Shown here: positions 1 to 51,638 of the stretch, one piece after another
Numbering within the stretch: position 1 is the stretch's first letter
Layout: each line of letters starts with the position of its first letter
NCBI GenBank assembly: GCA_964568355.1
Contig: CAZMRK010000030.1
Span: 1 to 51,638, forward strand
DNA length: 51,638 nt
Origin: an uncultured Solibacteraceae bacterium
GTDB lineage: Bacteria; Acidobacteriota; Terriglobia; Bryobacterales; Bryobacteraceae
Direction: 5' to 3'
The notes under the pieces: model-generated
Seen by the model: only the letters and a program-made list of their open reading frames with translations
Told to the model about the DNA's origin: nothing
The model's database searches: none
Translations under genes and position numbers: made by a program

Positions 1-1396
1 TGGGACTGAAGATGTGAACGTTGCCGATGGCCGCCTGCACGTTCGCGTCATCCTGAATCTGATCGAATCCCGGGAAAGCCGCGGAGAGCGCCTGTCCCAC
101 TCCCTGGCTGAACGGGGAGTTCAGTGTAAAACGTCCCCACAGGCTGTCTTTGGAGGTCAGTTGGTGATCGACACGGAGGGCGGGGACGTTGTTATCGTTG
201 CGTCCTTTAGGCGTGCCGTAATAGTTCCGGGCGGGATCGGAGCTGTTCGGAACCGGATAGAGGTTTGCCAGCGCCTGGCCGATTGGATTGATGCGGCTCT
301 GCGGGAGGACGTTGTTCGGGAAGGGCACTTTCGTGAACGGATCGACGATGGCCAGTCCAGGGCTCTGTACGGCGCTGAAGTCTCCCGCGCGCTCCGGAAG
401 GCTCGGAACCAGGGCGGTGCTGTTGATCGATTGCCGCTGCCGGGTGACCTCGTAGCTGAACATCCAGAACGTGCGGTTCCTGCCGTTGTAGAGTTTCGGA
501 ATCAGGATCGGCCCGCTCAGGGTGAAGCCGAACTGGTTGCGTTGTAGCGGAGCGACGCTGGTGCTGAAAAAGTTGCGCGCGTCCAGGTTTGTATTGCGCA
601 GGAATTCGTAGGCGGTCCCATGAAACTCGTTGGAGCCGCGCTTGGAAGCAACGTTGACGATTGCGCCCGAGTTGCCCCCGAATTCGGCGGAATAGTTGGA
701 GGTTTGCACGCGGAATTCGGCCACCGAATCGAGAGAGGGAATGGCGAGGGGGTAGTTGCTGATCTCCATGCCGCTGATCTCCATGCCGTCCACCAGTACG
801 ACGGAGCTGAAGTCCCTCTGCCCGCTCACGGAGAATCCGGGACCGTAGTTGGCCTGCCGTTCCGTAGCGCCCGCGCGTCCGGACGTGATTACGCCGGGCG
901 AGATGGCAACCAGTTGCATGAAATTGCGGCCGTTGATCGGCAGATCGACCACGCGCTTCTGATCGATGACCTGGGAAAGGCTGGCTTCCGCTGCCTGGAG
1001 AAGGCCGGCGGTGGCTTGCACTTCCACCGACTCGGTGACTCCGCCGATCTCGAGCGCGACCGGCACGGTCTGCGTCTGTGCCACTTCCAGCGCGATGTTC
1101 CTGACGACCTGCTTTTTGAAGCCGGACTGTTCGGCCTCCAGCATGTATTGGCCGCGGGGCAAGGCGCGGAACTCGAAATAGCCTTCCGCGTTGGAAAGCT
1201 GGTCGCGCACCTGGCTGGTCCCGAGGTCGGTCAGCCGGACGCGCGCGCCTGCAACCACCGCGCCGGAGTTATCTTTGACGATGCCCTGAATCGTGCTCGT
1301 GGAGGTTTGCGCTTGCAGCCCCACCACGCCCAACAGCAATAGCAGAATCCGCAGAGACAAGGCCCCGGCGGAGCGTCCCACACGATCGATATGCAT
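1..1396 (-). CDS. TonB-dependent outer-membrane receptor with CarboxypepD_reg-type N-terminus (partial; 3' end lies left of the window)
   Basis: My own minus-strand translation from ATG 1396..1394 gives MHIDRVGRSAGALSLRILLLLLGVVGLQAQTSTSTIQGIVKDNSGAVVAGARVRLTD...EQSGFKKQVVRNIALEVAQTQTV...INGRNFMQLV...FRVQTSNYSAEFGGNSGAIVNVASKRGSNEFHG. This shows a signal peptide, a CarboxypepD_reg domain and plug motifs. The frame stays open to position 2. It is absent from the ORF track because it has no in-window stop. The + ORFs 14..547 and 620..1342 are its shadows. Confidence 0.9.
   Translation of the reverse strand, partial: MHIDRVGRSAGALSLRILLLLLGVVGLQAQTSTSTIQGIVKDNSGAVVAGARVRLTDLGTSQVRDQLSNAEGYFEFRALPRGQYMLEAEQSGFKKQVVRNIALEVAQTQTVPVALEIGGVTESVEVQATAGLLQAAEASLSQVIDQKRVVDLPINGRNFMQLVAISPGVITSGRAGATERQANYGPGFSVSGQRDFSSVVLVDGMEISGMEISNYPLAIPSLDSVAEFRVQTSNYSAEFGGNSGAIVNVASKRGSNEFHGTAYEFLRNTNLDARNFFSTSVAPLQRNQFGFTLSGPILIPKLYNGRNRTFWMFSYEVTRQRQSINSTALVPSLPERAGDFSAVQSPGLAIVDPFTKVPFPNNVLPQSRINPIGQALANLYPVPNSSDPARNYYGTPKGRNDNNVPALRVDHQLTSKDSLWGRFTLNSPFSQGVGQALSAAFPGFDQIQDDANVQAAIGNVHIFSP
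758..787 (-). repeat. perfect 15-bp in-frame tandem duplication (2 x gctgatctccatgcc) inside the receptor plug region
   Basis: Units 758..772 and 773..787 are identical. On the coding strand they give VDG-MEISG-MEISN, that is a duplicated GMEIS pentapeptide. Confidence 0.95.
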
Positions 1397-1568
1397 TAAC
1401 CCGCCCTCCGAAGAGATTGGAAAAAGATACTCCCCCGTCCGAAGGGTTGTCAAATGAATTCGTATGCGCACATACCGGGGCTCGTGCGACGACTGGGGTG
1501 ATTCGGCTTGTCCGCTTGCTGGCGCGCGCGGTTCGGTGGCGGAGCGGACAGTGCACTAGCATAGCAAG

Positions 1569-3917
1569 ATGGACTTTTGTGCCACTCGTCTGATTGGCGT
1601 ACTCCTGGCCGGTTTGGCCGTAACGGCAGAGGGGTTGCCTGCCCAATCTTCCGGGAATTTTCTGCAACGCGCCTTCCGCCGGTCTCCCGAGGACCAGCCG
1701 CTACTGGGCCCGGCGGCTCCGGGCATCGAGCTGCTCATGGCCGGACGGGGGATGGAGGTACAGGCAGGCGGCCGGGCGGATACCGCGCGCCTGAGCGCCC
1801 CCGGCATTCCGTCCTCTTTTGAATTGCGCCACGAGAACCAGGCGGGCATCGACCTCTACCGCCTGCGGCCCGCTCCCGGCGCGGAGCCAAGAGGAGAACA
1901 GATCCGCTTCACGTGGACATTTCCCTCCAGCTACAACGAGTCGATGACACTCGATACCGGCGCGCTGCAGGGCCAGCCTCTCTATTTGCCGGACGGGAAG
2001 ATCCCAGACAACCAATTCACGAACTGGGGCTCGCTGTTCTATGACCGCGGAGCCAACCTGGCGGTCGGCACGCAACTGGACGGCGCGGAGATGTCGCGGC
2101 ACGCGCGGCGCGGCCATTCCCGCTTCACGGGGTCCACGACCCTGCAATTGGTGACGACGACCGGCAATCCCGGGATGGTCCTTACCGTGTTTGCATACCA
2201 TCCCAAAGACCAGCGTTTCTGGTGGGCGGAGTGGTATCAGCTTCGCAGCCGCTCCGATGCGAACCTGCCCGGCAACTTTTTTCCCATTCTCAGCGCGCAC
2301 GAGATAAGCTGGCAGCCCGGTGAACGGCAGGTGGTCTCGGTGATCCCCGGCCCGGATGAGGCGGGGGCGAAGCGGGAGCTGGTTCTGATCGATGATATCC
2401 GGCAAAAGGTGGTGGCGCGCATACCGTTCGCCTGCCGCCTGCCCGTGACCGGCGTGCCGGTGGATGTGGGGCCGTGGAAAACGGGTCTCTACCGGTTGAT
2501 CGTGGCGCCGCCCGGCGCGCCTGTCGATCCGGCGGTCAACGACCTGAACCGCAAGCTGACCAATGTAATCGTCCGTCCCCGGCGTGCCGAAGCGCCGGTG
2601 CTGTTCGTGGTGCCCACGGATATGTGGTGGGCATATTCGACGAACGGCGGCCACGATTATCACGGGTGGCGAACCGGCTACGATGGCAGCGTCGGCTACT
2701 CTCCGACGGTGATGAGCAGCCGCCAGCGCCGCCTCAATAACTTTTTCTACAGCCTTTACGAGCGCTACAACGACATCTACCATTTCCGCTACCTGGATGC
2801 GCTGTCGTCGCAAGACGGCTTCGGTATCGACTACGCCACTCAGCTCGACGTGGCGCGGGGCCGGGTCCACCTGGAAGACTACCGCCTGGTTCTCATCGGG
2901 AACCATTGCGAGTTCACCACGGTGGAGAGCTTTCGCCGCTTCTCCGAGTACCTGGGGAACGGCGGAAGCGTCCTGATTCACGGCGGAGACTCGTTTGCGG
3001 TGATGGTCGAGTACCTGCCGAGCCTGGAAGAGCCGCGCTACCTCTGGCAGCGCGGCCACGTGTGGACGCACTTGAGCGACCAGCCGGGCAATTTTGAATC
3101 GCCCGCGCTGCTGCCTGCCAACGCGCCTCCGGACGCTCCCATCCTGGAGGCCACACCTGGAAATGCAGTGGACTACCTGAACGTGTTTCACACCAGCGTG
3201 GGCTATTGGATTCCCGGCAGCAAAGCGGTAATCGCCAACACCGTGCATCCGATTGTGCGAGGGCTGGATCTCAAGCTGGGACAGGAGGTGCCGGGCCCGT
3301 GGGGCGGGGAAGTGGATTACGCGTATGAACCGCAGGCGTGGGACATCCTGATCCGTTCCGATCGAGCGGCCCCGGAAGAGCGGGAATTCGGCGTGGACGC
3401 ATACGATCCAACGCCGCTTCACCGGATTGGGCTGGCCGTCCACCGGAATCTGCGCCTGGCCATGGTCTGCGGGGAGAATTTTCCGAATATCCTCCAGCAA
3501 AGCCAGAACGGATTGTTTCGCGAACTATATCGCCGGACGCTGCACTACCTGCTGGACGGTCCCAGGCCCGCGAAAGGCGCCAGGAATCTGGTGGCCCCCG
3601 GGCAGGGCCAGACCGGCGTGATCCGCTGGGAGGCGCCGGTCCGCATCGGAAGCCTGCGATACGATCTGCCCGCTTTCCTCGATTTCGAGGATCCGCGATG
3701 GTACCGGCATGCGGCTCCCTACGCTCACTACGTGGTCGAGGCGTCGATGGACGGAGAGCACTGGGTCCGGCTGGCGGACCGCCGGCACGGCGCCTGGCGG
3801 GGGCGGCAAACCGACACCTTTGCCCCGGTGGACGCCCGCTATCTGCGCTTCGACGGCACGTTCTCCAATGGCGAAGCATTCCACGTGCAGAATGTGCAGG
3901 CCTTTGGCGCCCCGTAG
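1569..3917 (+). CDS. secreted hypothetical protein with a GATase1-like (N,N-dimethylformamidase-large-subunit-like) middle region and a C-terminal discoidin (F5/8 type C) domain
   Basis: 782-aa ORF with a hydrophobic N-terminus (LIGVLLAGLAVTAEG). LVLIGNHCEFTTVESFRRFSEYLGNGGSVLIHGGDSF resembles DMFase-type folds. The C-terminal ARYLRFDGTFSNGEAFHVQNVQAFG is discoidin-like. The domain names are motif-level recollection only. Confidence 0.75.
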   Translation: MDFCATRLIGVLLAGLAVTAEGLPAQSSGNFLQRAFRRSPEDQPLLGPAAPGIELLMAGRGMEVQAGGRADTARLSAPGIPSSFELRHENQAGIDLYRLRPAPGAEPRGEQIRFTWTFPSSYNESMTLDTGALQGQPLYLPDGKIPDNQFTNWGSLFYDRGANLAVGTQLDGAEMSRHARRGHSRFTGSTTLQLVTTTGNPGMVLTVFAYHPKDQRFWWAEWYQLRSRSDANLPGNFFPILSAHEISWQPGERQVVSVIPGPDEAGAKRELVLIDDIRQKVVARIPFACRLPVTGVPVDVGPWKTGLYRLIVAPPGAPVDPAVNDLNRKLTNVIVRPRRAEAPVLFVVPTDMWWAYSTNGGHDYHGWRTGYDGSVGYSPTVMSSRQRRLNNFFYSLYERYNDIYHFRYLDALSSQDGFGIDYATQLDVARGRVHLEDYRLVLIGNHCEFTTVESFRRFSEYLGNGGSVLIHGGDSFAVMVEYLPSLEEPRYLWQRGHVWTHLSDQPGNFESPALLPANAPPDAPILEATPGNAVDYLNVFHTSVGYWIPGSKAVIANTVHPIVRGLDLKLGQEVPGPWGGEVDYAYEPQAWDILIRSDRAAPEEREFGVDAYDPTPLHRIGLAVHRNLRLAMVCGENFPNILQQSQNGLFRELYRRTLHYLLDGPRPAKGARNLVAPGQGQTGVIRWEAPVRIGSLRYDLPAFLDFEDPRWYRHAAPYAHYVVEASMDGEHWVRLADRRHGAWRGRQTDTFAPVDARYLRFDGTFSNGEAFHVQNVQAFGAP

Positions 3918-4013
3918 ACGCAGCCTGCTCCAGCTATACTGTTGAGTACCAAGCAGCCGGCACCCCGACGAGCCGAACTTGGACCTCACCAATCCAGTTC
4001 TCAGAGGATCCTC

Positions 4014-5195
4014 ATGAACCGACGTCATTTTCTGGGCGGCGCGGCCGCGGCGAGCCTGAGCGGCTGCGCACATCGAGTAGCGACGAAGCCTCCGAGTTTG
4101 CCTGCTTACGATCCGGTGCCGAGGCTGACGCCGATCCGGGCGGAGCTCGACCGGATCTTTCGCGTAACGGTGTGCCTGCGGCCTTTCCGCGCAGCCGGGC
4201 CGCGACTCGAGGTGGAACGTGTCGGCGATAAGACCGTGGTTCACAACTATGGGCACGGCGGAAGCGGATGGTCGCTCTCGTGGGGATCGAGCAGTGTCGC
4301 GGTGGAGAAAGCCATGGCGGCCGGGGAGCGGGAGGTGGCCGTAATCGGATGCGGCGCGCTGGGAATGACCTCGGCGATCCTGCTGCAGCGCGCGGGGGCC
4401 AAGGTAACGATTTATGCCAAGGAGCGCCCGCCGGATGTGCGTTCGGTGCGTGCGACCGGATCGTGGACGCCGGACTCCCGCATCGCGCTGACTCATTCCG
4501 TGTCGCCCGACTTCCCGGCGCTTTGGGAGAGGATGTGCCGCTACTCCTTCCACATGTATGGGAGCTACCTGGGGCTGGCAGGCAACCCGGTGGAGTGGAC
4601 CGATCGCTACTACCTGTCGGATGAAGGCCCGGGAGGGACGCGCCCGCGGGATCCGGATGCCCTGGACTTCGCACGCTATCAGGATCGCGTTCCGGATCTG
4701 ACGCCGCGCTCTCAGGACCTGCCTCCGGGAAGCCATCCTTTCCCCACGCGATATGCGCGGCGGACCTCGAGCCTTACTTTCAACGTCGCGAGCTACGCCA
4801 GGCAGCTCATCACGGACTTTCTGATCGAGGGAGGCAAGATCGAGCACGTCGAGTTTCACTCGCCCTCCGAACTCAGCCAATTGCCTCAGAAGGTGATCAT
4901 CAATGCCACCGGCTACGGCGCCAAGGCGCTGTGGAAGGACGAATCGATTGTGCCCGTGCGCGGCCAGATCGCCTGGCTGATTCCGCAGCCGGACGTGACC
5001 TACGGGGTGAGCTATCGGAATGTTCACGTGCTTGCCCGGCGAGATGGAATCGTGGTGCAGGACGGGGGAAAAGGCGAGATGGACGGCTACAACGATTCCA
5101 ATGAGCAGCCCGACCGGCAACAGGCGGAAGCGGCCGTCCGGGTGGTGGCGGAGTTGTACAGCAGGATGAATAGGGCGCGGCGGGTTACCGCATAA
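4014..5195 (+). CDS. FAD-dependent oxidoreductase of the D-amino-acid-oxidase family, predicted Tat-exported lipoprotein
   Basis: The ORF opens at TTG 3942, but ATG 4014 gives MNRRHFLGGAAAASLSGCA, which combines a twin-arginine motif with an LSGC lipobox. VAVIGCGALGMTSAILLQRAGAKV is a dinucleotide-binding fold. VVHNYGHGGSGWSLSWG is the DAO-family signature. Confidence 0.85.
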   Translation: MNRRHFLGGAAAASLSGCAHRVATKPPSLPAYDPVPRLTPIRAELDRIFRVTVCLRPFRAAGPRLEVERVGDKTVVHNYGHGGSGWSLSWGSSSVAVEKAMAAGEREVAVIGCGALGMTSAILLQRAGAKVTIYAKERPPDVRSVRATGSWTPDSRIALTHSVSPDFPALWERMCRYSFHMYGSYLGLAGNPVEWTDRYYLSDEGPGGTRPRDPDALDFARYQDRVPDLTPRSQDLPPGSHPFPTRYARRTSSLTFNVASYARQLITDFLIEGGKIEHVEFHSPSELSQLPQKVIINATGYGAKALWKDESIVPVRGQIAWLIPQPDVTYGVSYRNVHVLARRDGIVVQDGGKGEMDGYNDSNEQPDRQQAEAAVRVVAELYSRMNRARRVTA

Positions 5196-5302
5196 GTCAC
5201 TATCCGAAAAGTACGCAGTAGCACTTACCGCGATTCTGGTGGCTTGCCTCCGGCCCGGCGGTGAAATACAATCCGGAGCCGCTGGACCAGGAGCGTACGC
5301 TC

Positions 5303-8300
5303 ATGAGTCGCAAACGTCTGAGATGCTACCTCGTTTCGTACTTCTCGGTATTGGCAGTAACTCTGTCCTTTCCCGAAAAAATCCAAGGGCAACGATTTAC
5401 GGCGCGGATCGTCGGTGTCGTGACGGATCCGAGCGGCGCCACGGTGCCGAATGCGGAGATCGCCGGCACACACGTGGGCACAGGGGTGGTCTTTAAGGCC
5501 ACGAGCAACGCCGAAGGTTACTATGTGCTGACGGCGCTGCCGGTGGGAGAATACACATTGAACGTCCAGGCGCCCGGATTTCGCACCCTGGAACGCGCGG
5601 GCATTCATCTGGCGCTCGATCAAACGGCCCGTATCGATCTGACACTGGCACTAGGCACCACATCGGAGAAACTTACCGTCACGGAAGAGGCGCCGCTGAT
5701 TAGTACGGAGAACGTGGCGGTAAACAGCAGCGTCGACCGCAAGCAGATTACCGAGCTTCCGATTTCCTTTGTCGGCGCGCGCAGCATTATGGATTTTGCG
5801 ATGTTGGGCGCCGGTATTACCAGTTCCGGCAACGAGCCATACGAAAGCGGCAACTACTCCATCAACGGCAGCCCGCAGAACACATCGTCCACCTCGGTCG
5901 ACGGCGCTTCGATTGCGATTCCGGGAAGTAACATGTATTACCTGATCCGCCCACCGGTAGAGGAGGTCCGGGAGATCCAGGTGCAAAGTGGTACGTTCTC
6001 GCCCGATGCGAGCGGATTTGCGGCCTTGAAGTTCGGCACCGTCTCCGGAAGCAATCAATTCCACGGCACCGGATTCTACTATTACGAAAATCAGGATTTC
6101 ACGGCGCGGAGCTTTTTTCAGAAGACAGTGCCCAACTTCTCGCGGAAAGAGGGCGGCTGGACAGTGTCCGGACCGATTCTCAAGAACCGCACATTCTTCG
6201 CCTGGTCTTACGACGGATACTGGAGCAGCAAGCCGCAGAGCCCCATCGTCACGGTTCCCACGGACCAGATCAAAGCCGGTAACTTCCAGGGTGTGGCAAC
6301 GATCTATGACCCCAACACCACCAGGGCGAATCCGAATGGAGCCGGCTACGTCCGCGATCCGTTTCCGGGTAATCAGATTCCGCAGGGGCGAATGGATCCG
6401 GTAGCGCTCAAAATCATGTCCTACTGGCCGGAACCGAATATTCAGGGAGCGCTGGTCAACAATTACAACAGCCAGCTTATCGGGCAGAATTTCGACCAGA
6501 CGCTGCCGAATACGTCGGTGAAGATCGATCAGAAGATTACCGATCGCAATCAGCTCTTTGTGCGGTACCAATATGAAGGCGGTGGATATACCGCCGAGGC
6601 CACGTACCCGGGACCGGGAGATTATACGGGCCAGCTTGTTCAAACTCATTCGAACGTAGTCACGCTGGGCGATACGGCAAGCTTTTCGCCGCGGATGGTC
6701 AATGAGTTCCGCTTCGGCTATTTCCATATCTGGAATTTCGAGCACACCAAGGCATACAACCAGGACGTTGCTTCGACGCTCGGCTTGAATAATGTCTCGG
6801 GCCTGGAGTTTCCCGTAGTCTCCGTAACCGGCCTGATCGGGATGAACCTCGGTCCCAGGGACCAGAACAGCAATAACATCACGGAGAACTTCCAGTGGAA
6901 TGACAACGTGACTTACATTCGCGGCAAGCACATCCTCAAGTTCGGAGGAAACGTGATTCTGGGGCAATACAACCCCTATTCACTGGGACGCCCGTCCGGA
7001 CAGTTCGCGTTCAGTGGGATCTTCACGAATCAGCCTCAGGTGGCGGGGACGGCGGTGGGGTTCGCCGACTTTCTGCTGGGGCTACCCAGTGCCACAACGG
7101 TCTCCGAGGGGCGGAAGTTCGGCTATCGGCAGCCAAGCCTCGCGTTGTTTGTTGGAGACGACATCAAGCTGGCCCGCAATCTGACCATGAACCTGGGGGT
7201 GCGCTTCGATCGTACCTGGGGCGTCAGCGAGATCAACAATCTCATGACGAATTTCAGCGCCAGCGCAATCAACCCGGCGACCAACACATCGGGAGCGGTC
7301 GTGTTTGCAGGCCGAGACGGCGCGCCGACCACTTTTTCCAACCCGACGAATACGATCTCGCCTCGCATCGGCCTGGCCTATACGCTGAAGAATAAGACCG
7401 TTTTCCGGGCAGGCTACTCCATCAATTACTACGGCAATCCGATCTCCCAGATACAGCCAGGAAACACCGGCTTCATCCCAACGCAGATTTTGACTACCAC
7501 CGACCAGGTAACGCCGCTGGTACAACTGCAAAACGGGCCACCGCCGCTCAACACGGCTCTGAATCTTACGGGCGCGGCTGCCAACAACCAGAACGTGACC
7601 TGGATCCAGACGCACAGCAAAGCGCTGGCGCTCTACCAGTGGAGCTTCGGCATCCAGCGGGAGCTTCCGGGAAAGATGTTCGTGGACGCGACGTACGTGG
7701 CCAGCCGCGGGTCGCACCTGTGGTTCCCGATCAATGTCAATGAAGTGCCCACGGTGCTGCTGGGCCCCGGCAACGCACAGCTCAATCGTCCGTTCCCGCA
7801 GTTCCAGAACATCACCTTGCGCGACAACCGCGGCGCCTCCAAATATCACGCCTTGCAGATGACGCTGAACCGGCGTATGGCGAGCGGTCTGGTATTCATG
7901 GCCAATTACACGATTTCGAAGACCATGGATAATACTTCATCAGACCCGGGCGGCGGAGGGGCCGGCGCTCCGTATGAAACCATGTTCGATCTCACGCGGG
8001 AGTGGGCGTTGTCGGATCACGACACGCCGCAGAACTTCAACCTGACGGCGATCTATGAAATTCCGCAATGGCTCCGCGGCAGGGCCGGAACCTATCTCAC
8101 CAGGGGTTGGCAACTGAACGCAGTGGCGCACGTTTACGGAGGCCATCCTTTGAACCCGGGTGTGTCGATCAACCAATCGGGCGCGCTTGGGGGTTCCCAG
8201 CGGCCGGACCGCATTGGAAACGGGTTCCTGCCCGCCGACCAGAGGACCCCTAGCCACTGGTTTGATACCAGCGCGTTCGCTCTTCCGGCACCTTACACGT

Positions 8301-8554
8301 TCGGCAACTCCGGACGCAACGTGCTGCGACGGCCGAGTTTTCGCCAAGCCGATCTTTCGCTGTTCAAGAACACGTACTTCCGGACTCCGCTCAACGAAGC
8401 GACTAACATCCAGTTTCGAGCCGAATTCTTCAACGCATTCAACCACCCCAACTTCCAGGCCCCGAATACCGCGATCGGCAGCCTGGCGGCGGGAACGATT
8501 ACCGGCGTGCAGTACGCCCGCAGCATCACACTTGGGCTGCGTTTTCTGTTCTGA
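5303..8554 (+). CDS. TonB-dependent outer-membrane receptor (CarboxypepD_reg type)
   Basis: The ORF is 5261..8554 and the likely start is ATG 5303 (MSRKRLRCYLVSYFSVLAVTLSFPEKIQG). RIVGVVTDPSGATVPNAEI...GYYVLTALPVGEYTLNVQAPGFR is a CarboxypepD_reg domain. A plug region follows. The C-terminus ...ITLGLRFLF ends in Phe. Confidence 0.93.
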   Translation: MSRKRLRCYLVSYFSVLAVTLSFPEKIQGQRFTARIVGVVTDPSGATVPNAEIAGTHVGTGVVFKATSNAEGYYVLTALPVGEYTLNVQAPGFRTLERAGIHLALDQTARIDLTLALGTTSEKLTVTEEAPLISTENVAVNSSVDRKQITELPISFVGARSIMDFAMLGAGITSSGNEPYESGNYSINGSPQNTSSTSVDGASIAIPGSNMYYLIRPPVEEVREIQVQSGTFSPDASGFAALKFGTVSGSNQFHGTGFYYYENQDFTARSFFQKTVPNFSRKEGGWTVSGPILKNRTFFAWSYDGYWSSKPQSPIVTVPTDQIKAGNFQGVATIYDPNTTRANPNGAGYVRDPFPGNQIPQGRMDPVALKIMSYWPEPNIQGALVNNYNSQLIGQNFDQTLPNTSVKIDQKITDRNQLFVRYQYEGGGYTAEATYPGPGDYTGQLVQTHSNVVTLGDTASFSPRMVNEFRFGYFHIWNFEHTKAYNQDVASTLGLNNVSGLEFPVVSVTGLIGMNLGPRDQNSNNITENFQWNDNVTYIRGKHILKFGGNVILGQYNPYSLGRPSGQFAFSGIFTNQPQVAGTAVGFADFLLGLPSATTVSEGRKFGYRQPSLALFVGDDIKLARNLTMNLGVRFDRTWGVSEINNLMTNFSASAINPATNTSGAVVFAGRDGAPTTFSNPTNTISPRIGLAYTLKNKTVFRAGYSINYYGNPISQIQPGNTGFIPTQILTTTDQVTPLVQLQNGPPPLNTALNLTGAAANNQNVTWIQTHSKALALYQWSFGIQRELPGKMFVDATYVASRGSHLWFPINVNEVPTVLLGPGNAQLNRPFPQFQNITLRDNRGASKYHALQMTLNRRMASGLVFMANYTISKTMDNTSSDPGGGGAGAPYETMFDLTREWALSDHDTPQNFNLTAIYEIPQWLRGRAGTYLTRGWQLNAVAHVYGGHPLNPGVSINQSGALGGSQRPDRIGNGFLPADQRTPSHWFDTSAFALPAPYTFGNSGRNVLRRPSFRQADLSLFKNTYFRTPLNEATNIQFRAEFFNAFNHPNFQAPNTAIGSLAAGTITGVQYARSITLGLRFLF

Positions 8555-8574
8555 TCTCCGATGATGCCCGCTCG

Positions 8575-9468
8575 TCAGGGCGAACGGCGCGCCGTCTTCC
8601 GCTTGGGTCCTGTGACGGCGGCGTCGAGGCGCGCTCCCAAGGTGTCGAAGGCTGGCTGAGGGCCGCGCCATTGCAGTTCATCTACATCCGTGAACAGGGG
8701 GATGTCGGTCCGCAGAGTAGCGAGCGTCCGAAACAGCAAAGCGAGGTCACGTTGGGCCGCCAGCGTATGAGCCAGCGTTGCGGCGTTGGCGGCATCCACG
8801 TGCCAGTCGCGGCAGTCCGCGGGTATGCATTCCAGATGGAGGAACCTGGCAAGAACAGCCGCGGAAGATTTGGGGCCCCAGCCGGGGAGGCCGGGATAGC
8901 CATCGGCCGAATCGCCGACCAACGCCAGATAGTCGGGAATCGATTCCGGCCTAACGCCGAATTTCTGTACGATGCCCGGCTCGTCGAGGGTAACCTGCGT
9001 CCTGCGATTCCTTTGCACGACGCGTGTGCCGCGCACGCACTGAGCCAGATCTTTGTCCGGCGTGCAGATCCAGACGCGCTGTACCCGTGGATCCTCGGCG
9101 GCTTTCCGGGCGGCGGCTGCTAATGCGTCATCGGCCTCGAACTCTACCATGGGCCAGACCACTACGCCGGCCGCTGCGAGCACCTCTTCGAGCAACGGGA
9201 ATTGAGCCAGCAGATCAGGTTCGACGCCGTCTCCAGTTTTATAGCCCGGCCAGAGACCGTTGCGGAAGGACTCGACGACGTGATCGGTTGCGACAGCCAG
9301 ATGTGTCGCACCGCTCCGGATCATGCCCAACACGGACGCGAGCACCCCGCGGACCGCGGCGACTTCACAGCCGCTCTGGTCCCGCGCGGACGGCAGAGCA
9401 TAGTAGTGCCGGAACAGTTCGTACGTGCCGTCAATCAGATAGATGTCCAGGGGCGTGCTCCAGGACAA
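8575..9468 (-). CDS. stand-alone 5'-3' exonuclease / flap endonuclease family protein
   Basis: LIDGTYELFRHYYALPS, FEADDALAAAA, PDKDLAQCV and LVGDSADGYPGLPGWGPKS match the PIN-like 5'-nuclease and H3TH motifs of the Pol I N-terminal-domain family. Confidence 0.85.
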   Translation of the reverse strand: MSWSTPLDIYLIDGTYELFRHYYALPSARDQSGCEVAAVRGVLASVLGMIRSGATHLAVATDHVVESFRNGLWPGYKTGDGVEPDLLAQFPLLEEVLAAAGVVVWPMVEFEADDALAAAARKAAEDPRVQRVWICTPDKDLAQCVRGTRVVQRNRRTQVTLDEPGIVQKFGVRPESIPDYLALVGDSADGYPGLPGWGPKSSAAVLARFLHLECIPADCRDWHVDAANAATLAHTLAAQRDLALLFRTLATLRTDIPLFTDVDELQWRGPQPAFDTLGARLDAAVTGPKRKTARRSP

Positions 9469-9532
9469 CGTTAGCGGATGGAGCGCCTTCGAATCAAGCG
9501 ATTGCCACGTCAGCGGTTATGATCGGTAGATT

Positions 9533-11017
9533 ATGATGACCCGGCGCAATCTGCTTTCCACCGCTCTGGCTGGCGCCCTGGCTCCGCTGCGCGCGGCTGC
9601 CGCGGCACAACGAAAGAACGTGTTGGTTCTCATGTCGGATCAGCACAAGCGGAGCTGCCTCGGCGCGGCAGGAGACGGCATCGCCCGGACGCCCAATCTG
9701 GACACGCTTGCCCGCGGCGGCGTCCGCTTTACCGATGCTTATTGCAGCAATCCGGTGTGCACCCCGTCGCGCGCTTCGATTCTGACGGGTCTGTATACCC
9801 ACAACCACGGCGCGCTCAATAATGCGACACCTTGGCCGGCTGAACACAAGACCATCGCTCACCATTTTGGCCGTGCCGGGTATTTCACCGCCCTTATCGG
9901 GAAAATGCACTTCGTCGATGCGCAGACGCATGGCTTCGACTACCGGCTGGACTTCAACGATTGGTATCAGTATCTGGGGCCGAAGACCAGGCTGTACGCC
10001 GACGAGCTGAGCCGCGCCAACTCGGGCTCCGGTATGCCGCAGATCGACGATCTCTGGCGCGATGCCGGCGACCCCTGGAAGGGAGCACGTGATCTCGACG
10101 ACCGCGAGGGCTTCGTCCATGTCGGCCGCGTATCGAAGCTCGCCGAGGCGGATCATTTCGAGAGTTTTGTGGCGCGGGAGGCGGTACGATTTCTGAGGCG
10201 ATACGGCGGTAAGGACGACCCGTTTTTCCTGGTGGCTTCCTTTCTGAAGCCACACGATCCTTTTATGCCTGCCCAGCGGTTCGCGGAGATGTTCCGGGCC
10301 GGCGACATGCACCTGCCGCCGAGCTGGGGCAAAGTCAACTTGAAGGAAGCCCCCGCCGTGGTGCGGCAGGCGATTCAGCGAAACGCGCCGACTCCGGAGC
10401 TACGCAATTTGGATGCCGCTCGCCGGCGCATCGCGTATTACTATGCGAACCTGGCGCAGATGGACGACTGCGCCGGCACTCTACTGCGCGCATTGCGCGA
10501 GTTGAATCTCGAAAAGGACACCATCGTCGTGTATACGTCGGACCACGGCGAGATGCTCGGAGAGCGCGGGCTATGGCAGAAGTTCGAATTCTATGAAGGT
10601 TCCTGCGGAATTCCGCTCATTGTCAGAGCGCCGGGGATGATCGGGCCGGGCGTGTGCCGAGCTCCGATCAGCCAGGTTGGCTTGCTCGCGACGCTGGCAG
10701 AGCTCTGCAATGTACCGGTCACGACGCCAGTGGATGAACCGGGTTTTGCGGCGCAGCTACGCAATCCCGCCCAGCCGCGCAAGGCGCCCGTGTTTTCCGA
10801 ATACGCCCTAGGGACTCGCAACGCCAAATACATGATCCGCGACGGCGACTACAAATACACCTTCTGGACGCACGATATCGCCGAGCTGTACAACCTGCGA
10901 GACGATCCCGATGAACTGAACAATCTGGCGCTCGATCGCGCGGGGCAGCCAGTGGCAGAGCGGCTGAAGCAGGAGCTGTTTCGGTGGCATCGACCCAGGG
11001 AATTAGAGAGGAACTGA
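9533..11017 (+). CDS. sulfatase (Cys-type, formylglycine-dependent), Tat-type signal
   Basis: MMTRRNLLSTALAGALAPLRAAAAA is a Tat-type signal. NVLVLMSDQH and CSNPVCTPSRASILTG contain the C-x-P-x-R sulfatase motif. YTSDHGEMLGE is also typical of the family. Confidence 0.9.
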   Translation: MMTRRNLLSTALAGALAPLRAAAAAQRKNVLVLMSDQHKRSCLGAAGDGIARTPNLDTLARGGVRFTDAYCSNPVCTPSRASILTGLYTHNHGALNNATPWPAEHKTIAHHFGRAGYFTALIGKMHFVDAQTHGFDYRLDFNDWYQYLGPKTRLYADELSRANSGSGMPQIDDLWRDAGDPWKGARDLDDREGFVHVGRVSKLAEADHFESFVAREAVRFLRRYGGKDDPFFLVASFLKPHDPFMPAQRFAEMFRAGDMHLPPSWGKVNLKEAPAVVRQAIQRNAPTPELRNLDAARRRIAYYYANLAQMDDCAGTLLRALRELNLEKDTIVVYTSDHGEMLGERGLWQKFEFYEGSCGIPLIVRAPGMIGPGVCRAPISQVGLLATLAELCNVPVTTPVDEPGFAAQLRNPAQPRKAPVFSEYALGTRNAKYMIRDGDYKYTFWTHDIAELYNLRDDPDELNNLALDRAGQPVAERLKQELFRWHRPRELERN

Positions 11018-11178
11018 ATCCATGACGATTCGGCTTGCACCTTCACGGTTGAAATTGTATTTTTGACGCCCGGCTGGAATTCCTGTCTGGAATATTACGG
11101 ATGCCGCGTGGGTGGGAACCGCCAAGAAATACGGCGAGCAATATATGATGGGGTATTCAATGGAGATCGACTAGCCTG

Positions 11179-12399
11179 ATGTGGCGATATCCCATCCGGA
11201 AATTTTCATGTGTGCTGGTGCTTTTCACATGCCTGGCTTGCGTGCCACCGGCAGTTGAAGCGGGCGGCGCGTCTGCTGACGCTGTGATCGAAGGAACACC
11301 GCTCTGCGTCCGGTTACAAAGCGCGATCAGTTCTACGCATTCTGCGGAGGGCAGCCGTGTGGAGGCGATCGTGGTGCAGCCATATTCCAGCAAAGCTAGC
11401 GACATCCCGGTTGGCAGCAGGGTTGCGGGCGTCGTGACGAGCGGTACAAAGCGCAAAGCCACGCTCCGGTTGCATTTTGACTCCATCGCAATCGACGGCA
11501 GGGAACAACCATTTGCGGCGCGCGTGAGAGAGGTCGACAATGCGCGCGAGCAGGTAGAGCCGGACGGAACGATTGTTGGGCTCGATCCGCTCCGCAAGCG
11601 CCCGGGCAAGGTCGAGATGGTGCTGCTGGCCGCGGCTCACGCGCATCCCGCCCTCCTGGTGTCGATGGAAACCACCAAGTATGTCGTGCACAAGGTCGAT
11701 CGCGTGCAAGTACACTACCCGCCGGGGACCGACATGGCGCTCACCGTCGAAAGTCTGGTGGTCCAGCCACCGGTGCGATTGCAGCAGGCGGAGTTGCCGG
11801 TTTCGAAAGGGCTGGCGCGTCTGTTGAATGAACTGCCCAACCGGACTGAGGCGAAGCATCTTTCGATTCCTTCGGACTGGGTCAACCTGGCATTTCTCGG
11901 CAGTCGGGAAAACCTGATGCAAGCATTTGAGAATGCAGGTTGGCACACTGCCGCTCAGTTATCGATGCGGACGGAGACGAAGACATTCTTCGCAATCGCT
12001 GAGCATCACGCCTATCAGAGCGCACCGGTTTCGACGCTGCTGATCGGCGGAAGAGAACCGGACCTGGTTTTTCAGAAGCAGAACAACACGTTTGCCAAGC
12101 GGCATCACATCCGCATCTGGTTCACCGACAAGGTTTGGGATGGCAAGCCGGTTTGGATTGCGGCTGCGACTCACGATATTGGAATCGAGTTTTCGAGTAA
12201 GGCACGGACGTTTTCGCATCGGGTCGATCCGGAAGCAGATCGGGAGCGCCTCAAGGTGATTTGGGATCTACGTTTTACGGGGCAGGCGAGCGCGCCCTTG
12301 TATCTGAGCCGTCCGGAGATCCCGCGAGAGAGCCGGAACGGCACGGGTGATGTCGTTCGCACCGATGGGCGACTGGCCGTGGTGCGGATTGTGCCGTAA
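11179..12399 (+). CDS. LssY-like C-terminal domain protein (exported, function unknown)
   Basis: The N-terminus is signal- or lipoprotein-like (FSCVLVLFTCLACVPPAVEA). The C-terminal HHIRIWFTDKVWDGKPVWIAAATHDIGIEFS is characteristic of the LssY_C family. Confidence 0.75.
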   Translation: MWRYPIRKFSCVLVLFTCLACVPPAVEAGGASADAVIEGTPLCVRLQSAISSTHSAEGSRVEAIVVQPYSSKASDIPVGSRVAGVVTSGTKRKATLRLHFDSIAIDGREQPFAARVREVDNAREQVEPDGTIVGLDPLRKRPGKVEMVLLAAAHAHPALLVSMETTKYVVHKVDRVQVHYPPGTDMALTVESLVVQPPVRLQQAELPVSKGLARLLNELPNRTEAKHLSIPSDWVNLAFLGSRENLMQAFENAGWHTAAQLSMRTETKTFFAIAEHHAYQSAPVSTLLIGGREPDLVFQKQNNTFAKRHHIRIWFTDKVWDGKPVWIAAATHDIGIEFSSKARTFSHRVDPEADRERLKVIWDLRFTGQASAPLYLSRPEIPRESRNGTGDVVRTDGRLAVVRIVP

Positions 12400-12757
12400 T
12401 CGAGGGTTCTCCTGTGCCGGTGAATGAAACGAAAGGGGTCGTGGAGGATTCGCTGTCGCTGAGGACCTGCTTCGACCCGAGTGCAGTTTTCTGAGAAAAT
12501 CCGGTGAAGTCGCGGATTCAGGTCCCGCGACGATGAGGGATATTGAATCAAACTTATTCATGCCAATGACCGATCGCAGTTGATGCACTAGTAGAGCGTC
12601 CCGGTGATTTTGAAACCATCCAAAACGTCGACGAGAGCGTCGACGCTGCGCGCTAAAGCGCACGCCACGGCGCTTCGCTCCACGAGAGAGCAGCCGCAGC
12701 CTGAATTTGTGACGTTGGCGGCGGACGGTTGCCCAACGCCGTCGCGCCGCTGCTGCG

Positions 12758-13147
12758 TCATTTTGCGGGGACGAGTACCGGAGCGCCTTTGTCCTTCACC
12801 AGGAACACCACGAATTTTGCAGGCCGGGTACTGCTTGCGTTCCGTCCGACGACGTGCACATCGTCGGGGCCCTCATAGAAAGCCTGTCCTGGAGTCAGCG
12901 TCAGTTGCTTCCCGCCCTTCACTTGCATCACCACGGAACCTTCCAGGATGTAGATAAATCCATGCGCATTGTGCCGGTGGATTGGATCTGAAGCTCCAGG
13001 CGGGTAGTCCACCACGATCATCGATCCCTCCTTGCCAGGACTCTCCTTAAGGTCCCTCGACAGGAGCGGGGTGACTTTGGCTTCCTGTGCAAGCGCAGCA
13101 TAGGCCACAAGGCTTGCCAGAAGTAACAGCAGCGTTTTGTTTTTCAT
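12758..13147 (-). CDS. secreted cupin-domain protein
   Basis: The ORF is 12758..13192. ATG 13147 gives the signal peptide MKNKTLLLLLASLVAYAALA. The cupin motifs are GASDPIHRHNAHGFIYILEGSV....GQAFYEGPDDVHVVGN. Confidence 0.85.
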   Translation of the reverse strand: MKNKTLLLLLASLVAYAALAQEAKVTPLLSRDLKESPGKEGSMIVVDYPPGASDPIHRHNAHGFIYILEGSVVMQVKGGKQLTLTPGQAFYEGPDDVHVVGRNASSTRPAKFVVFLVKDKGAPVLVPAK

Positions 13148-13356
13148 GGAGTGAATCCTTCCGGCTCCCCGTGAATGCAAGCGTGTTTCCATCGGGCGTC
13201 GACGCCAGTGGTGGCCACCGGCCGCTCAAGTCTGTGCCACGCATCTGAAAGCGGTTCGTAGTCCTTGCGCAGAAAGTCTTTCTCTTCTACCGGCGGTTTC
13301 TCAGGGAGGGCCGTGGACATCCGCAATAGGCTCTTTGCCGCATCGCGGGTTACCAA
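13144..13356 (-). CDS. possible small ORF (70 aa) translationally coupled to the cupin gene
   Basis: Its TGA stop (13146..13144) overlaps the cupin ATG (13147..13145) as ATGA. Its composition (K/D/E/L-containing, PEKPPVEEKDFLRKDYEPLSDAWHRLERP) is less shadow-like than neighbouring ORFs. It has no recognisable family, a TTG start and no clear Shine-Dalgarno sequence. Confidence 0.25.
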   Translation of the reverse strand: MVTRDAAKSLLRMSTALPEKPPVEEKDFLRKDYEPLSDAWHRLERPVATTGVDARWKHACIHGEPEGFTP

Positions 13357-13920
13357 AAGCGCCGTACGTTATTTCGTGAAGGATGTGGTGCGCTTCCGCC
13401 GCGGTTACGAGATAGCGTCAAGGCTTGTCAGTGCGCTCGTTCAAGGGTGCCGCTAAGTGGTTCGCCGCCAGGTGAATCAGTTGAGGCGGCTGGTTTGGAG
13501 CGCATTGGCCGGTTGCATGCATTGCCAGAAAGCGCCGTCAGAAGCTGCGCGGTCAATGAGATTGCATCCTGTGGTGGAGCACTGAACGGACTGCTATGCT
13601 TCGCACGAACGCAGTATCCGGCTGGGTCGGAGACCAAAGCAGAACTGTTCGGGGAGTTGTTGTGCCGTAGCGATGTTTTGTAGTTTCCCATCGCGTATTG
13701 CCAACCGAAGGAGAACGGCGGCAGGTTGGCAAACGGCGACAGAAAAGGGGCTGCTGCTAGAAAAACAAACGTGTAGCAAGGTTTTTGCCGTTTCCCTTGC
13801 GCGCGACTCTCGAAGAGACGTTAAAGCGTCTTCAAGAACTACCTGGGAGGGTCGGCACAATTACCCATACGACGCGGCAGCCTACCTTGAAGATTTTGTA
13901 GGATCTCGTAGAATTGTCTG

Positions 13921-14799
13921 GTGGGACCCGCAACCTATGACCAGGGCCTCTCAGCCTTTTTCAGTGTACGCCCCCGGCTGTTTGGCATCGCCTACCGCAT
14001 GCTCGGGAGTGTGGCCGAGGCCGATGATCTTGTGCAGGATGTCTGGTTGCGATGGCAGTCCACGAACCGCGGTGCCGTCCAGGACCCACCTGCGTACCTC
14101 GCAACGACCACGACGCGACTAGCGATTAACGTCGCCCAGTCCGCACGCTCGCGCCGCGAAACATACGTCGGAACCTGGCTGCCGGAACCAATCGATACCA
14201 GCAACGATCCCCGATTGGGAGCGGAACGAAGCGAAGCCCTGGAACTGGCGGTCCTCCTCTTGCTGGAAAAGCTCGCTCCTTCAGAACGGGCGGCCTACAT
14301 CCTGCGGGAAGCATTCGACTATTCCTATGCGCAGATCGCGGACGTCCTTCATCTGAGTGAGGACAACGCACGGCAGCTTGTTTCGCGCGCCCGGAAGCAT
14401 ATCACGGACGGGCGCCGCAGGCCAGTGGACTCCGCCGAGCAGCGGCGGCTTCTTGACGTGTTTATCGCCGCCGCCCGTAAAGGAGATCTCCCCGCACTGG
14501 AGGGTCTCCTGGCATCCGATGTCGTCTCCTACTCGGACGGGGGCGGAGTGGTACGGGCGGCGCAGTACCCAGTCATGGGCCGCGAGCGCGTAGCGAAGTT
14601 CATCTCCGCATTCTCTTCCCATTTCTGGACCGGGGTAACTATTTCGTTCGTGGAAGCAAATGGGCAGGCATGCATGCTCATGTCACGCGATGGCGCTGTC
14701 GTTGCGCTCGCGACTATCGACGCGTCGGAACACGGCATCGAGCAGATCATGTGGATCATGCGGCCGAGCAAGCTTGCTGGGATCACACTGTCGCGCTAA
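13921..14799 (+). CDS. ECF sigma factor with fused C-terminal SnoaL-like domain (ECF41 / SigJ type)
   Basis: FFSVRPRLFGIAYRMLGSVAEADDLVQDVWLRWQS is region 2. ERAAYILREAFDYSYAQIADVLHLSEDNARQLVSRARKHI is the region 4 HTH. A C-terminal extension of about 100 aa follows (LEGLLASDVVSYSDGGG...). No anti-sigma gene is adjacent. Confidence 0.88.
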   Translation: MGPATYDQGLSAFFSVRPRLFGIAYRMLGSVAEADDLVQDVWLRWQSTNRGAVQDPPAYLATTTTRLAINVAQSARSRRETYVGTWLPEPIDTSNDPRLGAERSEALELAVLLLLEKLAPSERAAYILREAFDYSYAQIADVLHLSEDNARQLVSRARKHITDGRRRPVDSAEQRRLLDVFIAAARKGDLPALEGLLASDVVSYSDGGGVVRAAQYPVMGRERVAKFISAFSSHFWTGVTISFVEANGQACMLMSRDGAVVALATIDASEHGIEQIMWIMRPSKLAGITLSR

Positions 14800-14878
14800 T
14801 GGTCGAATAGTCGGTATCCATCAGATTGCAGTGGGCTAACCGCGCCGCAAATGTGCATTTTCGAACATTTTGAGGACC

Positions 14879-14905
14879 TGTCACAAAATCGTCCCCTGGC
14901 TTGTC
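14879..14905 (+). promoter_or_regulatory. candidate ECF41-type promoter (TGTCACA-N16-TGTC) upstream of the sigma-54 activator gene
   Basis: TGTCACA lies at 14879..14885 and TGTC at 14902..14905 after a 16-nt spacer. As I recall it, the reported ECF41 target motif is TGTCACA-N16-CGTC. This element has one mismatch in the -10 part. Confidence 0.3.
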
Positions 14906-14983
14906 ATTGCTGTTGCTGCGTTCGCGGACGGGTGAGGCGCCTGTCGGCATCGAACAACATCCAAATTGCGAGGAGAAAAATCT

Positions 14984-17014
14984 ATGGTGCCCACGATTAC
15001 CGAAAGTCTTGTCGACGACATTGCAGGGCGGAGCCGGAACGCTTCGCTTGAAATCGAAATCCTGCAGAACATTCAAGCTGTCGCTTGGACGGTAACACCG
15101 GACGGCCAGATGGATTTCATCAACCGGTTCTATCTGGACGCCACGGGACTACAGTTGGCAGATTGTACCGCTCCTCCTCACCTTTGGAACAGAGACGGAA
15201 GCAGTCTTCCGCCCTTTCTCGCGAGCCTCCATCCGGACCACAAAGAGCGCATCCGGAAGATTTTCTGGGATGGAATTCGCTCCGGGCGAGGGTGGACGTT
15301 CGAAGCGCCTTTCTTCCATCGCGACGACGGCCAATACCACTGGCATCTGGACCGCGCGGTTCCCGTTCATGATCGGTATGGAAACGTTGTTCGCTTTGTT
15401 GGCACGTGCGCCGATATCAATGAACTGAAGCAGGCGGAAGAAAAGAATCTGGCGCTGCTGGAAATCAGCAATGCAATTACCAGCCAGCCTCCTCACCGTC
15501 CACGCTACACGCTTTCCCCTCCCTCCTATTGTTGCCCAGCATTCAATGCTCTATGCGAGGGCTTACGCAGGGTGATGATGGTTGAGTGGGCCGACCTCGC
15601 GATGTACGAAGCGAAAGATGATGTATTTACGACGCTTTGCACAAACGGTGAGCAGGATCTCAAGAATTTCGAACCTCAACGTGAAACCGGGCGCGAGGGC
15701 AACAGCGCCGGCTGGGTCTTCGAGCATCGTCAGCCCCTGCTCCGGTCCGATCTCGAAGTCGAACTCCGGTATACGGATGAACGCCAAATGGCCGCGGCGG
15801 GCATGCGCGCGTACGCGATTGTACCCCTGCTGAACCGGGAGAATTGCACAGGAGTGTTGAGGGTAGCCAGCAAGATTCCTTCCGCTTACTCTGCATCCGA
15901 AGCAGAGTTCCTATTAGAAGTTGCCAAGCAACTGTCGCTTGCGGTGGAGAACCTGAAGGCCTACGAGGAGATTGCTTCCCTGAAGGCAAAACTTGAAATA
16001 GAGAATACCTACCTGCAGGAGGAGATCCGCAAGGAGCACAACTTCGACGAAATCATTGGGAATAGTCCGCAACTACTCAAGCTGCTCGACCGCGTGGAAT
16101 CCGCCGCCCCGACTGATGCGAATGTGTTGATCATCGGCGAGACGGGGTGTGGGAAGGAACTCATTGCCCGTGCGATTCACAGCCGAAGCACGCGCAGGAA
16201 CAGCCCTTTGGTGAAGGTAAACTGTGGCGCCATTCCGTCGGGCCTGGTTGAAAGTGAGCTTTTCGGGCACGTCAAGGGGGCCTTCACCAGCGCGTCCGAA
16301 CGCCGCATCGGCCGCTTCGAATTGGCTAACAACGGAACGCTATTTCTCGACGAAGTCGGTGAACTGCCGCTTGAAACCCAGGTGAAATTGCTTCGCGTTT
16401 TACAGGAGCAGGAATTCGAGCCAGTGGGCAGCAATCATACGATCCGGGTGAACGTCCGGATTATTGCCGCCACGAACCGCGATCTCGAGAAGGCCGTCCA
16501 ATCCGGAGGGTTCCGGTCTGATCTTTACTACCGTCTGAATGTTATTCCGTTACGCGTTCCGGCATTGCGGGAGCGCAGAACGGACATCCCTCAAATCGTG
16601 ATGGCCTGCCTTCAGCAATCGGCAAAACGAACAGGGAAATCGATCCAATCGGTTTCACAGGAGACCATGAGGCTGTTGGCGGACTACTCCTGGCCTGGGA
16701 ACATCCGCGAACTTCAAAACGTGATCGAGCGGGGTGTTGTTCTCTCCAAGGGCTCCGTTCTCAAGCTCGGAGCGGATCTCCTGCCGATTGAGGAACCCAA
16801 AACCTGCGTGGAGCCGGATGCGATCGCTGAGGCAAACACCGGTGATTCACTCGAAGAAGTGCAACGCCAGCATATTCTGCGAGTGCTCAACAGGACCGGC
16901 TGGGTGATAAGCGGACCCAACGGAGCAGGAGCCATTCTGGACATTCACCCGAACACCCTTCGCAGTTTGATGAGCAGGCTGGGAATTCGGCGTACGCTTC
17001 AAGCTGTTTCGTAA
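14984..17014 (+). CDS. sigma-54-dependent transcriptional activator (PAS-GAF-AAA+-Fis HTH)
   Basis: The ORF opens at TTG 14966, but ATG 14984 is preceded by GAGGAG with an 8-nt spacer. There is a PAS-like N-terminus and a GAF region. The AAA+ motifs are GETGCGKELIARAIH, GAFTSA (GAFTGA loop variant) and LFLDEVGEL. The C-terminal HTH is GAGAILDIHPNTLRSLMSRLGI. Confidence 0.92.
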   Translation: MVPTITESLVDDIAGRSRNASLEIEILQNIQAVAWTVTPDGQMDFINRFYLDATGLQLADCTAPPHLWNRDGSSLPPFLASLHPDHKERIRKIFWDGIRSGRGWTFEAPFFHRDDGQYHWHLDRAVPVHDRYGNVVRFVGTCADINELKQAEEKNLALLEISNAITSQPPHRPRYTLSPPSYCCPAFNALCEGLRRVMMVEWADLAMYEAKDDVFTTLCTNGEQDLKNFEPQRETGREGNSAGWVFEHRQPLLRSDLEVELRYTDERQMAAAGMRAYAIVPLLNRENCTGVLRVASKIPSAYSASEAEFLLEVAKQLSLAVENLKAYEEIASLKAKLEIENTYLQEEIRKEHNFDEIIGNSPQLLKLLDRVESAAPTDANVLIIGETGCGKELIARAIHSRSTRRNSPLVKVNCGAIPSGLVESELFGHVKGAFTSASERRIGRFELANNGTLFLDEVGELPLETQVKLLRVLQEQEFEPVGSNHTIRVNVRIIAATNRDLEKAVQSGGFRSDLYYRLNVIPLRVPALRERRTDIPQIVMACLQQSAKRTGKSIQSVSQETMRLLADYSWPGNIRELQNVIERGVVLSKGSVLKLGADLLPIEEPKTCVEPDAIAEANTGDSLEEVQRQHILRVLNRTGWVISGPNGAGAILDIHPNTLRSLMSRLGIRRTLQAVS

Positions 17015-17030
17015 GCGATGCTGCGCCGTC

Positions 17031-17083
17031 ACGCTATTTCGCAGGTAGCAGAACCAAGGCCCTCGTGGTTCACGAAATAGCGT
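17031..17083 (+). promoter_or_regulatory. composite inverted repeat (candidate enhancer/UAS, or terminator of the activator gene)
   Basis: The perfect 11-bp arms are ACGCTATTTCG (17031..17041) and CGAAATAGCGT (17073..17083). The inner 6-bp arms are GAACCA (17051..17056) and TGGTTC (17066..17071). The repeat starts 17 nt after the activator stop. Its centre lies about 115 bp upstream of the candidate -24 element. Confidence 0.45.
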
Positions 17084-17171
17084 CTGCATTGATCCGTGCG
17101 CTCTCCCGCGTGTCGACGTTAGGTGTTTTGTCTCTGCGCCAATCGCAAGATTTGAAGGCTTGAGGCCGCAT

Positions 17172-17189
17172 TGGACAAGCGCGTGCATT
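17172..17189 (+). promoter_or_regulatory. candidate sigma-54 (-24/-12) promoter
   Basis: The element reads TGGACAAGCGCGTGCATT. GG at 17173-17174 and GC at 17185-17186 have the canonical 12-nt register of TGGCACG-N4-TTGCW. It lies about 70 nt upstream of ATG 17256 and directly downstream of a sigma-54 activator gene. Confidence 0.4.
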
Positions 17190-17255
17190 CTTCTTAGTGG
17201 CCAGCAACTGAGTCGCAGCCAAAGCGCATCAGCGGCCGCTGAATAGGAGACACGA

Positions 17256-18101
17256 ATGAACACAGTACGGACCAAAGATGGAGCAGAGATCTACTACAAG
17301 GATTGGGGCGCGGGGCAGGCGATCGTGTTTAGCCACGGTTGGCCCTTGTCGTCGGATGCGTGGTCGGGACAAATGCTTTTCTTCGCTCAGCGCGGCTACC
17401 GCGTGATCGCCCATGACCGCCGGGGCCACGGACGCTCAACTCAAACCACCACTCACAACGACATGAACAGTTACGCCGACGACCTCGCGGCGGTGCTGGA
17501 CCAGCTAGATGTGAAGGACGCCGTGCTGGTCGGCCACTCTACCGGCGGGGGCGAAGTGACCCGCTATATCGGCCGCCATGGAACGAAACGCGTGGCCAAG
17601 GCGGTTCTGATTTCCGCGGTTCCACCGATTATGGTCAAAACGGACGCGAATCCGGAGGGGCTCCCGATAGAAGTCTTCGATGGCTTGCGCGACAGTGTTG
17701 CCAAGGATCCCTCGCAGTTCTACAAGGACTTTGCCGTTCTTTTCTACGGCGCCAACCGGCCGGGAGCCAAAGTCTCGCAGGGCCTGCTCGATCAGATCTG
17801 GCTGTTGAGCATGCAGGCCGGCGTGCAGAACGTTTATGAATGCATCAAGGCATTCTCCGAAACCGATTTCACCGAGGACCTCAAGAGGTTCGATATCCCG
17901 ACGCTGCTACTTCACGGCGAAGACGATCAGATCGTTCCTGTGGGGGACTCGGCGAGGAAAGCGGCGAAGCTGATTCGGGATGTGAATGCAATCTACTATC
18001 CCGGCGCACCCCACGGTATCACAGCGACCCACCTGGATCAGGTAAACCGCGACTTGCTGCAGTTCCTGAAAAGGGACGGCAATAGCTCGAAAGCGGCCTG
18101 A
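17256..18101 (+). CDS. alpha/beta hydrolase of the non-heme haloperoxidase / perhydrolase-arylesterase type
   Basis: AGGAGA precedes the [39 protein letters not shown] and the nucleophile elbow [10 protein letters not shown] are near-textbook for this subfamily. Confidence 0.92.
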
Positions 18102-18200
18102 AACGTTGCGGGCAGACAACCCTCGCCCGGATTGATCTGCCCCAATTCCGATCGTTTAGCAGCTTAGCTTAGCAGGACTCGATCACACGAAGGGGATATT

Positions 18201-18986
18201 GTGCAGACACTTGAAGGAAACAGTCGCGAAGACCTCCGTGTCCACAGGCGGCCACTGGACGGAAAGACTGCTCTGATCACCGGCGGATCTCGAGGGATCG
18301 GTGCTGGAATCGTGCGCCGCCTTGCCGGCGATGGAGCCGCAGTTGCCTTTACCTACTCAGCGTCGGAGGCGAAGGCGAGACAACTGGAGCAGGAAGTCGA
18401 AGCGCTAGGCGGACGAACTCTGGCGCTAAAGGCAGACAGTTCGTCCGATTCCACGTTGCGGGAAGCCGTGCGTAACGCCGCAGAGATGCTCGGCGGTCTC
18501 GACATTTTCGTGAGTAACGCCGGCATATTCAAAGTGGGACTTGTTGATGAATTCCCCCTCGAAGAGCTGGATCGGCTCATAGCAATGAATGTCCGCGCTG
18601 TATTCGTCGGCATTCAAGCAGCGGTGAAGGAGATGAGGGATGGAGGGCGGGTCATTACGATTGGCAGTAGCGCCGCCAATCGAATCGCGTTTCCGGGAAT
18701 CAGCGCCTACAGCATGACGAAGGCCGCCATTCAGGGTCTCGTGCGAGGACTGGCGGTCGACCTGGCGCCGCGCGCGATCACGGTCAACAACGTTCAGCCT
18801 GGCCCGATAGCTACGGAGATCAATCCAGTCAGCGGCCCTGAGGCAGATTCCCTGCAAAAGATGATTCTTCTGCGGCGCTACGGCACCGATGAAGAGGTTG
18901 CGTCGGTGGTAGCGTACTTATCCACTGCCGGCGCGGCCTTTGTAACCGGTGCGAGCATCACGGTGGACGGCGGCTACGGAATTTGA
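18201..18986 (+). CDS. short-chain dehydrogenase/reductase (SDR)
   Basis: GTG start. TALITGGSRGIGAGI is the TGxxxGxG motif, NAG is present, and YSMTK is the YxxxK catalytic motif. Confidence 0.9.
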   Translation: MQTLEGNSREDLRVHRRPLDGKTALITGGSRGIGAGIVRRLAGDGAAVAFTYSASEAKARQLEQEVEALGGRTLALKADSSSDSTLREAVRNAAEMLGGLDIFVSNAGIFKVGLVDEFPLEELDRLIAMNVRAVFVGIQAAVKEMRDGGRVITIGSSAANRIAFPGISAYSMTKAAIQGLVRGLAVDLAPRAITVNNVQPGPIATEINPVSGPEADSLQKMILLRRYGTDEEVASVVAYLSTAGAAFVTGASITVDGGYGI

Positions 18987-19274
18987 AAGGGCCATGAAGG
19001 GCAATCATGAAAGCACCAAAAAAGACCTACGCGGGCATGACTGTCCTTTCCGAGCGGCCGGCCGACGATGGATGGCCTGAGGACGCCGGCTCATGGCCAA
19101 CTGGCGGCACCTCGCATCCGGTCAGTTGGTCCGACGTTTGGGGTCAGGGAGTCAGATGGCCCTCTTTCTCGCAGTTCCTTAAGTCCTTATTGCAAAGGCG
19201 CGATCGGAGATAGACGTCCTTTTAATGGCCACGCAGGAATAGCAGTACATTCGCCGGGCGTCGGTGAATGATTG

Positions 19275-19309
19275 GTCGGCACAAGATCTCTACAGTCCTT
19301 TGTGCCGAC
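19275..19309 (+). promoter_or_regulatory. perfect 10-bp inverted repeat upstream of the NmrA-like gene (operator or RNA hairpin)
   Basis: GTCGGCACAA (19275..19284) and TTGTGCCGAC (19300..19309) are separated by a 15-nt loop. The repeat ends 54 nt before ATG 19363. No T-run follows it. Confidence 0.4.
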
Positions 19310-19362
19310 TACGTACGGTTACCAAATAAGAGCCAAATGGCAGCGAACTAAGGAGGTTCGTA

Positions 19363-20124
19363 ATGAGTATGAAGATTGTGGTGATTGGTGGAACCGGCCT
19401 TATCGGTTCAAACCTTATCGGAAAGCTGACGGCGGCCGGCCACGAGGCTATCGCGGCTGCTCCCAGCACAGGGGTCAACACTCTCACCGGCGAAGGGCTG
19501 GCGGAGGTTCTCAAAAATGCCGCGGTTGTCGTTGATGTCTCGAATTCGCCCTCGTTCGAGGAAAAGGCGGTGATGGAGTTTTTCCAGACCTCTACCCGCA
19601 ACCTGCTTTCCTATGAAGCCAAGGCGGGTGTGAGGCATCACGTCGCACTGTCGGTGGTAGGAACAGATCGTCTGCAAGAAAGCCCATACATTCGCGCCAA
19701 GATCGCGCAGGAGAAGCTCATCAGGGAATCGGCGATTCCGTACTCGATCGTTCACGCAACGCAGTTCTTCGAATTCGTGAAGAGCATCGCTGATACGGCG
19801 ACCGCCGGCAGCCAGGTTCGCCTGCCACCCGTGTTCATCCAGCCCATCGCCGCCGAAGACGTAGCCACGGCGGTCGCGAAGGTTGTGGTTGGCGCACCAC
19901 TGAACGGCATGGTGGAAGTGGCGGGGCCGGAGCGATTCCAGTTCGACGAGTTTATCCGGCGGGGTCTCCGCGCCCGCAATGATTCGCGCGAGGTCGTTGT
20001 CGATCCGAATGCCCTATATTTCGGCGCGAAGCTAGGGGAACTGACCCTGGTCGCCTCGGGCGATGCGAGCATCGGCAAGATCCGCTTCGAGGAGTGGCTC
20101 AGCCCGGCGATGGCCGCACGGTAG
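19363..20124 (+). CDS. NAD(P)H-binding NmrA-like / atypical SDR protein
   Basis: AAGGAGG lies 6 nt upstream of the ATG. MKIVVIGGTGLIGSNLIGKL is a Rossmann motif. Confidence 0.88.
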   Translation: MSMKIVVIGGTGLIGSNLIGKLTAAGHEAIAAAPSTGVNTLTGEGLAEVLKNAAVVVDVSNSPSFEEKAVMEFFQTSTRNLLSYEAKAGVRHHVALSVVGTDRLQESPYIRAKIAQEKLIRESAIPYSIVHATQFFEFVKSIADTATAGSQVRLPPVFIQPIAAEDVATAVAKVVVGAPLNGMVEVAGPERFQFDEFIRRGLRARNDSREVVVDPNALYFGAKLGELTLVASGDASIGKIRFEEWLSPAMAAR

Positions 20125-20231
20125 TCAAGACAATGGCCCTGCTTCTCCACAAGCAGGGCCATGCGACCCGCAGCGAAAGCCAAGACGAGGGGCACACTCT
20201 AGGCACCGCTATCAAAATGGAAGGGCATATT

Positions 20232-20582
20232 ATGCAGACGAATTCGCAACGAACAGACGTAGCAATGTCTCCCATCAAATCCGAGGTTCTGAAAGAGAAC
20301 CAATTTCATGTAAACGCAGTGCCTCCGGGTTCGGCGGTACTGATCGGAGACGTGATGGTGTTCCATGCCGCGGACGGTTTCTGTGCCACGCAGGCCAACT
20401 GTCCGCACAGGCAACGTCCGTTGAGCGAAGGCAAGTTCGACGGAGCAACCGTGACGTGTCCATGGCATGGCTCCCAGTTCAATGTGTGCACTGGCGCCGT
20501 ATTGCGTGGTCCTGCGGTGGATCCGCTCAAGACGTATCGCGTGACGGTGGAAGGCGAAATCGGGCAAGTTGTACGGGCGTGA
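20232..20582 (+). CDS. Rieske [2Fe-2S] ferredoxin-type protein
   Basis: CPHRQRPL...CPWHGSQF forms the CxH...CxxH cluster ligands. The ORF opens at 20094, overlapping the upstream gene. ATG 20232 is preceded by GGAAGGG. ATG 20217 and ATG 20265 are alternatives. Confidence 0.8.
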   Translation: MQTNSQRTDVAMSPIKSEVLKENQFHVNAVPPGSAVLIGDVMVFHAADGFCATQANCPHRQRPLSEGKFDGATVTCPWHGSQFNVCTGAVLRGPAVDPLKTYRVTVEGEIGQVVRA

Positions 20583-20601
20583 CTCCGGAGACGACGCGAT
20601 T

Positions 20602-21960
20602 CTACTCGACGGGGCTGATCTCCGGCGCCGCTCCGAGTTTACGCCGGAAACCACCCGTGAGCCGGACGGCGTGGATCACTCCCGCAGCGCACCAAATGGT
20701 GCCAATCACCTTGGCAGTGTTGGAGAGGTGTCCGAATACATAAAGGCAGGCAAGGAAGCCGGCCGCTGGAAGCACAAGGTTCCAAAGAAACGCCGCCCTG
20801 CGGCGCTGGCTCTGTTTCAGGAAGAAATGAATGATGACGCTCAGGTTCACACTCATGAATCCGAGCAGTGCCCCGAAGTTGATGGCTTCGGCGGCCAACT
20901 GAAAAGAGAGCAAAAAACCTCCGCAAAGGGTAAGTACGCCAATGGTGAGGATGCCGTAGGTGGGGGTGGAGTACTTGGGATGAACGTAGGCGAAGATGGC
21001 CGCGGGCAGCAATCGATCGCGGCCCATTCCGAAGAGGAGTCGCGACGCACTGGCTTGGCCGGTGACGGCACTGGCCACTCCGGCAACCAGCAGGACGAAC
21101 GAAACCGCCACGAACAACGCATGACCTCCGACCAGGCGGGAGACATCCAGGAAGGCAGTCTCGACGCTGGGATAAGTAGTGAAGTCCGGCCAGACGAGCT
21201 GTCCCAGGTATGCTTGCAGGACAAAAAGTCCGCAGGAGATCAGACAAACCAGGACAGTCGCCCGGGCGATGTCCTTCCGCGGGTTGCATGCGTCCTCGGC
21301 CAGGGTACTGATGCCGTCAAAACCCAGATAGCTGAATGCCGCGATTGAAGTAGCCGCCATCACCGCGGCGAACGAGAACTCCGGCTCGTTGTAGAACGGC
21401 TTGACCGTGAGGAGGACGCCTGTTCCGACACCAGAGCGAACGGCGCGGATCGCCGCGAAAACGAACCAGATCACCGATCCCGCCATGACGGCCGTCATGG
21501 CGAAATTGGCGCGGTTGGTGACCTTCAAGCCGAAGAGATTGACGGTCGTGATGGCGGACGCGAAAAAGAGCACCCAGATCCAGTACGGCACCTCCGGCAC
21601 GAAGCGCATCGCGGTCAGCGACATGTAGATCACGCTCATCAGCGGCATGAGCACGTAGTCGAGCAGCATCGTCCAGCCCACCAAGAATCCGGCGATGGGG
21701 TGCATGGTTTTCCGAACGTAGGTGTAGGCGGAGCCGGCCGCGGGAAACGCGCTCGCCATCCGGCCATAGCTGATGGCCGTGAGCGCCATGGCGGCCATAG
21801 CCAGCACGTATGCCAGGGCCATGTGCCCCCTGGACACCGTGCTCACGATGCCGAACATGGGAAATGGCGCGGTAGGACCTACAAAGGTGATGCCGAACAG
21901 GACCAGCCCGGGAAGCGTCAGGACCTTTCTGAGTTGGACCGGTTCGCGCTGCGGGCTCAC
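20602..21960 (-). CDS. APC-superfamily amino acid/polyamine permease
   Basis: LTLPGLVLFGITFVGPTAPFPMFG...AFPAAGSAYTYV is the typical APC N-terminus and many TM segments follow. The track ORF extends to 22311 inside the upstream gene. GTG 21960 overlaps the upstream TGA (GTGA). GTG 21984 is an alternative start. Confidence 0.88.
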   Translation of the reverse strand: MSPQREPVQLRKVLTLPGLVLFGITFVGPTAPFPMFGIVSTVSRGHMALAYVLAMAAMALTAISYGRMASAFPAAGSAYTYVRKTMHPIAGFLVGWTMLLDYVLMPLMSVIYMSLTAMRFVPEVPYWIWVLFFASAITTVNLFGLKVTNRANFAMTAVMAGSVIWFVFAAIRAVRSGVGTGVLLTVKPFYNEPEFSFAAVMAATSIAAFSYLGFDGISTLAEDACNPRKDIARATVLVCLISCGLFVLQAYLGQLVWPDFTTYPSVETAFLDVSRLVGGHALFVAVSFVLLVAGVASAVTGQASASRLLFGMGRDRLLPAAIFAYVHPKYSTPTYGILTIGVLTLCGGFLLSFQLAAEAINFGALLGFMSVNLSVIIHFFLKQSQRRRAAFLWNLVLPAAGFLACLYVFGHLSNTAKVIGTIWCAAGVIHAVRLTGGFRRKLGAAPEISPVE

Positions 21961-23288
21961 ACTCCTCCTGCTTCGATTCCGCACCAGCGGACCACGAAAT
22001 GAGCCAGTACCTGGGTAGCGCGCCAGAGAGACTCGATTTCGACAAATTCGTTCGCTTGATGCGCGTTCGCTCCGGACGGACCCCACATGAGCGCGGGAGT
22101 ATCGAAGCAGCGCTGGAAGATGTACATATCGCTCGGCGCGTCCATCCCCTGCACGCTGGCGCCTACGTCCAGCGAAGCTGCCGTTTCGGCAAATGTGGTG
22201 ACCAGAGGAGATTGTGGCGGTATCGAGCACCCGGGGAGCCAGCGCATGGGCAACTCGACCGTGGGTTTTTGCCGGAACAGGTCCGGCCGGGCATCCAGAG
22301 TCTCCTGCCACCAGGTGAAGAATTCCCCCTCGACCTCTTCACGAGTTTCATCCGGCATGGATTGCCAATAGATCTCGACGCGGCAGCGCTCCGGAATGGC
22401 GATGGGCTGCTGCCAGCCCCACTTGCCCGTCGCGACGTTAGTCACCCACACGGCGAATGGCTCCTTGGAGTTGGCATAGTAGGCGTCCACGGCCACGCGC
22501 TGCTCCCGCCTCCTGGCGAATTCGGGTAATCGTCCCAGTACGTAGGTGAGCTGGTCGATGGCCCGGGCCGGAGGCTTTTCCGAAGGAAGGATACCACCTT
22601 CGCCCGAGAGCAGGATGTGGATGGTTCGTCCGCCGCGCTGAGCCGGGCAGATGTTCAGCGACGTGGGCTCCCCGACGACTGCGGCATCGGCCTGGTAGCC
22701 CCGCAACCTGGCGGCGAGAGTGCCGTTCACGCCGCCGAACTCCTCGTCTACTACCGTCTCGAAGATCAGGTTGCCTTTGAGCTTCCAGCCCAGGCCAGCG
22801 ATCAGCCGCAGCACGGTGAGATTCATCGCGACACCGGCCTTCATGTCCCACGCACCACGGCCGAAGAGCCGGCCTTCGCGAATCGCGCCGCCGAATGGCG
22901 GGTAGTCCCAAGGGACCGGCGTATCGGCAGGAACCGTATCGATGTGGCCGGAGAGGATCAGCGACCGGCCGCCGCCGCTGCCCTGGAGCACGGCGTTCAC
23001 ATTCGGGCGGCCGGAGTATTCGCGGCCCGGCCAGTACTCCGGATGGGATGACAGCTTGCTGACCTCCGCGAGGTCGTACAGGTCAGGCTGCAGTCCGCAG
23101 CGGCGAATGCACTCCGCCACGTACACCTGGCAGGGGCGCTCGTTGCCTCCCGGAGGCAGGTTCTCCGAGGGGATGCACACCAGGTCCTGCAGCGTCCGTA
23201 CCAGTTCCGGCCGCAGGTCGGCGCATGCCCGATCCAGGGCCTCCGCAACGTGCGCGGACATCACGCCGGGATTCGAAATACGTGCCAT
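21957..23288 (-). CDS. M20-family metallopeptidase / deacylase (ArgE/DapE/ACY1 type)
   Basis: LILSGHIDTVP, GRGAWDMKAG and ETVVDEEFGG match the metal-binding and catalytic motifs of the M20 family. Confidence 0.88.
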   Translation of the reverse strand: MARISNPGVMSAHVAEALDRACADLRPELVRTLQDLVCIPSENLPPGGNERPCQVYVAECIRRCGLQPDLYDLAEVSKLSSHPEYWPGREYSGRPNVNAVLQGSGGGRSLILSGHIDTVPADTPVPWDYPPFGGAIREGRLFGRGAWDMKAGVAMNLTVLRLIAGLGWKLKGNLIFETVVDEEFGGVNGTLAARLRGYQADAAVVGEPTSLNICPAQRGGRTIHILLSGEGGILPSEKPPARAIDQLTYVLGRLPEFARRREQRVAVDAYYANSKEPFAVWVTNVATGKWGWQQPIAIPERCRVEIYWQSMPDETREEVEGEFFTWWQETLDARPDLFRQKPTVELPMRWLPGCSIPPQSPLVTTFAETAASLDVGASVQGMDAPSDMYIFQRCFDTPALMWGPSGANAHQANEFVEIESLWRATQVLAHFVVRWCGIEAGGV

Positions 23289-23311
23289 GCTCGGTTCTCC
23301 ATCGGATCAGA

Positions 23312-26300
23312 CTAGAACATCTCGCAGATTTTGGTTTCACCCGCAGCCACCGAGATCGTGTCACCGGCCGTGGTTGTCTCGCTTCTTAGCTCCCGAAGCC
23401 TGCTAAAGAACCCGGCGGCGGCCCTGACTCGCAAGGTCGCCGGTTGCGAACCGAGATTGACCACGTACATCAGCTTTCGATGCGCGGTTTCGACAAAGCG
23501 GAACTCTACGTTTTCGGGGATGCCGGAGTCCTGTGTGGTCAGGCGCACCGGCCTCGCCACACCTGCCTGATCGAACAGGGCATTCAGGAGCCTGGCATAT
23601 GCCCTCTGGTCAAGCGACGCGCCGGAGTAGTAAATTGCTCCTTTGCCGCGGTCCATGCTGACGATGGCAACACCGCCGTCCGGGCTTGCGAAGAGGCGTT
23701 CGGCTTTGCCGGTAGTTTGAATCCTCTGGCGGACCCCGCGAGTCCGAAGCGGCCCGACGGCGCCGGCCATTGCTATACCGGGGGCGGGGGCGAGCGTCAG
23801 TGGAGCGTCATCCGCGAACACCACGTGACGGGAAAAACTCTGGTCGTAGCCTTGCACCAGGGTTTGCCCACCGGTCGCCTTCGGCATCTGCGTTTCCTGG
23901 ACGCGAATGCCCAACTCACTCAAGTACGGTGCGGGTCGGTTGTATTCGTCTCCCAACAGCGAGTCCGGGGTGATCAGGACGTGTCCGCCGCGCGCGGCGT
24001 AGTCCCAGATCTTCTCGACCACATCCGCAGGCAGATTGCGTACGCCCGGAACCAGGAGAAGCTTGTAACGATCGAGCCATCCCTTTCGGATCTTCCGCTC
24101 CGTGACGAAGGTGACTCGGGTATCGAGGAACTGGCTCGCCCGATAGGTCTTTTGCAGTTCCGCGAGATACGGAGTCGTGTTCCACGCGAGCATTTCGGGA
24201 GGCAACTGCAGGGTGGCTGTCTGAGAATACAGGATCGCGACTTCAGCCGGCATATCGACGAATGCCGCGATCTCGTTGTTCAGACGCCGTGCGTCGAGCG
24301 CGGCCCGCAACAGTTCGTCGACGTCCGGGAGTGGGTACATCCAGCCATGGGCCAGAGATGATTCGTTGTTGCTGTGGAATTCGTTCGCAGGCTGCGCCGG
24401 CCAGTGCCAAAGCTGCAGGACCGACTTCCCGTGCAGGACGTGCGGCAGCAGAAATTTGACGGCTCCGAGACTCATCTCGGGATCGGCCAGGGGCTTCTTC
24501 TTTTCAGAGAGCGCCATCTGCAGATCCATGCCCATGGTGGATCCGCCGCCTTCGTGGATGATGAGATCGTCCACCTCGTTCACGATCCGCTCTTCGTCAA
24601 TGCCCGACGTTCCGGTGTGTCCGGAGAGCATGCTGGAACTGCCTCCGGCCGCCAGGGGCATAGTCGGATCGATCTTGCGAATCACGCTCTTCACCCATAA
24701 CAGGTGGTCCGTGAATCTGTCCTGGTTGAAGCGCGCCCAGTCGTACCACAGCGCGCGATTCGTGCCGGGCAGCGGTCTGGCATTCTGAACCGGGGGAGCC
24801 GTCACGTCACCGAACTGCTTGTACGTCGTGCCCCATTTGTCGTTGGCCTGCTCGATGGTGCCGTGCTTAGCCTGGAGCCATTTCCGGAACATCTGCTGGC
24901 TCCGGTCGCAGTAGCAGATGTACATGAGTTCGTACGCCATGATGTTGTAGAGCAGCTCCGGACTGGCGTGGAACTTCGGGATGTTCAGACGGATGTACTC
25001 TTCGATGGCTTTCCGGATAGCGGGACTCTCCAGGCAGATCACCGTGTTTTCCATCTTGCTGACGCCCATGGAGTCGAGGTCGCGGACCAGATGTCCGCAC
25101 CATCCGTCCCAGCCGACGCGATGGCTGTCCGGGTCTTTCTGAAAGACGGAATAGACCGGTGAACTGTCGATGGTCCATCGCGAGCCGCCGCCGACCGAAT
25201 AGCTTTCGATGTGCTGCATCGGTGTGGCGAAAAAGCGCTGGAGCAAGCGGCTGGGCGAGTGCAGCGAGAGGATCATCATCGGCTGGCCGCGATCATCGAT
25301 GAAGAAGGAATCGCGGATCGGGCGGCCTTTGAGCGGGCCGAACGGCCGGATGATGGGTTCACCTACCTGGGTGTCGTCGACCTCCGGCAGCCGCTTGATT
25401 CCCTGGATAGTGTCTTCCAGTCCACGCCGGGCCCCCCGACAGAGGTGGGCGACGTAGGAAAACATAGCCCGCTTGGAATCGTCGTTGTTGAACCACGCCA
25501 GCCGTGGGCGGATATGCAGTCCCAGATCCGCCGTGACCAGGTGGCGTTCCGCGTAGATGGTTTCGATTCCCTGTGTCTGGGCCACCTGGATCGTCCTGGC
25601 CAACAGCGCCTGTTCTGCCTGAGCGTCCTTCCGGAGGGCAGTCACGTCGGCCGCTTCCGGAACTTCCTCGGGCCGAGCGACCTGGCGAACCGTGAAAAAG
25701 CGGTCGCGGATCAGCGTGACGGTATCCTGGGGCTGGAGCCTGGATGCGGTTTCGCGGGGCTCCTCTCCCGCGACCAGCCGGAAATTGTCGAGATAGAGCG
25801 CGAGAGGAGAGCCAATGCGCTCGGCCAGCAGGGAGAGCCCGCGGATCCGTTCCTTGTCGAGGTTGCGATCCCGCGATGCGGTCGGCAAGGCTTCCAGCGA
25901 CAAGTCCACGTGGTTCCAGCCGTGCTGCAGAAGGATCTTGTTTCTGGCCTCGTAGTATCGGCGCGCGGCCTTCGGTCCAGACTGCATATGCGGGTCGTCG
26001 GAGATTCGCAGCGTCAGCGTCGCGATGCCGTTTCGTTCGGAGTAGACGTCGAACAGGAGCCGATCGTAGCCGCGCCAGTCGCTTGGGATGGCCGTGGAAC
26101 GAATCTCCGCTTTCCGGCTACCGAATTGTACGAACGCGGCGCTCACGCCGTGGGAAGCGTGCCGGCGCGACAACTCGATTCCGTTCCAGCTTGCGGTGGA
26201 TTGCGGATTCTCGAAATCCTCCAGCACGAGTACTCGCCCCGGGCTGGACTGGCCGGGCAGGGAAGCCACAGCGAAGCAGAGAGGAGCCCATCGGAAGATC

Positions 26301-26332
26301 GCCAGGACCGCGGCAGAGATCGTTCGAGCCAT
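23312..26332 (-). CDS. large secreted protein, GH42-like glycoside-hydrolase architecture (TIM-barrel-like region plus GATase1-like domain); function uncertain
   Basis: Signal peptide MARTISAAVLAIFRWAPLCFAVASLPG. WYDWARFNQDRFTDHLLWVKSVIRKIDP is GH42-like. YKLLLVPGVRNLPADVVEKIWDYAARGGHVLITPDSL resembles the GH42 trimerisation-type domain. I could not assign catalytic residues by eye. Confidence 0.7.
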   Translation of the reverse strand: MARTISAAVLAIFRWAPLCFAVASLPGQSSPGRVLVLEDFENPQSTASWNGIELSRRHASHGVSAAFVQFGSRKAEIRSTAIPSDWRGYDRLLFDVYSERNGIATLTLRISDDPHMQSGPKAARRYYEARNKILLQHGWNHVDLSLEALPTASRDRNLDKERIRGLSLLAERIGSPLALYLDNFRLVAGEEPRETASRLQPQDTVTLIRDRFFTVRQVARPEEVPEAADVTALRKDAQAEQALLARTIQVAQTQGIETIYAERHLVTADLGLHIRPRLAWFNNDDSKRAMFSYVAHLCRGARRGLEDTIQGIKRLPEVDDTQVGEPIIRPFGPLKGRPIRDSFFIDDRGQPMMILSLHSPSRLLQRFFATPMQHIESYSVGGGSRWTIDSSPVYSVFQKDPDSHRVGWDGWCGHLVRDLDSMGVSKMENTVICLESPAIRKAIEEYIRLNIPKFHASPELLYNIMAYELMYICYCDRSQQMFRKWLQAKHGTIEQANDKWGTTYKQFGDVTAPPVQNARPLPGTNRALWYDWARFNQDRFTDHLLWVKSVIRKIDPTMPLAAGGSSSMLSGHTGTSGIDEERIVNEVDDLIIHEGGGSTMGMDLQMALSEKKKPLADPEMSLGAVKFLLPHVLHGKSVLQLWHWPAQPANEFHSNNESSLAHGWMYPLPDVDELLRAALDARRLNNEIAAFVDMPAEVAILYSQTATLQLPPEMLAWNTTPYLAELQKTYRASQFLDTRVTFVTERKIRKGWLDRYKLLLVPGVRNLPADVVEKIWDYAARGGHVLITPDSLLGDEYNRPAPYLSELGIRVQETQMPKATGGQTLVQGYDQSFSRHVVFADDAPLTLAPAPGIAMAGAVGPLRTRGVRQRIQTTGKAERLFASPDGGVAIVSMDRGKGAIYYSGASLDQRAYARLLNALFDQAGVARPVRLTTQDSGIPENVEFRFVETAHRKLMYVVNLGSQPATLRVRAAAGFFSRLRELRSETTTAGDTISVAAGETKICEMF

Positions 26333-26350
26333 TGCGCTTCCCCTTGCCCC

Positions 26351-28363
26351 TTATTCCGTTCGCGGGTCTGCTCCCGCGCGGCAGGCTTCGCCCAGGTCGC
26401 CTGCAATCCGGATCGCCTGTTTCCGCCCGTGCAGCCGGTAAATCGCGGACGTATAGGTATAGGCTTCCGGTACAGACGTCAGGGAGACAATTTCACGCGG
26501 AGCTACCATTCCCGCCACTTCGGGAAGGTCGGTGATCCGCAGAATATTGAGGAGCGCCGGCCCCTGCCAATGCGAGGCGGGCGGGTCGTCGAGAATGGTG
26601 CGGGTGATGCGTGGATCGAGAGCCGCGGCGTAAAGGGCAAGCGCGCCCATCTGCTTGCGGCCATAAACCGAGATCTCGCTGATCTGGAGGCCTTCTCCAT
26701 CGACCAGGTAGTCAATCGAGCGGAGAAGATCCCACAGTTGCATGGATTCGACCGTCGTGCCGATCAACGCCGCACTCATTTTAATGTTGGAGAGCTTGTA
26801 GTTGGTGATCCCGGGATAGTCGACCAGCCGGGGTTGCAGCACCAGGACCACATGGTTTGTGAGGACCGGCAGCAGGGGATCGTAATCCACAGGATAAATG
26901 ACATCATCGGTGCCTTTGAGGTAGACGAGCGCCGGAACGGCCTTTCCGGTTGTTTTGGGGACAAAGAGTTCGCCGTTGACGCGAATGCCGTCCTCCGTTG
27001 TGAACTCCACGTGGAAGGACTTGGCATAGCGGGACGTCCATCCTCCCTCCGGAGACTTCCAGACATCAAAGGGCACCTTCGTTGCCGGGAAGGTCCGCAG
27101 GACCTTGTCTTTTATCTCGGCAACCAACTCCGTGCGCCGATGCTGCCACTGCTCGAGTGTTTTCCAGGGGCGCATCTCCGCGGTCTTGATGAACCGCTTA
27201 TGGATCTGCCCGTTGATCGAGTGGGGTGGAAGGTCATGCAGGACCGTAAGATTTTCCGGTGCCTCGCGCTTGATCGTGCCTTCGTTAAATGGGGTGGAAT
27301 CCTCTCGTATCCATCGATTGATCCATTCGTCTGCCCCTTTCCGGAAGGCCGGTATGTCTTCGTGCTGCGAATCGGCCTCGAACAGCGAGAGTTTGTCACG
27401 CGCGCCGTAGATCTCGTAATAGCGCTGTGCCCGCTCATAAGCCTCGTGGTATCCCGCGGGCGGAAAGGATACGTCGCGCAGCGCCCCCAGAATCTGAAAA
27501 GGCCGGGGTGCGATCAGAGCTCCCAGAACAGAAAGATCGTATTGGAAGACGTTGGGAAAATAAATGCAATCGCAGTTCTCTTGAACCGCATCGAGAGCGA
27601 TATGCTGGCCTACGGTCCAGGTGGCGCACACGGAAGCGGCTGCGCGGAACCGCTCATCCATCGCTGCGGTGTACCAGGTGATGGCTCCGCCTCCGGAGAT
27701 CCCGGTGATCGCCGCGCGTTTGGTGTCGATTTCGGGGCGCGTCTCCAGGTAATCGAGCGCGCGGATGGCGTTCCACACCTCCGGCCCGGCAGGCGTATAG
27801 CCGAGCGACAGCCAGTACCACATCCCGAGGTCGTGTGTGCCGTGATGAATCCCGGAGATCTCTCCGAACTCGATCGTATCCAGCAGGAAAGCTGCGTAGC
27901 CGTGTCTCGCAAACCAGATGCCGTGATGCTGGTATTGCACTTTGGCACCCCATGGGCCCGGCGAATGTCCCGACACATAGATAATCGCGGGAGCCGGAGC
28001 GGATAGTCCTTTGGGGAGGTAGAGATTGCCGGTGACAAACAGACCCGGCATGCTTTCCAGCACAATCTTCTCGACGCGATAGTCGGGACGATCCAGCACT
28101 CCGGTGACGCGCGGATGCAAGGGCGTTTTGGCCGGCATCGGATCGAGGCCGAGCGAGTATCGCATATGCCGCAAAACTTCGGGCCGCTTGCGATTCCAGT
28201 CGGCCAGATTGCGGACATCGGCCAAGGCGTTGCGGGTGATCTCCGCGCCTCGCCGGGCCAGGTAGGCCTCAAACATCCGGTACCGCTCTTCGGGAGAATG
28301 CCGCTGTTGCGCGAGGGCGAAGCCCCAACAGGCCAGTACGCACAATAGAAGGCGCGATGTCAT
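26351..28363 (-). CDS. secreted tandem alpha/beta-hydrolase (acetyl-xylan-esterase/dienelactone-hydrolase-like); second copy lacks the Ser nucleophile
   Basis: Signal peptide MTSRLLLCVLACWGFALA. Domain 1 has LYLPKG...PAIIYVSGH...ITGISGGGAITWYTAAMDERF, which carries the GxSxG elbow. Domain 2 has LFVPKT...PALVYLKG...VYGRKQMGALALYAAALDPRI, with Lys at the nucleophile position. Confidence 0.82.
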   Translation of the reverse strand: MTSRLLLCVLACWGFALAQQRHSPEERYRMFEAYLARRGAEITRNALADVRNLADWNRKRPEVLRHMRYSLGLDPMPAKTPLHPRVTGVLDRPDYRVEKIVLESMPGLFVTGNLYLPKGLSAPAPAIIYVSGHSPGPWGAKVQYQHHGIWFARHGYAAFLLDTIEFGEISGIHHGTHDLGMWYWLSLGYTPAGPEVWNAIRALDYLETRPEIDTKRAAITGISGGGAITWYTAAMDERFRAAASVCATWTVGQHIALDAVQENCDCIYFPNVFQYDLSVLGALIAPRPFQILGALRDVSFPPAGYHEAYERAQRYYEIYGARDKLSLFEADSQHEDIPAFRKGADEWINRWIREDSTPFNEGTIKREAPENLTVLHDLPPHSINGQIHKRFIKTAEMRPWKTLEQWQHRRTELVAEIKDKVLRTFPATKVPFDVWKSPEGGWTSRYAKSFHVEFTTEDGIRVNGELFVPKTTGKAVPALVYLKGTDDVIYPVDYDPLLPVLTNHVVLVLQPRLVDYPGITNYKLSNIKMSAALIGTTVESMQLWDLLRSIDYLVDGEGLQISEISVYGRKQMGALALYAAALDPRITRTILDDPPASHWQGPALLNILRITDLPEVAGMVAPREIVSLTSVPEAYTYTSAIYRLHGRKQAIRIAGDLGEACRAGADPRTE

Positions 28364-28391
28364 GACGGTCCTCTACGATTTCGGTTGTTGC

Positions 28392-29636
28392 TCAAGCAAA
28401 CTCTTGCATGGTGACCGCGGAGGAGGGCTTGGTCGGATGCCCGTCCCCGAACGTATTAAAGAATCGATTGAGCGCCAGTGCGACCGCTCCTCGCAGCGTG
28501 GAGTCCGCTCCATGAAGTGAGGGAAAGATCCGCAGTGCGGCTAGAAAGTACGAGGGTGTCCTGCGGCGTAGCACAGCCCAAACATCCTCTTCGATCAGAT
28601 CCCAGGCCTGCGCCAGGTAGTCGCCGACAATGATGGCTTGCGGATTCAGTGCCAGAACCAGATTGACGAACCCCATGCCGACATATCGCGCAGTGGTCTG
28701 CAGCGCTCGCCGGGCGGCGGGTTCTCCCTCGCGCGCCTTGTTGATAATGCCCTCGACTGTTTCCTCGCTGGCGCTCTTTTCTTCCGTCTCCTCGGCGTAG
28801 GTCCGGACCAGGGCCAGGTCGGAAGCATACTGCTCCCAGCACCCAATATTGCCGCAAGGACACTTTCGACCATCCGGATACAGGGAGATGTGCCCAAACT
28901 CAGCGGCGGCCGAGGTCGCGCCGTGCAGCAGTTGCCCGTTCACGACTACGCCGGTGCCTACACCTCCGCGAGCAATCACGGAAACGAAGTTGCGCAGGGG
29001 ACTGGCGCCGCGGTTGGACGACCACATCTCGGCGAGGGCGGAAAGTTTTGCGGCGTTCTCGAAATAAAACGGAACCTTCAGATTGCGGCGCAGACGCTCA
29101 CCAGCATCCACGTCAAACCAGCCGAAGTTCTCGGCGGCAACGATCTTGCCGACGCTCCGATCGATCGTTCCCGGCAGGCCGACCGCGACTCCCAGGATCT
29201 GCCCAGGCGAGAGCGGCTGCAGGAGCGTGTGGAGGGCGGCACGAACCTTTTCGAAGAAGACATCCGCGTTGGGGCTCCAGGGGACGGTCTTCCGGTCCAG
29301 GTCTTTGTCGTTCAAATCCGACACGGCGATCCGGGCGCCGGAGGGCGTGATCTCGACGCCAATGGCGATCCGGGCCTCACCGCGGAGCCGAAGGGCGGTG
29401 GGGTGGCGGCCAATCTGGGAGAGGTTGGGCAGCCGCTCCTCCCAAACGATTTTTTCCCGTTTCAGGCGTTTGACGATGAACGTGACGGAACTCGGGGAAA
29501 GGCCGGTAATCCGCACGATGTCGGCGCGCGACACGGACGGATTCTGCCGGATCACGTTGAGGATCAAACGCTCATTCGCCTGTCGGAGGGCTGATTTGCG
29601 GAGAGCGCCGCCAGTGGTGAAGGTAACTGCAGGCAT
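28392..29636 (-). CDS. ROK-family transcriptional regulator (NagC/Mlc/XylR type)
   Basis: The N-terminal wHTH is LILNVIRQNPSVSRADIVRITGLSPSSVTFIVKRL. The ROK sugar-kinase-like fold carries the zinc motif HISLYPDGRKCPCGNIGCWEQYAS. Confidence 0.9.
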   Translation of the reverse strand: MPAVTFTTGGALRKSALRQANERLILNVIRQNPSVSRADIVRITGLSPSSVTFIVKRLKREKIVWEERLPNLSQIGRHPTALRLRGEARIAIGVEITPSGARIAVSDLNDKDLDRKTVPWSPNADVFFEKVRAALHTLLQPLSPGQILGVAVGLPGTIDRSVGKIVAAENFGWFDVDAGERLRRNLKVPFYFENAAKLSALAEMWSSNRGASPLRNFVSVIARGGVGTGVVVNGQLLHGATSAAAEFGHISLYPDGRKCPCGNIGCWEQYASDLALVRTYAEETEEKSASEETVEGIINKAREGEPAARRALQTTARYVGMGFVNLVLALNPQAIIVGDYLAQAWDLIEEDVWAVLRRRTPSYFLAALRIFPSLHGADSTLRGAVALALNRFFNTFGDGHPTKPSSAVTMQEFA

Positions 29637-29886
29637 TGTGCTCTATCGTATACGGGCGTAGCCAAGGGGCGGCTACAGGAGCATTATTTCAGTAGAAAAA
29701 TTATCTGTCAAGGACGAAGACAGCCCGAAGTTCGCCCGAGATCCCGGTAGGCCGAGTCTCTACAGAATTTCGTAACAGTCATTGTGTGTTGCCATAATGC
29801 ATTTGATATCAATAGATTACATTGCTGTTAGCGAATGCTGATGACGCCCTTGGTTTCGGACGCTCGCGATTTTTTGCACGTTTTTC

Positions 29887-29915
29887 TTGACTCGGGAGAA
29901 GGCTTCTCATATATA
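29887..29915 (+). promoter_or_regulatory. near-consensus sigma-70-type promoter for the third TonB-dependent receptor gene
   Basis: TTGACT (29887..29892), a 17-nt spacer and TATATA (29910..29915) lie about 100 nt upstream of ATG 30014, within an unusually AT-rich 377-bp divergent intergenic region. Confidence 0.5.
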
Positions 29916-30013
29916 TAGACTCAGTAAATAAACTATCTCGCAGCGTTCGCCGCCACGAAAACACAACGGTCGCAGGTGGCTTCTGGATCTCGCGAACGCG
30001 AAGGAGTCAATCG

Positions 30014-33000
30014 ATGAGGCGCATGATCTGTGTACTGGCCCTGTGGCTGACGGCCGCGGCCGTGGCTCCCATTCTTTCCCGCCTGGAGGCGCAGTCGACG
30101 CAAAGCAGCATCCTGGGCAATGTCCGCGATTCGGCAGGCACTTCGGTCCCGGGTGCTCTGGTCAAACTCATCAATGAAGGCACGAACGACGAGCGGCGAC
30201 AGACCACGGATGAATCCGGCGATTACCGATTCTCGGGAATTCTGGCCGGCACCTACCGTGTGTCGATCGAAGCTTCAGGATTTCGGGGCCACATCACCAA
30301 AGGCATTACCGTGAATGTGAGCGAGATCAAACGCGTGGATGCGGCCCTGGAAGTGGGCGACGTGACCACGAGCGTCACGGTAGAAGGCGGAAGTGTCGCG
30401 CATATCGAGACCGAAGCCGCGACTCTTTCCAATGTCAAGACGGCGCGGGACTATGCGGAACTCCCGTTGAGCGTGTACGGCCGCGGTTGGTCGAACGTTA
30501 CCAACGTGGTGGCGGGCGTGCAGACTTCCAGCGGTTTCGAGGTGAATGGCGCCCGCGACACCGCGAACAATTTCACCAGCGACGGCGTCTCCGTGAATGA
30601 CATCATCAGCAGCCGGCAGACTGCCAACGGCTTTTCCGGAGATATCGAGAACTTCAAGGAACTGAAGGTCATGACCGCCAACAATTCGGCGGAATATGCC
30701 CAGGTGGCGCAGTTTTCGGCCGTCAGTAAGTCGGGCGAAAACACCATGCACGGCAGTTTCTACTGGGGCAACTACAATTCGTTCACGTCGGCAAGGTCGT
30801 GGCAGGATCCGACCAGCCCCGGATTCGAAAACTTCAATCAGTACATGGTGAACAACGGCGGGCCGGTGTACATCCCCCATCTCTATAACGGGAAGAACAA
30901 GACTTTCTATTTCTTCAGCTACAGCGGCGCTGCCTATCGGACGGCGTCGCGCACGCAGATCAGCGTTCCTCCGTTGGCTTTCCGGCAGGGCGATTTCTCC
31001 TCGCTACTGCCTTCGATCGCGATCCTCGATCCCCTTACCGGCAACCCGTTTCCCGACAACAAACTACCGGCGTCGCGAATCAGTTCGGTTTCGCGTGCCG
31101 CGCAAGACCTGATCTATCCTTCGCCAAACTTGCTTGGCCAAGGCGCGCTGGGACTGGTCAACAATTACTATGCCGATCCCGGCGGCCGATGGGACTCCGA
31201 TGTGTATTCGGCGCGAATCGATCAGAAGATCGGCACACGAAACGATCTGTTCGTGCGCGTGGGTCTTACCATCAACAATAAGGACACCTGGCCCGGTCCG
31301 CTGCTGAGCGGCTACGGCGGCTGGAAGGGTAACCATCCCGGGCGCTCCGTGGTGATTTCGGATACCCACACCTTCACGCCGTCCCTCGTGAACGAGGCGA
31401 AACTGGGGTTCAGCCGCGACTACGGTTACTGGTTCGACCCCAACTACGGCCCCGACATCGTGGGACAGATCGGACTTCTGGGGATCGCCAATCCCAGCCA
31501 CGATCCGTCTCTTTCGGGCATGCCCGATTTCGAACTCGGCGGTTCGAACGGATTTCAGGGCACCGGCACCTGGGCCAACGGCAATTCGCAGGCGCAGAAT
31601 ACCTACCAGATCACGGATAACCTCTCCTGGTTCCGCGGCCGCCACAATTTGAAGGCCGGCGTGGATATCCGCCGCTACCAGATCAACGACCAGCAGAAGC
31701 CGCAGAATATCCGCGGGCAGTTCAACTTCGATGACCAGCTCAGCGGCTTTGCCTACGCCAATTTTCTGCTGGGCTACCCTTCCACCGCGAGCCTGGCGGT
31801 TGCCCGTCCGAACGCCTACCCGCGCAGCACGCAGCAAGGTTACTACATTCAGGACGAGTTCAAGCTCAGCCAGAAGATGACCTTGACGTACGGGCTGCGG
31901 TACGAATATCAGTCCACCTGGGTGGAGAAGTTCAACCGCATGTTTAGCTTCAACCCCGCGACCGGCCAACTGATCACGGCCGGAAACAGCGTCCCCACGG
32001 ACCTGGTGCCGGCGGTGGCGGCCACTCTGCCGATCACCTCGGCGAGCCAGGCCGGATTCCCCACCCAAAGCCTGATGTACGCCGACAAGAACAACTGGAG
32101 TCCGCGAATTGGGCTGGCGCTTCGGCCGTTCGGGAATGACCGCACCGTAGTGCGGCTGGGCTATGGGCTCTTTACGTCGATGTGGCCCGGCTTGCTCGCT
32201 CTGAACGCTACGGGGGGACCCTGGCAGTCGACGCGAAGCTTCTACATTGTCGGCAACCAGCCGACCATCCAGATGCCGGATCCCTTCAAGACCACTTCAG
32301 ACTACTCCGGGCTGCAAAGCGTCTCGGCTTTAGACCCCAGGTTTCCGCATGAACGGAGCCAGCAGTGGAATGTCTCCGTAGGCAGGCAGATCTGGAAGAC
32401 GGCCATCGATGTCGCTTATGTGGGGACGAAGGCCAAAAACATCCCCTTCAGCCAGGATCTCAATCTGCTGCAGCCAAGTACCACTCCTTTCGATCCGGCC
32501 AATCTTCCTTACCAGCTCTTCAGCTCCGTCGGATATACGCAGACGGGCGCTTCGTCGATCTATCACGGATTGACCATCAAGGCGGACCGGAGAGTGAGCC
32601 GCGGGCTGACGTTCAATGTCAACTACACCTGGGCCAAGGCGCTGACGGACGCAGATCTGCGTTCCTACGCGACCGGCTTCGACCAGAACCAGTGGAACCG
32701 CCGGCTGGAGCGAGGCGATGATCCGAACATCCGCAGGCAGGTTTTGGTATTCAGCTACATTTACGAACTGCCGTTCGGGAAGGGCAGGCCGCTGCTCTCC
32801 AATGTCCCGGGTCTTCTGAATCAGATCGTGTCGGGATGGCAGCTCGCCGGCATCACCACCATGCAGACGGGGCCGCGCACGTCCGCCCTATTTACCGGCG
32901 TCGATCCAGCCAATACCAATCAATTTGGCGGACGCGCCGATCGCGTAGGCGACGGCAACCTCTCTGGATCCATGCGGGACCGCATCGAGACTCATCAGGC

Positions 33001-33295
33001 CATCTTCGACCAGTCCGCGTTTGCGGTGCCGGCAGAGGGAAGAGGATCCTACGGGAACTCCGCCCGCATGATCCTTACCGGACCGGGAACCGTGACCTGG
33101 AACGTCACTGGTGCCAAGAACTTCTACCTGTTCGGAGAGCGTGCCCGCGGACAGATTCGCTGCGAGCTGTTCAATGCATTCAACCATCCGAACTTTCAGC
33201 TTCCGAATACTGACATCACGAGCTCGGGCTTCGGACTGGTTACCGGGGCCGGTACTGGCCGCAGGGTCCAAATTACGGCGCGTTTCGATTTCTGA
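30014..33295 (+). CDS. TonB-dependent outer-membrane receptor (CarboxypepD_reg type)
   Basis: GAAGGAG lies upstream of the ATG. The signal is MRRMICVLALWLTAAAVAPILSRLEAQS. ILGNVRDSAGTSVPGALVKLINEGT...GDYRFSGILAGTYRVSIEASGFR is the CarboxypepD_reg domain. The C-terminus ...VQITARFDF ends in Phe. Confidence 0.93.
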   Translation: MRRMICVLALWLTAAAVAPILSRLEAQSTQSSILGNVRDSAGTSVPGALVKLINEGTNDERRQTTDESGDYRFSGILAGTYRVSIEASGFRGHITKGITVNVSEIKRVDAALEVGDVTTSVTVEGGSVAHIETEAATLSNVKTARDYAELPLSVYGRGWSNVTNVVAGVQTSSGFEVNGARDTANNFTSDGVSVNDIISSRQTANGFSGDIENFKELKVMTANNSAEYAQVAQFSAVSKSGENTMHGSFYWGNYNSFTSARSWQDPTSPGFENFNQYMVNNGGPVYIPHLYNGKNKTFYFFSYSGAAYRTASRTQISVPPLAFRQGDFSSLLPSIAILDPLTGNPFPDNKLPASRISSVSRAAQDLIYPSPNLLGQGALGLVNNYYADPGGRWDSDVYSARIDQKIGTRNDLFVRVGLTINNKDTWPGPLLSGYGGWKGNHPGRSVVISDTHTFTPSLVNEAKLGFSRDYGYWFDPNYGPDIVGQIGLLGIANPSHDPSLSGMPDFELGGSNGFQGTGTWANGNSQAQNTYQITDNLSWFRGRHNLKAGVDIRRYQINDQQKPQNIRGQFNFDDQLSGFAYANFLLGYPSTASLAVARPNAYPRSTQQGYYIQDEFKLSQKMTLTYGLRYEYQSTWVEKFNRMFSFNPATGQLITAGNSVPTDLVPAVAATLPITSASQAGFPTQSLMYADKNNWSPRIGLALRPFGNDRTVVRLGYGLFTSMWPGLLALNATGGPWQSTRSFYIVGNQPTIQMPDPFKTTSDYSGLQSVSALDPRFPHERSQQWNVSVGRQIWKTAIDVAYVGTKAKNIPFSQDLNLLQPSTTPFDPANLPYQLFSSVGYTQTGASSIYHGLTIKADRRVSRGLTFNVNYTWAKALTDADLRSYATGFDQNQWNRRLERGDDPNIRRQVLVFSYIYELPFGKGRPLLSNVPGLLNQIVSGWQLAGITTMQTGPRTSALFTGVDPANTNQFGGRADRVGDGNLSGSMRDRIETHQAIFDQSAFAVPAEGRGSYGNSARMILTGPGTVTWNVTGAKNFYLFGERARGQIRCELFNAFNHPNFQLPNTDITSSGFGLVTGAGTGRRVQITARFDF

Positions 33296-33383
33296 GTCCG
33301 CCGTTTCGGGCCTGTTTCAGAATCCGCGACTTCTGGATCGCCGCCCGGCAGGTCCGTGACTCGGTCGTAGTACGACCAGGCGG

Positions 33384-34412
33384 TCAGGGAGGAGTCCGGT
33401 TCGACAACGTGATGCACTTGCCATTTTGGGCCGCGGATGTGTGCGCTGCCTCGATCACTTCCACGCACCGCAGGCCCTCTCGCCACGTCAGGCATGGTTC
33501 CACGCCGGCGGTCACCCATCGGACAAAGTCTCCCAGTTCCTTGCGGTATGCGTGGTCGAACCCCAGATCGTCAAAGCGCTCATGCCTGCTCCCGGTATCC
33601 GAGAACTTCTGCCAGTACAGATCAATGTGCGTCATCTGGGGAAGGAAACGAACGCCGCCTTGCTGGTATACGATCAGCGGCCCATTGGATTCGCGGAATC
33701 GCAGGAGGGGATAGCTCAGCGAAACGGTCAACACAGCGACGGCCCCTGAATGGAACTGCAGCGATACGTGCAGATTGTCCGGGAAATCGTAACGGCGGTC
33801 GATCTGCGGACCAGCCATAGCAGATACCGTGGCCACGTCGCCGCACATGGCCCGCATCCAGTCGATGGTGTGCACCCCTGCAATATCGAGCGTGCCACCG
33901 CACTCGGCGGCGCGCGTCCACCACCCGCGGAAATCGTAGGGACGGGCGTCGTGATAGAGGCAAACATTCATGGTGTGAACGGGTCCGAGTTCGGAGCGGA
34001 GCTCGATCATGCGGGCCCATGGCGGACGAAGGCGGCGTTTGTGGCCCACCATGAGCCTGACCCCCGCCGCGTCACAGGCCTGCGCCATATCCCGGCAATC
34101 TGACACCGTGGTCGCCATTGGCTTTTCGCAGTACACGTGCTTTCCGCGCTGTGCGGCCGATACGGTGACGCCGCGGTGCGTGTGGTTTGGCCCAAGAACG
34201 GCGACGGCGTCGACTGCCATCTCGTCCAGCATAGGCTCGAACTCCCGGTAGACGGGTATATCGAGGCCGGTATGTTCGCGGAACAGCGCCAGCGACTCCG
34301 CGCTGGGATCGCAAACCGAAACGATTTCGCCAACTTCGCAAATGTAACGGGCAAAAACGCGGCTAAACGCGCCTGCTCCGGATAGTGCAAATCGCAGTCG
34401 TGAATCGGGCAT
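33384..34412 (-). CDS. Gfo/Idh/MocA-family NAD(P)-dependent sugar dehydrogenase
   Basis: The N-terminus has a Rossmann fold and VYCEKPMATT is the EKP motif. The gene starts 2 nt after the upstream gene's stop. Confidence 0.85.
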   Translation of the reverse strand: MPDSRLRFALSGAGAFSRVFARYICEVGEIVSVCDPSAESLALFREHTGLDIPVYREFEPMLDEMAVDAVAVLGPNHTHRGVTVSAAQRGKHVYCEKPMATTVSDCRDMAQACDAAGVRLMVGHKRRLRPPWARMIELRSELGPVHTMNVCLYHDARPYDFRGWWTRAAECGGTLDIAGVHTIDWMRAMCGDVATVSAMAGPQIDRRYDFPDNLHVSLQFHSGAVAVLTVSLSYPLLRFRESNGPLIVYQQGGVRFLPQMTHIDLYWQKFSDTGSRHERFDDLGFDHAYRKELGDFVRWVTAGVEPCLTWREGLRCVEVIEAAHTSAAQNGKCITLSNRTPP

Positions 34413-34414
34413 AG

Positions 34415-35233
34415 CTAGAGGTTTGGGAAGTGCAAGGGTAGCCCCCGCACTCCGACGTTATCGAACCGGTGAACCACGAGATTGTCCAGAGAGGCGGCAA
34501 GCAGTATGTCACGCCCCGAGCCGGCGAAGGCAACGTCGGTCGGGCCCCTCAGCGCCTCGCCCCTCCAGTCCTCGGCAAACAGTTCCAATCGTTTCGAGCG
34601 GAGGTCAAAGACATAAATGGCATCGGGACGGTGGCAGGCGATCCACAGGCGCCCCTCTTCATCAAAAGCAATTCCATCCGGAATATGTCGCGGCATATGG
34701 AGCACGCGCTCGAAGGTCCCGGCCGAACCATCCTGCAGGACGGGGATCCGCCCGATCCCGCTTCCGAAGGTTTCGACGAAATACAGATGGCGCTCTCCGG
34801 CATCCAGCGCGATGGCGTTCGGTGTATCGACCGCGTCGGCATACCAGAGTTCGGCCGCTCCTCCGCCCGGGGGAATACGGTAGATTCGGCCATTGATCTC
34901 TCCCGACCAGTCGCCGCTATCGGACAGGTACAGAAAACCCCGGCTGTCGAACGCCGGATAGTTCGGGCAGAGGAAACGCTCTCCCCGTGGGCTCCATGCA
35001 TAGCGCGATTCGGCTCCCGAGGGAGAGATGCGAACAACATACCCGTCCGAGCAGTCTGCGCAGTAGAGATTTCCCGCGGCGTCGGCCGCTTGCCCAAGCA
35101 TCCGCCGCGGGGCGGTCGAGGCATACTGATGGGCCTTGTTCGTCTCCAGGTCGAGACGATACACCTGACCGCCGGTGCCGGTGGTGTAAGCTTCTCCACG
35201 GGCTCCTACGGCGATCGATTCAGGGTGGTCCAC
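34415..35233 (-). CDS. SMP-30/gluconolactonase/LRE-family lactonase (six-bladed propeller)
   Basis: Repeated blade motifs are present (PESIAVG..., FLYLSDSG, LYFVETFGSGIGR, PDGIAFDEEGRLWIA). The track start is GTG 35233. An in-frame CTG at 35272 is preceded by AGGAGA with a 6-nt spacer and would add 13 aa. Confidence 0.82.
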   Translation of the reverse strand: MDHPESIAVGARGEAYTTGTGGQVYRLDLETNKAHQYASTAPRRMLGQAADAAGNLYCADCSDGYVVRISPSGAESRYAWSPRGERFLCPNYPAFDSRGFLYLSDSGDWSGEINGRIYRIPPGGGAAELWYADAVDTPNAIALDAGERHLYFVETFGSGIGRIPVLQDGSAGTFERVLHMPRHIPDGIAFDEEGRLWIACHRPDAIYVFDLRSKRLELFAEDWRGEALRGPTDVAFAGSGRDILLAASLDNLVVHRFDNVGVRGLPLHFPNL

Positions 35234-35287
35234 ACCCCGAATGTGAAGAATGCGATGCAGATCGTATGGCAGCGGGTCTCTCCTATC

Positions 35288-36439
35288 CTAGATTGGTGGC
35301 GTTCCACCCCAGGGATCGCGCGGAGAGGGGGCCGGCAATTCGAGCGGAGGATGGCCCTGGACGTATTCCCAGTCGATTTCCACTCCGAGGCCCGGACGTT
35401 CATTCCAATATGCGCATCCCGCGCGAATTTCGGTTGCCGCCGGAGCTGCTCCCGCCGACCAGGGCGTATGGCGGCAATGCTCCAGCATCAGGAAGTTCGG
35501 CATCACCGCGCATGCCTGCGTGCAGGCGGCGAAGGCCACCGGACCGTAAGGATTGTGGGGAGCGACGCGGACATTATGAACCTCGGCGTAGGCCGCAATC
35601 CGCAGTAACTCGCCGATACCGCCGCAATGGCACACATCCGGTTGAATGATATCTACGGCGCCGCGCTCCAGCCATTCGCGAAAGGCCCAACGCGTCGCCA
35701 AACGCTCTCCCGCGGCGATCGGCACTGACGGAACAGCCTGTCGCAGCGCTACCAGGTCACCCGGCGAGTCGGCGTTCACTACCTCTTCCGCAAACGTCAG
35801 TCGCACTGCTTCCATCTCGCGAAGGAGGCGAACAGCCTCTTTCAAGGAAAAGATTCCGCCGCAGTCGATCATCAGCGAAACATCTTCTCCCACCGCGGAG
35901 CGCAACTGCCGGCCGGTGTCGATGAGCGATTGAGCCAGTCGGCGCTCCTCGAAATTGCCCTTCCAGAACGGGCCGAACTTGAAAGCAGTGTAGCCCTGCC
36001 GTTGCGCTTCCTGAAGTTCGTCGAGAGGGGAGGGAAGGCCCAGATCGCCGCGGGCGTACAGGGGAATACGCTCTCGAACCGCGCCGCCGAGCAGGCGATG
36101 GACAGGTTGGCCGTAGGCCTTGCCGGTGATATCCCAAAGTGCCTGTTCAATGCCGCTGGACGCGCTGGCTGCCACTACGCCGTTACGCCACCAGAAGCAG
36201 CGCTGCAAGGTGGCCCAGATATCCTGGATCCGCGTCGGATCCCGCCCGATCAGCAGAGGGGCGAAGTGCCGCTCCACCATCGCCGCCACAGCCAGTTCGT
36301 GAAACTCCGTTGTGGCTTCGCCAACTCCGGTCAAGCCCTCGTCGGTGTCCACCCGCACGAACAGCCAGTTCCGCGCCGGCGAACGGCCTCCCGCGCCAGG
36401 CACCCCCATGATGTGAGCGGAGATCGAAGCGATTCGCAT
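35288..36439 (-). CDS. enolase-superfamily sugar-acid dehydratase (mandelate racemase/galactonate dehydratase-like)
   Basis: MRIASISAHIMGVPG...NWLFVRVDTDEGLTGVGEAT is the typical capping-domain start of galactonate-dehydratase-like members. The barrel region shows IDCGG... and IIQPDVCHCGGI. Confidence 0.88.
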   Translation of the reverse strand: MRIASISAHIMGVPGAGGRSPARNWLFVRVDTDEGLTGVGEATTEFHELAVAAMVERHFAPLLIGRDPTRIQDIWATLQRCFWWRNGVVAASASSGIEQALWDITGKAYGQPVHRLLGGAVRERIPLYARGDLGLPSPLDELQEAQRQGYTAFKFGPFWKGNFEERRLAQSLIDTGRQLRSAVGEDVSLMIDCGGIFSLKEAVRLLREMEAVRLTFAEEVVNADSPGDLVALRQAVPSVPIAAGERLATRWAFREWLERGAVDIIQPDVCHCGGIGELLRIAAYAEVHNVRVAPHNPYGPVAFAACTQACAVMPNFLMLEHCRHTPWSAGAAPAATEIRAGCAYWNERPGLGVEIDWEYVQGHPPLELPAPSPRDPWGGTPPI

Positions 36440-36452
36440 AAAGCCGCCTGTC

Positions 36453-37427
36453 CTATCTGTTTCTCCCCACGGGCGGCTCCGGGGTGGATCCGCAGACCGC
36501 CGGCTGCAGCTCAGCGGCCGCCGCGACGAGGCGCCGATTCAGTTCGTCGACATATGCCACCGTTGCCGCATCGGGCACATATGCCGCCGTCCGGCAACAG
36601 GTATTGCTCAGAAGGCCGCGTGCCTGCAGAAGGCGTTTCTCGCAGTAGAGATACAGTTCCATATTCTGCAGAGAAAAAACGATGTGAGGAAGCAGTTTTC
36701 CAAACAGATCGAACGCGGCGTCGCTCTCGCCCGCCAGACGCCGGAAGAACACCTGATTGAGCAGGTCGGCCATCCCCAGGCCCGGCATCACACCGCAAAT
36801 GCCCAAGGGGATCAACTCCATCATGAACAAGCCGCCCCATCCCTCCAGTATCCGAACAGCATCCGAGGTGGCGCTGCGCATAGCCTGGACTTTCCCGGCC
36901 AGTAGAGGTTCTTCAAGCTTGAGATATCGAAAGTTGGAGCATTCCGCGTGAACGCGCGCAATGAGGTCGACACTGGCGGTGGGGCCGCCGGGATTGAAGT
37001 CCTGCACCAGGCATGGCACGTCGACGGCGTGCAGCACAGTGGAAAGGAAGCGCAGCAGTTCGTCATCGGGCAGCGCAAACTGACGTGGAATCGCAACGGA
37101 GACCACGTCTGCTCCGAGCGAGGCGTTCCGGCGGGCAATCGAGGCCGCAATTTTGGCCGAGCCGTGGTTGCTCTGAGCTACCACCAGAGTTCTCCCTCCA
37201 GCCTGTTCCACTGCGATTTCGACAACGCGATAGCGCTCGGCCTCCGATAATTTATAGAATTCGCTTCCATAGGCGGGAAGGCAGATGGCGCTGACTCCGC
37301 ACTCCACTGCAAAGTCTACCAGCCTGCGCAGGGCAGACTCGTCGATTTCCTCGTCATCGGTGAAAGGAATGGGAAGTACGGGAACGACGCCTTGCAGCGC
37401 TCGCTCTTTATCCGGGTATGAGATCAT
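36453..37427 (-). CDS. DapA/DHDPS-family class I aldolase (probable 2-keto-3-deoxy-sugar-acid aldolase)
   Basis: GVVPVLPIPFTDDEEIDESALRRLVDFAVECGVSAICLPAYGSEFYKLSEAERYRVV has the canonical DHDPS-family N-terminal layout. It is the first gene of the four-gene minus-strand operon. Confidence 0.85.
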   Translation of the reverse strand: MISYPDKERALQGVVPVLPIPFTDDEEIDESALRRLVDFAVECGVSAICLPAYGSEFYKLSEAERYRVVEIAVEQAGGRTLVVAQSNHGSAKIAASIARRNASLGADVVSVAIPRQFALPDDELLRFLSTVLHAVDVPCLVQDFNPGGPTASVDLIARVHAECSNFRYLKLEEPLLAGKVQAMRSATSDAVRILEGWGGLFMMELIPLGICGVMPGLGMADLLNQVFFRRLAGESDAAFDLFGKLLPHIVFSLQNMELYLYCEKRLLQARGLLSNTCCRTAAYVPDAATVAYVDELNRRLVAAAAELQPAVCGSTPEPPVGRNR

Positions 37428-37516
37428 GTTCGTCCTATCGTTGAATGGGAATGTCAGGCTAGTCTCCAGCGGACAAGCTCACAAGTCGTACGATCCGGCG
37501 GCTGGTTCATGAATGA

Positions 37517-38242
37517 GGTCACGGCATAGGAGGTATAAAGGGCATCTCCGTGCTCCAGCGTCACCGGCCAGCCCACATAGATGTCTGCGGAGAGAGCCAG
37601 TTGCATCGGATGGGCGAAGGCGGCATGCTCACGGTAAAGCAGGCGGAAGATGCCCAGAAAGTCGAGGGGCTTCGCCACAATGGTGTTCGCGGCTTCCCCG
37701 GCCATCGCGAACGCTATTGGGTTCCGGCAATGAGCAACGTGGACCTGGATCTCGAAGCGGTCTGGCCGACGAAGTTCTGCCTCACTGAGGCGCAGTGCGC
37801 TCTCGGCAGCATGCTGCTAAAGCGCCTGGATGCCGTCAACAATCAACTGCGCGCACAATATGAATACCTGGAGGCAAAGCTCCGGTCCTGTGAGTATCTC
37901 GATTTCCGCGTTGCCGCGCCATCCCGGCATCACGTGGCGCACGCCTTTGTGGTGGCTTTCGGCGGCGAGCCTCTTTCCGCAACCCGGGATGACTTGCTGG
38001 ACATTCTGACCGCCGAACAGGGCGTCAAAGCGATCGTCCAATACTATCCGCTATATCGCTATCCGCTGTTCCAGAAGATGGGCTTTGGACAGGCGGACTG
38101 TCCCAACCTGGAGCGTTACTGGCCTGCCAGCTACTCCTATCCCTGGTGGTGCGGCATGCCGCGGGAGACGTTGGACTACATGGCAGATGCAACCCTCGCT
38201 GCTGTCGCCAGGCTGCGAAAAGCAGCCACGGCACGCGCCTGA
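37517..38242 (+). pseudogene. 5'-truncated DegT/DnrJ/EryC1/StrS-family aminotransferase (C-terminal ~240 codons only)
   Basis: Homology starts at the GEGG block (..HRMGEGGMLTVKQAEDAQKVEGLRHNG.., then KFCLTEAQCALGSMLLKRLDAVNNQLRAQYEYL). The frame is closed by TGA at 37514..37516. Only 86 nt separate it from the divergent aldolase start, so the N-terminal half of the fold is absent. Confidence 0.75.
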
Positions 38243-38271
38243 TCTTCATTTCAAAGCCTGGGAGATCTGCC

Positions 38272-39009
38272 GTGAAAGGTTTCGCGACGATCGATTATGT
38301 CGTGCTGGCTCTTTATCTGCTGACCGTGGTGCTCGTGGGAGCGTCGTTTTACCGGCGGAAGACGACGTCCCGCGAGTACTTCCTCGGAGGGAAGCGCATG
38401 ACCTGGCTGCCGGTCGGCATTTCCATCGTCGCCGCGGATACGAGTGCGATCACGCTGATGGGTACGCCGGCCTGGGGTTACCAGCACTCCATGGAACTGG
38501 CCTGGCTCAACATCGGCTACGCGCTGGCTGCCCCCATCGTAATCTTTCTGTTCATCCCGTTCTACTCCCGCTTGGACCTGTTCACGGCGTACGAATATTT
38601 AGAGCGCCGCTTCAGCCTGGCCATCCGGCTAGTCACCAGCCTGCTATTCCAACTCCTGCGCGTCACCCATGTCGCCATCGCGATCTATGCTCCGTCGATT
38701 GCACTCACGATCGTCACCGGCATGTCACTGTGGGAGTCCATTGTCCTGATCGGCTTTCTCACCACGGCCTACACCAGCTTCGGCGGCATGCGGGCCGTCA
38801 TCTGGACCGATGTCATTCAATTCTCGACCGTCGTTACCGGCCTTGCGGTCGTCTTTGTGCTCGCGCTGGGTTCGATCCCCGGCGGCATTCCAGGTGCCAT
38901 CGCTGCCGCTGAGGCGGCCGGGAAACTGCGCTTCCTCGATCTCTCCTTCGATCCGCGTGTCGAGACTTCTGTCTGGGCTTGCCTGCTCGGAGGAATCGGA
39001 GATAGATCC
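38272..39009 (+). pseudogene. sodium:solute symporter (SSS family), N-terminal 246 codons only, read through in frame into the next gene
   Basis: GGAG plus 7 nt precede GTG 38272. VKGFATIDYVVLALYLLTVVLVGASFYRRKTTSREYFLGGKRMTWLPVGISIVAADTSAITLMG is the SSS N-terminal signature. About 6-7 TM segments follow. The similarity stops at ...SVWACLLGGIG, where the remaining transmembrane half of the fold should follow. Confidence 0.7.
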
Positions 39010-40071
39010 ATGCCTGATATTCGAAAAAGTCTTCATCAATCGCTTGGCCGCACGGGACTACGTGTCTCGCGCGTCTGCCTGGGTACCATGACGTTCGGCA
39101 ACCCGATCTGCGAGCCGGACTGCCAATATCTCGTCAGCGAGGCGCTGGAACGAGGAGTCAATTTTTTTGATACTTCGAATGCCTATGAAGGCTATGACAG
39201 GTCCTTCGGCTCCCCCGGCGGACTAGGGGAAGAGCTGCTCGGCCGGTCGCTGGAAGGTCGCAGGCACCAGGCCGTGATCTGCACTAAATTCGCCAATCCC
39301 GTCGGCCACGGCCCTCTGGATGCCGGCCTCTCCGCCCGCCATCTTGAAGCAGAATTGGACAAAAGCCTGAAGCGTCTGCGGACGGACTATATCGACATCG
39401 TTCTGGCGCATCGCTGGGATATGGCATGCACGGTCGACGAAGTGTCGCGGGTATTCGAGCGCTGGGTGAGGGCAGGAAAGGTTCTCAGCGTCGGCACATC
39501 CAATTGGCCCGTATGGCGCATGGCGCAGCTTGCGGAACAAAATCGCGCCACCGGCAGACTGCCGCTTGCCGTCAGTTCTCCCAAGTACAACCTCCTCAAC
39601 CGCGGCATCGAACTGGAGCACATCCCCTGCGCCCTGGAGAACGGGATTGCCCTCGTCACGTATCAGCCATTTCAAGGCGGGATCCTGGCCGGGCGGTACC
39701 GCCGTGGGCAGCAGCCCGACCCGCAATCTCGCGGTGCCGAGAAGCCCGGCTGGATGCCGGCTATCGCGGATAGTCTTTTTGAAAGGCTGGAAGCGTTGGA
39801 GGCGCTCGCCGCCGAGGCTGGCATGGGCCTGGTGCCATACGTCACGGCGTGGGTCCTCTCACGCCCTGCCGTCGCGGCGGTCGTTGTCGGCTGCCGGCGG
39901 CCGGAACAGCTTCGCGATGTTCTGCAAGGTGCCGTTCAGCAATTTCCCCAAGAACATGAGGTCAAGCTTGACGCGCTTTTTCCACCCCCCGTGCCGCTAA
40001 GTGGCGAATCTGTGCTCGACTTTCAAAATGGTGCTTGGAAACTGCTCGACAGCGAATTGTGCTCCCGGTGA
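39010..40071 (+). CDS. aldo/keto reductase
   Basis: ATG 39010 gives MPDIRKSLHQSLGRTGLRVSRVCLGTMTFG, the AKR N-terminal signature. FFDTSNAYEGY, DIVLAHRWD and VGTSNW follow. It shares one open frame with the symporter fragment (track ORF 38146..40071). Confidence 0.85.
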   Translation: MPDIRKSLHQSLGRTGLRVSRVCLGTMTFGNPICEPDCQYLVSEALERGVNFFDTSNAYEGYDRSFGSPGGLGEELLGRSLEGRRHQAVICTKFANPVGHGPLDAGLSARHLEAELDKSLKRLRTDYIDIVLAHRWDMACTVDEVSRVFERWVRAGKVLSVGTSNWPVWRMAQLAEQNRATGRLPLAVSSPKYNLLNRGIELEHIPCALENGIALVTYQPFQGGILAGRYRRGQQPDPQSRGAEKPGWMPAIADSLFERLEALEALAAEAGMGLVPYVTAWVLSRPAVAAVVVGCRRPEQLRDVLQGAVQQFPQEHEVKLDALFPPPVPLSGESVLDFQNGAWKLLDSELCSR

Positions 40072-40076
40072 TCTAT

Positions 40077-41171
40077 ATGCAATCAGACGCCATTAACTTC
40101 TCCCGCCTGATGGATATGCGGGCGGAATCCGACCTTCGGCTCGTCGATTTCGCGCCTCGCACGATGCTGCGTGTGCCCTCTCATCAGGTGGACCGATCTC
40201 GCTTCCCCGTGATCGACTTCCACAATCACCTCGATGACTTCGAGCCGGACGCCGTTCTGCGCATCATGGATGACTGCAACGTCGAGGCCGTGCTCAACAT
40301 TACCACCGCTCCCGGAAGCGATGGGTTGGCGGTCTTGAAGCGATTCCACAATGCGGCGCCCGATCGTTTCTATACCTGTATGTGGATGGACTGGAGGGAT
40401 ATCGCTGTGCCCGGATTCTGGGTCCGTACAGTGCAGCGCCTGGAACAGTTCGTGCAGGCCGGAGGCGTCGGCCTAAAACTATGGAAGGACTTGGGTCTGT
40501 CGGTCCGCGATTCCAGCGGTGGCCTGCTCCGGATTGACGACGAGCGCCTTGCTCCCCTGTTCGACAAAGCCGCCGAACTCGGCGTCTTTGTCATGTTCCA
40601 CACCGCGGACCCTGAAGCATTTTTCCAGCCCGTTGACCGCTACAATGAGCGTTTCGAAGAACTCGTCGCACATCCGGATTGGTCATTTTGCGGATCTGCC
40701 CTCACCCAGCAACAGGTCCTCGCGCAACGTAACCGCGTATTTCAACGGCATCCCAAAACTCAATTCTTGTGCGCGCACATGGCGGAGCAAAGCGAGAATC
40801 TCGCATCGCTGGCCGCGCTTCTCGACGACCATCCCAACGTTTCGGTGGATCTTAGCGCGCGAGTGAACGAACTCGGCCGGCAGCCATTCACCGCCCGTCG
40901 CTTCCTGATCAAGTACGCGGGCCGCATCCTGTTTGGCACCGATCTGCCGGTGGATCAATCTGTTTACCGCTCGTCTTTTCGCTTCCTGGAAACGGAAGAC
41001 GAGTATTTTGAGTATCCGTCGCATGCCTCCCGCCAGGGACGATGGATGGCATACGGGCTGGGCTTGCCTGATTCCGCGTTGCGCAAAGTCTATCGGGAAA
41101 ATGCGCGCAGACTCTTGCGTCAATCGAAACGACAGCGCTCTGGCAAGTCTCCGCAGGGAGCGCGCGATTAA
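40077..41171 (+). CDS. amidohydrolase_2-family metal-dependent hydrolase (TIM barrel; family includes sugar lactonases)
   Basis: FPVIDFHNHLDD is the HxH metal motif. VFVMFHTADP and LFGTDLP are also typical. The ORF opens at TTG 40035, overlapping the AKR stop, so ATG 40077 is preferred. Confidence 0.8.
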   Translation: MQSDAINFSRLMDMRAESDLRLVDFAPRTMLRVPSHQVDRSRFPVIDFHNHLDDFEPDAVLRIMDDCNVEAVLNITTAPGSDGLAVLKRFHNAAPDRFYTCMWMDWRDIAVPGFWVRTVQRLEQFVQAGGVGLKLWKDLGLSVRDSSGGLLRIDDERLAPLFDKAAELGVFVMFHTADPEAFFQPVDRYNERFEELVAHPDWSFCGSALTQQQVLAQRNRVFQRHPKTQFLCAHMAEQSENLASLAALLDDHPNVSVDLSARVNELGRQPFTARRFLIKYAGRILFGTDLPVDQSVYRSSFRFLETEDEYFEYPSHASRQGRWMAYGLGLPDSALRKVYRENARRLLRQSKRQRSGKSPQGARD

Positions 41172-41292
41172 AGGTCCTTTGATTTAGATCACTTCCAGCG
41201 CCTCGCGCAGAGTATCGCAAACTCCGGATGGACAAGCATCCGCAGGGCAGTACATCGACAGCGCCGTCTGCCTCGGTTTCTATAGTATCAGA

Positions 41293-41428
41293 TTTCGACG
41301 CGTAGAACATTTTGCCGCCTCTTTTCGACAGACGACAGTGGATTTCGACGACCGATCCTGCTATGCTGATTTTCGACGACGAGTCGTGGATTACGGTATT
41401 TTTCGACGCTCGTTCAGCTTTTTCGACG
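41293..41428 (+). repeat. array of six direct TTTCGAC(G/A) repeats phased at 20-30 bp, ending 2 nt before the Fic start codon
   Basis: The copies lie at 41293, 41323, 41343, 41371, 41401 and 41421. Five are TTTCGACG and one is TTTCGACA. The spacings are 30, 20, 28, 30 and 20 bp. A TATAGTAT element lies at 41281..41288, just upstream. Confidence 0.85.
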
Positions 41429-41429
41429 T

Positions 41430-42983
41430 ATGAAGCTCGATCTTGCACCACCCGTTATCTTCCAAGAGAAATCCCTGCCGCCGGTCACCCGGCTCGCCGG
41501 GTGGTCGGCCCTCGTGCAGGCACTTGGCATCTCCGCTCCGGTGCGGCATCCGAGCTGCGTCTCTGAACAGTACGTCCGTGGCAGCCGGCGCGAAGAGGGC
41601 GGCTGGGTTGTCTTCGACAAGCGCTACTGGCCGGGTGAGAACTTCTCAGACCATCTCCTCTTTGCCCTTCGTCATGAGGACCTCGACCTCCTAATCCTGA
41701 AGCGCGTGTTCGACGCCGTTCCGACGGCAGAGTTTGAGGCTCTGGTTCGTGGCGAGTCGACATCCGTCCAAGTTCGCCGCGCGTGGTATTTGTACGAGTT
41801 CCTCACCGGACGCACGCTCGATGTCGCCGGCGTACCGCGAGCCGCTACCATTGACATCCTCGATCCGAAGATCTACTTCACCGGCAAACCGCGCGCGTCG
41901 CGCAGGCATCGTGTGCGCGATAACCTTCTCGGGACCGCGCGTTTCTGTCCGGTGATACGCAGAACCAAGACTCTGGAAAATTCTGTCTCCCTTGATCTCG
42001 CCGCAAAAGCGCGCGAGACGGTTGGCAGGACTGGCGCACACCTCGTTGCACGCGCCGCGAGTTTCCTCCTCCTCGCTGACAGCCGCGCCAGTTTTGAGAT
42101 CGAAGGGGAACGACCGCCGCGGAATCGACTCGAGCGATGGGGACGCGCTGTCCTCCAGGCCGGCAAGAATCCTCTTACCCTGGATGAGATCCTGCGCCTG
42201 CAAAGCGTTCTCATCGAGGACACGCGGTTCGTTCGCGCGGGCTTGCGCCCGGACGGAGTTTTCCTCGGCGAACGCGACCACCACGGCGATCCGCTTCCGG
42301 AGTTCATTGGGGCTAGGGCACAAGATCTCACGGATCTGATGGCTGGCCTGTTGGAAGCGAACGATCGCATGCGCGAGGATGGCATCGACCCGGTGCTCAA
42401 AGCGACTGCCACGGCCTTCGGCTTCGTCTATATCCACCCATTCGAGGACGGCAACGGACGGATGCACCGCTGCCTCATTCATCACGTCCTGGCCGAGCGT
42501 AAGTTTACGCCGCCCGGCATGGTGTTTCCCGTTTCATCCGTCATGCTCGACCGGATCGATCATTACCGGGCGACGCTACAAGGCCATTCCGGTCCACTGA
42601 TGCCCTTCATCGAATGGCGTCCCACCCTGTCTCGGAACGTCGAAGTCCTCAACGACACAGTCGACCTCTACCGCTATTTCGACTGCACCGAAGAAGCCGA
42701 GTTTCTCTATTTGTGCGTGCGGCGAACCGTTGAAGAGGATTTGCCGCGCGAAATCGACTACCTGCGCCGCCACGACGAGGCAATCCATAGGATCATGGAC
42801 GCTGTCGAGATGCCGGACCGCATTGCAGAGAATCTAGTCATGTTCATCCGTCAGAATGACGGTTCTCTGTCCAAGAATCGTCGCGACCACGAATTCAAGG
42901 CATTGCGCGATGATGAAGTCGCGTTGATCGAAGGCATTGTCCGCGAAGCATTCGAGGGCTTCGAGGGCACGCCCGCCGCCTAG
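41430..42983 (+). CDS. Fic-family protein (class II, N-terminal auto-inhibitory helix)
   Basis: The Fic motif is HPFEDGNGRMHRCLIHHVL. The inhibitory motif [S/T]xxxE[G/N] appears as SFEIEGE upstream in the same chain. The protein is 517 aa with N- and C-terminal helical extensions. Confidence 0.9.
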   Translation: MKLDLAPPVIFQEKSLPPVTRLAGWSALVQALGISAPVRHPSCVSEQYVRGSRREEGGWVVFDKRYWPGENFSDHLLFALRHEDLDLLILKRVFDAVPTAEFEALVRGESTSVQVRRAWYLYEFLTGRTLDVAGVPRAATIDILDPKIYFTGKPRASRRHRVRDNLLGTARFCPVIRRTKTLENSVSLDLAAKARETVGRTGAHLVARAASFLLLADSRASFEIEGERPPRNRLERWGRAVLQAGKNPLTLDEILRLQSVLIEDTRFVRAGLRPDGVFLGERDHHGDPLPEFIGARAQDLTDLMAGLLEANDRMREDGIDPVLKATATAFGFVYIHPFEDGNGRMHRCLIHHVLAERKFTPPGMVFPVSSVMLDRIDHYRATLQGHSGPLMPFIEWRPTLSRNVEVLNDTVDLYRYFDCTEEAEFLYLCVRRTVEEDLPREIDYLRRHDEAIHRIMDAVEMPDRIAENLVMFIRQNDGSLSKNRRDHEFKALRDDEVALIEGIVREAFEGFEGTPAA

Positions 42984-43451
42984 TCTGCTGCAGAGCGCAG
43001 TGCGGCGGCAGGCGATTTTTGCGCTTAGCTTTCGCTGTGCCGGGGGCCAGCACGGTATAGTGAATCTCCGTTTGACGTATCGTGACTTGCCGGAGGCCCC
43101 GAGTTCCGTCACTGCGAGATCGGTGAGGTACGCAAGGAAGAGGCAAATCGCGTCTTCGTAGCTCAGCGGCACCGCCGTCGGGTTCAACTCGGCCTCCAGG
43201 CGGCGTGCCGCCAAATCCTGCTGGTATGCGACGAGCGTGAGCTGCTGTTTGATTGAATCCAGGCGGCGCCTGGGCGCGCCACTAACGAGGGCATCGAGAC
43301 TCTTCCGCAATGCTTCCGAACCCACATAGAGCAGGCCGTCGTCAGAGACCCAGATGGAAGAGGAGACCGTGTAGATCGCGTTCAAATCACCATCCCGCTT
43401 ACCGAGTCCCAATTCGATGAGATGCGGATCGAGATCGTCTTCTCCATTCAC
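42984..43451 (-). pseudogene. N-terminal fragment of an Hsp70/actin-like ATPase-fold protein, truncated at the Fic 3' end
   Basis: LIELGLGKRDGDLNAIYTVSSSIWVSDDGLLYVGSEA and SYEDAICLFLAYLTDLAVTELG...VKRRFTIPCW follow the Hsp70-NBD pattern (phosphate-1-like hairpin, then ...vPa...). The track ORF (42834..43451) runs on as antisense shadow of Fic for 150 nt. The assignment is tentative. Confidence 0.4.
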
Positions 43452-43470
43452 GCCCGCCGTCTATCCTGGC

Positions 43471-44172
43471 TCAGTCGTACAGGCCGCGCCCGTCATTGCA
43501 GACGAATGTGATCGCGTCCCACGCGACGGACGGGTACTTGGCGGCGTCGAATCGCATCGCGCCGTCGAGGTCGTGGTCGTACTCGATATCGAACGCCAAC
43601 GTGATGCCCGAGACGTCCGTCCGCGGCAGGTGCTTCAACCGGAGGTGGTTGCGGCCGGAAATCAGTTGGCGGATCTGGTCGTCCGTCATGCCGCGCTTCC
43701 GGAGGTCGTCAATCTTGACCTTGCCCTTGACGAGATCCTGCCGGAGCGCGTTGGTCTGCATCTCCTGGGTGCGCCTCTCCCAGGTCTCGTGCATGTCGGA
43801 GTAGTCTTTGTAAATAATCGCGCCCGCCGCCACGACGCCCGTGGCCAGCAACGCCCACGGGTTGGCCGCGAGCGCAATCGTCAACGCGCGCACCGCCGCC
43901 ACGATCCCCATGATCTTGGCGGCGATGGCGTAGGTCGCCAGGATTCCCGCCAGCCAGATCGCCATCCGGCCGAACTTCTCGATCAGGCCGATGTTGTCCT
44001 TGAGCCAGGACACCATGTCGCGCAGGTGGCCGACGACGGCTTTCAACTCACCCTGGAAAGCATTGCCCTCGTCCTGCTTGAGATCCACCACGTCGGGCCC
44101 GAGCGCCTTCATCTGTCCAGCCAGGGTGCTAGAAGGGCGCCGGACCGTGTTGCTGAATCCGGCGTGAATCAC
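43471..44172 (-). CDS. hypothetical membrane protein with a tape-measure-protein-like hydrophobic core
   Basis: FGRMAIWLAGILATYAIAAKIMGIVAAVRALTIALAANPWALLATGVVAAGAIIYKDYSDM resembles the LxANPxxLxxxxxxAxxxxxxxYKNW segments of phage tape-measure proteins. The start is uncertain: GTG 44172 overlaps the methyltransferase remnant, and ATG 44112 is an alternative. Confidence 0.45.
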   Translation of the reverse strand: MIHAGFSNTVRRPSSTLAGQMKALGPDVVDLKQDEGNAFQGELKAVVGHLRDMVSWLKDNIGLIEKFGRMAIWLAGILATYAIAAKIMGIVAAVRALTIALAANPWALLATGVVAAGAIIYKDYSDMHETWERRTQEMQTNALRQDLVKGKVKIDDLRKRGMTDDQIRQLISGRNHLRLKHLPRTDVSGITLAFDIEYDHDLDGAMRFDAAKYPSVAWDAITFVCNDGRGLYD

Positions 44173-44866
44173 GAAGTCGCGGATTGTCGACTTGCTCCTG
44201 CGGTACGCCGCGCGCGGCCGCGACCTCTGAAATGGGCTGCCCAGTGTCCGCGAGGATTGCTCCTTCGCCAGCGAGGTTCGCCATGCGTCGCAGGATTACA
44301 TCGCAATAGGCCGGCGAAATCTCGCAGCCGTAGCCGGTCCGACCGAGCACGTGGGCCGCAGCCATCGTGGTTCCTGAACCCATGAAGGGGTCGAAGACCG
44401 CGTCGCCGGCGTCCGTGAACGCTTTCACGAAGAATTCCACTAGGGCGCGGGGGAATGGAGCGGAGTGCGATCCCTGGCTGCTCTCCGACTTGACTTCGAT
44501 TACGTTGCTCGGGCGGGCAATGCCGGTGAACCGGCCATCGCTCTCGCTTGCGTCTGGCTGTGCCGCGGCCGCACCCCGAGCGCCGGTACCAAGAAGGCCA
44601 CTACCGGATGTCGACTTGGGATTGTTCGGTGAGTAGTCAAAGCAGTGCTCGGACTCGTGCCCGACCGCCCGCGGCCGGAACTTGATCTGCTGCCGCCAGC
44701 AGAAGTGATAGATCGGTTCGAAGGCGTTCTTAAACCTGTTTCCCCAACCGCCGGGCACGCCGTTGTCGGTTTTGCGCCAGCAGAACTCATCCACGAACCG
44801 CCAGCATCGCAGCTGGTAGCGGGCGTCGCTTCCTGCATAGGGAAATCCAAGTTTAAGGAGTGTGAA
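44129..44866 (-). pseudogene. 5'-truncated beta-class N4/N6 DNA methyltransferase (lacks the N-terminal DPPY motif IV)
   Basis: The C-terminal AdoMet motif I is DAVFDPFMGSGTTMAAAHVLGRTGYGCEI. The middle region reads CWRKTDNGVPGGWGNRFKNAFEPIYHF. My upstream translation stays family-like (FTLLKLGFPYAGSDARYQLRCWRF) up to an in-frame TAA at 44869..44867. No DPPY region precedes it. Confidence 0.7.
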
Positions 44867-45298
44867 TTATATCACCAAGCTTGGACGTCTGCTGGCAGTT
44901 TGAAACAGTAGAAGATTAGAAATTCCGTGCTTTCAAATCTGTCGAGCAACTTGCGAATCGTGGCAGAACCCAACGCTCAGATGCAGAGCCAGCCACCGTC
45001 GTCAATACTTTCATCTGTGACTGGGGAGGGCTCGGAGGGTTTTAAAGGTGCGGTGTCTTCCTCCCCAGGTTTGCACGGGTCATGGGGCTTCGGTTCGGTC
45101 GGCCCTAGCCGCACCGGAACGGAGTCCGAGCCCGCCGTTATGTCCACTCTCTCGTCGTCCGACTGCGCCAGCATGCCTGCATCGTATTGCATCTGCACCA
45201 TCGCCGGTGGGCGCACCACGCGCGCTCACCAATGAGTTACTCCGGATCTCGCCTGCCGCCCGCCGCCACGGATGAGCCTGTCGAGGACGATTGCCTCG

Positions 45299-45327
45299 AA
45301 AAACGACAACCCTAAGGCATAGGTTGT
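45299..45327 (-). terminator. weak rho-independent-terminator-like hairpin downstream of the HipA-like gene
   Basis: On the minus strand, the stem ACAACC/GGTTGT (45322..45327 and 45306..45311) is followed by CG and T5 (45303..45299). It lies about 55 nt after the TAG at 45385..45383. The stem is short and AT-moderate. Confidence 0.3.
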
Positions 45328-45382
45328 GAAGGTCACTCGGTGCGAGGCGTCAGCAGATACCAGGTCGATAACGCAAGATCGT

Positions 45383-47221
45383 CTATGCCATGCCTTCGAT
45401 GCGCCGGCGGCAGAGGTCCAGCGCCTCCACTGTCATCTGCCGCGTTTCATCGCTCAGCTGGATGGCCTTCGGAACTGCGATCCCGTCGAGCGCCCCGCGC
45501 AGTCGCTGCACAACCTCATCCACAGCGCCTTCCGCGTCGCCGGCCCGCAGACCAGCAGTCGTCGCCAACGCCTCGAAGTCAGCGCGACGGAGGTTATCAT
45601 CCTTGCCGTTGAGCTTAAGCGCGAGGCGGTCATGTCTCAGCTTCGGGAAGACACGTGTCGTCACGGCATCGTAAAGCGGCGCAAGCCGCACGGTGCGGAA
45701 CTGCCTGTCGTCCGGCTCGGCGGTCTTGAGCAGCGCCATGTTTTTGAGATGCATGTCCCCGTCGGCGATCAGCCAGGCGAAGACCGCGCGCTTCACGATG
45801 ATGAGCAGATCCTCTTCGGGGGCCGTGGACAGCGGGCGGACGGCGCGTGCGACGCGCTCCATGGTGCTGTCGTACTTCGCGCTCGTCGGCAGATCCAGAA
45901 CGGAGCACATGTCTTCCAGCGCCAGAAATCGCGTGTCGGCATTGCTCTCGCGAATATCGAAGCGCTCGACAAGGAGTGCCGGCGGCATCCTGTCCGGCAT
46001 GGCGACAAGCGCGGTCTCCGGCGCTTCGAAGCCGGCCGCCCGGCCGAGTTCCATCGCCATCCACTCCACGACCGGCAGTGCATCATAGCCGCTGGTCCCG
46101 GCGGGCTTGAGGATATGGGTGAACGGCTTTCCGGTCGCGGGCGAGAGAACGCCCTTTTCATCAAGGCACATGGGCGCCTTGATCTGCACGCCCGAGAGGC
46201 GCGGCGTATCCGCGCGCGCGTAAATCTGCGCGAGGGTGCGCTCGAAGTTCTTCTCGATTTCGCCCCGGCCGGGTCCTTCGTAGGCGCCGGTAAAGACGCC
46301 GCCTTTGGTATAACCGGCCAGCGGCCTCAGGAGGACGTCCTGCGGTAGCTGCCTGAGCTCCGACTCCTGTTCAACAATCGTGATATTGGACGTGTAGCGC
46401 TTCCCAGACCGCAGCAGCGCGCGCTCGTCCTTGTCCTGGAGAACCTGCTCCAGCCAGCCTTCCGGCAGCAGCGAGACGATGAACGGCGGCAGTCTGCCGG
46501 GCGTTGTCTGCCGAATGAGCGGCGGCCCGTCGACCTCGCCCGGCTTCCACCGCCACTCGAACCCGTCGTGAATCAGGCGCCCCAGAGGCACGCCGTGCCA
46601 GGCGACGATGAGATCCAGCGCCGCCTCGTTCTTTGCGGGCGCAGCGCTCGGCCGTCGCAGCAGGTAGCGCTCCGCCGCCTCCCCCTCGCGATACCACTCG
46701 TTTTCGCGCGCCAGTGTCCAGACCGCATCGGCCGCGCCTTGTGCAGAGCCATATTCCTCGATCAGGCGCGCAGCAATCGAGCCCCGCATGTCGTCATTGA
46801 TCGATGCCGCGTGCTCACTGCGCAGACGGAATGCCTCAAGGAAGCGCTGGCGGATTGATGAGACGGCAATCCGGAACTCGCCCATGCCGTCGTCGATGAC
46901 GCCCTCGCCGACGGATGGATGCGCTGGGGCCTCGTTCTGGATGATTTCCAGTGCACGGATGCGGGTGCGTTGCTTGCGCCTGGCGCTCAGAAAAAGACGT
47001 CCGTCCGGGGTTGGCCCGAGCAGGACGGCGCTCGCGGCCGACAGGTAAGCTTGGGGGTAGAGATATTTGGCGATACGGACGGCGTGCCGGAGGACGGTGA
47101 CTTCGATGTCGTCTTCCGCGTCGACGTAGATGCCGCGCATGAGCTGAACGAGTTTCCCGGTTTCGGCCCGGTAGTGGCTGCGGGTCTTGTCGATCGTTTC
47201 GCCAACGAGGTGTAGCGCCAT
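45383..47221 (-). CDS. HipA-family Ser/Thr kinase toxin homologue with a ~190-aa N-terminal AbiEi-like extension
   Basis: The protein is 612 aa. From about residue 200 it has LDLIVAWHGVPLGRLIHDG (HipA coupling domain), LSGVQIKAPM (Gly-rich loop), DGDMHLKNMALL (catalytic loop) and APLYDAVTT. Residues 1 to about 190 are extra. They include GKLVQLMRGIYVD and AKYLYPQAYLSAASAVLLG..LFLSARRKQ. Confidence 0.88.
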   Translation of the reverse strand: MALHLVGETIDKTRSHYRAETGKLVQLMRGIYVDAEDDIEVTVLRHAVRIAKYLYPQAYLSAASAVLLGPTPDGRLFLSARRKQRTRIRALEIIQNEAPAHPSVGEGVIDDGMGEFRIAVSSIRQRFLEAFRLRSEHAASINDDMRGSIAARLIEEYGSAQGAADAVWTLARENEWYREGEAAERYLLRRPSAAPAKNEAALDLIVAWHGVPLGRLIHDGFEWRWKPGEVDGPPLIRQTTPGRLPPFIVSLLPEGWLEQVLQDKDERALLRSGKRYTSNITIVEQESELRQLPQDVLLRPLAGYTKGGVFTGAYEGPGRGEIEKNFERTLAQIYARADTPRLSGVQIKAPMCLDEKGVLSPATGKPFTHILKPAGTSGYDALPVVEWMAMELGRAAGFEAPETALVAMPDRMPPALLVERFDIRESNADTRFLALEDMCSVLDLPTSAKYDSTMERVARAVRPLSTAPEEDLLIIVKRAVFAWLIADGDMHLKNMALLKTAEPDDRQFRTVRLAPLYDAVTTRVFPKLRHDRLALKLNGKDDNLRRADFEALATTAGLRAGDAEGAVDEVVQRLRGALDGIAVPKAIQLSDETRQMTVEALDLCRRRIEGMA

Positions 47222-47227
47222 GCTAAT

Positions 47228-47318
47228 CTTCCCGTACTTCAGGTACGACTAGGTTAGCACTGGCGACCCGACCGTTTCAATAGAAATTAAACTTTCCCGT
47301 ACCTGAGGTACGGGAAAG
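47228..47318. promoter_or_regulatory. two related palindromic operator-like sites upstream of the HipA-like gene
   Basis: The distal site is CTTTCCCGTACC-TGA-GGTACGGGAAAG (47292..47318), with perfect 12-bp arms. The proximal site is CCCGTACTTCAGGTACGAC (47231..47249) and matches the distal core at 15/19 positions in the same register. It overlaps the GGGAAG Shine-Dalgarno region of the ATG at 47221. The two centres are 65 bp apart. Confidence 0.6.
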
Positions 47319-47810
47319 ATAGCCTCTGGCGCTGTCAACTTTGGTTTCAACCGTCGCGTGGTTTCGCCACCGGTTCGCCGTTTGTTTTCAACAACTTGCT
47401 TATCTGCGAGAGGGTTTTATTCCAATGTTTTTGGGGATTTTCCTAGACAAGATGGTTTGACAGGCCTTGAGGGCTGCAAGTGCCTGATTCGCCGAAGGTT
47501 GTTTTTTCTCAAAGTTCAACGTGGCCGCCCATGGAAGCGAGTGCAAAACGGCCTTTTCCACAGCCTGTCAGTTCGGGCAGTTGACAGGCCCGCCGCGTGT
47601 TATGACTGCTCGCTTTCGTGCTACTAATTGCAGATCACCTTACGTATCAACAAATTACCTCTGAGCTGAGCGATCGCACCGGGCGAACGGATCTTGGGGG
47701 CCGCGCTTAACGCGCCCGCCAACAAAGGCCACTCTGTCAATCAGATTTTGATATATGCGTTCTTGGCTGGCCAAGCGCATCCTTATGAGAACAAGCGAAC
47801 AGGCATAATC

Positions 47811-47840
47811 TGTCAGAAGTATGCTATGATTTTTCTGACA
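47811..47840 (+). promoter_or_regulatory. inverted repeat (TGTCAGAA-N14-TTCTGACA) immediately upstream of the AbiEi gene; candidate autoregulatory operator
   Basis: The arms lie at 47811..47818 and 47833..47840. The spacer contains the -10-like TATGCTATGAT. The repeat ends 4 nt before ATG 47845. Confidence 0.5.
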
Positions 47841-47844
47841 AACC

Positions 47845-48441
47845 ATGAACACCATTGCGAAAATGATCGTCGCGCGAGCCAAGCGGCACGGAGCCGGTTG
47901 GGTGTTCTCTGCCAAGCACTTAACCGATCTCGGCGACCGCGCGGCAATTGATCAGGCACTCAGCCGCCTAGCCAAGGACGGTCGAATTCGTCGTCTGGCC
48001 CGTGGGCTTTACGACTTGCCGAAAATCCACCCCGTCCTTGGTCCGCTCTCGCCAAATCCAGACGCCGTGGCGGCTGCCGCCGCAGAGCAGGCCGGCCACC
48101 GTCTTCAGATTTCTCCCGCACGTGCTGCCAACGTGTTTGGGCTTTCGTCGCAGGTGCCGGCGAAGGCGGTATATCTGACCGATGGCAGTTCGCGACGCAT
48201 CAAGATCGGGAATCAGGTGGTCTATCTGAAGCACGCGGGGCCGCGTGCCCTGCTCGGCTCCGGCACCCAGGCTGGTGCCGCACTTCAGGCGTTGAGAGCA
48301 GTTGGCAAAGACCACATAAACGACGGCGTTGTGCAGCAGCTCCGTTCGACGCTCCCGTCCGATGCCAAACACGGCCTTCGCAAGTTGATGCACCAAGCTC
48401 CGCAATGGACGGCGCCGGTCATCGCCGCCATCACCGCATAG
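47845..48441 (+). CDS. AbiEi-family (type IV TA) antitoxin / transcriptional regulator
   Basis: The 198-aa protein has VFSAKHLTDLGDRAAIDQALSRLAKDGRIRRLARGLYDLPK (wHTH ending in RGxY), followed by the AbiEi C-terminal-type domain. Its TAG stop abuts the ATG of the AbiEii gene (TAGATG). Confidence 0.82.
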   Translation: MNTIAKMIVARAKRHGAGWVFSAKHLTDLGDRAAIDQALSRLAKDGRIRRLARGLYDLPKIHPVLGPLSPNPDAVAAAAAEQAGHRLQISPARAANVFGLSSQVPAKAVYLTDGSSRRIKIGNQVVYLKHAGPRALLGSGTQAGAALQALRAVGKDHINDGVVQQLRSTLPSDAKHGLRKLMHQAPQWTAPVIAAITA

Positions 48442-49466
48442 ATGAACAAGTTCGCTTTGCTCCCTGCTGCTGATCGGGCGGCCGTCCTGCAGGAGACTGC
48501 CGCGAGAATGGGGATTGGGTCTCCAGCAATCGTTGAAAAGGACTTTTGGGTATGCTGGACGCTCGGCCAGATCTTCACGGCCGACTCGCTACCCGGACCA
48601 TTATTCAAAGGCGGCACCTCGTTATCGAAGGTCTACGGAATCATCGCCCGCTTTTCAGAAGACGTCGACATTGTCCTCGACCGACATGTGCTGGGCTTCG
48701 AAGGCGATGGTGACCCAATTAATATCACCGGCACAAACCGACGCAACCGCCGCCTCGACGAGCTCGCGGCCGCGTGCTCGCAGACTGTCCAAGGTCAGTA
48801 CGCGACGCGCTCCAGAAGCGTTTCCAATCGGAACTGGGTAATGCGGGTTGGTCGATAACTCCAGATCCTGCCGATCGGGATGGTCAGAGTCTTCTGTTCG
48901 CATATCCCGTTGGCCTCGAGCCACGGCTCTATGGAGCGGTAGGTTACATCCATCCCGTCGTCCGACTCGAATTCGGATGCCGCGGAGATATCTGGCCGAC
49001 GGAGCACCGCACGATCCAAGCTTACGTAGCTGAGCAGTTTCCGGACCTTTTCGGATGGGCTGAATGCTCGGTTCACGTGCTTCGTCCCGAACGGAAGTTT
49101 TGGGAAAAAATCACGCTGCTCCACGCCGTCACGCATTCCGGCAAGACGCCACCACGCCTTTCTCGCCACTACTATGATGTCTCTCGAATGTACCGGCACG
49201 ATGTCGGCCCCCAGGCGATGGCCGATCCGGCTTTGCTGGAAGCTGTTGTTAAGCACAAGAGTGTCTTCTTCAGAGAGGCTGCGGCGAGATACGATTTGGC
49301 AGTGCCAGGCTCGCTGAAAATCGTTCCTGGCGACGAACTGGAGCGGGCTGTTCGCCGCGACTACCGGGAGATGCAGGAAATGTTTTTCGGGGAAGCGCCG
49401 GCGTTCGATGACGTCCTCTCGGACATTCGCGAGATCGAGCAGCGAGTGAACTCCAAGCCGGTTTGA
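48442..49466 (+). pseudogene. AbiEii/AbiGii-family nucleotidyltransferase toxin, interrupted by one frameshift
   Basis: Part 1 (48442..48858) contains EKDFWVCWTLGQIF...LFKGGTSLSKVYGIIARFSEDVDIVL, the nucleotidyltransferase core. Part 2 (48774..49466, another frame) continues with RLEFGCRGDIWPTEH...KFWEKITLLHAV...LSRHYYDVSRMY. The frames overlap at 48774..48858. The switch most plausibly lies near 48795..48800. Confidence 0.8.
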
Positions 49467-49519
49467 ATACCGGCTGAGCGCGTTCACCCAGCGGAGAAAG
49501 CCCAATCGCGCTCACGGTA

Positions 49520-49888
49520 TTAGTAGCGTCGGACGTTGCTGCATTTGAAGAAATTGTGCTGCTGCTCCCGAACGGAATCTGCCGAGGACTGTGAGGACGG
49601 CGTTACCCGGTTAGCCATCGTAGCCAACTGTCGGCGTAACCGAAGATTCTCAGCCTCAAGTTCCTTCACCCTCTTCTGCAGGGCTTGAACTTCGATATTC
49701 GGTGATTGGGTCGCGGTTCGGCGATCGTCCTGACCTTTTGTCCTCGATTTCCGAACGGGCGTGGCAGACGGCTCTTCGGCTTGTCGATTTCGTTGCGCGA
49801 GCATGCGTGCCTTCATCTCCGCGGCGCGACGTTCAAACTCTTCCTTACGCATCGAGCGAATTGTATCGCCTCTCGGGTCCCGGAGCAC
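49520..49888 (-). CDS. hypothetical basic coiled-coil protein
   Basis: 122-aa ORF (GTG 49888; ATG 49852 is an alternative). It contains MRKEEFERRAAEMKARMLAQRNR and the heptad-like ALQKRVKELEAENLRLRRQLATM. I recognise no family. Confidence 0.45.
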   Translation of the reverse strand: MLRDPRGDTIRSMRKEEFERRAAEMKARMLAQRNRQAEEPSATPVRKSRTKGQDDRRTATQSPNIEVQALQKRVKELEAENLRLRRQLATMANRVTPSSQSSADSVREQQHNFFKCSNVRRY

Positions 49889-50010
49889 GCCGCGGCGGCT
49901 TTTGAGGGGTGGCGCGGTATTTCAGGATCCGGCTTCTGCCGCTGGCGGACGAAGGGTGCATAGGTAGCACTGGTGGGGTTGGGGGTTGCTCCCGTGCTGT
50001 GCAGGGGAGG

Positions 50011-51033
50011 ATGCTGGTGTGTGTTATGTGGAACGAGGAATTGGAACGCCGCGCCACACGCATGCGTGAGCGATACAGTGGCTCGGCGAGCACCACCACG
50101 GATACTGAGGGCATTCGCCGCCCACGCGCAGGAAAGGCGCGCTCCTCGACTAGTGTCGCAACAACTCGCCGGCCGACGATCATTGTGCCGGGGTTGCCCG
50201 AGGTTAGTCCGCATGCGCTCCTGCAAGGGGTGTGGAAGCAAGTACACACGAATGCACTCCTGTCGGCCTTGGGCGACGTTGATCCGCTGGTAGTGCGCAC
50301 CGCGCGCAGCATTGGTAAACAACAGGTTGGGTTCGACGGGCTGGTCTCACTTGCCGGGTCCGGCCTGCTCGAGGTGGCAGCCAGTACACCGTCGCTACCC
50401 CTGGCGCTCCAGTTGTATCACGTGCTCTTGGTCAAGGTGCGCGAACGCGGAGGTGAGGTAACCGTCACGGACGGGACGGTCATCCGCTGGAGGGGTGAAG
50501 CGGTCAGAATCCGGTTGCGCGAACATAGTGAGCGCCGTGAAACAACGAGTACCGACAGCTACCGCTCAAACACCTATCACCCCACGGGACGCCTTTCGTT
50601 TGCGGTTGTGCCCGAAATCGGTGGCGAATGCAGAATGCCGGTCACGGACGCGCAGGACGTCGAGAGCTTCCTCAACAAGGTCGACCGACTCATCAATCGC
50701 CTTCCACGCCTGCGTGATGAGCGAGCACGACGCGAACGCGAGCAGGAGGAGTGGCGAGCGCAGCTGAATAAGCGCATCGAACAAGAGCAGCACGAACGAC
50801 GGCAATGGAGGGAGCAGCAGGAGAAGTTCGACCGGCTCACAAATGACGTCGATCAGTGGAGTAAGGCGGAACGCGTCCGAGCATACGCTGCCGCAGCCGA
50901 GGCGTACCTCAGCAAAGATGGACCGATCGAACGCGGCAGCCACGTCGATGGCTGGCTGCGATGGATGCGCTGGTACGCGGATCATCTGGATCCCATCACG
51001 AGGCCCGACGGGCCACAGCAGGCCCCCGATTAG
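50011..51033 (+). CDS. hypothetical protein with a charged coiled-coil and conserved-looking C-terminal W-rich motif
   Basis: The track ORF is 49909..51033. ATG 50011 and ATG 50026 are more plausible starts. The protein contains ERARREREQEEWRAQLNKRIEQEQHERRQWREQQEKFDRL and then DQWSKAERVRAYAAAAEAYL...GWLRWMRWYADHLDPI. It resembles uncharacterised proteins seen in mobile regions of other bacteria, which is recollection only. Confidence 0.6.
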   Translation: MLVCVMWNEELERRATRMRERYSGSASTTTDTEGIRRPRAGKARSSTSVATTRRPTIIVPGLPEVSPHALLQGVWKQVHTNALLSALGDVDPLVVRTARSIGKQQVGFDGLVSLAGSGLLEVAASTPSLPLALQLYHVLLVKVRERGGEVTVTDGTVIRWRGEAVRIRLREHSERRETTSTDSYRSNTYHPTGRLSFAVVPEIGGECRMPVTDAQDVESFLNKVDRLINRLPRLRDERARREREQEEWRAQLNKRIEQEQHERRQWREQQEKFDRLTNDVDQWSKAERVRAYAAAAEAYLSKDGPIERGSHVDGWLRWMRWYADHLDPITRPDGPQQAPD

Positions 51034-51353
51034 AAAATGCGCTGGTTTGCTGATTGACCGATCAAACCGCCATCTTGCAAGAAGAAATGGAGCATTTTTC
51101 TTGCGAGAGCAGGCCTTGGCGCCACCGATTTCCCGCCTCTCTCGGCTGTCAACTACCCGTTTCCTATCGGCCAACATTCGCCTTTTATTTTCAATAGGTT
51201 AAATATTGTTAGCGCCGGAATAAAATGACTCCACTTTAGCCGCTTTTGGCGCTGCCACCACCGGCCCTGGCGGCCGGCGGGCACACGACAGCGCCAGCCG
51301 CCGGCGAGCGGTCCGGCGACCTGGGGCCCAGTTTATTCCCTGCCGTGAGGCGA

Positions 51354-51638
51354 TCAAACCATATGTGGTTGTCCCGCGCCGTCAGCAGGAGCAGGAACTG
51401 TGGAAGATCGGCCGTGCTTGGTATCCGGCTTGATGGACTCGACAACCAGGTAGAGTTTGTCGGCGCTGTTGACCTTCCCTGAGACGCAGTAGTATTGGCC
51501 CAATGCGGGTGCGTGGGATTTGGTGAAGTCATGCAGCCGATAAACACGGCGTGTCGAGTCGTCCCTCATGAGCAGGACGGCACAGGTGCGGTATTCCATC
51601 CGGGAGAGTAGGAGCAGGTGATTGGCGCTGAAGTTGAA
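51354..51638 (-). CDS. hypothetical protein (possibly 5'-partial; frame open to the right window edge)
   Basis: The track ORF 51354..51599 begins MEYRTCAVLLMRDDSTRRVYRLHDFTKSHAPALGQYYCVSGKVNSADKLYLVVESIKP. The same frame has no stop up to 51638 (FNFSANHLLLLSR-M...). I recognise no family. Confidence 0.35.
   Translation of the reverse strand, partial: FNFSANHLLLLSRMEYRTCAVLLMRDDSTRRVYRLHDFTKSHAPALGQYYCVSGKVNSADKLYLVVESIKPDTKHGRSSTVPAPADGAGQPHMV

What the first reader, a model, noticed from the sequence alone, without database searches (positions are those of the whole stretch)
41293..41428. Helically phased array of six TTTCGAC(G) direct repeats butting against the Fic start codon
Six copies of an 8-mer (five TTTCGACG, one TTTCGACA) lie within 136 bp at spacings of 30, 20, 28, 30 and 20 bp. 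These are near-integral helical turns, so all copies face one side of the helix. The last copy ends 2 nt before the ATG. The array is not explained by any coding frame: the antisense 180-aa ORF across it is a repeat artefact. It looks like an iteron or cooperative operator array, for example a relic plasmid or ICE origin, or a binding platform for a repressor controlling the Fic gene. The motif matches no box I can name (not DnaA, parS, PhoB or CtrA).
Basis: seen in the sequence. Interest (0 to 1): 0.62.

Follow-up and report, generated by a model that had tools for sequence, protein, structure and literature searches.

The report
Self-operator array of a mobile Fic gene
The six repeats are real and form a promoter-spanning docking array that travels with a stand-alone Fic (protein-AMPylating, candidate anti-phage) gene through many bacterial phyla. 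Co-variation between the repeats and one residue of the protein suggests that the Fic protein binds them to control its own expression, so this is not a relic replication origin.

Summary
Six same-strand TTTCGAC copies lie at 41293-41428, spaced 30/20/28/30/20. This is the only such cluster in the 7.4-Mb genome.

The array is not a local oddity. About 155 loci from at least five phyla carry a 68-90% identical Fic gene. Nearly all keep the same six sites as two rigid triads (30, then 20 bp). The triads flank a conserved extended -10 box. Repeat 3 sits on the -35 region, repeat 4 on the predicted transcription start, and repeat 6 against the start codon.

No neighbouring gene is conserved. The unit runs from repeat 1 to the stop codon and sits in unrelated contexts. 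Relatives at 27-55% identity keep the 30/20 geometry but use different words. Within the TTTCGAC clade, the base after each repeat changes in concert at all six sites and tracks residue 50 of the N-terminal domain (Ser with G, Lys with C). This held in an independent set of loci.

Best reading: an autoregulatory operator bound by the Fic protein's own N-terminal domain, which is weakly Rv2827c/AbiEi-like. The protein is a PADLOC PDC-S24 family, class II Fic. Binding and repression are inferred, not shown. The iteron or origin-relic reading and any RNA-element reading are rejected.

The parts
41293..41300 (+). Repeat R1 (TTTCGAC+G), first site of the distal triad. It marks the left edge of the conserved module.
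   Evidence: Conserved at about -136 from the ATG in relatives.
41323..41330 (+). Repeat R2 (TTTCGAC+A), 30 bp after R1.
   Evidence: The R1-R2 spacing is 30 in nearly all loci.
41343..41350 (+). Repeat R3 (TTTCGAC+G), 20 bp after R2. It overlaps the -35 region and spacer of the inferred promoter.
41339..41344 (+). -35-like hexamer TGGATT (3 of 6 to TTGACA). The TGG is conserved 5' of R3 only. Inferred.
   Evidence: Consensus 'anTggtTTTCGAC'. It lies 17 bp upstream of the -10.
41359..41367 (+). Extended -10 element TGc-TATGCT between R3 and R4. Inferred promoter.
   Evidence: TAnnnT lies between R3 and R4 in 68 of 79 loci, against 36% of shuffled intervals. It sits exactly 3 nt before R4 in 50 loci, and TG precedes it in 27.
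41371..41378 (+). Repeat R4 (TTTCGAC+G), first site of the proximal triad. It covers the predicted transcription start (about 41374-41376).
   Evidence: The start position is inferred from the -10 only.
41401..41408 (+). Repeat R5 (TTTCGAC+G), 30 bp after R4, in the predicted 5' UTR.
41421..41428 (+). Repeat R6 (TTTCGAC+G), 20 bp after R5. It ends one base before the ATG. In most relatives it lies between an AAGGA Shine-Dalgarno sequence and the start codon.
   Evidence: An SD-like triplet lies 5' of R6 in 69 of 78 loci. The window's own copy lacks one.
41430..42983 (+). Fic gene, 517 aa. It is a PADLOC PDC-S24 family member and a class II (cis-inhibited) Fic. The conserved module ends at its stop codon.
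   Evidence: Pfam Fic over aa 248-354. PDC-S24 E = 6.7e-185. Nucleotide homology to L001 spans 41308-42983.
41430..41984 (+). N-terminal domain (aa 1-185), the proposed DNA-reading module.
   Evidence: AF2 pLDDT 93.7. The only meaningful PDB fold hit is Rv2827c, 1ZEL (E 0.02, prob 0.91, TMq 0.45). The aa 131-185 stretch is net +7, within a basic aa 131-247 region (net +11) that runs past this domain.
41577..41579 (+). Codon 50 (Arg here), in the loop VxGSRR. This residue co-varies with the base that follows each repeat.
   Evidence: It is the top mutual-information column of the protein. Ser goes with G and Lys with C.
42090..42107 (+). Inhibitory motif SFEIEG (aa 221-226), the class II Fic auto-inhibition helix.
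   Evidence: Translation. I224 and E225 are nearly invariant.
42435..42470 (+). Catalytic Fic motif HPFEDGNGRMHR (aa 336-347).
   Evidence: Translation. D340, G341, N342, G343, R344 and R347 are invariant in 63 family members.

Best explanation
The array is the cis-regulatory operator of a self-contained, horizontally mobile single-gene module. The module consists of the operator-promoter, about 140 bp, followed by a class II Fic gene of the PADLOC PDC-S24 family.

Two rigid triads of direct repeats (sites 30 and then 20 bp apart) flank an extended -10 promoter. R3 lies on the -35 region and spacer. R4 lies on the transcription start. R5 and R6 lie in the short leader, with R6 wedged between the ribosome-binding site and the ATG.

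The Fic protein itself most likely binds one repeat per N-terminal domain (aa 1-185, basic, weakly Rv2827c/AbiEi-like). A loop around residue 50 would read the 3' edge of the site. Cooperative occupation of up to six sites would occlude RNA polymerase, and possibly the ribosome site, holding production of a potentially toxic AMP-transferase at a low, self-limited level.

Shown here: the anatomy, its conservation, its exclusive linkage to the gene, and the co-variation between protein and site. Inferred: actual binding, the sign of regulation (repression), the stoichiometry and the transcription start.
For: 1) Conservation. In 79 genome loci (Fic 68-90% identical; Acidobacteriota, Alpha-, Beta- and Gammaproteobacteria, Binatia, Chloroflexota, Planctomycetota), 72 keep at least 5 of 6 sites. 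Spacings R1-R2 = 30, R2-R3 = 20-21, R4-R5 = 30 and R5-R6 = 20-21 hold while the spacers diverge. An independent set of 76 metagenome loci shows the same.

2) Promoter logic. TAnnnT, often preceded by TG, is fixed 3 nt before R4 in 50 loci and present in 68 of 79, against 36% of shuffles. The TGG 5' of R3 fits a -35. An SD precedes R6 in 69 of 78 loci.

3) Exclusive linkage. No neighbouring ORF is shared by more than 4 of 81 loci. Flanks are unrelated, and nucleotide homology runs from the array to the stop codon. In 401 genomes of the phylum the exact triad pattern occurs 4 times in 3 genomes, each time directly upstream of this Fic family, and 0 times for the reversed control. The gene is single-copy, and no second site pair exists in the genome.

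4) Same geometry, other words. Relatives at 27-55% identity carry 30/20 triads built from ATCCCGG, TTTTCATAA/C, ATTTTTCAC, GGTGAAT, TAATCGT..GCGACAT, TATAGTTTTWYCATGA and an 18-bp GTAAAGA..GGC unit.

5) Concerted evolution. The base after TTTCGAC is homogeneous within a locus (z = 11.7, 0 of 2000 permutations). Position 7 gives z = 6. The flanking control positions are near random.

6) Protein-site code. Residue 50 is the top mutual-information column of the 517 residue positions scored. Ser goes with G in 16 of 16 loci and Lys with C in 13 of 14. In held-out loci Ser goes with G in 24 of 28 and Lys with C in 4 of 5, while Arg and Gly are unselective. On a tree of 118 loci, Lys/C has 7 independent contrasts with none opposed, sign-test median p = 0.03. 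Sister loci L068 (Arg/A) and L069 (Lys/C) are one example.

7) Protein. The AF2 model is confident (pLDDT 94). Residues from about 180 to 517 superpose on SoFic, CbFic2 and CccR-type Fic proteins. The N-terminal 185 aa hit only Rv2827c, an AbiEi-family autorepressor. The aa 131-247 region is net +11.

8) Precedent. CccR, a Fic toxin, represses its own promoter by binding repeats at -35/-10 (PMC9755527). Rv2827c and AbiEi autoregulate through repeat arrays (PMC7319586).
Against: The window's own promoter is weak by consensus. The simple sigma-70 scan finds nothing. The -35-like hexamer matches 3 of 6, and this copy lacks the SD seen in relatives.

The similarity of the N-terminal domain to Rv2827c is marginal (E 0.02, TMq 0.45). 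No sequence-level support exists: Pfam gives nothing at E <= 10, the PDB profile search gives nothing, and hhalign against the window's AbiEi gives probability 0.07.

No canonical winged helix was identified by eye in the model.

The Ser/G association is not significant after phylogenetic correction (median p = 0.22). The window itself is an exception to the simple code, with Arg50 and G at 5 of 6 sites.

Known relatives (CccR, AbiEi, Rv2827c) use inverted repeats, not direct ones. How one protein would produce an alternating 30/20 register is not explained.
Confidence: 0.75

Rival explanations
1. The repeats are an operator, but they are bound by a host-encoded regulator or nucleoid protein rather than by Fic.
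For: The DNA-binding fold of the N-terminal domain is not securely identified. Arrays of short phased sites are typical of some global regulators.
Against: The array crosses at least five phyla with the gene and with no other gene. The word changes with divergence of the Fic protein while the geometry stays. All six sites change in concert and track residue 50 of Fic. There is no second cluster or correctly spaced pair elsewhere in the genome, so there is no regulon.
Confidence: 0.1
2. The array doubles as, or is primarily, a recombination or mobility site that lets the Fic cassette move. The repeats would be arm-type sites for a recombinase acting in trans.
For: The module has sharp edges, from R1 to the stop codon, and unrelated flanks in every genome. 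It lies at the edge of a junk or defence island here. One plasmid copy lies next to a tyrosine recombinase.
Against: No recombinase is conserved nearby. No copy of the word or of the array is found at the 3' end. The positions of the repeats are locked to the -10 box and the ATG, which fits expression control and not strand exchange.
Confidence: 0.06
3. The repeats act in RNA, as a leader bound by an RNA-binding protein or as a structured riboregulator that controls translation.
For: R5 and R6 are predicted to be transcribed, and R6 abuts the start codon.
Against: There is no Rfam match. The region folds worse than its shuffles, z = +1.98. RNAalifold on 32 loci gives -0.6 kcal/mol and no covarying pair. 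A conserved -10 box lies in the middle of the array, so R1-R3 would not be transcribed from it.
Confidence: 0.04
4. The array is a set of iterons or a relic replication origin of a plasmid or ICE.
For: The repeats are direct, clustered and roughly phased. The family is common on plasmids, in 268 PLSDB records.
Against: No Rep or Par gene is conserved beside it. The core is 7-9 bp at 30/20 spacing, not 17-22 bp units at about 22 bp. The array is always at a fixed distance from the Fic ATG, in chromosomes as well as plasmids. On plasmids it sits away from the replicon genes except by chance.
Confidence: 0.02

Closest known systems
CccR of Yersinia pseudotuberculosis (Fic toxin that is also its own repressor; PDB 7XUX; PMC9755527)
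   Same: It is a class II-type Fic enzyme that carries a DNA-binding module. It represses its own promoter by binding repeated sites at the -35/-10 region. It has a one-gene toxin-plus-regulator logic. The structure aligns with the Fic part of the model.
   Different: CccR binds through a C-terminal HTH as a dimer to two inverted 10-bp repeats 26 bp apart. Here the C-terminal helices are acidic. The candidate reader is a 185-aa N-terminal domain that CccR lacks. The sites are six direct repeats in a 30/20 register.
AbiEi / Rv2827c antitoxin-autorepressors of AbiE/MenAT systems (PDB 1ZEL, 6Y8Q; PMC7319586, PMC3985639)
   Same: They give the only structural match of the N-terminal domain (1ZEL). 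These proteins autoregulate by cooperative binding to several repeats in their promoter.
   Different: The match is weak (E 0.02, TMq 0.45) and has no sequence support. AbiEi proteins are separate antitoxins paired with a nucleotidyltransferase toxin, and they bind inverted repeats. Here the domain is fused to a Fic enzyme and the repeats are direct.
SoFic / Coxiella CbFic2 (class II Fic with HTH; PMC10628234)
   Same: They are the best structural matches for residues from about 180 to 517. They have the same inhibitory-helix and Fic-motif architecture. In CbFic2, DNA binding drives dimerisation and switches AMPylation to de-AMPylation, which sets a precedent for DNA controlling enzyme state.
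   Different: CbFic2 DNA binding was shown with a randomised (non-specific) 20-bp duplex, and no operator is described. Those proteins lack the 185-aa N-terminal domain and the repeat array.
Plasmid iterons (Rep-binding direct repeats)
   Same: They are clustered same-strand direct repeats that also serve autoregulation.
   Different: Iterons are 17-22 bp units at about 22-bp intervals, next to a rep gene, an AT-rich unwinding region and DnaA boxes. None of these is present or conserved here.

Membership tests
PADLOC PDC-S24 (candidate single-gene phage-defence family) | Full-length match to the PDC-S24 profile | tested here: met
   E = 6.7e-185, aa 21-509 against profile positions 5-490 of 497.
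PADLOC PDC-S24 (candidate single-gene phage-defence family) | Protects against phage | not testable with these tools
   No paper mentions PDC-S24 in the searchable library. The gene lies beside HipA, AbiE and phage-remnant genes, which is only circumstantial.
Class II (cis-inhibited) Fic AMP-transferase | Catalytic motif HxFx(D/E)GNGRxxR | tested here: met
   HPFEDGNGRMHR at aa 336-347. The core residues are invariant in 63 members. Pfam Fic E = 1.1e-14.
Class II (cis-inhibited) Fic AMP-transferase | Inhibitory (S/T)xxxE(G/N) helix N-terminal to the Fic core in the same chain | tested here: met
   SFEIEG at aa 221-226, on predicted helix 203-224.
CccR-type self-repressing Fic | Repeated sites overlapping the gene's own -35/-10 | tested here: met
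   R3 and R4 flank a conserved extended -10. This is a comparative inference.
CccR-type self-repressing Fic | C-terminal HTH that binds inverted repeats as a dimer | tested here: not met
   The repeats are direct. The C-terminal aa 401-517 are net -12 with an acidic last helix.
AbiEi / COG5340 DNA-binding antitoxin domain | Fold of Rv2827c/AbiEi | tested here: inconclusive
   Foldseek top hit is 1ZEL with E 0.02, prob 0.91, TMq 0.45. The next hit has prob 0.06.
AbiEi / COG5340 DNA-binding antitoxin domain | Sequence match to AbiEi families (e.g. PF13338) | tested here: not met
   No Pfam hit at E <= 10 for aa 1-240. hhalign against the window's AbiEi gives probability 0.07.
AbiEi / COG5340 DNA-binding antitoxin domain | Paired AbiEii/DUF1814 toxin gene downstream | tested here: not met
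   The domain is fused to Fic, and no conserved neighbour exists.
Iteron-type replication origin | Adjacent rep (and par) gene | tested here: not met
   No ORF outside Fic is shared by more than 4 of 81 loci.
Iteron-type replication origin | 17-22 bp units at a regular interval of about 22 bp | tested here: not met
   The conserved core is 7-9 bp, spaced 30/20/22-32/30/20.
Known cis-regulatory RNA (Rfam) | Match to a covariance model, or conserved covarying structure | tested here: not met

The most novel reading that the evidence does not exclude
The array is more than a repressor site. It would be a DNA scaffold that lines up five or six Fic molecules in a fixed alternating 30/20 register and holds them in an inactive (de-AMPylating or auto-inhibited) oligomeric state. 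Promoter occupancy and enzyme state would then be coupled.

Loss of the DNA-bound state, for example through phage-induced DNA damage, degradation or titration, or a fall in Fic concentration, would both de-repress the gene and release active AMPylase. That would make it a one-polypeptide toxin-antitoxin-sensor.

The Ser/Lys-50 to base +8 relationship would be a simple, re-programmable recognition code for a new family of DNA-reading domains.
Probability: 0.15. Interest if true: 0.8.

Novelty: new variant of a known kind. Interest (0 to 1): 0.58.

Why it matters
Fic enzymes are widespread toxins and regulators. Only a few, such as CccR, are known to control their own genes.

Here a large, uncharacterised family of candidate phage-defence genes carries a portable promoter-operator of unusual design. 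In the two searches run here alone, each capped at 600 pattern matches, about 550 relatives turned up; 268 plasmid records carry the family, 125 of them from Pseudomonas. The operator has direct repeats in a strict 30/20 register that stays constant from Acidobacteriota to Pseudomonas plasmids while the recognised word drifts.

This gives:
(i) a ready-made explanation of how a potentially toxic one-gene module can land in a new host and stay silent;
(ii) a family-wide signature that helps annotate start codons, promoters and module boundaries;
(iii) a concrete, testable protein-DNA recognition hypothesis (residue 50 against the base after the repeat) for a DNA-binding domain with no Pfam family;
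(iv) a natural set of orthogonal repressor-operator pairs.

Tried and rejected
- **RNA element.** Rfam at E <= 10 gave only noise. The single-sequence fold is weaker than its shuffles. RNAalifold on 32 loci found only a trivial TCGA/TCGA pairing and no covariation.
- **Consensus sigma-70 scan of the window.** No hit. The promoter call therefore rests on comparative conservation, not on this copy's strength.
- **Coding explanation.** The antisense 180-aa and sense 84-aa ORFs have no Pfam family, and the repeat spacing is out of frame.
- **Conserved partner gene (antitoxin, rep, par, recombinase).** None found.
- **Regulon.** No other cluster or correctly spaced pair in the genome.
- **Sequence-level identification of the N-terminal domain.** Pfam, the PDB profile, hhalign against the window's AbiEi and the BFVD fold search were all negative.
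- **C-terminal three-helix bundle as the DNA reader (CccR/SoFic analogy).** Disfavoured, because it is acidic.
- **Phage origin.** No tblastn hit in 50,697 phage records.
- **Literature.** 'PDC-S24' returns no paper, and no paper found describes this array.
- **Phylogenetically independent contrasts on 50 loci.** Underpowered. With 118 loci, Lys/C reaches p of about 0.03 but Ser/G does not.

Full report
**Observation.** The + strand of the window carries TTTCGAC at 41293, 41323, 41343, 41371, 41401 and 41421. Five copies are followed by G and one by A. Start-to-start spacing is 30, 20, 28, 30, 20. The last 8-mer ends at 41428, and the 517-aa Fic ORF starts at 41430.

The window is contig C30 of a 7.37-Mb, 62% GC assembly. 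That genome has 1,240 copies of the 7-mer on both strands. This is the only place with three or more same-strand copies less than 60 nt apart. The eight other close pairs match the chance expectation of about 6.3, and none is spaced 20 or 30. The word is therefore not over-represented, and the cluster is not chance.

The ORFs that cross the array have no family match. Spacings of 20 and 28 are out of frame, so coding does not explain the array.

**Surroundings.** Upstream lies an amidohydrolase gene that ends at 41171. Downstream lies a junk or defence island. It holds a tape-measure fragment, a truncated N6/N4 methyltransferase, a HipA kinase and a frameshifted AbiEi/AbiEii pair.

The Fic protein has a Pfam Fic core at aa 248-354. 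It carries the catalytic motif HPFEDGNGRMHR (aa 336-347) and the class II inhibitory motif SFEIEG (aa 221-226). It matches PADLOC's candidate defence family PDC-S24 over its full length (E = 6.7e-185). It is single-copy in the genome.

**The array travels with the gene.**
- The protein has thousands of close relatives.
The best 80 are 68-90% identical. They come from Acidobacteriota, Alpha-, Beta- and Gammaproteobacteria, Binatia, Chloroflexota and Planctomycetota.
- In nearly all of these the TTCGA core recurs at about -136, -106, -86, -58, -28 and -8 from the start codon.
- In a MAFFT alignment of 79 upstream regions the repeats are the only strongly conserved blocks.
- 72 of 79 loci keep at least 5 of 6 sites with at least 6 of 7 matches, and 48 keep all six.
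- R1-R2 is 30, R2-R3 is 20-21, R4-R5 is 30 and R5-R6 is 20-21. R3-R4 ranges from 22 to 32.
- The array is therefore two rigid triads joined by a flexible linker.
- An independent set of 76 metagenome loci shows the same anatomy.

**Promoter logic.** The linker holds a TAnnnT hexamer in 68 of 79 loci, against 36% of shuffled linkers. It sits exactly 3 nt before R4 in 50 loci and is preceded by TG in 27. In the window this element is TGc-TATGCT at 41359-41367.

A TGG is conserved only 5' of R3. It lies 17 bp upstream of the -10 and fits a weak -35 (TGGATT, 41339-41344). The transcription start is then predicted inside R4, at about 41374-41376. R5 and R6 fall in a leader of about 55 nt. R6 lies between an AAGGA ribosome site, present in 69 of 78 loci, and the ATG.

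So R3, R4 and R6 each abut a signal needed for expression. The caveats are these. The window's own promoter fails a simple consensus scan. This copy lacks the SD. No RNA data could be obtained.

**No partner gene.** All-against-all comparison of flanking ORFs in 81 loci finds nothing shared by more than four loci outside the Fic gene itself. The window's flanks match none of the loci. Nucleotide homology to the closest relative runs from 41308 to 42983, that is, from the array to the stop codon.

In 401 genomes sampled across the phylum, the exact triad pattern occurs four times in three genomes. Each occurrence is directly upstream of a member of this Fic family. The reversed control pattern occurs nowhere.

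The family is on 268 plasmids and in no phage record.

**Who binds the array?** Three lines of evidence point to the Fic protein.

(a) More distant members (27-55% identity) come from metagenomes and from Rhizobium, Agrobacterium, Ketogulonicigenium, Pseudomonas and Acinetobacter plasmids. They keep 30/20 triads directly upstream of the start but with different words:
- ATCCCGG (spacing 30, 20, 35, 30, 20);
- TTTTTCRTAA;
- ATTTTTCAC;
- GGTGAAT;
- TAATCGT..GCGACAT;
- TTTTCATAC;
- TATAGTTTTWYCATGA;
- an 18-bp GTAAAGA..GGC unit.
By a strict criterion, 8 of 17 such loci score, where shuffles almost never do. Most of the rest show degenerate versions by eye.

(b) Within the TTTCGAC clade, the base following the repeat is far more uniform among the six sites of one locus than expected (0.676 against 0.511, z = 11.7, 0 of 2000 permutations). 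The C/T at position 7 behaves likewise (z = 6). Neighbouring control positions are near random. Genome composition therefore does not explain the effect.

(c) That base co-varies with one residue of the protein.
- Column 50, in the loop V-x-G-S-R-R of the N-terminal domain, has the highest mutual information of all columns (1.24 bits against 0.97 for the next). Of the top 40 columns, 22 lie in aa 1-185.
- Ser50 goes with G in 16 of 16 loci, Lys50 with C in 13 of 14 and Gly50 with A in 4 of 4. Arg50 goes with A or C.
- In the held-out metagenome loci, Ser goes with G in 24 of 28. The other four are mixed with G most frequent. Lys goes with C in 4 of 5. Arg and Gly are mostly unselective.
- On trees, residue 50 changes at least 14 to 23 times.
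- Lys/C arises in several well-supported independent lineages, for example sisters L068 (Arg/A) and L069 (Lys/C).
- With 118 loci, the independent-contrast sign test gives median p = 0.03 for Lys/C and p = 0.22 for Ser/G.
- The window has Arg50 with G at five sites. Its 90%-identical sisters have Ser50 with G.

**Structure.** AF2 on a 63-sequence alignment gives pLDDT 94.4. Foldseek aligns residues from about 180 to 517 with SoFic, Coxiella Fic2, a Mycobacterium marinum Fic and CccR.

The N-terminal 185 residues were modelled alone (pLDDT 93.7). Their only hit above noise is Rv2827c (1ZEL), an AbiEi-family autorepressor (E 0.02, prob 0.91, TMq 0.45). There is no sequence-level support, and the BFVD fold search was uninformative.

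Residues 131-247 are net +11, whereas aa 401-517 are net -12. The N-terminal part is therefore the better candidate DNA reader, not the CccR-like C-terminus.

**Rejected readings.**
- RNA element: no Rfam hit, a fold weaker than shuffles, and no covariation.
- Iteron or origin relic: no rep or par gene, the wrong unit size and spacing, and a position locked to the ATG and the -10.
- Host factor: contradicted by word drift, concerted change and the residue-50 relationship.
- A role in cassette mobility cannot be excluded, but nothing positive supports it.

**Comparison with what is known.** CccR shows that a Fic toxin can repress its own promoter. It does so through a C-terminal HTH dimer on two inverted 10-bp repeats 26 bp apart (PMC9755527). 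Rv2827c and AbiEi autoregulate through several inverted repeats with cooperativity (PMC7319586). CbFic2 shows that DNA binding can switch a Fic enzyme between AMPylase and de-AMPylase (PMC10628234).

The present system works like these, as a self-repressing toxin-like enzyme. It differs in three ways: the reading domain, the use of direct repeats, and a six-site 30/20 architecture conserved across phyla. No paper on PDC-S24 or on this array was found.

Earlier unchecked notes of this scan describe the same kind of array in other genomes. I treated them as leads and re-derived the evidence here.

**Verdict.** The feature is real, highly non-random and functionally constrained. I am very confident that it is the promoter-operator of the Fic gene. 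I am fairly confident (about 0.75 to 0.8) that the Fic protein itself binds it, through its N-terminal domain. Repression, stoichiometry and the start site are inferred. It is a new variant of a known kind.

Noticed in passing
window 41577-41579 (codon 50) versus L001 and L099: The window's Fic has Arg50, while its 90%-identical sisters have Ser50. All three keep G after the repeats. This looks like a recent Ser-to-Arg change without an operator change. In the wider data Arg50 appears unselective for that base.
   Followed up: partly
window 41409-41429: This copy lacks the AAGGA Shine-Dalgarno sequence that precedes repeat 6 in 69 of 78 relatives. The sequence here is GCTCGTTCAGCTT. Translation initiation may be weak or SD-independent in this organism.
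   Followed up: no
L082:1-4554: A 36%-identical family member sits inside a type I restriction-modification operon. An upstream ORF ends 73 bp before it, and an HsdS (Methylase_S) gene overlaps its stop. It has only one 30/20 triad, with a TATAAT between the first two sites.
   Followed up: partly
L095 (P. aeruginosa megaplasmid pNY5532-OXA) and 125 Pseudomonas plasmid records: Distant members (about 28% identity) are common on large Pseudomonas plasmids from clinical isolates. They carry an 18-bp repeat unit in the same 30/20 register.
   Followed up: partly
L090, L098 (plasmid loci): In some distant members the array is a continuous five-site 30/20/30/20 series, with the third site of one triad serving as the first site of the next. 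In L090 and L091 the start codon is part of the last repeat (TTTTCATG).
   Followed up: partly
L008:1662-2039: A second, partial copy of the Fic 5' region (71% identical over 382 nt) lies about 1 kb upstream of the complete gene in this Solibacteraceae MAG.
   Followed up: no
window 42834-44794: Directly after the Fic stop come a convergent ORF without a family, a tape-measure-like fragment (233 aa) and a truncated N6/N4 DNA methyltransferase. These are remnants that make the Fic module the edge of a decayed mobile island.
   Followed up: no
window 45383-47221 and 47845-49466: A 612-aa HipA-C kinase has a long N-terminal extension. A nearby AbiEi (DUF6088/AbiEi_4) gene is paired with a frameshifted AbiEii. 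Both were already noted by other readers of this window.
   Followed up: no
window 41293-41428: The repeat core contains the palindrome TCGA. This produced the only (trivial) RNAalifold pairing. It would also be a target for TCGA-specific methyltransferases. Words of other subfamilies lack it, so it is probably incidental.
   Followed up: no

What the first reader, a model, noticed from the sequence alone, without database searches (positions are those of the whole stretch)
45383..47221. Monocistronic HipA-family kinase fused to an AbiEi-like N-terminal domain instead of pairing with a HipB/HipS gene
Residues from about 200 to 612 carry all the HipA hallmarks: the coupling domain, the LSGVQIKAPM loop, the DGDMHLKN catalytic loop and APLYD. 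Canonical HipA is about 440 aa, so the first ~190 aa are extra. That extension contains GKLVQLMRGIYVD followed by AKYLYPQAYLSAASAVLLG...LFLSARRKQ. This echoes the RGxY wing and the following SAxxLxG...v-strand pattern of AbiEi-type antitoxins. The genuine AbiEi 600 bp away has GRIRRLARGLYDLPK. No same-strand ORF with HTH or HipS character lies in the 620-bp upstream or 500-bp downstream flanks. By established knowledge, HipA pairs with HipB, HipT pairs with HipS and HipB, and YjjJ/HipH carries a fused Xre-type HTH. I do not recall a HipA kinase fused to a domain from a different TA class (type IV AbiEi). If real, this would be a single-chain, self-regulating toxin hybrid.
Basis: partly seen in the sequence, partly recalled or inferred. 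Interest (0 to 1): 0.78.

Follow-up and report, generated by a model that had tools for sequence, protein, structure and literature searches.

The report
Self-repressing HipA kinase with AbiEi-like head
A single 612-residue gene joins a HipA-type toxin kinase to a domain shaped like the antitoxin of an unrelated toxin-antitoxin system, and sequence evidence from about 90 genomes and plasmids indicates that this domain represses the gene's own promoter, which would make it an undescribed, widespread one-gene relative of the hipBA persistence module.

Summary
ORF 45383..47221 (-) encodes a 612-aa protein with a HipA_C kinase core (Pfam E 8e-42), intact catalytic motifs and a sub-threshold Couple_hipA/HipS-like subdomain.

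Residues 1-192 are a remote AbiEi homologue:
- AbiEi HMMs hit divergent family members down to E 7e-7.
- A confident AlphaFold model (pLDDT 91.9) has S. agalactiae AbiEi (6Y8Q) as its only significant PDB match (E 2e-5, full length).
- Its winged helix-turn-helix is truncated. Only the recognition helix and the wing remain.

The 611-619-aa architecture holds in all 90 loci that carry an intact, complete gene. No neighbouring gene is conserved, so the unit is monocistronic.

New here are two 29-bp palindromes (ACTTTCnCGTAy-N5-rTACGnGAAAGT) at about -98 and -34 from the start codon. They bracket a sigma-70-like promoter. 79 of 84 loci have both, against 1 hit in 616 kb of background. Residue 83, the only variable position of an invariant RRxQRTR motif, tracks operator base 12 in 59 of 59 loci (Lys with C), across 7-10 changes on crude trees.

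Best reading: a self-repressing, single-chain Hip kinase. A cis-antitoxin role and toxicity are inferred, not shown. I found no description in the Hip classification or in the literature I searched. I rate it a new variant of a known kind.

The parts
45383..47221 (-). Coding sequence of the 612-aa AbiEi-like/HipA fusion protein
   Evidence: ORF list. The length of 611-619 aa is conserved in all loci with an intact, complete gene.
46646..47221 (-). Residues 1-192: AbiEi-like two-part module (truncated winged helix plus AbiEi C-terminal-domain-like fold)
   Evidence: AF2 model pLDDT 91.9. Foldseek top hits 6y8q_A/D AbiEi, E 2.2e-5 and 1.3e-4. PADLOC AbiEi HMMs hit relatives at E 7e-7.
47117..47194 (-). 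Residues 10-35: retained recognition helix (12-20) and beta-hairpin wing with the RGxY motif
   Evidence: hhalign aligns residues 10-35 to AbiEi residues 35-59 of the window's own AbiEi. Secondary structure H12-20, E24-28, E31-34.
46961..46981 (-). Residues 81-87: RRKQRTR, spanning the turn (81-83) and second strand (84-88) of a beta-hairpin. K83 (codon 46973..46975) is the candidate specificity residue.
   Evidence: R81, R82, Q84, R85 and R87 are invariant. Residue 83 tracks operator base 12 in 59 of 59 loci.
46397..46612 (-). Residues ~204-275: HipA N-subdomain-1 / HipS-like (Couple_hipA) with the LPPFIVSLLPEGW motif
   Evidence: PF13657 is the only or best hit in 10 of 10 diverse members, E 8e-4 to 0.06, below the gathering score. 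Weak match to HipS chain 7ab4_B.
45497..46198 (-). Residues 342-575: HipA_C kinase core
   Evidence: Pfam PF07804 E 8e-42. Closest solved structure by sequence is L. pneumophila HipT, 8ezr/7vkb, E 3e-20.
46169..46204 (-). Residues 340-351: Gly-rich loop PRLSGVQIKAPM, with S343 at the position of the HipA/HipT autophosphorylation serine
   Evidence: P340, S343, G344, Q346 and K348 are invariant, also in members only 30-40% identical. The equivalence to HipA S150 is from established knowledge.
45740..45763 (-). Residues 487-494: catalytic loop DGDMHLKN
   Evidence: Invariant in 42 close relatives. G, D, H, K and N are invariant in divergent members.
45668..45682 (-). Residues 514-518: APLYD, Mg-binding aspartate motif
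   Evidence: Invariant in close relatives. P and D are invariant in divergent members.
47291..47319 (.). Operator O1: 29-bp palindrome TCTTTCCCGTACCTCAGGTACGGGAAAGT, from -98 to -70 relative to the start codon
   Evidence: PWM score 41 bits. 1 match in the window against 0 expected. Same position in 79 of 84 loci.
47226..47254 (.). Operator O2: ACCTAGTCGTACCTGAAGTACGGGAAGAT, from -33 to -5. It overlaps the -10 element, the probable transcription start and the ribosome-binding region.
   Evidence: PWM score 17.7 bits. The outer arms are degenerate in this clade. Same position in 79 of 84 loci and in 7 of 7 held-out plasmid loci.
47275..47280 (-). Putative -35 hexamer TTGAAA between O1 and O2
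   Evidence: A TTGAc/a box is conserved 8-11 nt after O1 in the aligned upstream regions. The strict consensus scan did not call it.
47251..47259 (-). Putative extended -10 element TGcTAACCT, with an 18-nt spacer, overlapping the left arm of O2
   Evidence: A conserved 'tgCTA-ACTT' junction occurs in most loci. This is an inference.
45306..45327 (-). Terminator-like hairpin 56 nt after the stop codon
   Evidence: Consensus scan. Its count is not above the shuffle expectation, so this is weak.

Best explanation
The gene is a self-contained, monocistronic Hip-type kinase module. One polypeptide carries three parts in order: an AbiEi-like module (residues 1-192), a HipS-like N-subdomain (about 204-275) and a HipA kinase core (about 333-578) with all catalytic residues.

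The AbiEi-like module is the DNA-binding part. It is expected to bind as dimers to two 29-bp palindromic operators, O1 just upstream of the -35 element and O2 over the -10 element and transcription start. Their centres lie about 64 bp apart, roughly six helical turns. Binding would shut off the gene's own promoter. Recognition uses the retained recognition helix and wing together with a basic beta-hairpin (RRxQRTR), in which residue 83 reads base 12 of each half-site.

By analogy with AbiEi, whose C-terminal domain neutralises its toxin, with the fused HTH of HipH/YjjJ, and with HipA2-HipB2-operator complexes, the same module probably keeps the kinase inactive in cis. It could do so by tethering or occluding the kinase on DNA, or by governing autophosphorylation of S343. 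Release by an unknown trigger would allow phosphorylation of a translation factor and growth arrest.

Shown here: the domain identities, conservation of the architecture, absence of a conserved partner gene, the operator pair, and the protein-operator covariation. Inferred: repression, toxicity, cis-neutralisation, the trigger and the target.
For: - Domains: HipA_C E 8e-42. Couple_hipA in 10 of 10 members, sub-threshold. AbiEi HMMs are 24 of the 25 most-matched families, best E 7e-7, with matches extending to residues 8-159 against profile positions 29-168. N-domain model pLDDT 91.9; Foldseek PDB top and only significant hit is AbiEi 6Y8Q, E 2.2e-5 over about 200 columns.
- Architecture: the N-domain is found essentially only in 600-684-aa kinases. 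The ORF is 611-619 aa in all loci with an intact, complete gene.
- No partner gene: neighbours differ in every lineage. The largest clusters of flanking ORFs span only 9 Mesorhizobium loci.
- Operators: 79 of 84 loci have two PWM hits, with starts clustered at -98 +/- 3 and -34 +/- 2, against 1 hit in 615,812 bp elsewhere. All 7 held-out plasmid loci have both. Flanking DNA is not conserved.
- Covariation: K83 pairs with C in 26 of 26 loci, and non-K with T or G in 33 of 33. The next-best of 612 columns reaches 83%. The operator class changes 7-10 times on distance trees built from the kinase part, from the N-domain without residues 78-90, or from the whole protein.
- Precedent: AbiEi and Rv2827c autoregulate through inverted repeats that overlap their promoters (PMC7319586).
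Against: - The wHTH lacks helices 1 and 2 of AbiEi. Only 9 residues precede the recognition helix, so DNA binding cannot be assumed from fold alone.
- The window protein's own AbiEi HMM hits are weak (E 1.5e-3 to 0.02). Pfam AbiEi models do not hit it at all.
- Foldseek TM-scores are only 0.48-0.53.
- The covariation rests on crude UPGMA trees. Residue 83 lies only about 250-350 bp from the operators, so recombination could co-transfer the two as a linked block.
- The PWM was trained on the same loci it was scored on, apart from the 7 held-out plasmid loci, none of which carries the Lys/C class.
- The full-length model was poor (pLDDT 47.6), so nothing is known about contacts between the N-domain and the kinase.
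- There are no data on toxicity, target or trigger.
Confidence: 0.6

Rival explanations
1. The protein is an autorepressor and kinase, but the AbiEi-like module is not an antitoxin. It only sets the expression level. Kinase activity is then controlled by autophosphorylation of S343 and by the built-in HipS-like subdomain. Alternatively the kinase is a non-toxic signalling enzyme whose output is altered DNA binding.
For: All direct evidence concerns DNA binding and the operators. The protein already contains the HipS-like subdomain, which is the antitoxin in HipBST (PMC8262856). S343 is invariant.
Against: [quoted passage not shown] The N-domain is conserved as strongly as the kinase (mean column identity 83%). 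Every characterised HipA homologue named in the 2021 survey is treated as a toxin (PMC8262856).
Confidence: 0.25
2. It is a one-gene abortive-infection or defence system. The AbiEi-like module senses a phage cue, such as a phage protein or DNA, and releases the kinase to arrest translation.
For: The loci sit among defence and mobile genes: AbiE, Fic and a methylase fragment in the window; Eco57I-like restriction-modification, HigBA/HicB, PIN, NOV_C, IS66 with an integrase, and Cas9 elsewhere. The gene occurs on 70 plasmids. There are weak hits to the PADLOC candidate defence protein PDC-M03A. AbiE is a known abortive-infection system.
Against: There is no experimental or statistical test of defence-island enrichment here. 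The PADLOC hit is only to the kinase core, at E 1e-3. No phage homologues of the N-domain were found. This reading is compatible with the best explanation rather than exclusive of it.
Confidence: 0.2
3. A trans-acting partner exists, either a small unannotated upstream gene or RNA, or an unlinked antitoxin or repressor. That partner binds the palindromes and neutralises the kinase.
For: The window has a 620-bp upstream gap containing small ORFs. Classical hipBA needs HipB.
Against: The small ORFs have no Pfam hits. No flanking ORF of 45 aa or more is shared across lineages. DNA outside O1, O2 and the promoter is not conserved. There is no Rfam match. The gene moves between phyla and plasmids on its own, yet keeps its operators. 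Operator base 12 covaries with a residue of the kinase protein itself.
Confidence: 0.05
4. The palindromes are RNA or terminator elements, not protein-binding operators. O1 would terminate an upstream transcript, and O2 would form a 5'-UTR hairpin.
For: The consensus scan calls O1 a terminator-like hairpin followed by a T-rich tract.
Against: No upstream minus-strand gene ends there. Upstream contexts differ in every lineage. O1 lies upstream of the conserved -35 box, and O2 overlaps the -10 element, so neither would be fully transcribed from this promoter. The terminator count is within the shuffle expectation. Covariation with an amino acid is unexplained by an RNA model.
Confidence: 0.04

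Closest known systems
HipH / YjjJ (monocistronic HipA-homologous kinase with a fused N-terminal HTH; clade X of Gerdes et al. 2021)
   Same: It is a single gene with no adjacent antitoxin. A DNA-binding-type domain is fused to the N-terminus of a Hip kinase and has been proposed to act in cis (PMC8262856).
   Different: HipH has an extension of about 100 aa with a simple HTH and lacks N-subdomain-1. The protein here has a ~192-aa AbiEi-type two-part module plus a HipS-like subdomain. The NCBIfam YjjJ equivalog model scores 23.9 bits against a cutoff of 401.
AbiEi / Rv2827c / TakA (COG5340 antitoxins of AbiE / MenAT-type systems)
   Same: The overall two-domain fold matches (Foldseek E 2e-5 to 6Y8Q). 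The RGxY wing is shared. Autoregulation through inverted repeats overlapping the promoter is also shared: Rv2827c has two pairs within -1 to -131, and this protein has two palindromes within -5 to -98.
   Different: The protein is fused to a kinase instead of being paired with a DUF1814 nucleotidyltransferase toxin. wHTH helices 1 and 2 are missing. The operator sequence and geometry differ (29-bp palindromes about 64 bp apart, against 23-bp repeats 3-13 bp apart). Sequence similarity is remote (10-12% identity in the structural alignment).
HipBA (E. coli K-12) type II toxin-antitoxin module
   Same: It has a HipA-type kinase with N-subdomain-1, a Gly-rich loop serine, a catalytic DxHxKN loop and a Mg-binding aspartate. 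Its promoter carries multiple palindromic operators, implying repression by a DNA-bound complex.
   Different: There is no HipB gene, and the DNA-binding function is part of the kinase polypeptide. The kinase core is closer to L. pneumophila HipT (E 3e-20) than to E. coli HipA (E 8e-9).
HipBST (E. coli O127, L. pneumophila)
   Same: The kinase core is most similar to HipT(Lp). The HipS-like element is present.
   Different: HipS is fused rather than separate, as in HipA. There is no HipB.
HipL (kinase core + HipS-like + HIRAN, monocistronic)
   Same: It is a monocistronic multidomain Hip kinase with a nucleic-acid-binding accessory domain.
   Different: The domain order is reversed (kinase first in HipL) and the accessory domain is unrelated (HIRAN against AbiEi-like) (abstract).

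Membership tests
HipA-homologous Ser/Thr kinases (Pfam HipA_C, PF07804) | Significant match to the HipA_C kinase core above the curated threshold | tested here: met
   143.7 bits against a cutoff of 30.5, E 8e-42, residues 342-575.
HipA-homologous Ser/Thr kinases (Pfam HipA_C, PF07804) | The conserved Hip kinase motifs that can be read from the sequence: a Gly-rich loop with an adjacent Ser, a catalytic loop and a Mg-binding Asp (the activation loop was not examined) | tested here: met
   PRLSGVQIKAPM (340-351), DGDMHLKN (487-494) and APLYD (514-518) are invariant in close and divergent relatives. The motif definitions come from PMC8262856.
HipA-homologous Ser/Thr kinases (Pfam HipA_C, PF07804) | Kinase activity and growth inhibition on expression | not testable with these tools
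   This needs expression assays with D489A and D518A controls.
HipA proper (with N-subdomain-1, Couple_hipA PF13657) | HipA N-terminal (HipS-like) subdomain preceding the core | tested here: inconclusive
   PF13657 is the only or best hit in 10 of 10 diverse members, but at 14-20 bits against a cutoff of 22.5. The HipS chain 7ab4_B matches at E 0.28.
hipBA type II module | Adjacent HipB (Xre-type HTH) antitoxin gene in the operon | tested here: not met
   No HTH ORF lies in either flank. No conserved neighbour occurs across 86 loci.
hipBST module | Separate hipS and hipB genes upstream of a short HipT | tested here: not met
   The gene is a single 612-aa ORF, and upstream neighbours are variable and often divergent.
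HipH / YjjJ | Match to the YjjJ equivalog model; ~100-aa N-terminal HTH; no N-subdomain-1 | tested here: not met
   NF007297 scores 23.9 bits against a cutoff of 401. The N-terminal module is AbiEi-like, and a Couple_hipA-like region is present.
AbiEi (COG5340) antitoxins | [quoted passage not shown] | tested here: not met
   Only strand 3-6, helix 12-20 and hairpin 24-34 are present. hhalign places residues 10-35 on AbiEi residues 35-59. HMM matches start at profile positions ~20-30. The definition is from PMC7319586.
AbiEi (COG5340) antitoxins | AbiEi C-terminal domain fold (helix, beta-strand row, helical bundle) | tested here: met
   Foldseek aligns about 200 columns of the model to 195-residue 6y8q_A, E 2.2e-5, probability 1.00. 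These two AbiEi chains are the only PDB hits with E <= 1e-3. TM-scores are only 0.48-0.53.
AbiEi (COG5340) antitoxins | Sequence-family membership by profile HMM | tested here: inconclusive
   The window protein has no Pfam AbiEi hit, and its PADLOC AbiEi hits are E 1.5e-3 to 0.02. Relatives reach E 7e-7, and 4 of 13 reach Pfam AbiEi_4 at a best E of 4.6e-4, below threshold. It is a remote homologue, not a family member by curated cutoffs.
AbiEi (COG5340) antitoxins | Operon partner is a DUF1814/AbiEii nucleotidyltransferase toxin | tested here: not met
   The module is fused to a HipA kinase. The AbiEii next door belongs to a separate, divergently placed AbiEi and is found beside the kinase only in a few close relatives.
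AbiEi (COG5340) antitoxins | Negative autoregulation by binding inverted repeats in its own promoter | tested here: inconclusive
   A conserved operator pair and 59 of 59 covariation between residue and base argue for it. Binding and repression themselves were not measured.

The most novel reading that the evidence does not exclude
The AbiEi-like module is a true cis-antitoxin borrowed from the AbiE/MenAT world. AbiEi-family antitoxins neutralise their toxins by provoking toxin phosphorylation. In the same way, this module would control autophosphorylation of the fused HipA kinase at S343 while tethering it to its own operators. The gene would then be a one-polypeptide toxin-antitoxin or abortive-infection system that merges parts of two TA classes, and its operator specificity could be reprogrammed through a single residue (83).
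Probability: 0.3. Interest if true: 0.8.

Novelty: new variant of a known kind. Interest (0 to 1): 0.64.

Why it matters
Hip kinases are the founding example of toxin-mediated antibiotic persistence. How they are restrained differs between families: HipB, HipS, or a fused HTH.

This family adds a further solution. It uses an antitoxin fold from a mechanistically different TA class, built into the toxin itself. It is widespread, with relatives in 473 species genomes and on 70 plasmids, including cultured Mesorhizobium, Rhizobium, Nitrobacter, Glaciimonas and Novosphingobium strains in which it can be tested.

It also comes with a ready-made, sharply defined regulatory circuit. There are two operators and a promoter, and one amino acid appears to set operator specificity. 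Autoregulation, cis-neutralisation and module exchange between TA types are therefore directly testable.

The link between AbiEi-type domains and phosphorylation-based toxin control (TakA, MenA, AbiEi) gives a concrete hypothesis for why this particular domain was recruited to a kinase.

Tried and rejected
- **Full-length AlphaFold model.** It was built from 42 close relatives and was too poor to use (pLDDT 47.6).
- **PDB sequence-profile search with the N-domain.** It found nothing meaningful (best E 0.07 to an epimerase). Only the fold search recovered AbiEi.
- **Pfam and NCBIfam on the window's N-domain alone.** No hits.
- **Apparent stand-alone N-domain proteins of 195-298 aa.** I considered these as evidence of a two-gene ancestor and rejected them. 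The two I looked up lie on long-read metagenome contigs where the kinase gene is broken by frameshifts into consecutive same-strand ORFs spanning about 1.75 kb.
- **The search for related loci with the diverse N-domain alignment.** I used the whole protein instead.
- **The neighbouring AbiEi as the operator-binding factor.** Rejected. AbiE lies beside the kinase only in three close relatives, and as remnants in two of them, while the operators are present nearly everywhere.
- **Phage origin.** There are no N-domain homologues in 50,697 phage records and no structural match in BFVD.
- **Known RNA family in the flanks.** None.
- **Supplement of the 2021 Hip phylogeny.** It is truncated in the library copy and shows no 612-aa entries. 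This is not decisive.
Full report
**Observation.** The window has a 612-codon ORF on the minus strand at 45383..47221, starting with ATG. An in-frame TAG lies ten codons upstream, so the protein cannot be longer. Pfam finds one domain, HipA_C, at residues 342-575 (E 8e-42, 143.7 bits against a cutoff of 30.5). NCBIfam gives only a far sub-threshold match to the YjjJ model (23.9 bits against 401). By sequence, the closest solved structures are Legionella pneumophila HipT (8ezr/7vkb, E 3e-20), then E. coli HipA (E 8e-9). The neighbouring gene 47845..48441 (+) is a genuine AbiEi (DUF6088 E 4e-33; PADLOC AbiEi E 3e-63). It is followed by an AbiEii that is split into two frames.

**The family.** The protein is not a one-off.
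- A search of 5.8 billion proteins returned more than 2,300 clusters. The best 120 are all about 612 aa and 77-96% identical.
- A scan of one genome per species found relatives in 473 of 185,579 species. The closest (97%) are Bryobacterales/Bryobacteraceae MAGs, so the window is from an acidobacterium.
- Other hosts span Alpha-, Beta- and Gammaproteobacteria, Gemmatimonadota, Verrucomicrobia, Rokubacteria, Fibrobacteres and Bacteroidota (Puia). Cultured hosts include Mesorhizobium spp., Aminobacter anthyllidis, Nitratireductor luteus, Glaciimonas immobilis, Rhizobium terrae, Herbaspirillum sp. RV1423, Aquamicrobium soli and Novosphingobium endophyticum.
- Seventy plasmids carry a full-length copy, for example Nitrobacter hamburgensis X14 plasmid 1. 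They annotate it only as 'HipA domain-containing protein' or 'type II toxin-antitoxin system HipA family toxin'.
- In every locus where the gene is intact and complete, the ORF is 611-619 aa.

**The C-terminal two thirds.** The Gly-rich loop PRLSGVQIKAPM (340-351), the catalytic loop DGDMHLKN (487-494) and APLYD (514-518) are invariant in close relatives. Their key residues are also invariant in members only 30-40% identical. S343 sits where HipA and HipT carry their autophosphorylated serine (established knowledge; PMC8262856). Residues about 204-275 (…LPPFIVSLLPEGW…) hit Couple_hipA (PF13657) as the only or best family in 10 of 10 diverse members, but always below Pfam's threshold (E 8e-4 to 0.06). 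The kinase part therefore looks like a HipA with its HipS-like N-subdomain fused. I record that last point as probable rather than proven.

**The N-terminal 192 residues.**
- Alone, the window's N-domain gives no Pfam or NCBIfam hit and only weak PADLOC AbiEi hits (E 1.5e-3 to 0.02, residues 10-66).
- An exhaustive HMMER search of 1.84 billion cluster representatives found the domain in just 235 representatives. Every full-length one is a 600-684-aa kinase, down to 30% identity.
- I scanned 13 diverse N-domains one by one. 24 of the 25 PADLOC families matched by the most members were AbiEi. The best E was 7e-7, and some alignments extended across most of the module (residues 8-159 on profile positions 29-168 of 201).
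- Pfam AbiEi_4 was reached by 4 of 13, with a best E of 4.6e-4.
- I assembled a more diverse alignment (39 sequences, 38-78% identity). The AlphaFold model of residues 1-200 built on it is confident (pLDDT 91.9, pTM 0.84).
- Foldseek against the PDB returned only two hits with E <= 1e-3. Both are chains of the S. agalactiae AbiEi antitoxin (6Y8Q; E 2.2e-5 and 1.3e-4, probability 1.00). They align over about 200 columns, the whole 195-residue protein, with TM 0.48-0.53.
- The moderate TM-score fits the known flexibility between the two AbiEi domains, which differ by 65 degrees between AbiEi and Rv2827c (PMC7319586).

AbiEi's wHTH has three helices before the beta-sheet. This protein has only a short strand (3-6) and one helix (12-20) before the RGxY hairpin (24-34). 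hhalign places residues 10-35 on residues 35-59 of the window's own AbiEi, which correspond to the recognition helix plus the wing. Helices 1 and 2 are missing.

**No partner gene.** Six loci on long contigs, with gene calls and Pfam annotation, show entirely different neighbours: an integrase with IS66, topoisomerase IB, NOV_C, HigBA/HicB, PIN and an Eco57I-like enzyme. The upstream gaps are 136-480 bp and usually face a divergent or unrelated gene. Annotated plasmid records show the same picture. I clustered all six-frame ORFs of 45 aa or more lying within 1.5 kb of the gene in 86 loci. The largest clusters covered 9 loci, all Mesorhizobium, which is synteny by descent. The window's small flanking ORFs have no Pfam hit, and there is no Rfam match. 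Short 'stand-alone N-domain' proteins in the database appear to be artefacts. In the two I looked up, they lie on long-read contigs where the gene is broken into consecutive ORFs. The gene is monocistronic as a conserved property.

**A conserved operator pair (new).**
- The same arrangement appears in other phyla.
- A position weight matrix of the 29-bp palindrome ACTTTCcCGTAtnTcAnaTACGgGAAAGT (37.5 bits) finds two sites within -150..-20 in 79 of 84 loci. Site starts cluster at -98 +/- 3 and -34 +/- 2.
- It finds a single hit in the remaining 615,812 bp of those loci.
- In the window the consensus matches once, with 0 expected.
- Seven plasmid loci fetched afterwards, and not used to build the matrix, all have both sites at the expected positions and none elsewhere.
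- DNA outside the sites is not conserved, except for a TTGAc/a box 8-11 nt after O1 and a 'TGcTA' junction running into O2. Together these read as a -35 hexamer and an extended -10 (TAACTT) with a 17-18-nt spacer.

O1 therefore abuts the -35 element, and O2 covers the -10 element, the probable transcription start and the ribosome-binding region. The centres are about 64 bp apart, roughly six helical turns. This is the layout of an autorepressed promoter. [quoted passage not shown] The strict sigma-70 scan did not call this promoter, so the promoter assignment is an inference.

**Who binds the operators?** The gene travels alone between phyla and plasmids yet keeps its operators, so the binding protein should be its own product. 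A covariation test supports this.
- In 59 loci dereplicated at 93% identity, the base at half-site position 12 (GTA**C**, GTA**T** or GTA**G**) was compared with every one of the 612 alignment columns.
- Column 83 stands out, with normalised mutual information 0.89 against 0.54 for the runner-up. Lys pairs with C in 26 of 26 loci. Asn, Ile, Val, Ser, Thr or Ala pairs with T or G in 33 of 33.
- The next-best column agrees in 83% of loci.
- Residue 83 is the only variable position of an otherwise invariant RRxQRTR motif (81-87), which spans the turn and second strand of a beta-hairpin (strands 75-80 and 84-88) in the AbiEi-like module.
- On UPGMA or complete-linkage trees built from the kinase part, from the N-domain without residues 78-90, or from the whole protein, the operator class changes 7-10 times, and residue 83 changes with it every time.
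- Lys contacting the guanine of a C:G pair, and Ile or Val contacting a thymine methyl group, are chemically ordinary readouts. That last point is my inference.

Caveats: the trees are crude; residue 83 and the operators lie only about 250-350 bp apart, so they could be co-transferred by recombination; and the held-out plasmid set contains no Lys/C example.

**Mechanism proposed.** The protein binds O1 and O2 through its AbiEi-like module and represses its own transcription. This is strongly inferred. I think it likely that the same module restrains the kinase in cis, but I hold that only at moderate confidence. Four points make it plausible:
- In AbiEi the C-terminal domain is the antitoxic part (PMC7319586).
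- AbiEi-family antitoxins act through toxin phosphorylation (TakA, PMC7205606; AbiEi-induced AbiEii autophosphorylation, preprint 10.64898/2026.01.19.700257).
- HipA-type kinases are switched off by autophosphorylation of the Gly-rich-loop serine.
- As I recall it, in E. coli HipA is held inactive in HipA2-HipB2-operator assemblies (Schumacher et al. 2015; not checked here).

The kinase target and the trigger are unknown. The genomic company it keeps suggests a role in defence or element maintenance. In the window this is AbiE, Fic and a methylase fragment. Elsewhere it is restriction-modification systems, TA modules, transposases and Cas9. I did not test this statistically.

**Comparison and novelty.** The nearest functional analogue is HipH/YjjJ, a monocistronic Hip kinase with a fused HTH. 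This protein fails the YjjJ model, carries a different and larger accessory module, and retains a HipS-like subdomain. It is not a hipBA, hipBST or hipL member, because no HipB, HipS or HIRAN is present. It is not an AbiEi family member by curated thresholds, by its partner toxin, or by having a complete wHTH. It is a remote structural homologue fused into a new context. The 2021 Hip phylogeny lists ten gene organisations, none of them this one. TASmania lists only AbiEi_4.AbiEii and HTH_3.HipA_C pairs. Full-text searches for AbiEi together with HipA, for HipA-like defence kinases and for related terms found no description. The library misses most subscription-journal papers, so prior description cannot be excluded.

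**Verdict.** I rate it a new variant of a known kind. It is a real, widespread and apparently uncharacterised Hip kinase family with a built-in AbiEi-type autorepressor.

Noticed in passing
48442..49466 (+): The AbiEii toxin gene next to AbiEi is split into two overlapping ORFs in different frames, 48442..48858 and 48774..49466. They match PADLOC model PDLC02289 at positions 3-107 and 98-303. This is a frameshift, so either a pseudogene or a sequencing error. AbiE is intact only in part of the close relatives (AbiEi in L017) and reduced to remnants in L033 and L015.
   Followed up: partly
44129..44794 (-): A DNA methylase ORF matches only positions 77-219 of the 221-position N6_N4_Mtase profile. 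It appears to be an N-terminally truncated remnant, separated from the kinase's stop codon by about 590 bp of non-coding DNA.
   Followed up: no
41430..42983 (+); also L004 9608..9839: A 517-aa Fic/DOC-domain protein sits in the same variable island. A Fic gene also lies a few kb from the kinase in Novosphingobium endophyticum. This may be coincidence or a recurrent island companion.
   Followed up: no
38146..40071 (+): One 641-aa ORF contains the first 175 of 406 positions of a sodium:solute symporter profile, followed by a complete aldo/keto reductase. It is probably a truncated transporter remnant read through in frame into the reductase gene.
   Followed up: no
O1 and O2 in most loci, e.g. 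L003 3903..3931 and 3966..3994; L007: Within a locus the two operators share not only the specificity base but also the central 5-bp spacer (GTGAG and GTGAG in L003; TCCAA and TCCAA in L007). Between loci the spacer varies. This points to concerted evolution or gene conversion between the two sites, or to an unrecognised contact with the centre.
   Followed up: partly
window 47246..47254 and the equivalent in Lys/C-class loci: In the GTAC-class clade, the left arm of O2 is consistently ACTTAGTCG or ACCTAGTCG instead of ACTTTCnCG. This keeps an in-frame TAG and the TAACTT -10-like hexamer. O2 scores much lower than O1 here (17.7 against 41 bits), which hints at unequal operator affinities.
   Followed up: no
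L022 and L025 (contig CAVWYG010000006.1, 28 kb apart): One Acidobacteriota MAG carries two paralogues of the family on the same contig. They have the same operator class (GTACCTGAAGTAC), so the two copies could cross-regulate.
   Followed up: no
L001 5001..6752; L002 5001..6658: Long-read metagenome contigs break the gene into 2-3 consecutive ORFs. This populates protein databases with spurious 195-298-aa 'stand-alone' N-domain proteins, some named HipA kinase by JGI.
   Followed up: yes
L001, L002, L005 (the 600-aa subfamily, ~45% identical); L006: The divergent 600-aa subfamily has KRNDRNR in place of RRxQRTR, and its operators keep only the outer ACTTTC…GAAAGT arms, with a different inner sequence (GCAAAT…). 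The 604-aa subfamily (L006) has no recognisable operator by this matrix.
   Followed up: partly
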